DNA of 64,000 nt from Escherichia coli (GTDB taxonomy: Bacteria; Pseudomonadota; Gammaproteobacteria; Enterobacterales; Enterobacteriaceae). Shown one piece after another: positions 1 through 64,000 of this stretch. A program made the position numbers and the translations under genes. Each line of letters starts with the position of its first letter. The first letter of the stretch is position 1. The notes under the pieces were generated by a model. It made no database searches, was not told the origin of the DNA, and saw nothing but the letters and a program-made list of their open reading frames with translations. The stretch lies in the NCBI RefSeq assembly GCF_003790525.1, contig NZ_CP033635.1. The stretch is one strand, 5' to 3'.

Positions 1-468
1 CGCTGTGCCAGCCATTTTACCGCCGTCTTTACCGGTCAGGGTGATCACTTTCATCCCCTTCTCACGCGCCGCCGCGATCGCTTTGATCACGTTTGCAGAG
101 TTACCGGAGGTGGAGATCCCCAGCAGTACATCGCCTTCGCGACCTACCGCTTCAACGTAACGGGAGAAAATATCATTGAAACCAAAATCGTTACCGACGC
201 AGGAAATATGACTAACGTCAGAAATGGCAATCGCCGGGTAGCCCGGACGGTTTTCACGGTAGCGACCGGTCAACTCTTCGGCAAAGTGCATAGCGTCGCA
301 ATGGGAGCCGCCGTTGCCACAGGAAAGCACTTTGCCACCGGCTTTAAAGCTGTCTGCTAACAGGACCGCCGCGCGCTGAATGGCGTGAATATTGGCGTCA
401 TCTTTTAAAAAGTTAGCCAGCGTTTCCGCCGCTTCGTTCAGTTCATTACGAATAAGATCCTGGTACAT
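1..468 (-). CDS. gmhA: Phosphoheptose isomerase (sedoheptulose-7-phosphate isomerase), truncated by window edge; start codon at 466-468
   Basis: Reverse-strand translation from 468 reads [21 protein letters not shown]..., recognised GmhA N-terminus; 3' part of gene lies beyond position 1. Confidence 0.9.
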
Positions 469-669
469 GAGGATATCCTTCAGCATAAATGTAATAGACA
501 AAATGCAGTGTACCGGATACCGCCAAAAGCGAGAAGTACGAGCAGGTGCTATGACCAGGACTTTTTGACCTGAAGTGCGGATAAAAACAGCAACAATGTG
601 AGCTTTGTTGTAATTATATTGTAAACATATTGCTAAATGTTTTCACATCCACTACAACCATATCATCAC

Positions 670-686
670 AAGTGGTCAGACCTCCT
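670..686 (+). promoter_or_regulatory. Candidate FadR operator in fadE leader (aagTGGTCaGACCtcct)
   Basis: Match to the TGGTC-N-GACC core of the FadR box consensus, 20-40 bp upstream of the fadE start; known family of FadR-repressed fad genes. Confidence 0.5.
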
Positions 687-707
687 ACAAGTAAGGGGCT
701 TTTCGTT

Positions 708-3152
708 ATGATGATTTTGAGTATTCTCGCTACGGTTGTCCTGCTCGGCGCGTTGTTCTATCACCGCGTGAGCTTATTTATCAGCAGTCTGATTTTGCTC
801 GCCTGGACAGCCGCCCTCGGCGTCGCTGGTCTGTGGTCGGTGTGGGTACTGGTGCCTCTGGCCATTATCCTCGTGCCGTTTAACTTTGCGCCTATGCGTA
901 GGTCGATGATTTCCGCGCCGGTATTTCGCGGTTTCCGTAAGGTGATGCCGCCGATGTCGCGCACGGAGAAAGAAGCGATTGATGCGGGCACCACCTGGTG
1001 GGAGGGCGACTTGTTCCAGGGCAAGCCGGACTGGAAAAAGCTGCATAACTATCCGCAGCCGCGCCTGACCGCTGAAGAGCAAGCGTTTCTCGACGGTCCG
1101 GTAGAAGAAGCCTGCCGGATGGCGAATGATTTCCAGATTACCCATGAGCTGGCGGATTTGCCGCCGGAGCTGTGGGCGTATCTTAAAGATCATCGTTTCT
1201 TCGCGATGATCATCAAAAAAGAGTACGGCGGGCTGGAGTTCTCGGCCTATGCCCAGTCTCGCGTGCTGCAAAAACTCTCCGGCGTGAGCGGGATCCTGGC
1301 GATTACCGTCGGCGTGCCAAACTCATTAGGCCCGGGTGAGCTACTGCAACATTACGGCACTGACGAGCAGAAAGATCACTATCTGCCGCGTCTGGCGCGT
1401 GGTCAGGAGATCCCTTGCTTTGCACTGACCAGCCCCGAAGCGGGTTCCGATGCGGGCGCGATTCCGGATACCGGGATTGTTTGCATGGGCGAGTGGCAGG
1501 GCCAGCAGGTGCTGGGGATGCGACTGACCTGGAACAAACGCTACATTACGCTCGCACCGATTGCGACCGTGCTTGGTCTGGCGTTTAAACTCTCCGACCC
1601 GGAAAAACTGCTGGGTGGCGCAGAAGATTTAGGTATTACCTGTGCGCTGATCCCGACCACCACGCCGGGCGTGGAAATTGGTCGTCGCCACTTCCCGCTG
1701 AACGTACCGTTCCAGAACGGACCGACGCGCGGTAAAGATGTCTTCGTACCGATCGATTACATCATCGGCGGACCAAAAATGGCCGGGCAAGGCTGGCGGA
1801 TGCTAGTGGAGTGCCTCTCGGTAGGACGCGGTATCACCCTGCCTTCCAACTCAACCGGCGGCGTGAAATCGGTAGCGCTGGCAACGGGTGCGTATGCGCA
1901 CATCCGCCGTCAGTTCAAAATCTCTATTGGTAAGATGGAAGGGATTGAAGAGCCGCTGGCGCGTATTGCCGGAAACGCTTATGTAATGGATGCTGCGGCA
2001 TCGCTGATTACCTACGGCATTATGCTCGGTGAAAAACCTGCCGTGCTGTCGGCTATCGTTAAGTATCACTGTACCCACCGTGGGCAGCAGTCGATTATTG
2101 ATGCGATGGATATCACTGGTGGCAAAGGCATTATGCTCGGGCAAAGCAACTTCCTGGCCCGTGCTTACCAGGGCGCACCGATTGCCATCACCGTTGAAGG
2201 GGCTAACATTCTGACCCGCAGCATGATGATCTTCGGACAAGGAGCGATTCGTTGCCATCCGTACGTGCTGGAAGAGATGGAAGCGGCGAAGAACAATGAC
2301 GTAAATGCGTTCGATAAACTGCTGTTCAAACATATCGGTCACGTCGGTAGCAACAAAGTTCGCAGCTTCTGGCTGGGCCTGACGCGCGGTTTAACCAGCA
2401 GCACGCCAACCGGCGATGCCACTAAACGCTACTATCAGCACCTGAACCGCCTGAGCGCCAACCTCGCCCTGCTTTCTGATGTCTCGATGGCGGTGCTGGG
2501 CGGCAGCCTGAAACGTCGCGAGCGCATCTCGGCACGTCTGGGGGATATTTTAAGCCAGCTTTACCTCGCCTCTGCCGTTCTGAAGCGTTATGACGACGAA
2601 GGCCGTAATGAAGCCGACCTGCCGCTGGTGCACTGGGGCGTACAGGATGCGCTGTATCAGGCAGAGCAGGCGATGGACGATTTACTGCAAAACTTCCCGA
2701 ACCGCGTGGTTGCCGGGCTGCTGAATGTGGTGATCTTCCCGACCGGACGTCATTATCTGGCACCGTCTGACAAGCTGGATCATAAGGTGGCGAAGATTTT
2801 ACAAGTGCCGAACGCCACCCGTTCACGTATTGGTCGCGGTCAGTACCTGACCCCGAGCGAGCATAACCCGGTTGGTTTACTGGAAGAGGCGCTGGTGGAT
2901 GTGATTGCCGCCGACCCAATTCATCAGCGGATCTGTAAAGAGCTGGGTAAAAACCTGCCGTTTACCCGTCTGGATGAACTGGCGCATAACGCGCTGGCGA
3001 AGGGGCTGATTGATAAAGATGAAGCAGCTATTCTTGTGAAAGCTGAAGAAAGCCGTCTGCGCAGTATTAATGTTGATGACTTTGATCCGGAAGAGCTTGC
3101 GACGAAGCCGGTAAAGTTGCCGGAGAAAGTGCGAAAAGTTGAAGCCGCGTAA
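708..3152 (+). CDS. fadE: Acyl-CoA dehydrogenase FadE (814 aa)
   Basis: ORF 630..3152; start trimmed to [11 protein letters not shown]... giving 814 aa, as recalled for E. coli FadE; acyl-CoA dehydrogenase domains throughout. Confidence 0.93.
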
Positions 3153-3158
3153 TTGAAT

Positions 3159-3186
3159 AACGGAGCCGAAAGGCTCCGTTTCTTTA
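3159..3186. terminator. Hairpin cggagcc-gaaa-ggctccg plus T-run between convergent fadE and ivy
   Basis: Perfect 7-bp stem with GAAA loop followed by TTTCTTT; sits in the 42-bp gap between two convergent stop codons. Confidence 0.6.
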
Positions 3187-3194
3187 TCCGCTAA

Positions 3195-3668
3195 TTATTT
3201 AAAATTAAAGCCATCCGGATGGTTTTCCAGGCTGCCGGTCAACGCCGCGAACAGCACCGTTTTACCATCAATAGAAAGCGCATCGTTCACATTCAACCAG
3301 GTGAGTTTCTCTTGCGACGTTTTCTCATCAATGGTCGAGAACAGCCCCGTCATCTGATTAGATTTCTCGGACCACATCACAGCGATACGTTGCGAGCCAC
3401 AGTCATGCGGTTTGCACGCGCTCATCACCTGATACGTCTCATCTCCCAACGTTACGGTTTGTGCAGGGGTATAAGTACCGCCTTTCATCACCCAGGCAGG
3501 CAGCTTATGCCCTTGCACCATCTGATTAAACGCCGCTTTGGTGGTTTCGCCCTTTGCAAGGCTGCTAATGGTTAAATCATCCTGCGCCATTGCACTGGTG
3601 GCGATGACCAGAGCGGCGACTGTCGTTATTGCCTTAAACATCATTCCTCCCGAGCTTATCCTGCCCAT
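3195..3668 (-). CDS. ivy: Inhibitor of vertebrate lysozyme Ivy (157 aa, signal peptide)
   Basis: ORF translation MGRISSGGMMFKAITTVAALVIATSAMAQDD... with the CKPHDC motif characteristic of Ivy. Confidence 0.92.
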   Translation of the reverse strand: MGRISSGGMMFKAITTVAALVIATSAMAQDDLTISSLAKGETTKAAFNQMVQGHKLPAWVMKGGTYTPAQTVTLGDETYQVMSACKPHDCGSQRIAVMWSEKSNQMTGLFSTIDEKTSQEKLTWLNVNDALSIDGKTVLFAALTGSLENHPDGFNFK

Positions 3669-3821
3669 GTTATTAACCTCCTAAAGCCTGGCGATAACAC
3701 GATAATTTGCAAATCAGATATTTCCAATATCAGCATTTGTTATCAATTTATTCTGCGCTAAGGCAACTGCCTGATAAGGTGTTAGAGTTATAAAACCCTT
3801 CGCATAAAGGAGTTGTACACC

Positions 3822-4592
3822 GTGCCTGGTTTGAAGATTACGCTTTTGCAGCAACCACTGGTGTGGATGGATGGCCCTGCCAACCTGCGTCATTTTGATC
3901 GTCAACTGGAAGGTATTACCGGACGCGATGTGATCGTTCTACCGGAGATGTTTACCAGCGGCTTTGCCATGGAAGCGGCAGCTGCGTCGCTAGCACAAGA
4001 TGACGTAGTGAACTGGATGACAGCCAAAGCGCAGCAGTGCAATGCGCTGATTGCAGGCAGTGTTGCATTACAAACGGAGTCTGGTTCGGTTAACCGCTTT
4101 TTGCTGGTTGAGCCGGGCGGCACGGTACATTTTTATGATAAGCGTCATCTGTTCCGAATGGCAGATGAGCATCTGCATTATAAAGCGGGCAATGCGCGAG
4201 TAATTGTGGAATGGCGCGGCTGGCGTATTTTGCCGCTGGTGTGCTACGACTTACGTTTTCCTGTGTGGTCGCGCAATCTCAACGATTATGACCTCGCCCT
4301 GTACGTCGCCAACTGGCCTGCTCCGCGCTCTCTGCACTGGCAGGCATTGCTGACAGCCCGCGCGATTGAGAATCAGGCGTATGTGGCGGGATGCAATCGC
4401 GTCGGCAGCGATGGCAACGGCTGCCATTATCGCGGTGACAGCAGAGTGATTAATCCACAGGGCGAGATTATCGCCACCGCCGACGCGCATCAGGCAACGC
4501 GCATTGATGCGGAGCTGTCGATGGTGGCGTTGCGGGAATATAGAGAAAAGTTTCCGGCATGGCGGGATGCGGATGAATTCACATTTCGTTAG
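3822..4592 (+). CDS. yafV: Omega-amidase / C-N hydrolase (nitrilase superfamily) YafV, 256 aa
   Basis: ORF 3813..4592; likely GTG start at 3822 placed 9 nt after AAGGAG (3807-3812); product (M)PGLKITLLQQPLVWMDG... Confidence 0.85.
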   Translation: MPGLKITLLQQPLVWMDGPANLRHFDRQLEGITGRDVIVLPEMFTSGFAMEAAAASLAQDDVVNWMTAKAQQCNALIAGSVALQTESGSVNRFLLVEPGGTVHFYDKRHLFRMADEHLHYKAGNARVIVEWRGWRILPLVCYDLRFPVWSRNLNDYDLALYVANWPAPRSLHWQALLTARAIENQAYVAGCNRVGSDGNGCHYRGDSRVINPQGEIIATADAHQATRIDAELSMVALREYREKFPAWRDADEFTFR

Positions 4593-4653
4593 AGGGTGAA
4601 TATGGCTACGAGATAAGTTTCGTGGCTATTTTTCTCTGGAACTTAAACGACGA

Positions 4654-4686
4654 AAGCCCGAATCAGTAATGATTCGGGCTTTCTGA
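4654..4686. terminator. Hairpin aagcccgaatc-agtaat-gattcgggctt between yafV 3' end and aspV 3' end
   Basis: 11-bp inverted repeat with flanking T-rich sequence on both strands; lies downstream of both convergent genes. Confidence 0.5.
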
Positions 4687-4690
4687 ATAT

Positions 4691-4767
4691 TGGCGGAACG
4701 GACGGGACTCGAACCCGCGACCCCCTGCGTGACAGGCAGGTATTCTAACCGACTGAACTACCGCTCC
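4691..4767 (-). tRNA. aspV: tRNA-Asp (GUC)
   Basis: Reverse complement reads GGAGCGGTAGTTCAGTCGGTTAGAATACCTGCCTGTCACGCAGGGGGTCGCGGGTTCGAGTCCCGTCCGTTCCGCCA, including CCA end. Confidence 0.97.
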
Positions 4768-4899
4768 GCGTTGTGTTCCGTTGGGAACGAGGCGAATATT
4801 ACGGATTGCCTCACCCTTCGTCAACGGTTTTTCTCATCTTTTGAATCGTTTGCTGCAAAAATCGCCCAAGTCGCTATTTTTAGCGCCTTTTACAGGTAT

Positions 4900-5631
4900 T
4901 TATGCCCGCCAGAGGCAGCTTCCGCCTTTCTTCTGCACCAGATCGAGACGGGCTTCATGTGCCGCAAGCTCTTCATCTGTCGCAAAAACAACGCGTAACT
5001 TACTTGCCTGACGCACAATGCGCTGAATTGTTGCTTCACCTTGTTGCTGTTGTGTCTCTCCTTCCATCGCAAAAGCCATCGACGTTTGACCACCGGTCAT
5101 CGCCAGATAAACTTCCGCAAGGATCTGGGCATCGAGTAATGCCCCGTGCAGCGTTCGTTTACTGTTATCTATTTCGTAGCGGGCACATAACGCATCGAGG
5201 CTGTTGCGCTTACCGGGAAACATTTTCCTCGCCACCGCAAGGCTATCGGTGACCTTACAGAAGGTATTGGTCTTCGGAATATCGCGCTTAAGCAACGAAA
5301 ACTCGTAGTCCATAAAGCCGATATCGAACGCTGCGTTATGGATCACGAGCTCCGCGCCGCGGATATAGTCCATGAACTCATCGGCAACCTCGGCAAACGT
5401 GGGCTTATCGAGCAAAAACTCATCGGCAATACCATGTACGCCAAAGGCTTCCGGATCCACCAGCCGATCGGGTTTGAGATAAACATGGAAGTTATTGCCC
5501 GTCAGGCGACGGTTCACCACTTCAACGGCACCAATCTCAATGATCTTGTGGCCTTCATAGTGCGCACCAATCTGATTCATACCGGTAGTTTCGGTATCGA
5601 GAACGATCTGGCGTGTAATTGCAGTGCTCAT
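4900..5631 (-). CDS. dnaQ: DNA polymerase III epsilon subunit (3'-5' proofreading exonuclease), 243 aa
   Basis: ORF 4900..5640; trimmed to [20 protein letters not shown]... the recognised DnaQ N-terminus. Confidence 0.93.
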
Positions 5632-5695
5632 AGCGGTCATTTATGTCAGACTTGTCGTTTTACAGTTCGATTCAATTACAGGAAGTCTACCAGAG

Positions 5696-6163
5696 ATGCT
5701 TAAACAGGTAGAAATTTTCACCGACGGTTCGTGTCTGGGTAATCCAGGACCGGGGGGATACGGTGCTATTTTACGCTATCGCGGACGCGAGAAAACCTTT
5801 AGCGCAGGCTACACCCGCACCACCAACAACCGTATGGAGTTGATGGCCGCTATTGTCGCGCTGGAGGCGTTAAAAGAACATTGCGAAGTTATTTTGAGTA
5901 CCGACAGCCAGTATGTCCGCCAGGGTATCACCCAGTGGATCCATAACTGGAAAAAACGTGGCTGGAAAACAGCAGACAAAAAACCAGTAAAAAATGTCGA
6001 TCTCTGGCAACGTCTTGATGCTGCGCTGGGGCAGCATCAAATCAAATGGGAATGGGTTAAAGGCCATGCCGGTCATCCAGAAAACGAACGTTGCGATGAA
6101 CTGGCTCGTGCCGCAGCGATGAATCCCACACTGGAAGATACGGGCTATCAAGTCGAAGTTTAA
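5696..6163 (+). CDS. rnhA: Ribonuclease HI, 155 aa
   Basis: ORF 5624..6163; trimmed to [26 protein letters not shown]...; divergent from dnaQ with a 64-bp spacer. Confidence 0.93.
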
Positions 6164-6882
6164 GCCTGTGGTTTACGACATTGCCGGGTGGCTCCAACCG
6201 CCTGGCGAATTCGTGGCTTGTTTTTACTCTGTTTCATCGGATTTAGCGTTAAAGGAATAGTCCGTTTCCGGGCGACAATAAGTTGTAAGCAACCAAGCGC
6301 AGGAATATGCGCATTCAATAGTTTTCCACCGTGTTTGTTCCACGGGAGAACGTGGAAACGGCTGGCGTGTAGCACTTCAAAATTCAACAAAGAGAGCCAG
6401 TCCAGTTGCCGCATCAGAGTAAACATCCGGCTATTATAGGGCGAGGTTTTGCGCAATACCGGCACAAGTTTGCGTAATCCCATTAAACTGATGGGGTTGA
6501 AGCCACTAATCACCAGCCAGCCATCATCAATCAGTACCCGATCGGCTTCACGCAATAAACGATGCGGATCGGTGCACCACGGCAAGGTATGTGCCAGTAG
6601 ACAAACATCAACGGATTTATCGGCAAAAGGAAGATGAAGTGGATCCGCCTGCACCTGGACGGGCATTCCTTGCGCAGAAACATTCACTTGATGAGAAACC
6701 GCGCACGCTTCGCAATTGATTTCTGCGCTTAAATTGCCAATCTTAAGCAGATGAAAACCATACATTTTAGTGAACCACGGGTTGAGCTGGCGCTCCAGCG
6801 CCTTGCGATAAAGCTCTCCCCAGGGCAAATCGCCCCAGCAATCAGGAGCCACGACAGTTTGAGGGACTCTTGCCGGTTTCAT
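6160..6882 (-). CDS. yafS: SAM-dependent methyltransferase-like protein YafS (about 240 aa)
   Basis: ORF 6160..6900; start chosen at [14 protein letters not shown]...; stop codon shares nucleotides with the rnhA stop. Confidence 0.8.
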
Positions 6883-6912
6883 CACAACCTTCCGTTTCAC
6901 ACTGAGAGGTAA

Positions 6913-7671
<759 letters not shown>

Positions 7672-7742
7672 TAAAACTTTCTTGTCATCGGCTCCGTTCG
7701 CCGTTATGATCGGTCGTCTTTTAAGCAACTATTGACACACAC

Positions 7743-9101
7743 ATGAAGGCAAAAGCGATATTACTCGCCTCTGTCCTGCTCGTGGGTTGCCAGAGCACCG
7801 GCAACGTTCAACAGCACGCACAGAGCCTTTCTGCAGCTGGTCAAGGGGAAGCAGCAAAGTTTACAAGTCAGGCACGATGGATGGACGATGGGACGTCTAT
7901 CGCGCCAGATGGTGACTTGTGGGCTTTCATTGGCGACGAGCTAAAGATGGGAATTCCGGAAAACGACCGGATTCGCGAACAGAAACAGAAATATTTACGC
8001 AATAAGAGCTATCTCCACGATGTAACTTTACGGGCAGAGCCGTATATGTACTGGATAGCCGGGCAAGTTAAAAAACGTAACATGCCTATGGAACTGGTAC
8101 TACTACCCATAGTGGAGAGCGCTTTTGATCCTCACGCAACGTCTGGCGCCAATGCCGCGGGCATCTGGCAGATCATTCCGAGCACGGGGCGCAATTATGG
8201 TTTGAAACAGACCCGCAATTATGACGCGCGTCGCGATGTTGTTGCTTCAACAACTGCCGCGCTGAACATGATGCAGCGTCTGAACAAGATGTTTGACGGC
8301 GACTGGCTTCTGACCGTAGCGGCTTATAACAGCGGCGAAGGTCGGGTCATGAAGGCAATTAAAACGAACAAAGCGCGTGGGAAATCCACGGACTTCTGGT
8401 CGTTACCGTTGCCGCAGGAAACGAAGCAGTACGTGCCTAAAATGCTGGCATTGAGTGATATTCTCAAAAACAGCAAGCGTTATGGCGTACGTCTGCCAAC
8501 GACCGATGAAAGCCGTGCTCTGGCGCGTGTGCACCTGAGCAGCCCGGTTGAAATGGCGAAGGTTGCAGATATGGCGGGGATTTCCGTCAGCAAGCTGAAG
8601 ACATTCAACGCTGGCGTGAAAGGCTCCACGCTGGGCGCAAGTGGTCCGCAGTACGTGATGGTGCCAAAGAAGCATGCAGATCAACTGCGTGAATCTCTGG
8701 CTTCAGGCGAAATTGCTGCTGTACAGTCGACGCTGGTTGCCGACAATACGCCGCTTAACAGCCGTGTTTACACCGTACGCTCTGGCGACACGCTTTCAAG
8801 TATCGCTTCACGTCTCGGCGTAAGCACCAAAGATTTGCAGCAGTGGAACAAACTGCGCGGATCTAAGCTGAAGCCAGGCCAAAGTTTGACGATTGGTGCA
8901 GGCAGTAGCGCACAGCGACTGGCAAACAACAGCGATAGCATTACGTATCGTGTGCGCAAAGGCGATTCGCTTTCAAGCATTGCTAAACGCCACGGCGTGA
9001 ACATCAAAGATGTAATGCGCTGGAACAGCGATACTGCGAATCTGCAACCAGGCGATAAGCTGACGTTGTTTGTGAAAAACAACAGCATGCCAGACTCCTG
9101 A
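7743..9101 (+). CDS. mltD: Membrane-bound lytic murein transglycosylase D, 452 aa, lipoprotein with LysM repeats
   Basis: Signal/lipobox LLVGCQS at N-terminus; repeated LysM-like segments (YTVRSGDTLSSIA..., YRVRKGDSLSSIA...) at C-terminus. Confidence 0.92.
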   Translation: MKAKAILLASVLLVGCQSTGNVQQHAQSLSAAGQGEAAKFTSQARWMDDGTSIAPDGDLWAFIGDELKMGIPENDRIREQKQKYLRNKSYLHDVTLRAEPYMYWIAGQVKKRNMPMELVLLPIVESAFDPHATSGANAAGIWQIIPSTGRNYGLKQTRNYDARRDVVASTTAALNMMQRLNKMFDGDWLLTVAAYNSGEGRVMKAIKTNKARGKSTDFWSLPLPQETKQYVPKMLALSDILKNSKRYGVRLPTTDESRALARVHLSSPVEMAKVADMAGISVSKLKTFNAGVKGSTLGASGPQYVMVPKKHADQLRESLASGEIAAVQSTLVADNTPLNSRVYTVRSGDTLSSIASRLGVSTKDLQQWNKLRGSKLKPGQSLTIGAGSSAQRLANNSDSITYRVRKGDSLSSIAKRHGVNIKDVMRWNSDTANLQPGDKLTLFVKNNSMPDS

Positions 9102-9112
9102 CAAACCAGATA

Positions 9113-9150
9113 ATAAAAAAGGCACCGATTCCCCCGGTGCCTTTTTTATT
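9113..9150. terminator. Bidirectional intrinsic terminator between convergent mltD and yafE
   Basis: aaaaaa-GGCACCG-attccc-CCGGTGCC-ttttttattt: GC stem flanked by A-run and T-run. Confidence 0.7.
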
Positions 9151-9920
9151 TATGCCGCTTTATGTGCTTCTAACATGATGATATCACTGGTGAAAGAGCC
9201 ATCATTCTGCAAGGCAAAATACGTTTTCACCTCTGTCGATGCGCTCTGTTGGTAAATGCGAATAGCGTCTACTAACGCTTCTGGCGTACGCATTCTCGCT
9301 ACCCATGAAGAAAATTCCAGCGGTAACTTATCTGTAATTAAATTATCAACTATCAGATTGGCTTCATTGATTAACTTCAACCACTCACCGCTGGCGTAGT
9401 TTCGTACGTGAGAGGTATCGCGTAATGCTTCTACCGTCTGTAACCAGATGTCGCGCACTGGATGACCCGGAGACATTACGTCCATCACAATCAGCCTACC
9501 GCCGGGTTCCAATACCCGATTCACTTCACGCAGTGCTGCACCAACATCATGCCAGTGATGGGCAGAATAACGGCTGATAACAATATCAAATGCGTTATCG
9601 GCAAATGGCAGACTTTCGGCATAACCCTGGCGGGTGGTGATATTTTTCAGTTGCCGGGCTTCGGCAGCTTGTGCCACGACATCCAGCATTTGGGCAGATA
9701 AGTCATACGCCACCACCGCGCTCACGTTCTGCGCAGCGACAAAGCTGGCATGCCCTGCTCCGCAGCCCATATCAAGTACACTTGCATCAGGATAATCAGC
9801 CAGACGCACCGCCAGGCGCTGTAAATCTCGCCCGGATGCATGTACGGTACTGGTTAAATACTCACTGGCCTGCGAGCTAAACTGCTTTTCTACGTGGTCA
9901 TGGTGGGATTGTGTTGTCAT
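9150..9920 (-). CDS. yafE: Class I SAM-dependent methyltransferase YafE (256 aa as ORF)
   Basis: ORF translation with glycine-rich SAM-binding motif VLDMGCGAGH; N-terminal extent uncertain. Confidence 0.8.
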   Translation of the reverse strand: MTTQSHHDHVEKQFSSQASEYLTSTVHASGRDLQRLAVRLADYPDASVLDMGCGAGHASFVAAQNVSAVVAYDLSAQMLDVVAQAAEARQLKNITTRQGYAESLPFADNAFDIVISRYSAHHWHDVGAALREVNRVLEPGGRLIVMDVMSPGHPVRDIWLQTVEALRDTSHVRNYASGEWLKLINEANLIVDNLITDKLPLEFSSWVARMRTPEALVDAIRIYQQSASTEVKTYFALQNDGSFTSDIIMLEAHKAA

Positions 9921-9993
9921 TCTGTCCTTTTATTGTTTGATTAAAAAGGGCAGCGCCAAACGTTGGTCTGCCCTGTGGCAGACCTGACATACC

Positions 9994-10845
<852 letters not shown>

Positions 10846-11034
10846 CTACTGTTATAGGGATTTTAGCTCACTCTTTCAACGAGCAATTGTATATTGCTAT
10901 GTAAGCAAGTGCTTACACCGGTCAGAAATTTGCTCATTATTGAGAACATTAAATCGGATGACATATCTCGCATCCTGATGGTTTAATGACAATTAAATTC
11001 AAAATATCTCTTCTATTTTGCAACAGGAGCAAAA

Positions 11035-11949
11035 ATGAAAGCCACGTCGGAAGAACTCGCCATTTTTGTTTCAGTCGTCGAAAGCGGCAGCTTTAGCCGG
11101 GCAGCGGAACAATTAGGGCAAGCAAACTCAGCGGTAAGCCGGGCGGTGAAAAAGCTGGAGATGAAACTTGGCGTTAGCCTGCTTAATCGGACCACGCGGC
11201 AACTTAGCCTGACGGAAGAAGGCGAGCGTTATTTTCGTCGCGTACAGTCAATTTTGCAGGAGATGGCAGCGGCAGAATCAGAAATTATGGAGACGCGTAA
11301 TACACCGCGTGGACTGTTACGGATCGATGCCGCAACTCCAGTGGTGCTGCACTTTCTGATGCCGTTGATTAAGCCTTTTCGTGAACGCTATCCGGAAGTC
11401 ACTTTATCGCTAGTCTCCTCCGAAACGATTATTAATTTGATCGAAAGAAAAGTGGATGTCGCGATACGCGCCGGTACGTTAACGGATTCCAGCTTACGTG
11501 CCAGGCCGTTATTTAACAGTTATCGAAAAATTATCGCCTCCCCCGATTATATTTCCCGCTACGGGAAGCCAGAAACGATCGACGATTTAAAGCAACATAT
11601 TTGCCTGGGATTCACTGAACCCGCTTCCCTCAATACCTGGCCGATAGCCTGTAGCGATGGACAATTACATGAGGTGAAGTACGGTTTGTCATCCAATAGT
11701 GGGGAAACACTGAAACAGCTTTGCCTGAGTGGCAACGGGATTGCGTGTTTGTCCGACTACATGATCGACAGAGAAATCGCTCGCGGAGAATTGGTGGAGT
11801 TAATGGCAGATAAAGTATTGCCAGTGGAAATGCCATTCAGTGCCGTATATTACAGCGACCGTGCGGTAAGTACACGCATCCGGGCTTTTATCGATTTCCT
11901 TAGCGAGCATGTAAAAACAGCTCCCGGAGGAGCTGTCAGAGAGGCTTAA
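11035..11949 (+). CDS. yafC: LysR-family transcriptional regulator YafC, 304 aa
   Basis: N-terminal w[45 protein letters not shown]; divergent from yafD. Confidence 0.9.
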
Positions 11950-12749
11950 TCCCATTCAGGAGCCAGACCTTCCGGGCTAACCAGGCGGTCGTTGCAATCC
12001 AGTGCGGCGATCGCTTTTTTATCTTCGGCATCAAGCTGTAAATTTTGTGCCTTAAGATTACTTTCCAGGTTTTTACGTTTAGTAGAAGAAGGAATTACGG
12101 AGTAACCTTCCCCCATAGCCCACGCCAGAATCACTTGTGCCGGAGTCGCATTGTGTTTAGCTGCGATACGAGCAATAACCTGATCTTTCAGGGCCTTACC
12201 ATACGCCAGCGTCATATAGGAAGTAATATGGATGCCGTGCTGTTTAGCCCAGGCGACCACTTTACGGTTTTGCAGATAAGGTGAGAGTTCAATCTGGTTA
12301 GTAGCGATGTTTTCAGCGCCAACAGCAGCAATCGCCTTTTCCATCAATGGGATCGTGAAGTTGGAAATACCGATCTCACGCGTCAGCCCTTGTTTTTTGG
12401 CTTCCAGCAGCGCCTGCATAAACTCTTCAACAGAGACTTCATCGTTTGGTGACGGCCAGTGGATTAGCGTCAGATCAACATAATCGATACGCAATTTTTG
12501 CAGGCTCTCTTTCAGACTTGGGGTCAATTTGTCTTTGCTGAGATTTTCAATCCAGATTTTAGTGGTGATGTAGAGTTCATTACGTGGCACGCCACTTTCT
12601 GCAATCGCCTGACCTACTGCGGCTTCGTTATCATAGATTTGTGCGGTATCAATTGCGCGATAACCAAGTTCAAGCGCCGTTTTCACAGATGAAATAACAA
12701 CGTCGTCTTTCAGACGGAAAGTACCTAAACCAAATGCAGGGATAGCCAT
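11946..12749 (-). CDS. dkgB: 2,5-diketo-D-gluconate reductase B / aldo-keto reductase, 267 aa
   Basis: ORF translation [22 protein letters not shown]... AKR family; stop overlaps yafC stop (convergent). Confidence 0.92.
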
Positions 12750-12869
12750 AATATGCCTCTTTTAATGCTATTTTCGTTAACTGAAGTGATTATGGGCTTT
12801 AGAATGTTGCGGAAAAAGGGCGTAAAACGCAGAGGATTTTTGCGATTTAAGCAATAATAGAAATATAGA

Positions 12870-12899
12870 CGAAAAAAAACCTCGAGCGTTAACTCGAGG
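12870..12899 (-). terminator. rrnH operon distal intrinsic terminator
   Basis: On minus strand: stem CCTCGAG-ttaacg-CTCGAGG followed by an 8-nt U-run, about 15 nt downstream of aspU. Confidence 0.75.
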
Positions 12900-12911
12900 C
12901 TTCTTAATAAG

Positions 12912-12988
12912 TGGCGGAACGGACGGGACTCGAACCCGCGACCCCCTGCGTGACAGGCAGGTATTCTAACCGACTGAACTACCGCTCC
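12912..12988 (-). tRNA. aspU: tRNA-Asp (GUC), distal tRNA of rrnH operon
   Basis: Same tRNA-Asp sequence as at 4691-4767, located immediately downstream of the 5S rRNA. Confidence 0.97.
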
Positions 12989-13040
12989 ACCGAATTCTTT
13001 TACAACCACCGGTTTTATGACCGGCTTACTGCTTAATTTG

Positions 13041-13160
13041 ATGCCTGGCAGTTCCCTACTCTCGCATGGGGAGACCCCACACTACCATCGGCGCTACGGC
13101 GTTTCACTTCTGAGTTCGGCATGGGGTCAGGTGGGACCACCGCGCTAAGGCCGCCAGGCA
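13041..13160 (-). rRNA. rrfH: 5S ribosomal RNA
   Basis: Reverse complement matches E. coli 5S rRNA (TGCCTGGCGGCC...GGGAACTGCCAGGCAT), 120 nt. Confidence 0.95.
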
Positions 13161-13252
13161 AATTCTGTTTCATCAGACCGCTTCTGCGTTCTGATTTAAT
13201 CTGTATCAGGCTGAAAATCTTCTCTCTTCCGCCAAAACATCTTCGGCGTTGT

Positions 13253-16156
<2,904 letters not shown>

Positions 16157-16330
16157 TCACAACCCGAAGATGTTTCACTTCAGAGTTGCGAAAATTTGAG
16201 AGACTCACGAACAACTTTCATTGTTCAGTGTTTCAATTTTCAGCTTGATCCAGATTTTTAAAGAGCAAAACTTCGCAGTGAACCTTTGCAGGTACACTCT
16301 GAAGTATTTTTTATTTAATCACTACAGAGA

Positions 16331-16406
16331 TGGTGGAGCTATGCGGGATCGAACCGCAGACCTCCTGCGTGCAAAGCAGGCGCTCTCCCAGCTGAGCTAT
16401 AGCCCC
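16331..16406 (-). tRNA. alaV: tRNA-Ala (UGC), 16S-23S spacer
   Basis: Reverse complement GGGGCTATAGCTCAGCTGGGAGAGCGCCTGCTTTGCACGCAGGAGGTCTGCGGTTCGATCCCGCATAGCTCCACCA. Confidence 0.97.
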
Positions 16407-16448
16407 ATAACATGTAGTTAAAACCTCTTCAAATTTGCGATGCAAATT

Positions 16449-16525
<77 letters not shown>

Positions 16526-16593
16526 GTAGAGGTTTTACTGCTCATTTTCATCAGACAATCTGTGTGAGCACTGCAAAGCACAGTTCTTTAAGG

Positions 16594-18135
<1,542 letters not shown>

Positions 18136-18260
18136 AAAAGTTTGATGCTCAAAGAATTAAACTTCGTAATGAATTACGTGTTCACTCTTGAGACTTGGTA
18201 TTCATTTTTCGTCTTGCGACGTTAAGAATCCGTATCTTCGAGTGCCCACACAGATTGTCT

Positions 18261-18279
18261 GATAAATTGTTAAAGAGCA
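18261..18279 (-). promoter_or_regulatory. rrn leader boxA antitermination element
   Basis: Reverse complement reads TGCTCTTTAACAATTTATC, the conserved rrn boxA. Confidence 0.8.
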
Positions 18280-18319
18280 GTTGCGACGCGGCCTTCAGCT
18301 CACTGTCGTGAGGTGGCGT

Positions 18320-18347
18320 ATATTACGCTTTCCTCTTTCAGAGTCAA
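18320..18347 (-). promoter_or_regulatory. rrnH P2 promoter (-35 TTGACT, 16-bp spacer, -10 TAATAT)
   Basis: Hexamers read on minus strand at the expected distance upstream of 16S; architecture matches rrn P2. Confidence 0.7.
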
Positions 18348-18429
18348 CCCTGAATTTCAGGATTTTTCTCTTCAACCGAACCGGCTGTTTGTGTGAAGTG
18401 ATTCACATCCGCCGTGTCGATGGAGGCGC

Positions 18430-18480
18430 ATTATAGGGAGTCGTTTCAGGAAGACAAGCGGAAAAATGCATTTTTATTTC
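18430..18480 (-). promoter_or_regulatory. rrnH P1 promoter (-35 TTGTCT, 16-bp spacer, -10 TATAAT, GC-rich discriminator GCGCCTCC) with upstream A/T-rich UP-like element
   Basis: Hexamers at 18452-18457 and 18430-18435 on minus strand; A/T tract 18461-18480 just upstream; typical stringently controlled rrn P1 layout. Confidence 0.7.
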
Positions 18481-18500
18481 AACCGCTCATCTTTTAATCA

Positions 18501-19073
18501 TTACGCCGGTTTTTGCTGCTTTTTTATCGCTTGCGGCAGGTCTGCCAGGCTATTTAACACCCAATCCGCCGCGTTTTCTGCTTCAGGCGTAACAGGTTTA
18601 CCCGTACGCACCAGCACTTTTGTTCCCACGTTCGCCGCAGCCGCTGCCTGCATATCTTCTAATTTATCGCCCACCATATAAGAAGCGGCCATATCAATAT
18701 GCAAATAATCGCGTGCCGATAAAAGCATCCCCGGATGTGGTTTGCGGCAGTCGCAGACCTGGCGAAACTCTTCAACACTACCCTGCGGATGATGCGGGCA
18801 ATAATAGATACCATCCAGATCGACATCGCGGTCCGCCAGCGACCAGTCCATCCACTCGGTCAGCGTTTCAAACTGTGCTTCAGTAAATTTACCGCGAGCA
18901 ATGCCAGACTGGTTGGTTACTACCACCAGCGCAAAGCCCATTTTTTTTAGCTCGCGCATGGCGTCAATAACACCGTCGATAAATTCAAAGTTGTCGATCT
19001 CATGGACATAGCCGTGATCGACATTAATGGTGCCATCACGGTCAAGAAAAATTGCGGGTACGCTCTTCGCCAC
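18501..19073 (-). CDS. gmhB: D-glycero-beta-D-manno-heptose-1,7-bisphosphate 7-phosphatase (HAD family)
   Basis: ORF translation [17 protein letters not shown]... with HAD motif DRDGT. Confidence 0.92.
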
Positions 19074-19162
19074 CTTTTATAGCTCCTTAATAAGGCATGT
19101 GACGCTAGTATCGCATGTTTCGACCTGCAAGAAAGTGCTCTTCGCATAAACCTGATTGATTT

Positions 19163-19186
19163 AGACGTCTGGATGCCTTAACATCC
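19163..19186 (+). promoter_or_regulatory. Candidate MetJ operator (tandem met boxes) upstream of metN
   Basis: Perfect AGACGTCT octamer at 19163-19170 followed by two degenerate octamers; metNIQ is a known MetJ-regulated operon. Confidence 0.45.
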
Positions 19187-19260
19187 ATTTCATTGACGGC
19201 GTTGCCCGTTCCAGGCATTCGAAATGCCACGACTAACTTAATGACGATAATAAATAATCA

Positions 19261-20292
19261 ATGATAAAACTTTCGAATATCACCAAAGTGTTCCACCAGG
19301 GCACCCGCACCATCCAGGCGTTAAACAACGTCAGCCTGCATGTGCCAGCTGGACAAATTTATGGCGTTATCGGTGCCTCAGGCGCGGGTAAGAGTACACT
19401 TATACGTTGTGTAAACCTGCTGGAGCGCCCAACCGAGGGTAGCGTGCTGGTTGATGGCCAGGAGCTGACCACGCTGTCAGAATCTGAGTTGACTAAAGCT
19501 CGCCGCCAGATTGGTATGATTTTCCAGCATTTTAACCTGCTCTCTTCGCGTACTGTTTTTGGCAACGTGGCTCTGCCGCTGGAGCTGGACAACACGCCGA
19601 AAGACGAAATCAAACGTCGCGTGACGGAATTGCTGTCATTGGTTGGTCTTGGTGATAAGCATGATAGCTATCCGTCGAACCTTTCTGGTGGGCAGAAACA
19701 GCGTGTGGCGATTGCCCGTGCGTTAGCCAGCAATCCTAAAGTATTGCTGTGTGATGAAGCCACCAGCGCGCTGGACCCGGCAACGACACGTTCTATTCTC
19801 GAACTGCTGAAAGACATCAACCGCCGTCTGGGTTTGACGATTCTGTTGATCACTCACGAAATGGACGTTGTGAAGCGCATTTGTGATTGCGTGGCGGTGA
19901 TCAGCAATGGCGAACTGATCGAGCAGGACACGGTAAGTGAAGTGTTCTCGCATCCGAAAACGCCGCTGGCGCAGAAGTTTATTCAGTCGACCCTGCATCT
20001 GGATATCCCGGAAGATTACCAGGAACGTCTGCAAGCGGAGCCATTCGCTGACTGCGTGCCGATGCTGCGTCTGGAGTTTACCGGTCAATCGGTCGATGCC
20101 CCACTGCTTTCTGAAACCGCGCGTCGTTTCAACGTCAACAACAACATTATTAGCGCGCAGATGGATTACGCCGGTGGCGTTAAGTTCGGCATCATGCTGA
20201 CTGAAATGCACGGCACACAACAAGATACGCAAGCCGCCATTGCCTGGCTGCAGGAACACCATGTAAAAGTAGAGGTACTGGGTTATGTCTGA
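19261..20292 (+). CDS. metN: D-methionine ABC transporter ATP-binding protein, 343 aa
   Basis: Walker [13 protein letters not shown] signature LSGGQKQR, C-terminal NIL domain. Confidence 0.94.
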
Positions 20293-20938
20293 GCCGATGA
20301 TGTGGCTGCTGGTTCGTGGCGTATGGGAAACGCTGGCAATGACCTTCGTATCCGGATTTTTTGGGTTTGTGATTGGTCTGCCGGTTGGCGTCCTGCTTTA
20401 TGTCACGCGTCCGGGGCAAATTATTGCTAACGCGAAGCTGTATCGTACCGTTTCTGCGATTGTGAACATTTTCCGTTCCATCCCGTTCATTATCTTGCTG
20501 GTATGGATGATTCCGTTTACCCGCGTTATTGTCGGTACATCGATTGGTTTGCAGGCAGCGATTGTTCCGTTAACCGTTGGTGCAGCACCGTTTATTGCCC
20601 GTATGGTCGAGAACGCTCTGCTGGAGATCCCAACCGGGTTAATTGAAGCCTCCCGCGCAATGGGTGCCACGCCAATGCAGATCGTTCGTAAAGTGCTGTT
20701 ACCGGAAGCGTTGCCGGGTCTGGTGAATGCGGCAACTATCACCCTGATTACCCTGGTCGGTTATTCCGCGATGGGTGGTGCAGTCGGTGCCGGTGGTTTA
20801 GGTCAGATTGGCTATCAGTATGGCTACATCGGCTATAACGCGACGGTGATGAATACGGTACTGGTATTGCTGGTCATTCTGGTTTATTTAATTCAGTTCG
20901 CAGGCGACCGCATCGTCCGGGCTGTCACTCGCAAGTAA
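20285..20938 (+). CDS. metI: D-methionine ABC transporter permease, 217 aa
   Basis: Multi-TM permease; 8-nt overlap with metN 3' end suggests translational coupling. Confidence 0.93.
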
Positions 20939-20977
20939 CGTTCAACACAACATAAATAATTGAAGAAGGAATAAGGT

Positions 20978-21793
20978 ATGGCGTTCAAATTCAAAACCTT
21001 TGCGGCAGTGGGAGCCCTGATTGGATCACTGGCACTGGTAGGCTGCGGTCAGGATGAAAAAGATCCAAACCACATTAAAGTCGGCGTGATTGTTGGTGCC
21101 GAACAGCAGGTTGCAGAAGTCGCGCAGAAAGTTGCGAAAGACAAATATGGCCTGGACGTTGAGCTGGTCACCTTCAACGACTATGTTCTGCCAAACGAAG
21201 CATTGAGCAAAGGCGATATCGACGCCAACGCCTTCCAGCATAAACCGTACCTTGATCAGCAACTGAAAGATCGTGGCTACAAACTGGTCGCAGTAGGCAA
21301 CACTTTTGTTTATCCGATTGCAGGTTACTCCAAGAAAATCAAATCACTGGATGAACTGCAGGATGGTTCGCAGGTTGCCGTGCCAAACGACCCAACTAAC
21401 CTTGGTCGTTCACTGCTGCTGCTGCAAAAAGTGGGCTTGATCAAACTGAAAGATGGCGTTGGCCTGCTGCCGACCGTTCTTGATGTTGTTGAGAACCCAA
21501 AAAATCTGAAAATTGTTGAACTGGAAGCACCGCAGCTGCCGCGCTCTCTGGACGACGCGCAAATCGCTCTGGCAGTTATCAATACCACCTATGCCAGCCA
21601 GATTGGCCTGACTCCAGCGAAAGACGGTATCTTTGTCGAAGATAAAGAGTCCCCGTACGTAAACCTAATCGTAACGCGTGAAGACAACAAAGACGCCGAA
21701 AACGTGAAGAAATTCGTCCAGGCTTATCAGTCTGACGAAGTTTACGAAGCAGCAAACAAAGTGTTTAACGGCGGCGCTGTTAAAGGCTGGTAA
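20978..21793 (+). CDS. metQ: D-methionine-binding lipoprotein, 271 aa
   Basis: Lipobox LALVGCGQ; NlpA-family substrate-binding protein. Confidence 0.93.
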   Translation: MAFKFKTFAAVGALIGSLALVGCGQDEKDPNHIKVGVIVGAEQQVAEVAQKVAKDKYGLDVELVTFNDYVLPNEALSKGDIDANAFQHKPYLDQQLKDRGYKLVAVGNTFVYPIAGYSKKIKSLDELQDGSQVAVPNDPTNLGRSLLLLQKVGLIKLKDGVGLLPTVLDVVENPKNLKIVELEAPQLPRSLDDAQIALAVINTTYASQIGLTPAKDGIFVEDKESPYVNLIVTREDNKDAENVKKFVQAYQSDEVYEAANKVFNGGAVKGW

Positions 21794-21828
21794 TATTTAG
21801 GCTGTTTCCACAATTTGTAATATCATTC

Positions 21829-21860
21829 AGGACGGGCGCTTGCCCGTCTTGTCATTTTTA
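21829..21860 (+). terminator. metNIQ intrinsic terminator
   Basis: Stem GACGGGCGC-ttgcccgtc followed by TTGTCATTTTT. Confidence 0.6.
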
Positions 21861-21910
21861 CAAGCGCCTGATTCAATATTGACGTTTTGATCATACATTG
21901 AGGAAATACT

Positions 21911-22315
21911 ATGCGTGCTTTACCGATCTGTTTAGTAGCACTCATGCTAAGCGGCTGTTCCATGTTAAGCAGATCCCCTGTCGAACCCGTTCAAAGCACT
22001 GCACCCCAGCCGAAAGCGGAGCCTGCAAAACCGAAAGCGCCGCGCGCCACGCCGGTCCGAATTTATACCAATGCAGAAGAATTAGTCGGCAAACCGTTCC
22101 GCGATCTCGGTGAAGTCAGTGGCGACTCTTGCCAGGCCTCTAATCAGGACTCTCCGCCGAGCATTCCAACCGCACGTAAGCGGATGCAAATCAACGCCTC
22201 GAAAATGAAAGCCAATGCGGTATTACTGCATAGCTGCGAAGTCACCAGCGGTACGCCAGGCTGCTATCGTCAGGCTGTATGTATCGGTTCTGCGCTTAAC
22301 ATCACGGCGAAATGA
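21911..22315 (+). CDS. rcsF: Outer-membrane lipoprotein RcsF (Rcs phosphorelay sensor), 134 aa
   Basis: Lipobox LMLSGCSM, proline-rich linker PQPKAEPAKPKAP, C-terminal Cys pairs. Confidence 0.92.
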   Translation: MRALPICLVALMLSGCSMLSRSPVEPVQSTAPQPKAEPAKPKAPRATPVRIYTNAEELVGKPFRDLGEVSGDSCQASNQDSPPSIPTARKRMQINASKMKANAVLLHSCEVTSGTPGCYRQAVCIGSALNITAK

Positions 22316-23019
22316 GCAGTTTCCAGTTCGAGCAAATAGGCGTTATTCGCTCGCCCTATAAAGAAAAATTCGCCGTTCCGCGCCAGCCAGGTCTGGTAAA
22401 AAGCGCCAACGGCGAACTGCATCTCATTGCTCCCTACAACCAGGCCGACGCCGTTCGCGGCCTGGAAGCGTTCAGCCATTTATGGATCCTTTTCGTCTTT
22501 CATCAAACGATGGAAGGCGGCTGGCGTCCAACTGTGCGTCCGCCTCGTCTTGGCGGTAATACCAGAATGGGTGTTTTCGCTACGCGCTCCACTTTCCGCC
22601 CTAACCCGATTGGTATGTCGCTGGTAGAGCTGAAAGAGGTTGTTTGCCATAAAGATAGCGTGATTCTGAAGCTCGGCAGTCTGGATCTCGTCGATGGTAC
22701 GCCGGTAGTGGATATCAAACCGTATCTCCCCTTTGCTGAATCGCTTCCCGATGCCAGTGCCAGCTATGCGCAAAGTGCGCCAGCGGCAGAAATGGCGGTG
22801 AGTTTTACCGCAGAGGTCGAAAAGCAGCTTTTGACGCTGGAGAAGCGTTATCCGCAGTTAACGCTGTTTATCCGCGAAGTACTGGCGCAGGACCCGCGCC
22901 CGGCCTATCGTAAAGGTGAGGAAACGGGCAAAACCTATGCCGTCTGGCTGCATGATTTTAACGTTCGCTGGCGCGTCACCGACGCAGGTTTTGAAGTCTT
23001 TGCGCTGGAACCGCGTTAA
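22312..23019 (+). CDS. tsaA: tRNA (adenine37-N6)-methyltransferase TsaA (YaeB), 235 aa
   Basis: ORF translation MSSFQFEQIGVIRSPYKEKF...; ATGA overlap with rcsF stop. Confidence 0.9.
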   Translation: MSSFQFEQIGVIRSPYKEKFAVPRQPGLVKSANGELHLIAPYNQADAVRGLEAFSHLWILFVFHQTMEGGWRPTVRPPRLGGNTRMGVFATRSTFRPNPIGMSLVELKEVVCHKDSVILKLGSLDLVDGTPVVDIKPYLPFAESLPDASASYAQSAPAAEMAVSFTAEVEKQLLTLEKRYPQLTLFIREVLAQDPRPAYRKGEETGKTYAVWLHDFNVRWRVTDAGFEVFALEPR

Positions 23020-23129
23020 ATTCACGCCCTTCTCTTTTGACATTTCTTTTGCACTGGTAAACTAAATCACTTTTTTTGTCCCAGGCTCGCCTTGAGCCTG
23101 TTCTACCTTCCAACTGGAACCGTAACAAC

Positions 23130-24848
23130 ATGCGTACTAGCCAATACCTGCTCTCCACTCTCAAGGAGACACCTGCCGACGCCGAGGTGATCAGCCATCA
23201 GCTGATGCTGCGCGCCGGGATGATCCGCAAGCTGGCCTCCGGGTTATATACCTGGCTGCCGACCGGCGTGCGCGTTCTGAAAAAAGTCGAAAACATCGTG
23301 CGTGAAGAGATGAACAACGCCGGTGCGATCGAGGTGTTAATGCCGGTGGTTCAGCCATCTGAACTGTGGCAAGAGAGTGGTCGTTGGGAACAGTATGGCC
23401 CGGAATTGCTGCGTATTGCTGACCGTGGTGACCGTCCGTTCGTACTTGGCCCAACTCATGAAGAAGTGATTACCGACCTGATTCGTAACGAGCTGAGCTC
23501 TTACAAACAGCTGCCGCTGAACTTCTATCAGATCCAGACCAAGTTCCGCGACGAAGTGCGTCCGCGTTTCGGCGTCATGCGTTCCCGCGAATTCCTGATG
23601 AAAGATGCTTACTCTTTCCATACTTCTCAGGAATCCTTACAGGAAACCTACGATGCAATGTATGCGGCCTACAGCAAAATCTTCAGCCGCATGGGGCTGG
23701 ATTTCCGCGCCGTACAGGCCGACACCGGTTCTATCGGCGGTAGCGCCTCTCACGAATTCCAGGTGCTGGCGCAGAGCGGTGAAGACGATGTGGTCTTCTC
23801 CGACACCTCTGACTATGCAGCGAACATTGAGCTGGCAGAAGCTATCGCGCCGAAAGAACCGCGCGCTGCTGCTACCCAGGAAATGACGCTGGTTGATACG
23901 CCGAACGCGAAAACCATCGCGGAACTGGTTGAACAGTTCAATCTGCCGATTGAGAAAACGGTTAAGACTCTGCTGGTTAAAGCCGTTGAAGGCAGTAGCT
24001 TCCCGCTGGTTGCGCTGCTGGTGCGCGGTGACCACGAGCTGAACGAAGTTAAAGCAGAAAAACTGCCGCAGGTTGCCAGCCCGCTGACTTTTGCGACCGA
24101 AGAAGAAATTCGTGCCGTGGTTAAAGCCGGTCCGGGTTCACTGGGTCCGGTAAACATGCCGATTCCGGTGGTGATTGACCGTACCGTTGCGGCGATGAGT
24201 GATTTCGCTGCTGGTGCTAACATCGATGGTAAACACTACTTCGGTATCAACTGGGATCGCGATGTCGCTACCCCGGAAATTGCTGATATCCGTAACGTGG
24301 TGGCTGGCGATCCAAGCCCGGATGGTCAGGGTACGCTGCTGATCAAACGTGGTATCGAAGTCGGTCACATCTTCCAGCTGGGTACCAAGTACTCCGAAGC
24401 ACTGAAAGCCTCCGTACAGGGTGAAGATGGCCGTAACCAAATCCTGACGATGGGTTGCTACGGTATCGGTGTAACGCGTGTGGTAGCAGCGGCGATTGAG
24501 CAGAACTACGACGAACGCGGCATCGTATGGCCTGACGCTATCGCGCCGTTCCAGGTGGCGATTCTGCCAATGAACATGCACAAATCCTTCCGCGTACAGG
24601 AACTTGCTGAGAAACTGTACAGCGAACTGCGCGCACAAGGTATCGAAGTGCTGCTGGATGACCGCAAAGAGCGTCCGGGCGTGATGTTTGCTGATATGGA
24701 ACTGATCGGTATTCCGCACACTATCGTGCTGGGCGACCGTAACCTCGACAACGACGATATCGAATATAAATATCGTCGTAACGGCGAGAAACAGTTAATT
24801 AAGACTGGTGACATCGTCGATTATCTGGTGAAACAGATTAAAGGCTGA
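23130..24848 (+). CDS. proS: Prolyl-tRNA synthetase, 572 aa
   Basis: ORF 23076..24848; trimmed to [20 protein letters not shown]...; class II aaRS motifs. Confidence 0.93.
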
Positions 24849-24855
24849 TGCCAGA

Positions 24856-24886
24856 AAGGGTCCTGAATTTCGGGGCCCTTTTTTAC
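24856..24886 (+). terminator. proS intrinsic terminator
   Basis: aaaGGGTCCtgaatttcGGGGCCCtttttt hairpin plus T-run immediately after stop. Confidence 0.65.
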
Positions 24887-24900
24887 ATGGATTGTATAAA

Positions 24901-25725
24901 ATGGATAAACCAAAGGCGTACTGCCGCCTGCTTCTCCCCTGCTTTCTTTTACTTTCGGCCTGTACCGTTGATATCAGCCAGCCAGACTCATCAGCCACAG
25001 CGGTAAATGCCGAGGCGAAAACATGGGCTGTTAAATTCCAGCATCAAAGCTCTTTCACCGAACAATCAATAAAAGAAATAACAGAACCAGATCTCAAACC
25101 CGGCGATTTGCTTTTCTCCTCAAGCCTTGGGGTAACCTCATTTGGTATCCGCGTATTCAGCACTTCCTCTGTGAGTCACGTTGCAATCTATTTGGGAGAT
25201 AATAACGTTGCCGAAGCGACAGGCGCTGGCGTCCAGATTGTTTCACTTAAAAAAGCCATGAAGCATAGTGATAAGCTTTTCGTCTTACGAGTCCCGGACC
25301 TTACCCCGCAACAAGCCACAGAAATCACCGCGTTCGCCAATAAAATCAAAGATAGCGGTTATAACTATCGCGGCATTGTCGAATTTATTCCATTTATGGT
25401 GACTCGCCAGATGTGCTCACTGAATCCGTTCTCCGAGGATTTTCGCCAACAGTGCGTCAGCAGCCTGGCGAAAGCGCAGTTAAGTAACGTTGGCGAAGGA
25501 GACAAAAAGTCGTGGTTTTGTTCGGAATTTGTCACTGATGCATTTGCCAAATCCGGGCATCCGCTTACGCTGGCGCAATCGGGCTGGATTAGCCCTGCCG
25601 ATCTGATGCATATGCGTAGTGGTGATGTCTCTGCATTTAAACCAGAAACGCAGTTACAGTATATTGGGCACCTGAAGCCAGGGATTTATATTAAAGCAAG
25701 TCGCTTTGTTGGACTGACTCAGTGA
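24901..25725 (+). CDS. yaeF: Putative lipoprotein YaeF, permuted papain-fold (C92/YiiX-like) peptidase, 274 aa
   Basis: ORF 24892..25725; start at MDKPKAYCRLLLPCFLLLSACTVD (lipobox LSAC); His motif SHVAIYLG precedes Cys motif WFCSEFV. Confidence 0.82.
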   Translation: MDKPKAYCRLLLPCFLLLSACTVDISQPDSSATAVNAEAKTWAVKFQHQSSFTEQSIKEITEPDLKPGDLLFSSSLGVTSFGIRVFSTSSVSHVAIYLGDNNVAEATGAGVQIVSLKKAMKHSDKLFVLRVPDLTPQQATEITAFANKIKDSGYNYRGIVEFIPFMVTRQMCSLNPFSEDFRQQCVSSLAKAQLSNVGEGDKKSWFCSEFVTDAFAKSGHPLTLAQSGWISPADLMHMRSGDVSAFKPETQLQYIGHLKPGIYIKASRFVGLTQ

Positions 25726-25750
25726 TAAAAGCCAGCCTCGTGCGCAAAAT

Positions 25751-25848
25751 GCCGGATGCGGCGTGAACGCCTTATTCGGCCTACAAAATCGTGCTAATTC
25801 AAAATATTGCATTGTATGCTTTAGGCCTGATAAGCGCAGCGCATGAGG
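25751..25848. repeat. REP/BIME element pair between convergent yaeF and nlpE
   Basis: gccggatgcggcgtgaacgccttattcggcctac (canonical REP) and aggcctgataagcgcagcgcatgagg in inverted orientation. Confidence 0.8.
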
Positions 25849-25880
25849 CAATATTTCATTTGTTTCTGTCTCAAGACGGG

Positions 25881-26591
25881 TTACAGCCCCAAACTACTGC
25901 AATCATGGTTCGGGTAAAATTTACCCGCCGTATCGGGCGCTAATACTTTAGTCGGCGCACCGGTATCGGGATTAGCCTCCAGCGTAAAGTGACCTTCAAC
26001 TGACAGTAACACTGGTTTTTCACTGTTACCCCGCGCAGCCAGGTAGCCACGCTCCAGCTCTGCGTTATTCGCCACAATAAAACGTTTTCCGGTCGCGCAA
26101 TCAGTAAAGGTCGCCGCATCAGCCATATAGAAATACATGCCACGCAGGGTCATCGGCGTCATTGGCATGCTCGATTTTGCCGGTTCCAGCGTGTAGTTGA
26201 ACTGCGATTCAATGGGATTACCTTCACGATCGAGCATCTCCAGTGCATCCCCTTTCGCTCGATAATATGACTTTTCACCTTTGCTGTCGGTTAATACCAG
26301 CTTGTCGGCAGTTCGCGCCCATGTACCGTAGGAGGCAAAGGATGAAGGCTCTTCACGAGCGCCAAGATAGCGCTCGCTCATCACCCAGGTTCCATCTTTT
26401 TCGAGGAACAGAGAGGTTTCGATCCCTTCGCAATCGGCACACGGCAGCACGCCGCGCCAACTTTGCGGCATCGGTTTCAGTTCGGCAGCCTGCGCCGGAG
26501 AAAGCGTGTCGACTTCGGCCCGATTGTTACATCCCATCAGAGTAAAGAGGCTGATTACAGCCATCGCTGTCACTATCGCTTTTCTCACCAT
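25881..26591 (-). CDS. nlpE: Outer-membrane lipoprotein NlpE (CutF), Cpx pathway activator, 236 aa
   Basis: Lipobox LMGCNN; CXXC motif LPCADCEG. Confidence 0.92.
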   Translation of the reverse strand: MVRKAIVTAMAVISLFTLMGCNNRAEVDTLSPAQAAELKPMPQSWRGVLPCADCEGIETSLFLEKDGTWVMSERYLGAREEPSSFASYGTWARTADKLVLTDSKGEKSYYRAKGDALEMLDREGNPIESQFNYTLEPAKSSMPMTPMTLRGMYFYMADAATFTDCATGKRFIVANNAELERGYLAARGNSEKPVLLSVEGHFTLEANPDTGAPTKVLAPDTAGKFYPNHDCSSLGL

Positions 26592-26604
26592 CCATTCCTT
26601 CTTT

Positions 26605-27027
26605 TTACTCCCGACCGCTGCGCACTTTGCCGCGCATCGCCTTCACGCTTGATTTTTGTGCCTTCGATGCCAGCCTGCGCTCTTTTGATGCGCGGGTGGG
26701 CCGCGTGGGTCGTCGGGCTTTTTGTTCTGTTGTTAATTCTTTAATCACTGCCACCAACCGGGCCAGCGCCGCTTCGCGGTTGAGCTCCTGACTACGGTAT
26801 TCCTGCGCCTTAATGACAATCACGCCATCGCTGCTGATTAAATGATGGCTGGCGGCGAGCAGGCGCTCTTTGTAATACTCTGGCAGGCTGGACGCCCGAA
26901 TGTCAAAACGCAGATGAATGGCCGTTGAGGTCTTATTAACATGCTGCCCGCCCGCGCCCTGCGCACGAATGGCGGTGATCTCAAGCTCACCATCGGGGAT
27001 AGCAACATGTCGGGAAATCACAATCAT
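26605..27027 (-). CDS. arfB: Peptidyl-tRNA hydrolase ArfB (YaeJ), alternative ribosome-rescue factor, 140 aa
   Basis: GGQ motif ([10 protein letters not shown]) and basic C-terminal tail. Confidence 0.92.
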
Positions 27028-27569
27028 GAAGGTTGTTGCCAGGCGGTTAAGTTCACTTCCAGATTATTCTTATCATCCGATAACCAGATCACGCCATCCT
27101 GAATCGTTGCCTGCAGCGTCATGGTACGATCGGCAAAGGCGCTCACTTTCGCCAGCTGCTCGTCGTCCAGATACCAGACGGAAAGATTGGCAAACTGCGC
27201 ACATTTGCTCTGATTTTGCTGCCACCAGATTTGCGCCGCCCGACTATTATAGGCAAACAGCGCCACTTCTGCGGCCTGAGTGCAGGCTTTCTTAATCCGT
27301 CGCTCATCCGGCAGCCCCAGTTCAATCCATAAATCAATGCCCAGGTGATCGTTACGCAGCCACGCTTCCGGCTCATCATCGGCACACAAACCTCGGGTAA
27401 ATTGCAGACGTTCATCAGCATATTTCAGCCACGCCAGCAGGCGCAGCATCATGCGCTCCTGGGTTTCTGAAGGATGGCGCGCCAGCGTCAGAGAGGCATC
27501 GAGAAACTGGTTGCGGTCGAGATCGGCCACATTAACCGTCGCTTTATAAATTGTCGCTTTAAGCGCCAT
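27024..27569 (-). CDS. yaeQ: Conserved protein YaeQ, 181 aa
   Basis: ORF translation [22 protein letters not shown]...; ATGA overlap with arfB start. Confidence 0.88.
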
Positions 27570-27734
27570 AAGAAAACTCCTTTCGAATCAGGAGGCCATT
27601 GTAACGGAATACGTGCAGTTGCGACGCTGATATTGCAGAAATGAGTGTGGTATAGTCACCTTGCGAAACAGAGTTTATCTTCGTAGGCTTAGACTTGCAT
27701 CCACGGTTAAGTCAGAGTGCTGACAGGAGGGCAT

Positions 27735-27935
27735 GTGGAAAAATATTGTGAGTTAATACGCAAGCGGTACGCGGAAATCGCCAGCGGAGACTTAGGATAC
27801 GTTCCGGACGCGCTGGGCTGCGTTTTGAAAGTGCTGAATGAAATGGCTGCCGACGACGCCCTTTCTGAGGCTGTCAGGGAAAAAGCAGCATACGCTGCGG
27901 CAAACTTACTGGTGAGCGATTATGTCAATGAATGA
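27735..27935 (+). CDS. yaeP: Small conserved protein YaeP (UPF0253), 66 aa
   Basis: ORF 27717..27935; GTG start preceded by AGGAGG; product (M)[25 protein letters not shown]... Confidence 0.75.
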
Positions 27936-28182
27936 TACGTATCAACCAATCAATTGTGATGATTACGATAATCTTGAGCTCGCCTGCCAGCATCATTTAA
28001 TGCTGACACTTGAGCTGAAAGATGGCGAAAAATTGCAGGCGAAGGCCAGCGATTTAGTCTCCCGCAAAAATGTGGAGTATCTGGTCGTCGAGGCCGCTGG
28101 TACAACCCGCGAGCTGCGTCTGGATAAAATTACCAGCTTTAGCCACCCGGAAATCGGTACGGTGGTGGTGAGCGAGTCCTGA
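27928..28182 (+). CDS. rof: Rho-binding antiterminator Rof (YaeO), 84 aa
   Basis: ORF 27922..28182; trimmed to [23 protein letters not shown]...; 8-nt overlap with yaeP. Confidence 0.85.
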
Positions 28183-28188
28183 TTGACT

Positions 28189-28225
28189 TTCGCCGGATGC
28201 GACGTTTGATGCGTCTTATCCGGCT
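28189..28225. repeat. REP element between convergent rof and tilS
   Basis: tcgccggatgcgacgtttgatgcgtcttatccggc palindromic REP-type sequence. Confidence 0.7.
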
Positions 28226-28230
28226 TTCAC

Positions 28231-29529
28231 TTAACTAAGCGTTTTCTGCCAGACAAAACTGACGCCATTCTCACCTTCAGCCACACCTTCTTGCGTCACA
28301 AATACCCCTGCCGCCGCAATCAACGTTTCGCCATAAAACAGCAGTGGCGTGGTGTCACGTAGCCACGGCGGCACACCCAGCTCTTGCCAGATTTTCTTCA
28401 GCTTACGTCCGCCATTGCGCCCGACAATATGCAGCAATCCAGGCGCTTTGAAACGCACGCTGACCGCTTCGTCTGCACGCGGAGGGCGAATATCGCCTCC
28501 CGCAGTAAGCTGTACACTTCCCAGTCCCGCCGGTAATTCCAGCGGTTGTAGCCACGTCTGCCACGGCACAATGGTTTCGCTTTGCCCGGCAACGGATTTA
28601 ATCCACCACAGTTGCGATTGATAGCGGCGGATTTCAAACGCCCCCAAACGTAAACAGGGGGAAGCATCTTCTCGCGCCAGCGCCACTTCCTGCCAGATCC
28701 TCACCAACGCGTCGCGGGAAGGCATCGGTGCATTCTGCCCTGCCAGCCAGCGGCGGATAATCGCCGCGCGACGGGCATCACTCATCGCCAGCATTGGCGC
28801 AATCTGCAGCGTCCCCTGCGGCGTTTGACAGTGTGCTAAATCATCTGCCAGCAGTTCATCCAGCAGGCTCTCTTGCTCAGCACAAAGTGCAGCGCTGCGG
28901 GCCGTTGCTTCGGCAAAATGCGGCCAACGCTGCTGCAATAACGGCACTACGCGCAGGCGCAGAAAGTTACGATCGTATGAGTCGTCCTGATTACTTTCGT
29001 CTTCAATCCAGCGTAAACCATGCGCCAATGCCCACTGCTCCAGTTCCCCCCGCGTGCGGGCGAGCAACGGGCGGATAAGCTGTGTTCCGGCAAACTCCGA
29101 AACTTCCCCCATAGCCGAAAGCCCGGCAGGGCCGCTACCGCGTTTTAGCGCCAGCAGAAAGGTTTCACATTGGTCGTCGAGATGTTGCGCGGTGACCAGC
29201 ACTTCACCGGGTAACAGGGTACGAGCAAATGCCTGATAACGCACCTGCCGCGCCTGGGCCTCAATGCCCAGTCCTTCTTGCGCAAGTTGCACGCGCTCGA
29301 CCACCAGCGGCACCTGCCACTGTTGGCAGATGTTCTCGCAATGCCTAACCCAGGCATCGGCATTGGCACTTAAACCGTGATGCACATGGATAGCGCGTAG
29401 AGTGACGCCCGGATTTTCCGTCCGCCACTGCACCAACTGATGCAGCAGAACGGTGGAGTCAAGCCCGCCGCTAAAGGCCACCAGAATCTGGCGTGAGGAG
29501 AGAAGTTGTCTATTGAGCGTGAGTGTCAT
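28231..29529 (-). CDS. tilS: tRNA(Ile)-lysidine synthetase, 432 aa
   Basis: PP-loop motif SGGLDS near N-terminus ([15 protein letters not shown]). Confidence 0.92.
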
Positions 29530-29593
29530 GATGATGCGATTTTACAGTAGCAATGCCCGGCACGTTACCGGGCAAATATGGCGATGACAAGCC

Positions 29594-29983
29594 TTACTGC
29601 TCATACAGTTCCAACGGCAGTCCGTCCGGATCGTTAAAGAACGTGAAGCGTTTTTGCGTGTAGGGATCGACACGGATGGCTTCACACTTCACGTTATGGC
29701 TTTCAAGGTACGCCACTGCCGCATCGATATCATCAACGCTAAAAGCCAGATGACGCAGGCCGCAAGCTTCCGGTCGGCTGGGGCGCTCCGGCGGGAACGG
29801 AAATGAGAAAAGCTCAATCACATATTGCCCATTAAGCGCCAAATCCCCTTTCCACGAATCGCGCGCTTCGCGATAGACTTCGCTTTGCAGCGTGAAACCA
29901 AGAATATCGCAGTAAAACGCTTTGCTCACCGCATAATCCGTCGCAATAATCGCAATATGGTGAACCTGTTTTAAACCCAGCAT
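29594..29983 (-). CDS. yaeR: Glyoxalase/bleomycin-resistance (VOC) family protein YaeR, 129 aa
   Basis: ORF 29594..30010; start chosen at MLGLKQVHHIAIIATDYAVSKAFY... Confidence 0.82.
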   Translation of the reverse strand: MLGLKQVHHIAIIATDYAVSKAFYCDILGFTLQSEVYREARDSWKGDLALNGQYVIELFSFPFPPERPSRPEACGLRHLAFSVDDIDAAVAYLESHNVKCEAIRVDPYTQKRFTFFNDPDGLPLELYEQ

Positions 29984-30039
29984 AACGTCTCCTTTATTTG
30001 TTAACAGCACGTTACTCGCCCGGAAGCCGCTCTGGCAAG

Positions 30040-32181
30040 TTATCCCGCCATTTTTAGGACTCGTACGCGGTAAATGCCGTCTTCGTCCTGTTTCGCGCCG
30101 TGAATATCCGTTTCAAAACCGGGGTAATGTTGCCCTACGGAACAAAGCATCAGTAGAAAATCGAGTACCGTGCGGCTCTCTTCGGTCAGCATTTCTCCAG
30201 GCATCAACAGCGGTACGCCGGGTGGATAAGGCAGGATCATATTTGCCGATACTCTACCGACCAGTTGTTCCAGCGCAATGGTTTCTACTTCACCTTTAAT
30301 CTGTCTCTGCCATGCCTGATGTGGCGTCATGATCATCTCCGGCAAGGTATCAAATGCCCGCAACATCAAACCGGGAAGATCGTGTTTACGAATCAGCTTA
30401 TGGATCCCTTGCGCCAGATCCTGAATACGCATACTGCGGTAGAAATCGGGATCTTCTGCATAGAGATCGGGCAGCATATTTTTGATCCGCAGGTTGAGAT
30501 CGTAAGAGCGCTTAAATTCCGTCAACCCACGCAATAATCCCATTGCTTTGGTTTTATCGATGCCAATACTAAAGAGAAACAGCAGGTTATAAGGGCCGGT
30601 TTTCTCTACTACGATCCCACGTTCGTCGAGGAATTTTGCCACCAGCGCCGCCGGGATCCCCTCCTCGCTCATATTGCCCTGCTCGTCCATCCCCGGTGTC
30701 AAAATAGTGACTTTAACCGGATCGAGAAACATATGATCGGCATCCGCATCGTTAAAGCCGTGCCACTGTTCGCCAGGCGCAACGGGCCAGCATTCGGCTT
30801 CATCCACCTGCGGCGGTTGCCAGATATCGAAAAACCAACCGTCAGACTCTTCCCGCAGCCGCTGGACCTCTTTGCGAAAATGCAGCGCCCGCTCCACCGA
30901 ACGGTTAATCAGCCGTTTGCCCGGATTACCACGCAGCATCGCCGCCGCCGTCTCAACCGAAGCAACAATGGGATAACTGGGCGAGGTGGTGGTATGCATC
31001 ATAAAGGCTTCGTTAAACGCCTCTTCGTCATACTCGCCTTTAATGTGGATCAGCGAAGCCTGCGATAACGCCGCCAGCATTTTGTGGGTCGATTGCGTTT
31101 CGAAGATCACTTTTCCCGCAACACGCTCGCCGCTCATACCACTTTTACCCTGGTAGATCGGATGAAAATGGGTGTACGGCACCCAGGCAGAATCGCAGTG
31201 AATCGACGGGACATCCAGCGTCTGTTTGATCCAGTCGGTGTTGTAGAGCAAGCCATCATAGGTGGAGTTGGTAATCACCGCATGAACCGGCCATTGTGCT
31301 TGCGTGGTAGCAGCGACTTTCTCTTCGATACTGTCGCGAGAAAATTCACGGCGCGGGATCCCACCAAGAATCCCCAACGCATTACGTGTTGGTTTTAGCC
31401 AGACCGGCACTACATCGTTCATCATCAACAGATGCGCCAGCGATTTATGACAATTGCGGTCAATTAACAGCGTACTGCCGGATGGCGCGGCGTACATACC
31501 CACAATTTTGTTCGACGTCGATGTTCCGTTGGTGACGATATAACTCTGTTCCGCGCCAAACGTCCGCGCGATGTACTCTTCCGCTTCCAGGTGTGGCCCG
31601 GTGTGGTCGAGCAACGAACCAAGCTCGGTGACCGAAATAGAGACGTCCGCCTTGAGGGTATTCCCGCCGAAAAAATCATAAAACAGACAGCCAACCGGGC
31701 TTTTTTGATATGCGGTGCCGCCCATATGCCCCGGCGTACAAAAGGTGTACTTCCGCTCTTTGACGTAGGTAAACAAGGCTTTCGTGAACGGCGGCGTAAT
31801 GTTATCAAGATATTCGTTGGTGTACTGACGCATACGAATGGCGATATCTTCCGCCTGCCCCAGCGCATATTCAAAAAACCAGAGCGCCATCCGCATATCC
31901 TGCACGCTGACATCCATCGTCGAGTGGGTGTTGATGAAGGCATAAAGCGGGAGATATTCATTAAGCTGATTGATATCGCTACATAAATCGAGACTGTACT
32001 CATCCCAGTCAAAAATCACGCCGCAAATTCGAGGGTTATGTTCGATAAATTTCAGCAAATCAACGCTGTTTTGTGGCCAGATAATCTGAAAGCCTTGCGC
32101 CACCAGCGCCGACTCCAGTTCTTTGATGGGCTCATCTTTATAAAAGACGCCATGCGGTCCCATAATGGCAATGATGTTCAT
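30040..32181 (-). CDS. ldcC: Constitutive lysine decarboxylase LdcC, 713 aa
   Basis: ORF translation MNIIAIMGPHGVFYKDEPIKELE...; PLP fold-I decarboxylase (SxHK motif STHKML). Confidence 0.93.
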   Translation of the reverse strand: MNIIAIMGPHGVFYKDEPIKELESALVAQGFQIIWPQNSVDLLKFIEHNPRICGVIFDWDEYSLDLCSDINQLNEYLPLYAFINTHSTMDVSVQDMRMALWFFEYALGQAEDIAIRMRQYTNEYLDNITPPFTKALFTYVKERKYTFCTPGHMGGTAYQKSPVGCLFYDFFGGNTLKADVSISVTELGSLLDHTGPHLEAEEYIARTFGAEQSYIVTNGTSTSNKIVGMYAAPSGSTLLIDRNCHKSLAHLLMMNDVVPVWLKPTRNALGILGGIPRREFSRDSIEEKVAATTQAQWPVHAVITNSTYDGLLYNTDWIKQTLDVPSIHCDSAWVPYTHFHPIYQGKSGMSGERVAGKVIFETQSTHKMLAALSQASLIHIKGEYDEEAFNEAFMMHTTTSPSYPIVASVETAAAMLRGNPGKRLINRSVERALHFRKEVQRLREESDGWFFDIWQPPQVDEAECWPVAPGEQWHGFNDADADHMFLDPVKVTILTPGMDEQGNMSEEGIPAALVAKFLDERGIVVEKTGPYNLLFLFSIGIDKTKAMGLLRGLTEFKRSYDLNLRIKNMLPDLYAEDPDFYRSMRIQDLAQGIHKLIRKHDLPGLMLRAFDTLPEMIMTPHQAWQRQIKGEVETIALEQLVGRVSANMILPYPPGVPLLMPGEMLTEESRTVLDFLLMLCSVGQHYPGFETDIHGAKQDEDGIYRVRVLKMAG

Positions 32182-32232
32182 GTGTTCCTCCTGGAAAATC
32201 CTTCCTTAATCATAGCCTGCTCAAACCGTGGC

Positions 32233-32262
32233 GATAAAAAAGGGCCACCGAAGTGACCCTTT
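32233..32262 (-). terminator. accA intrinsic terminator
   Basis: On minus strand: AAGGGTCAC-ttcg-GTGGCCCTT followed by TTTTTTATC, 17 nt after accA stop. Confidence 0.7.
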
Positions 32263-32279
32263 TTCAGAACTTTTGCGAA

Positions 32280-33239
32280 TTACGCGTAACCGTAGCTCAT
32301 CAGGCGCTGATAACGACGATTTTTTAAATCTTCAGTGCTTAACACGTCGAGATCGGCCAGATCCGCCAGCAGTTGCGCTTTCAACGATGCCGCCATCGCT
32401 TCCGGGTTACGATGAGCGCCGCCCAGCGGTTCCGGGATGATGGAGTCGATCAGTTTCAGCTCTTTCAGGCGCGGAGCGATGATACCCATCGCTTCAGCCG
32501 CCAACGGCGCTTTGTCGGCGCTCTTCCACAGAATGGACGCGCAACCTTCCGGCGAGATAACGGAATAGGTGCTGTATTGCAGCATATTCACTTTATCGCC
32601 CACGCCAATCGCCAGCGCACCACCAGAACCACCTTCACCGATAACGGTACAAATAGTCGGTACGCTAAGGCGAGACATTTCACGCAGGTTGCGTGCAATG
32701 GCTTCAGACTGACCGCGCTCTTCTGCGCCCACGCCCGGATAAGCCCCCGGGGTGTCGATAAAGGTGATGATAGGCATTTTAAAACGTTCAGCCATTTGCA
32801 TCAGACGCAGTGCTTTGCGGTAACCTTCTGGCGCTGGCATACCAAAGTTACGGCGAATTTTTTCTTTGGTTTCACGACCTTTTTGATGACCAATGATCAT
32901 CACCGGACGACCATCGAGACGGGCGATACCACCGACGATAGCTTTATCGTCTGCATACGCGCGGTCGCCAGCCAGTTCGTCAAATTCATCAAATGCCAGG
33001 CGAACGTAATCCAGGGTATAAGGACGCTGTGGATGGCGTGCCAGTTGCGCAATCTGCCATGCACCGAGATCGGCGAAGATTTTACGCGTCAGTTCTACGC
33101 TTTTTTCACGCAGACGATGCACTTCTTCATCGATGTTAATATCCAGTTTCTCATCCTGGCGGCTAACCGCAGTCAGAGAATCGATTTTCGCTTCCAGCTC
33201 TGCAATCGGCTGTTCAAAATCAAGGAAATTCAGACTCAT
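32280..33239 (-). CDS. accA: Acetyl-CoA carboxylase carboxyltransferase alpha subunit, 319 aa
   Basis: ORF translation [22 protein letters not shown]... Confidence 0.95.
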
Positions 33240-33251
33240 AGTATTCCTGTA

Positions 33252-36200
33252 TTAGTCAAACTCCAGTTCCACCTGCTCCGAACCAATGAGGCCACGGAGA
33301 TCGTTTAATAAACGATCGCTCGGAGAGACACGCCACGTCGCGCCAAAACGCAACCGCGCGCGTGCATCCGCCCTCTGATAGTAGAGATGTACTGGAATTG
33401 TCCCAGAGCGGTGGGGTTCCAGAGACTGACGGAGTCGGTTTAAAAGCTGGTCATCAATTTGCCTGTCCGTCAGCGAGATAGCAAGCCCGCGAGCATATTT
33501 TTCCCGGGCTTCGTCAATATCCATCACTTCGCGAGCGGTCATTTTAAGCCCACCGCTGAAGTCATCAAAGCTGACCTGTCCGCTGACGATAAGTATGCGG
33601 TCTTTTTCCAGCAATTGCTGGTATTTATCCAGGGCGTCAGTAAACAACATCACTTCCAGCCGCCCGGAACGGTCATCCAGCGTGCAGATACCGATACGAT
33701 TGCCGCGCTTGGTGACCATAACCCGCGCAGCAACAACGAGCCCCGCAGCCGTGATGACTTTACCACGTTCTGTCGGGTGCATGTCTTTCAGCCTTATGCC
33801 TCCGACATAACGCTCAATCTCTTTTAAATACTGGTTGATAGGGTGTCCCGTCAGGTACAGACCTAACGTTTCACGTTCCCCATCTAATACCACCTGCTCC
33901 GGCCACGGTTGGCAGCTGGCGTAGGATTGTTCAATTTGTTCCGGCTCTTCTGCCAGCACGCCGAACATATCGGCCTGACCGATGGCTTCCGCTTTTGCGT
34001 GTTGATCAGCCGCTTTTAACGCATCGCCCAGCGAGTTCATCAACGCCGCGCGGTGTGGCCCAAGACGGTCAAACGCCCCGGACATGATCAATTTTTCCAG
34101 CACTCGCCGGTTTAACTTTTTGGTGTCGGTTCGGGCGCAGAGATCAAACAGTTCGCGGAAGTAGCCGCCTTTATTACGGGCTTCGATGATGGCCTCAATC
34201 GGACCTTCACCGACCCCTTTGATCGCGCCAATACCATACACGATTTCGCCGTCGTCGTTGACGTGGAAATGGTAAAGACCGGAGTTTATATCTGGTGGCA
34301 GGATTTTCAGCCCCATCCGCCAGCACTCATCCACCAGGCCCACCACCTTCTCGGTGTTGTCCATATCGGCGGTCATTACCGCCGCCATAAACTCCGCCGG
34401 ATAGTGCGCTTTCAGCCATAACGTTTGATATGACACCAAAGCATAGGCCGCAGAGTGCGATTTGTTAAATCCGTAACCCGCGAATTTCTCCACCAGGTCG
34501 AAGATTTTCATCGCCAGTTCGGCGTTAATTCCGTTCTTTTCTGCACCTTCAGCAAATACAGAACGCTGCTTAGCCATCTCTTCCGGCTTTTTCTTACCCA
34601 TCGCACGACGCAGCATATCCGCGCCACCGAGGGTATAACCAGAAAGCACCTGGGCAATCTGCATGACCTGTTCCTGATACAGGATGATGCCGTAGGTTGG
34701 CTCCAGTACCGGTTTCAGGCTTTCATGCTGCCACTGCACGTCCGGATAGGAGATCTCTTCGCGACCATGTTTACGGTCGATAAAGTTATCCACCATCCCT
34801 GACTGCAACGGACCAGGGCGGAACAGTGCCACCAGTGCGATCATATCTTCGAAGCAGTCAGGTTGCAGACGCTTGATCAGGTCCTTCATGCCGCGCGATT
34901 CAAGCTGGAATACCGCCGTGGTTTCCGAGCGTTGCAGCATGTCGAAGCTTTTCTTGTCATCCAGCGGGATCGCGGCGATATCCAGCGGCGGCTCGCCATT
35001 CTTCGCCCGCCGCTTGTTGATCATCTCCAGCGCCCAGTTGATGATGGTGAGCGTACGCAAACCGAGGAAGTCGAACTTCACCAGCCCGGCGTATTCAACG
35101 TCGCTTTTATCAAACTGGGTGACCGGATGTTTGCCCTCTTCATCGCAGTAAAGCGGCGCAAAATCGGTAATTTTGGTCGGTGCGATAACCACCCCACCGG
35201 CGTGCTTACCGGCGTTACGGGTGACCCCTTCCAGTTTGCGCGCCATGTCGATCAGCGCCTTAACTTCTTCATCCGCTTCGTAGATTTCCGGCAGCTGCGG
35301 CTCGGCTTCAAACGCTTTCGCCAGCGTCATCCCCGGATCGGGCGGGATCAGTTTCGAGATACGATCGACAAAGCCGTACGGATGGCCCAGCACGCGGCCT
35401 ACGTCGCGGATCACCGCTTTCGCCGCCATCGTACCGAAGGTGATAATCTGCGATACCGCATCGCGACCGTACATGTCCGCCACATGTTCGATAACCTGGT
35501 CGCGTTTCTCCATACAGAAGTCAACGTCGAAGTCAGGCATGGAGACACGTTCCGGGTTAAGGAAACGTTCGAACAGCAGGTCAAATTCCAGCGGATCGAG
35601 GTCGGTGATTTTCAGCGCGTAGGCCACCAGTGAACCCGCACCGGAGCCACGGCCTGGCCCTACCGGTACGCCGTTATCTTTCGACCACTGGATAAATTCC
35701 ATAACGATGAGGAAGTAACCCGGGAAGCCCATCTGGTTGATAACCTGAAGTTCAGTCTCCAGACGCTCGTCATATTCCGGGCGGCGCTTCAGACGTTCTT
35801 CCTCGTCAGGGAATAAAAAGGCCAGACGCTCTTCCAGGCCTTCTTTTGCACGCTTGACCAGATAATCTTCGGTGCTCATGTCCCCGGTCGGGAATTGCGG
35901 CAAGAAGTATTCACCCAGACGCACAGTTACGTTACAACGTTTGGCTATCTCAACGGTGTTGGCAAGGGCTTCGGGAATGTCGGCAAAAAGCTCGCACATC
36001 TCCTCTTCGCTACGCATATATTGCTGCGGCGAATAGTTACGCGGGCGTTTAGGATCGTCGAGGGTAAAGCCGTCGTGGATCGCGACGCGGATTTCGTGTG
36101 CGTCAAAGTCGCTGCTGTCGATAAAGCGCACGTCGTTGGTCGCCACAACGGGCAAACCGCGTGATTCCGCCAGTTCCACCGCAGCGTGCAGATAGCTTTC

Positions 36201-36734
36201 TTCGTCCGGCCTGCCGGTGCGGATCAGCTCGAGAAAATAGCGATCCGGGAAGTGTTCTTCATAAAACGCGACACACTCATCTACCAGCGCGCTGTTACCA
36301 CGCAAAAGACTGCGTCCAACGTCGCCCATGCGCCCGCCGGAAAGAAGGATCAACCCTTCATTTAATTCGATAAGCCAGTCGCGATCGATGATCGGCCCGG
36401 CGGCACCGTACCCGCGCTGATACGCTTTTGAGATCAGCAACGTCAGATTCTGATAGCCGGTATTGTTCGCCGCCAGCACCGTCAGGTGGGTTAACTCATC
36501 ACCCAGCAGGTCGCACTGGACGTTAAAATCCGCCCCGACGATGGGCTTAATCCCTGCGCCATGTCCCGCTCCGTAGAACTTCACCAGACCGCAAAGGTTG
36601 GTGAAATCGGTGATCGCCAGTGCTGGCATACCCAACGCCGCCGCCTTTTTTACCAGCGGTGCGGTTTTGGCCAGGCCATCGATCATCGAGTAGTCGCTGT
36701 GCACCCGCAGGTGTACGAAACGTGGTTCAGACAT
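33252..36734 (-). CDS. dnaE: DNA polymerase III alpha subunit, 1160 aa
   Basis: ORF translation [23 protein letters not shown]...; PHP and Pol IIIalpha domains. Confidence 0.96.
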
Positions 36735-36770
36735 CTTCAGATTCCGGTTTACTTAATCTCGACACAAGAA

Positions 36771-37367
36771 TCAGGACGCAAGTCCCAGTGCGCGTTTGAC
36801 AGGCCCAAAGCTGCGCCGATGGTGTTCGGTCGCGCCGTGTTCAGCCAGTTTTTCCAGATGAAAAGCGGTTGGATACCCTTTGTGTTGGGCAAAACCATAT
36901 TGCGGGAAAACAATATCCAGCGCCGCCATTTCGGCGTCACGCGTCACTTTCGCCAGGATAGACGCGGCACTGATTTCCGGTACGCGGCTATCGCCTTTCA
37001 CCACAGCCATCGAAGGCATCGGTAATTTCGGGCAGCGGTTACCATCAATCAACACATATTCCGGCGCAATATGCAGTCCAGCGACGGCACGCTGCATCGC
37101 CAGCATGGTCGCATGTAAAATATTCAGTTCGTCGATTTCGTGAGGTTCCGCGCGGCCCAGACTCCAGCTCAACGCTTTCTCTTTGATCTCTTCACAGAGC
37201 GCCAGACGGCGTTTTTCGCTCAGCTTTTTGGAATCATTCAGCCCGGCAATTGGGCGCGCCGGGTCAAGGATTACAGCAGCGGTAACCACCGCGCCAACCA
37301 ACGGCCCGCGTCCAACTTCATCCACACCCGCAACCAGCTGCGTGTGTGGATAAACAAATTCGATCAT
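36771..37367 (-). CDS. rnhB: Ribonuclease HII, 198 aa
   Basis: ORF translation [28 protein letters not shown]... Confidence 0.94.
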
Positions 37368-38512
37368 TGTGCTAACTCCAGAACGGCTTGTGCCGCCTGC
37401 TCATCGGCATTGCAGCGGATCTGCTGATGCAGTTCACGGAAGGTATCGTGCATCGCGTGACTGGTTTTCCCGTTCGCCAACAGCGGTAACAGCGCCGCAG
37501 CCAGTTTTTGCGGCTCACACTCTTCCTGCAATAACTCTTTGACTAACTCTCTGCCCGCCAGCAAATTTGGCAGCGAGACATACTCGGTTTTCACCAGCCG
37601 CTTCGCCAGCCAGAAGGTAAAAGGCTTCATGCGATATCCCACCACCATCGGGCATTTCGCCAGCATGCACTCCAGGGCTGCCGTACCCGACGCCAGTAGC
37701 GCCGCATCACTGGCGACCATCGCCTCACGGCCCATTCCATCCAGCAGATGAACAGCAAGGTCCGGTGCGACTTCAGCTTTGATACGCTCAAACTGCTCGC
37801 GGCGTTTGGCATTCACCAGCGGCACCACGATCTCGAGATCGGGATATGTCTGACGCAAAAGCTGGGCCGTTTTCAGGAAATCGGCACTAAGCATTTCGAC
37901 TTCTGCACCACGGCTGCCCGGCAACAATGCCAGACAGTGGGCATCGTAAGGGATACCCAGCACATCACGGGCACCATTTTTATCTGGATCTAATGGCATG
38001 GCATCAGCCATGGTATGACCGATAAAGCGGCACGGTACGTTGTATTTGTCATAAAACGCCTTTTCGAAAGGCAGAAATGCGAGCACCAGATCGGTGGCTC
38101 TGCCTATTTTGAAAACGCGTTTCTGTCGCCACGCCCAGACGGACGGACTAACGTAATGAATGGTTTTGACACCCTGCTTTTTGAGGTTACCTTCAAGAGT
38201 AATATTGAAGTCTGGCGCATCAATACCGACAAAAACATCTGGCTTCAGTTCGCCAAAACGCTTTGTCAGATCGGCACGAATATGCAGTAAGCGACGCAGA
38301 CGCCCGAGCACTTCAACAATGCCCATCACCGCCAGCTCTTCCATTTCGTACCAGGCTTCGCAGCCTTCGGCTTGCATTCGTGGCCCGGCAACACCAACAA
38401 AGCGGGCATTGGGCACACGTTCTTTCAGAGCACGGATTAAACCGGCCCCCAGGATATCGCCGGAGGTTTCTCCGGCGACCAGGGCAATCGTTAATGGACG
38501 CTGTTCAGTCAT
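37364..38512 (-). CDS. lpxB: Lipid-A-disaccharide synthase, 382 aa
   Basis: ORF translation [30 protein letters not shown]...; 4-nt overlap with rnhB start. Confidence 0.95.
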
Positions 38513-39300
38513 TAACGAATCAGACCGCGCGTTGAGCGTGCAAAGAAATCGGTAAAGGCTTTCACTTCCGGATATGTTTCCGCCAGTTCAGCAATTTCCG
38601 GTTTCACTTCATCGAGCGTTTTACCGCTACGATAAATCAGCTTATACGCATTGCGGATAGCGGTAATCGCCTCACGGCTGAATCCGCGGCGCTTCAGCCC
38701 TTCGATATTGACACCGAACGGCGTTGCGTGGTTACCCTGCGCAATGACATAAGGAGGGACGTCCTGCGCCACACCGGAGCAGCCGCCAACCATCACATGC
38801 GCACCAATGATGCAGAACTGATGGACTGCGGTCATGCCGCCGATGATCGCGAAGTCGTCAACCGATACGTGACCCGCCAGCGTTGCGTTGTTGGCGAGGA
38901 TGCAGCGGTTACCTACCGTACAATCGTGCGCAATGTGCGCATTGATCATCAGTAAGTTGTCGCTGCCCACCTTCGTCAATCCACCGCCCTGGACTGTGCC
39001 ACGATGAATGGTGACGCTTTCGCGAATGCGGTTACGATCGCCGATTTCCACGCGGGTCGGTTCGCCAGCATATTTCAGATCCTGGTTAACTTCGCCGATG
39101 GAGGCGAACTGATAAATCTCATTATCGCGGCCAATTTTAGTATGACCATTCACGACAACGTGAGATTTCAGTACGGTACCCTCACCAATTTCGACATGGG
39201 GTCCAACGATACAAAAAGGACCAATGTGAGCGTTCGCGCCAATCGACGCGCCCTCTTCCACAATGGCGGTTGGATGCACAAAGGCGGATTTATCAATCAC
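38512..39300 (-). CDS. lpxA: UDP-N-acetylglucosamine acyltransferase, 262 aa
   Basis: ORF translation [29 protein letters not shown]...; hexapeptide repeats; 1-nt overlap with lpxB start. Confidence 0.95.
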
Positions 39301-39303
39301 GTA

Positions 39304-57226: not shown

Positions 57227-58384
57227 CTACCGCTCTTCATCCAGTTGTAACGCCACATACAGCAGCAACCTGTCATCAAAATTGCCCAAATCAAGCCCGG
57301 TCAGTTCCGATATACGATTAAGCCGATACTCCAGAGTATTACGATGAATAAACAGCGCCTTTGACGTTGCCAGCGGTTGCACATTGTGACGAAACCACGC
57401 CGCCAACGTTCGCCGCAGTAAACCATTATTGTCCATCGCTTTCAGCCGCGCCAGCGGTCGCGCCAGTTCGTTGGCCTGCCAGTCGCCACGCAAACTGTCG
57501 AGTAACACAGGCAACATCAGATCCTGATAAAAATAGCAGCGACTTTCTGGCATCCGCTGTTTACCCACCACCATCGTCGTTTTCGCCGTACGATAGGATC
57601 GGGCAATACCGCCAGGACCGGTAAAATAGTTGCCCAGCGAAACGCGAAAACGCAGCTGGCCGTACTCTTTCATGCGGGTAATCAGTTGTTCAACTCGCTT
57701 ACGATGATCTTCTGCATCCCAGCGCCCAAAAGAGTTCAACGCCGGTTTCAACACCACCATTTCGGTCAGCGAAACAATTGCCACCAGATTATTACGCTCG
57801 GGCGTAGTCAGCGCGTTTTGCAGTTGCTGTAACTCCGCCATTGCGCTGTCCACGCCAAGCTGACCGCTGTCGACCTCAACAATAGCTACCACTCGCGGTT
57901 GATTGAGATCGATCCCCAGCCGTTGCGCCCATTCCGTAAGTGCGGGAGTATTCTCCTCAGCCTGAATCAGGTTCATCACCAGTTCTTCCCGCAAACGGCT
58001 ATCCTGCGCCAACAGGTGCATCAACCGCGACTGTTCCAGCATCATTTCAGCCGTCATGCAGACCAGTTCGCCATATTTACGCAGATTCTCTGGTTCACCT
58101 GTCAGGCCAATTACGCCGACAATTTCACCTTCCAGCCGTAACGGTAGATTAATCCCCTGCCGCACACCGTGCAGATGACGTGCCACCGCGTCATCGATAT
58201 CGACGACTCGTCCCTGTGAAAGTACCAGCAATGCTCCTTCGTGCAATTCACCAATACGCTCACGATCGCCGCTGCCGATAATTCGCCCGCGGGCATCCAT
58301 TACGTTGATATTGGTATCGATGATGCGCATGGTACGTGCCACGATATCCTGCGCCATTTTGGTATCAAGATGCCAGCCAGCCAT
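57227..58384 (-). CDS. cdaR: Carbohydrate diacid regulator CdaR (SdaR), 385 aa
   Basis: ORF 57227..58402; trimmed to MAGWHLDTKMAQDIVARTMRIIDTNINVMDARG...; C-terminal PucR-type HTH. Confidence 0.88.
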   Translation of the reverse strand: MAGWHLDTKMAQDIVARTMRIIDTNINVMDARGRIIGSGDRERIGELHEGALLVLSQGRVVDIDDAVARHLHGVRQGINLPLRLEGEIVGVIGLTGEPENLRKYGELVCMTAEMMLEQSRLMHLLAQDSRLREELVMNLIQAEENTPALTEWAQRLGIDLNQPRVVAIVEVDSGQLGVDSAMAELQQLQNALTTPERNNLVAIVSLTEMVVLKPALNSFGRWDAEDHRKRVEQLITRMKEYGQLRFRVSLGNYFTGPGGIARSYRTAKTTMVVGKQRMPESRCYFYQDLMLPVLLDSLRGDWQANELARPLARLKAMDNNGLLRRTLAAWFRHNVQPLATSKALFIHRNTLEYRLNRISELTGLDLGNFDDRLLLYVALQLDEER

Positions 58385-58502
58385 AAGTCCTCCATTATGC
58401 ACGGCTTAGCATAAGGAAGTACGTAACGTACGGCATTGTGCAAATGCCCAAAGGATGATGAAGATGTATGGAGTTGTGGTGAAGTTCACAGATTGTAAGG
58501 AG

Positions 58503-58530
58503 AACCCCTTCCCGTTTTCAGGAAGGGGTT
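58503..58530 (-). terminator. Candidate degP terminator hairpin
   Basis: AACCCCTTCC-cgttttca-GGAAGGGGTT perfect 10-bp stem just downstream of degP stop; no strong U-tract. Confidence 0.5.
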
Positions 58531-58538
58531 GAGGGAGA

Positions 58539-59963
58539 TTACTGCATTAACAGGTAGATGGTGCTGTCGCCGCGCTGAATGTTCAGTGCCAGCACAGACG
58601 GTTTGCTGTCGAGAACTTTACGCAGTTCAGCGATGTTTTTCACTGCCTGCTGGTTCGCGCCAATAATCACATCACCTTTCTTCAGGCCGATCTGCGCAGC
58701 CGGAGTGCCCGTTTTCACGTTGTTCACCACCACGCCCTGATCTTTGCCTTTGTTACTCATCTCAGCGCCTTCAATGCCGTTGAAGATGGTGCTGGAATCA
58801 ACCTGATTCTGGCTGCTCTGCTGAAGTTCCAGGTTCACGTTAACCTGCTTCCCGTCGCGCAGTAAGCCCAGGGTCAGTTTGCTACCTACCGGCATAGTGC
58901 CCACCTGAGCACGCAGTGCGGCAAAGCTGCTGATTGGCTTACCGTTCAGTGAGGTGATCACATCACCCGCTTTAATGCCCGCTTTCGCGGCGGAAGAATT
59001 CGGCAGAACCTGGCTTACGAAAGCACCGCGCTGGGCGTCAACTTTCATCGCTTTCGCCAGATCGGAGTTCAGCTCAGTGCCCATAATACCCAACTCACCG
59101 CGTTTCACCTGGCCGTATTCCACCATCTGCGAGGTCAGGTTTTTCACCATGTTGCTCGGGATAGCAAAACCGATACCGATGTTGCCGCCGTCCGGTGCGA
59201 GGATCGCGGTGTTGATACCGATCAGTTCACCGTTCAGGTTAACCAGCGCACCACCGGAGTTACCACGGTTAATCGCTGCATCGGTCTGGATGAAGTTTTC
59301 GTAGTTTTCGGCATTCAGGCCGCTACGCCCCAGCGCAGAGACAATCCCGGAAGTTACCGTCTCGCCCAGACCAAACGGGTTACCAATCGCTACGGTGTAA
59401 TCACCCACGCGCAGTGCATCAGAATCCGCCATCTTAATTGCGGTCAGGTTTTTCGGGTTCTGGATCTGGATCAGCGCGATATCAGAGCGCGGATCTTTGC
59501 CAACCATCTTCGCGTCGAACTTACGGCCATCGCTCAGTTGGACTTTAATCACCGTCGCGTTATCAACAACGTGGTTGTTGGTGACGACATAGCCTTTATC
59601 GGCATCAATGATGACGCCGGAACCCAGCGCCATGAATTTCTGTTGCTGGCCGCCACCATTACCGCCCTGGCCACCCTGGCAGAACGGAGAACTCTGGAAC
59701 GGAGAACCTTCCTGGCAGAACGGAGAATCATCACCGAAGAACTGCTGGAAATTACGCGGCATACGCGGCGTATTAACGGTTGTGCTACCTTCTACGTTAA
59801 TGCTGACCACTGAAGGCATCACCTTTTCGAGCATCGGTGCAAGGCTTGGCATCTGCTGGGCTGTCGTTGCTGAAGAAGTCTCAGCCGCCGTTGCAGAGAG
59901 CGGAGATAACGCCAAACCTAAACTCAGAGCCAGTGCACTCAGTGCTAATGTGGTTTTTTTCAT
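58539..59963 (-). CDS. degP: Periplasmic serine endoprotease/chaperone DegP (HtrA), 474 aa
   Basis: ORF translation MKKTTLALSALALSLGLALSPLSATAAETSS...; catalytic GNSGGAL, two PDZ domains. Confidence 0.96.
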   Translation of the reverse strand: MKKTTLALSALALSLGLALSPLSATAAETSSATTAQQMPSLAPMLEKVMPSVVSINVEGSTTVNTPRMPRNFQQFFGDDSPFCQEGSPFQSSPFCQGGQGGNGGGQQQKFMALGSGVIIDADKGYVVTNNHVVDNATVIKVQLSDGRKFDAKMVGKDPRSDIALIQIQNPKNLTAIKMADSDALRVGDYTVAIGNPFGLGETVTSGIVSALGRSGLNAENYENFIQTDAAINRGNSGGALVNLNGELIGINTAILAPDGGNIGIGFAIPSNMVKNLTSQMVEYGQVKRGELGIMGTELNSDLAKAMKVDAQRGAFVSQVLPNSSAAKAGIKAGDVITSLNGKPISSFAALRAQVGTMPVGSKLTLGLLRDGKQVNVNLELQQSSQNQVDSSTIFNGIEGAEMSNKGKDQGVVVNNVKTGTPAAQIGLKKGDVIIGANQQAVKNIAELRKVLDSKPSVLALNIQRGDSTIYLLMQ

Positions 59964-60006
59964 GTATTTCAGTCTCGATTAACAGATAACGCAAAATTGC
60001 TGTGTT

Positions 60007-60036
60007 CTTCAGATTCGTTTTATAGCGCGAAGTTCC
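60007..60036 (-). promoter_or_regulatory. Sigma-E (RpoE) promoter of degP: -35 GGAACTT, 16-bp spacer, -10 TCTGA
   Basis: Minus strand reads cGGAACTTcgcgctataaaacgaaTCTGAag about 45-75 nt upstream of the degP start; matches sigma-E consensus. Confidence 0.65.
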
Positions 60037-60092
60037 GAACTAAAGTTTCTGCAAAAGGTAAAAATTTATTGTTCGTCTTTACAAAAGCCTGG

Positions 60093-61610
60093 TTATTGTT
60101 CTACGGCCATCAGACGTCGGTATTCATCCCAGGCATAGAGGTCGGTCATACCGCTGATATAATCCTGCAGCAGGCGGCAACGGTAATAATATTCCCATAG
60201 CGGAAACTCAGGAGAATCTGACGGTAATTTACTGACAGCCTCGACATAGGCCAGCCGATGGCGCGTCGAGAGTTTGTGGAATAAGCGCGATTCAATAGGG
60301 AAACGTTTCACCCGTTCTTTTTCTACCAGTTCAGTAAAGTCTGATAACGACAGGCTTAATAAAGGGCGATAAATCTCTAATAATCCGCTAATGACCCGAT
60401 AGCCCTGCAATTCAAGCTGCTCGACATCTGGATGGCTAAACACATGTTTTACAGCGACATTTTTATAAAGCTTAAGAAGATCGCTGCATTCGCTGGCATC
60501 TTCCAATAATGCATGATTAAACGTTCCGGCGAAAATCGCAGGCAGATTATCAATAAATCGTTGTGCCGCGTAGGGTACCAGTTTATTTAGAGTGTTTACC
60601 CTTAAATACATAAAAAACTGATCTTCCGTACTGCGGCTTAAACTATTTGAGCGTGATTTTTCCCAGGCATTTTCAACCACCAGCGAAAAGAGCGAACCTT
60701 TCTCATGCTGGCCCCACGCTTCGTGCAAATGATGATAAAGCTGCTCAACGGTAAATATTCTTTTCTCTACCGCATCTTCAAGATCTGCCACACAATAGGA
60801 GATGTCGTCGGCAGCTTCCATAATCCACGTTAATGGAAAACGACTGTAAAGCGCCAAATTAAGTTCTTTACGCAACCGGGCAATATAGGCTTCCTCAGAA
60901 AGATAATAACCCGGCTTTTTCATTAAATAGTGATGTGTCTCAGGCGTTTCGCCACGCCACCACGCCGGACGGGTATATTTTAAAATACCGCCAACCTGTG
61001 CCCAGGTGAGATTCATCCGCATCAATGTATGCACCAAACGAATACCCTGTGCGTTACCTTCAAAATGACATAAGTCCTGACGTATTTTGCGCCGCAGCTC
61101 GTTAAGCGGTTCTTCCCCGTCCCGTAAACGTAGTGCTGCCACGCTGCAGCGATCGTCAGTCAGAGGCTGGCTTTCGGCATCTTCCGGGTGCAAACGCTGG
61201 CGAAACCAGTCATTTATCGCCGCTTCGCCAAAATGACCAAACGGCGGATTGCCGATATCGTGCATAAGGCATGACATCTCAACAATGCTTTCAAAGGGGC
61301 CGGTCAGTTCATCCAGGCCGTATGCTTCCAGCAATTTAAGCTCTTTCAGACGGCTTAAAATTTCTTTGGCGATGTAGCGCCCCACCTGCTGGACTTCCAT
61401 CGAGTGGGTAAGACGCGTGCGCACGGCGGCATTGCGCTCCAGTGGAAAAACCTGGGTCTTTTGTTGCAGACGACGAATTGCCGGAGAGTTGATGATACGC
61501 CCGCGATCGCTCTCGAAGATCCGCAGGATCTCATGTTCGGTTTTAACGCCCTGTGGTGAACGGTAACGACGATGCCAGTTTATTTTTTTTCGGAAATCAA
61601 TCTGTGCCAT
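60093..61610 (-). CDS. dgt: Deoxyguanosinetriphosphate triphosphohydrolase, 505 aa
   Basis: ORF translation [42 protein letters not shown]...; HD domain. Confidence 0.94.
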
Positions 61611-61693
61611 GTCCTCTCCCGCGTGAGAAATACGCTTCCCCGTAAGCGCATGGTAAACTATGCCTTCAAATCGGGCTTATCGCGAGTAAATCT

Positions 61694-62392
61694 ATGAAAA
61701 TCGGCATCATTGGTGCAATGGAAGAAGAAGTTACGCTGCTGCGTGACAAAATCGAAAACCGTCAAACTATCAGTCTGGGCGGTTGCGAAATCTATACCGG
61801 CCAACTGAATGGAACCGAGGTTGCGCTTCTGAAATCGGGCATCGGTAAAGTCGCTGCGGCGCTGGGTGCCACTCTGCTGTTGGAACACTGCAAGCCAGAT
61901 GTGATTATTAACACCGGTTCTGCCGGTGGCCTGGCACCAACGCTGAAAGTGGGCGATATCGTTGTCTCGGACGAAGCGCGTTATCACGACGCGGATGTCA
62001 CGGCATTTGGTTATGAATACGGCCAGTTACCAGGCTGCCCGGCAGGCTTTAAAGCTGACGATAAACTGATCGCTGCCGCTGAGGCCTGCATTGCCGAACT
62101 GAATCTTAACGCTGTACGTGGCCTGATTGTTAGCGGCGACGCATTCATCAACGGTTCTGTTGGTCTGGCGAAAATCCGCCACAACTTCCCACAGGCCATT
62201 GCTGTAGAGATGGAAGCGACGGCAATCGCCCATGTCTGCCACAATTTCAACGTCCCGTTTGTCGTAGTACGCGCCATCTCCGACGTGGCCGATCAACAGT
62301 CTCATCTTAGCTTCGATGAGTTCCTGGCTGTTGCCGCTAAACAGTCCAGCCTGATGGTTGAGTCACTGGTGCAGAAACTGGCACATGGCTAA
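61694..62392 (+). CDS. mtnN: 5'-methylthioadenosine/S-adenosylhomocysteine nucleosidase, 232 aa
   Basis: ORF translation [40 protein letters not shown]... Confidence 0.95.
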
Positions 62393-63185
62393 GTCACTGT
62401 TCAGGGCGCTGGTCGCCCTGTCTTTTCTCGCGCCGCTGTGGCTCAATGCCGCGCCGCGCGTCATCACGCTTTCTCCCGCCAACACTGAACTTGCCTTTGC
62501 CGCCGGGATCACGCCGGTTGGGGTCAGCAGCTATTCCGACTATCCTCCACAAGCGCAAAAGATTGAGCAGGTTTCCACCTGGCAGGGGATGAATCTGGAA
62601 CGCATTGTCGCGCTGAAACCCGATCTGGTGATTGCCTGGCGTGGAGGTAATGCCGAGCGGCAGGTTGACCAGCTGGCTTCGCTGGGAATAAAAGTGATGT
62701 GGGTCGATGCGACAAGCATTGAACAAATTGCCAATGCGTTACGTCAACTGGCCCCCTGGAGTCCGCAACCGGATAAGGCCGAACAAGCCGCGCAATCCCT
62801 GCTGGATCAGTACGCGCAATTGAAAGCGCAATATGCTGATAAACCTAAAAAACGTGTTTTTCTGCAATTCGGCATTAATCCGCCATTTACCAGTGGAAAA
62901 GAGTCGATTCAAAACCAGGTACTCGAAGTTTGTGGCGGAGAAAACATCTTTAAAGACAGCCGGGTTCCCTGGCCGCAAGTTAGCCGTGAACAGGTGTTAG
63001 CACGCTCGCCACAGGCGATTGTCATTACAGGCGGACCGGACCAAATTCCTAAAATCAAACAATACTGGGGTGAACAGCTCAAAATTCCCGTTATTCCTCT
63101 CACGAGTGACTGGTTTGAACGTGCAAGCCCACGTATTATCCTCGCTGCACAACAGCTCTGTAATGCGCTTTCACAGGTAGATTAG
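62385..63185 (+). CDS. btuF: Vitamin B12-binding periplasmic protein BtuF, 266 aa
   Basis: ORF 62358..63185; start at [31 protein letters not shown]...; 8-nt overlap with mtnN. Confidence 0.9.
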
Positions 63186-63222
63186 CGCCTGACCTTTTCA
63201 GGTGCTCAGTGGGGATTGAACA

Positions 63223-63846
63223 ATGCTCGTCTATTGGCTGGATATAGTCGGCACAGCGGTATTTGCCATCTCCGGCGTTTTGTTAGCCGGAAAATTGCGT
63301 ATGGACCCTTTTGGTGTTCTGGTACTGGGCGTGGTAACCGCAGTAGGCGGCGGAACAATTCGCGACATGGCGCTGGATCACGGCCCGGTATTTTGGGTGA
63401 AAGATCCCACCGATCTGGTCGTTGCAATGGTCACCAGCATGCTGACCATCGTGCTGGTGCGCCAGCCAAGACGCTTACCAAAATGGATGTTGCCGGTGCT
63501 GGACGCCGTTGGTCTGGCGGTGTTTGTCGGCATTGGCGTGAATAAAGCCTTTAATGCGGAAGCCGGTCCGTTAATCGCGGTTTGTATGGGCGTCATTACT
63601 GGCGTTGGCGGCGGGATCATTCGTGATGTACTGGCCCGCGAAATCCCCATGATTTTACGTACAGAAATCTACGCAACTGCCTGTATTATCGGCGGTATTG
63701 TCCACGCTACGGCTTATTACACATTTTCCGTACCACTGGAAACAGCCAGTATGATGGGCATGGTCGTGACGCTATTGATTCGGCTGGCGGCTATTCGTTG
63801 GCATCTTAAGCTACCGACGTTTGCGCTGGATGAGAATGGTCGTTGA
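63223..63846 (+). CDS. yadS: UPF0126 inner-membrane protein YadS, 207 aa
   Basis: ORF translation MLVYWLDIVGTAVFAISGVLLAGKLRMDPFGVLV...; duplicated glycine-rich TM motifs (GGGTIRD, GGGIIRD). Confidence 0.88.
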   Translation: MLVYWLDIVGTAVFAISGVLLAGKLRMDPFGVLVLGVVTAVGGGTIRDMALDHGPVFWVKDPTDLVVAMVTSMLTIVLVRQPRRLPKWMLPVLDAVGLAVFVGIGVNKAFNAEAGPLIAVCMGVITGVGGGIIRDVLAREIPMILRTEIYATACIIGGIVHATAYYTFSVPLETASMMGMVVTLLIRLAAIRWHLKLPTFALDENGR

Positions 63847-63857
63847 AGAGAGAAGAT

Positions 63858-63880
63858 GTGCCGGATAGTTTATCCGGCAC
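63858..63880. terminator. Hairpin between convergent yadS and erpA
   Basis: GTGCCGGATA-gtt-TATCCGGCAC perfect 10-bp inverted repeat; no clear U-tract. Confidence 0.45.
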
Positions 63881-63892
63881 ATGAACAGCAGA

Positions 63893-64000
63893 TTAGATAC
63901 TAAAGGAAGAACCGCAACCGCAGGTACTTTTCGCGTTCGGGTTGGTCACGATGAAACGAGAACCTTCCAAACCTTCGGTATAGTCAACGGAACCGCCGAC
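63893..64000 (-). CDS. erpA: Iron-sulfur cluster insertion protein ErpA, C-terminal fragment (truncated by window edge)
   Basis: Reverse-strand translation ends ...[31 protein letters not shown], the A-type carrier C-terminus with CGCG motif. Confidence 0.85.

What the first reader, a model, noticed from the sequence alone, without database searches (positions are those of the whole stretch)
59964..60092. Near-consensus sigma-E promoter upstream of degP
The minus strand reads GGAACTT-N16-TCTGA at the expected distance from the degP start, matching the envelope-stress sigma-E consensus. GTAAA-like motifs further upstream could be CpxR boxes. This is readable directly from the sequence and consistent with known degP regulation.
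Basis: partly seen in the sequence, partly recalled or inferred. Interest (0 to 1): 0.25.

Follow-up and report, generated by a model that had tools for sequence, protein, structure and literature searches.

The report
Known sigma-E promoter of degP
This is the long-known envelope-stress (sigma-E, CpxR-assisted) promoter in front of the E. coli protease gene degP, correctly read by the first stage and ordinary, although the same 129-base gap also holds a known RNA thermometer and a probable second, nested start site.

Summary
On the minus strand GGAACTT (60036..60030), 16 nt, TCTGA (60013..60009) lies in the 129-bp dgt-degP gap. It is the only such match in the window, against 0 in 100 shuffles.

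The window is E. coli chromosome. This gap differs from K-12 MG1655 by two bases, both in the promoter spacer.

Published 5'-triphosphate-enriched start-site maps of MG1655 place a start at 180844, which is window 60003. That is an A, 5 nt after TCTGA and 26 nt after GGAACTT, giving a 40-nt leader.

In 80 Enterobacteriaceae species the -35, the -10 and the 16-nt spacing are conserved well above the neutral level. An upstream block, GTAAA-N5-ACAAT-N5-TTTAC (60082..60058), is also conserved. It contains a site listed among known CpxR binding sites.

Two things were missed. The 40-nt leader is the Rfam HtrA RNA thermometer (77 bits). A second primary 5' end at 60010 lies inside TCTGA, so it needs another -10, probably the conserved TATAAA in the spacer.

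Verdict: already known, low interest.

The parts
60058..60082 (-). Conserved upstream activator block GTAAA-GACGA-ACAAT-AAATT-TTTAC. It contains the listed CpxR site 'degP1', GTAAAGACGAACAAT (60082..60068), at -79..-65 from the sigma-E start. An inverted GTAAA (TTTAC, 60062..60058) lies 20 bp away centre to centre.
   Evidence: The site is listed among known CpxR sites and its position was found. Mean majority fraction is 0.93 in 80 species, against 0.63-0.69 for neutral-like positions. GTAAAGA, CAAT and TTTAC are invariant or nearly so.
60030..60036 (-). Sigma-E -35 element GGAACTT.
   Evidence: for the sequence; consensus GGAACTT. In 80 species it is GGAACTT in 62, GGAACTA in 13 and TGAACTT in 5, with GAACT invariant.
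60014..60029 (-). 16-nt spacer (cgcgctataaaacgaa). It differs from K-12 (caggctataaaacgaa) at two bases.
   Evidence: for the two differences. Spacer length is 16 in 77 of 80 species and 17 in 3. The sequence has 36 variants, so the length rather than the sequence is kept, except for TATAAA.
60019..60024 (-). TATAAA inside the sigma-E spacer. It is the candidate -10 hexamer of a nested sigma-70/sigma-S-type promoter (P2). This assignment is inferred.
   Evidence: Exact TATAAA in 61 of 80 species, mean majority fraction 0.91 against 0.73-0.79 for the rest of the spacer. It lies 8 nt upstream of the second mapped start at 60010.
60009..60013 (-). Sigma-E -10 element TCTGA.
   Evidence: TCTGA in 67 of 80 species, TCTTA in 7 and TCTCA in 3. 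It matches the TCAAA core at 3 of 5 positions.
60003..60003 (-). Sigma-E transcription start (A), equal to MG1655 180844; 40-nt leader.
   Evidence: 5'-triphosphate-enriched start-site maps. The first base of the Rfam HtrA thermometer match also falls here. Salmonella has a stress-induced 40-nt leader.
60010..60010 (-). Second primary 5' end (G inside TCTGA), equal to MG1655 180837; 47-nt leader.
   Evidence: Found in stationary phase only, 28 reads. Klebsiella has a start at the same G of TCTG with 25 reads. Salmonella has a 47-nt leader.
59958..60003 (-). HtrA 5'-UTR RNA thermometer (fourU type). UUUU at 59996..59993 pairs with the Shine-Dalgarno GAGA at 59976..59973.
   Evidence: Rfam RF02700, 77 bits against a gathering score of 52, full-length model. 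Published Salmonella SHAPE work. The fold is weak, as expected for such an element: -3 kcal/mol, z = +1.0.
58539..59963 (-). degP coding sequence (474 aa).
   Evidence: NCBIfam NF008189 DegP equivalog, 935.5 bits against a cut-off of 720. RefSeq annotation.
60093..61610 (-). dgt coding sequence (505 aa), same strand as degP. No terminator-like site lies between it and degP.
   Evidence: NCBIfam NF003429 dGTPase, 896 bits. Terminator scan found 0 sites.
60218..60232 (-). Distal listed CpxR site 'degP2', GTAAATTACCGTCAG, inside the dgt coding sequence.
   Evidence: Listed in Table S1 of PMC9600279 with a matrix score of 12.74. Position found.

Best explanation
The interval is the regulatory region of E. 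coli degP (htrA). RNA polymerase carrying the envelope-stress sigma factor sigma-E (RpoE) recognises GGAACTT (-35) and TCTGA (-10), 16 nt apart, and starts at the A at 60003. That start yields a 40-nt leader. Phosphorylated CpxR binds the conserved GTAAA-containing block centred about 70 bp upstream of the start and raises transcription, so degP integrates the sigma-E and Cpx envelope-stress pathways. The 40-nt leader is itself a fourU RNA thermometer that masks the ribosome-binding site at low temperature. What is shown here: the motifs, their uniqueness in the window, their conservation, and their agreement with published mapped starts. What comes from the literature: sigma-E dependence and CpxR dependence. 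What is inferred: how CpxR contacts polymerase, and which of the two nearby starts it acts on.
For: The motif is present and unique, with 0 of 100 shuffles matching. The flanking genes are degP and dgt. The gap differs from K-12 at two spacer bases only. The mapped primary start at MG1655 180844 equals window 60003, and the printed upstream sequence ends ...GGAACTTCAGGCTATAAAACGAATCTGAAGAACA. The method enriches 5'-triphosphate ends. The geometry matches the published sigma-E rules: GGAACTT and TCAAA cores, 16-nt spacer preferred, 5/6-nt discriminator, 25-28 nt from -35 to +1, purine start. Sigma-24 ChIP-chip binding is assigned to this transcription unit. Sigma-E overproduction induces degP 56-fold. 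degP is in the 60-promoter sigma-E library. [quoted passage not shown] Footprinting across 80 species gives majority fractions of 0.97 for the -35, 0.94 for the -10 and 0.93 for the CpxR block, against 0.63-0.69 for neutral-like positions, with spacer length 16 in 77 of 80. The thermometer scores 77 bits in Rfam and its 5' end coincides with the mapped start.
Against: The -10 TCTGA matches the present-day TCAAA core at only 3 of 5 positions. The CpxR site has one canonical half-site and a low matrix score (7.77). CpxR overproduction alone did not induce degP in one study. The start-site read counts are low, 13-28. The classical primer-extension, in vitro transcription and footprint papers (Lipinska 1988; Erickson and Gross 1989; Danese 1995; Pogliano 1997) were not readable in the held library. 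Direct biochemical evidence is therefore cited only through later papers and from general knowledge.
Confidence: 0.95

Rival explanations
1. Two overlapping promoters share the region. Besides the sigma-E promoter, a sigma-70 or sigma-S holoenzyme uses the conserved (C)TATAAA in the sigma-E spacer as its -10 and has no recognisable -35. It starts at the G at 60010, 7 nt upstream of the sigma-E start, and gives a 47-nt leader. CpxR bound at 60082..60058 (-72..-48 from this start) may act mainly on this promoter. This extends the main explanation rather than replacing it.
For: A second 5'-triphosphate-enriched start at MG1655 180837 equals window 60010. It was seen only in stationary phase, and sigma-38 as well as sigma-24 ChIP binding was recorded at the region. 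It lies inside TCTGA and only 19 nt from GGAACTT, outside the 25-28 nt sigma-E range, so it cannot come from the sigma-E elements. Klebsiella pneumoniae starts at the same G of TCTG with 25 reads, against 11 for the downstream start. Salmonella has a 47-nt leader beside the 40-nt one, reported as constitutive. TATAAA is exact in 61 of 80 species although the rest of the spacer varies.
Against: No -35 match was found, and the simple sigma-70 scan reports nothing in the gap on this strand. Read counts are low. The source paper itself assigned both starts to sigma-E. The 8-nt distance from TATAAA to the start is at the long end of what is usual. TATAAA conservation could have another cause, such as spacer A/T content aiding melting. 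No experiment in E. coli assigning this start to a sigma factor was found.
Confidence: 0.45
2. The GTAAA-containing block is not a CpxR site. It would instead be an A/T-rich UP-like element or the site of another regulator.
For: Only one canonical GTAAA half-site lies in direct-repeat register and the published matrix score is low. The block is A/T-rich and lies where distal alpha-subunit contacts are discussed for sigma-E promoters. The two invariant GTAAA pentamers are inverted rather than direct, which is unusual for an OmpR-family dimer.
Against: The site is listed as a known CpxR binding site. degP is strongly Cpx-induced. The invariance of specific bases (GTAAAGA, CAAT, TTTAC) across 80 species goes beyond A/T richness.
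Confidence: 0.07
3. The hexamers are a chance match with no function.
For: Loose sigma-E-like patterns are as common in the window as in shuffled sequence, 7 against 8.1.
Against: The strict pattern matched in 0 of 100 shuffles. The mapped start is at the right distance. The elements are deeply conserved. Sigma-24 ChIP binding and sigma-E induction are recorded.
Confidence: 0.01

Closest known systems
E. coli K-12 degP (htrA) sigma-E promoter, one of the two founding sigma-E promoters together with rpoH P3
   Same: Same locus and same elements. The -35, the -10, the spacing, the start region, the CpxR block and the leader are identical. The mapped start at 180844 corresponds to 60003.
   Different: Two substitutions in the spacer (CGCG here, CAGG in K-12). 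The window's gap sequence is found at 99% identity or more in 4034 of 5424 complete E. coli genomes, while the remaining 1390, which include K-12, are 95-99% identical.
Salmonella enterica htrA regulatory region (htrAp1, p2, p3) with the fourU htrA RNA thermometer
   Same: 40-nt and 47-nt leaders correspond to the two starts here. The thermometer hairpin and the fourU/Shine-Dalgarno pairing are conserved.
   Different: The far-upstream start within dgt (215- or 449-nt leader) has not been checked for E. coli here. HtrA is tied to virulence in Salmonella and to growth at high temperature in E. coli.
CpxR boxes of the cpxP/cpxRA promoter (GTAAA-N5-GTAAA)
   Same: A canonical GTAAA pentamer with a second element 10 bp downstream, upstream of the core promoter.
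   Different: The second half-site here is degenerate (ACAAT). A second invariant GTAAA lies in inverted orientation 20 bp away, giving a symmetric block rather than a simple direct repeat.

Membership tests
Sigma-E (RpoE, ECF) dependent promoter | -35 core GGAACTT | tested here: met
   7/7 match at 60036..60030. GAACT is invariant in 80 species.
Sigma-E (RpoE, ECF) dependent promoter | -10 core TCAAA-like | tested here: met
   TCTGA at 60013..60009 matches T, C and the final A, 3 of 5. The same pentamer is kept in 67 of 80 species. It is weaker than consensus.
Sigma-E (RpoE, ECF) dependent promoter | Spacer of 15-19 nt (16 preferred), discriminator of 5/6 nt, 25-28 nt from -35 to +1, purine start | tested here: met
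   Spacer 16, discriminator 5, 26 nt from -35 to +1, and an A start at 60003 using the published mapped start. The spacer is 16 nt in 77 of 80 species.
Sigma-E (RpoE, ECF) dependent promoter | Transcription depends on sigma-E holoenzyme | not testable with these tools
   Literature only: 56-fold induction by sigma-E, sigma-24 ChIP binding, membership of the sigma-E promoter library.
CpxR-activated promoter (CpxR box GTAAA-N5-GTAAA) | Two direct GTAAA-like pentamers 5-6 nt apart | tested here: inconclusive
   In GTAAA-GACGA-ACAAT the first pentamer is perfect and the second matches 2 of 5. The published matrix score is 7.77, among more than 10,000 genome-wide hits.
CpxR-activated promoter (CpxR box GTAAA-N5-GTAAA) | Site conserved upstream of orthologous genes | tested here: met
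   Mean majority fraction of the block is 0.93 against a 0.63-0.69 baseline in 80 species.
CpxR-activated promoter (CpxR box GTAAA-N5-GTAAA) | CpxR~P binds the site and Cpx activation raises transcription | not testable with these tools
HtrA 5'-UTR RNA thermometer (Rfam RF02700, fourU type) | Match to the covariance model above the gathering score | tested here: met
   77 bits against 52, model positions 1-46, at 59958..60003.
HtrA 5'-UTR RNA thermometer (Rfam RF02700, fourU type) | [quoted passage not shown] | tested here: met
   UUUUG pairs with CGAGA both in the Rfam structure and in the minimum-energy fold, at -3 kcal/mol.
HtrA 5'-UTR RNA thermometer (Rfam RF02700, fourU type) | Temperature-dependent opening and translation | not testable with these tools
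   Shown for the Salmonella sequence by SHAPE and reporter assays.
Sigma-70/sigma-S-type promoter (proposed nested P2) | -10 hexamer close to TATAAT at the right distance from a mapped start | tested here: met
   TATAAA (5/6) at 60024..60019, 8 nt upstream of the start at 60010.
Sigma-70/sigma-S-type promoter (proposed nested P2) | -35 hexamer close to TTGACA, 16-18 nt upstream | tested here: not met
   The candidates AACTTT, ACTTTA and AAACTT match 0-1 of 6. The scan reports no sigma-70-like site on this strand in the gap.

The most novel reading that the evidence does not exclude
The degP control region holds a second promoter nested inside the sigma-E promoter. Its -10 would be the TATAAA kept within the sigma-E spacer in 61 of 80 enterobacterial species. 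It would start at the G inside TCTGA (60010) and be read by sigma-S or sigma-70 holoenzyme, possibly as the real target of CpxR activation. That could bear on how Cpx activation relates to the sigma-E promoter. The genome-scale study that recorded this start in E. coli assigned it to sigma-E, which the geometry does not allow.
Probability: 0.45. Interest if true: 0.3.

Novelty: already known. Interest (0 to 1): 0.1.

Why it matters
degP transcription is a standard read-out of envelope stress, so the finding mainly serves as a positive control: a tool-free reader located a real, mapped promoter. The modest added value is an annotated anatomy of the 129-bp gap. It now contains the CpxR block, the sigma-E core promoter, a nested second start and an RNA thermometer. 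There is also a concrete, cheap test of whether CpxR works through sigma-E or through a nested sigma-70/sigma-S promoter.

Tried and rejected
- **Primary papers.** Reading the primary mapping and biochemistry papers failed. PMC338836 (Lipinska 1988), PMC2786571, PMC2840333 and PMC4288677 are not held.
- **Rhodius 2006.** Its tables and supplements are not held as text.
- **Full-text sequence search.** Searches for the promoter sequence found no paper.
- **Name search.** Searches for degPp or htrAp2 naming found nothing relevant.
- **Loose sigma-E scan.** A loose consensus scan of the window was not enriched over shuffles (7 against 8.1). It cannot be used to call other sigma-E promoters here. 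The hit at 44868..44841 is within chance expectation.
- **Sigma-70 and terminator scan.** The simple scan found no promoter on the degP strand and no dgt terminator in the gap.
- **Leader fold.** Thermodynamic folding of the leader gave no signal above shuffles (z = +1.0). The thermometer was recognised only by the covariance model.
- **Upstream GAAACTT.** A GAAACTT at 60049..60043 was considered as an alternative sigma-E -35 for the 60010 start. It was rejected because no TCNNA lies 15-17 nt downstream and the distance to the start (32 nt) is out of range.
- **Not attempted.** A true weight-matrix scan with the published sigma-E matrices was not possible because the matrices are not available in the held text.

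Full report
**What is at the coordinates**

The interval 59964..60092 is exactly the gap between two minus-strand genes. The ORF at 58539..59963 is DegP (NCBIfam equivalog NF008189, 935.5 bits against a cut-off of 720). The ORF at 60093..61610 is the dGTPase Dgt, and cdaR follows degP.

A 501-bp stretch around the gap is at least 99% identical to 5422 of 5426 complete E. coli genomes, where it is annotated dgt | degP. The window is therefore E. coli chromosome, reverse-complemented relative to MG1655. Window position w corresponds to MG1655 position 240847 - w in this region.

**The observation**

On the minus strand, GGAACTT lies at 60036..60030 and TCTGA at 60013..60009, with a 16-nt spacer between them. 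The strict pattern occurs once in the window and in none of 100 dinucleotide-preserving shuffles. A relaxed pattern is not enriched (7 hits against 8.1 expected), so only the strict match carries weight.

Against MG1655 the gap differs at two bases, both in the spacer: CGCG here and CAGG in K-12. The window's gap sequence is at least 99% identical in 4034 of 5424 genomes; the remaining 1390, which include K-12, are 95-99% identical.

Two published start-site maps of MG1655 used terminator-exonuclease enrichment of 5'-triphosphate ends.

- Kim et al. 2012 list a degP start at 180844 with a 40-nt leader. They print the upstream sequence ...GGAACTTCAGGCTATAAAACGAATCTGAAGAACA.
- Cho et al. 2014 list the same start in exponential phase and on glutamine, and record sigma-24 ChIP-chip binding for this transcription unit.

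Position 180844 is window 60003. It is an A, 5 nt after TCTGA, with 26 nt between GGAACTT and the start. Rhodius et al. 2006 give the following rules for 28 mapped sigma-E promoters: cores GGAACTT and TCAAA, a 16-nt spacer strongly preferred, a 5/6-nt discriminator, 25-28 nt from -35 to +1, and a purine start. The geometry fits in every respect.

The -10 itself matches the TCAAA core at 3 of 5 positions. 'Near-consensus' is therefore accurate for the -35 and the spacing and generous for the -10.

Functional evidence comes from the literature:

- degP is the gene most strongly induced by sigma-E overproduction, 56-fold.
- degP belongs to the 60-promoter sigma-E library.

**Conservation**

A scan of one genome per species returned 80 enterobacterial degP loci from genera including Escherichia, Citrobacter, Salmonella, Enterobacter, Klebsiella, Kosakonia, Buttiauxella, Mangrovibacter and Shimwellia. 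I aligned 238 nt upstream of the start codon for 79 of them plus the window.

The neutral-like baseline is a majority fraction of 0.69 for third codon positions of the dgt 3' end and 0.63 for the first 10 nt after the dgt stop. Against this baseline:

| Element | Majority fraction | Detail |
|---|---|---|
| -35 | 0.97 | GGAACTT in 62, GGAACTA in 13, TGAACTT in 5 |
| -10 | 0.94 | TCTGA in 67 |
| Discriminator | 0.74 | variable |
| CpxR block 60082..60058 | 0.93 | GTAAAGA, CAAT and TTTAC invariant or nearly so |

Spacer length is 16 nt in 77 of 80 species, although the spacer sequence has 36 variants. This is the pattern expected of a working promoter.

**CpxR**

The compiled list of 41 known CpxR sites in Table S1 of PMC9600279 contains two degP sites. 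'degP1', GTAAAGACGAACAAT, lies at 60082..60068, which is -79..-65 from the sigma-E start. 'degP2', GTAAATTACCGTCAG, lies at 60232..60218 inside dgt.

By sequence alone degP1 is weak. It has one canonical half-site and a published matrix score of 7.77, among more than 10,000 genome-wide matches. Conservation tells more.

The conserved block has a symmetric form, GTAAA-N5-ACAAT-N5-TTTAC. The two outer pentamers are inverted and lie 20 bp apart centre to centre. Whether this reflects two CpxR dimers sharing the central element is inferred, not shown.

Cpx dependence is from the literature. degP rises 26.6-fold in cpxA24 and 32-fold with pNlpE. CpxR overproduction alone did not induce it in another study, whose authors attributed this to limiting sigma-E.

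1. The leader is a known RNA element. Rfam RF02700 (HtrA 5'-UTR thermometer) matches 59958..60003 at 77 bits against a gathering score of 52, over the full model. Its first base coincides with the mapped sigma-E start.
   - The fourU stretch (59996..59993) pairs with the Shine-Dalgarno GAGA (59976..59973).
   - The hairpin is weak (-3 kcal/mol, z = +1.0), as reported for the Salmonella element studied by SHAPE.
   - The model passes the gathering score in 7 of 20 other genera tested.
2. There is a second primary 5' end at MG1655 180837, which is window 60010. It was seen only in stationary phase (28 reads), and sigma-38 ChIP binding was recorded at the region alongside sigma-24.
   - This G lies inside TCTGA and only 19 nt from GGAACTT, so the sigma-E elements cannot produce it. 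The source nevertheless assigned it to sigma-E.
   - Klebsiella pneumoniae has a start at the same G of TCTG (25 reads), plus a downstream one (11 reads).
   - Salmonella has a 47-nt leader beside the stress-induced 40-nt one.
   - The sigma-E spacer contains a TATAAA (60024..60019) that is exact in 61 of 80 species, while the rest of the spacer drifts (0.91 against 0.73-0.79).
   - I therefore consider a nested sigma-70/sigma-S-type promoter plausible, at about 0.45. Arguments against it: no -35 match, low read counts, an 8-nt distance from hexamer to start, and no E. coli experiment found that assigns this start.

**Comparison with what is known**

This is the K-12 degP/htrA promoter itself, one of the two founding sigma-E promoters. 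That last point is established knowledge from Lipinska 1988 and Erickson and Gross 1989, which are cited but were not readable here. The CpxR input and the RNA thermometer are also described. Nothing in the window departs from the known system except two neutral-looking spacer substitutions.

**Verdict**

The feature is already known and interest is low. The only open thread is the nested second start and its relation to CpxR.

Noticed in passing
window 59958..60003 (-): Rfam RF02700 HtrA 5'-UTR RNA thermometer, 77 bits against a gathering score of 52. Its 5' end coincides with the sigma-E start. The fourU stretch at 59996..59993 pairs with the Shine-Dalgarno sequence at 59976..59973.
   Followed up: yes
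window 60010 and 60019..60024 (-): A second published primary 5' end (MG1655 180837, stationary phase) lies inside the sigma-E -10. A conserved TATAAA in the sigma-E spacer could be its -10. The same start position is reported in Klebsiella, and a 47-nt leader in Salmonella.
   Followed up: partly
window 59998..60005 (-): ACACAGCA is invariant in 10 genera, even where 6 nt are inserted between TCTGA and it (Klebsiella, Kosakonia, Mangrovibacter, Shimwellia, Franconibacter). Start-site selection alone does not explain its conservation. These bases are unpaired in the Rfam thermometer structure.
   Followed up: no
window 60218..60232 (-): A second listed CpxR site (degP2, GTAAATTACCGTCAG) lies inside the dgt coding sequence. 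It would sit roughly 40-55 bp upstream of a start equivalent to the Salmonella 215-nt-leader promoter (about 60178), if E. coli has one.
   Followed up: no
window 60025..60029 (-): The window's gap sequence, which carries CGCG in the spacer where K-12 has CAGG, is at least 99% identical in 4034 of 5424 complete E. coli genomes. The remaining 1390, which include K-12, are 95-99% identical over the 129-bp gap.
   Followed up: partly
hit H15, NZ_AP027854.1: In this E. coli strain the match begins exactly at the dgt stop codon and the record has two places. This suggests an insertion or rearrangement at the boundary between dgt and the gap. Three matches of the region are on records labelled plasmid.
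   Followed up: no
window 44841..44868 (-): GGAACTA-N16-TCGAA, a loose sigma-E-like match about 540 bp upstream of rseP by coordinate mapping (within cdsA). The number of such loose matches in the window is no higher than chance.
   Followed up: no
window 13043..18135 (-), 51749..51835 (-): A complete rRNA operon (5S, 23S, 16S) with spacer tRNAs and the StyR-44 element. There are also further tRNAs at 4694..4767 and 12915..12988, and the t44 (tff) RNA upstream of rpsB.
   Followed up: no
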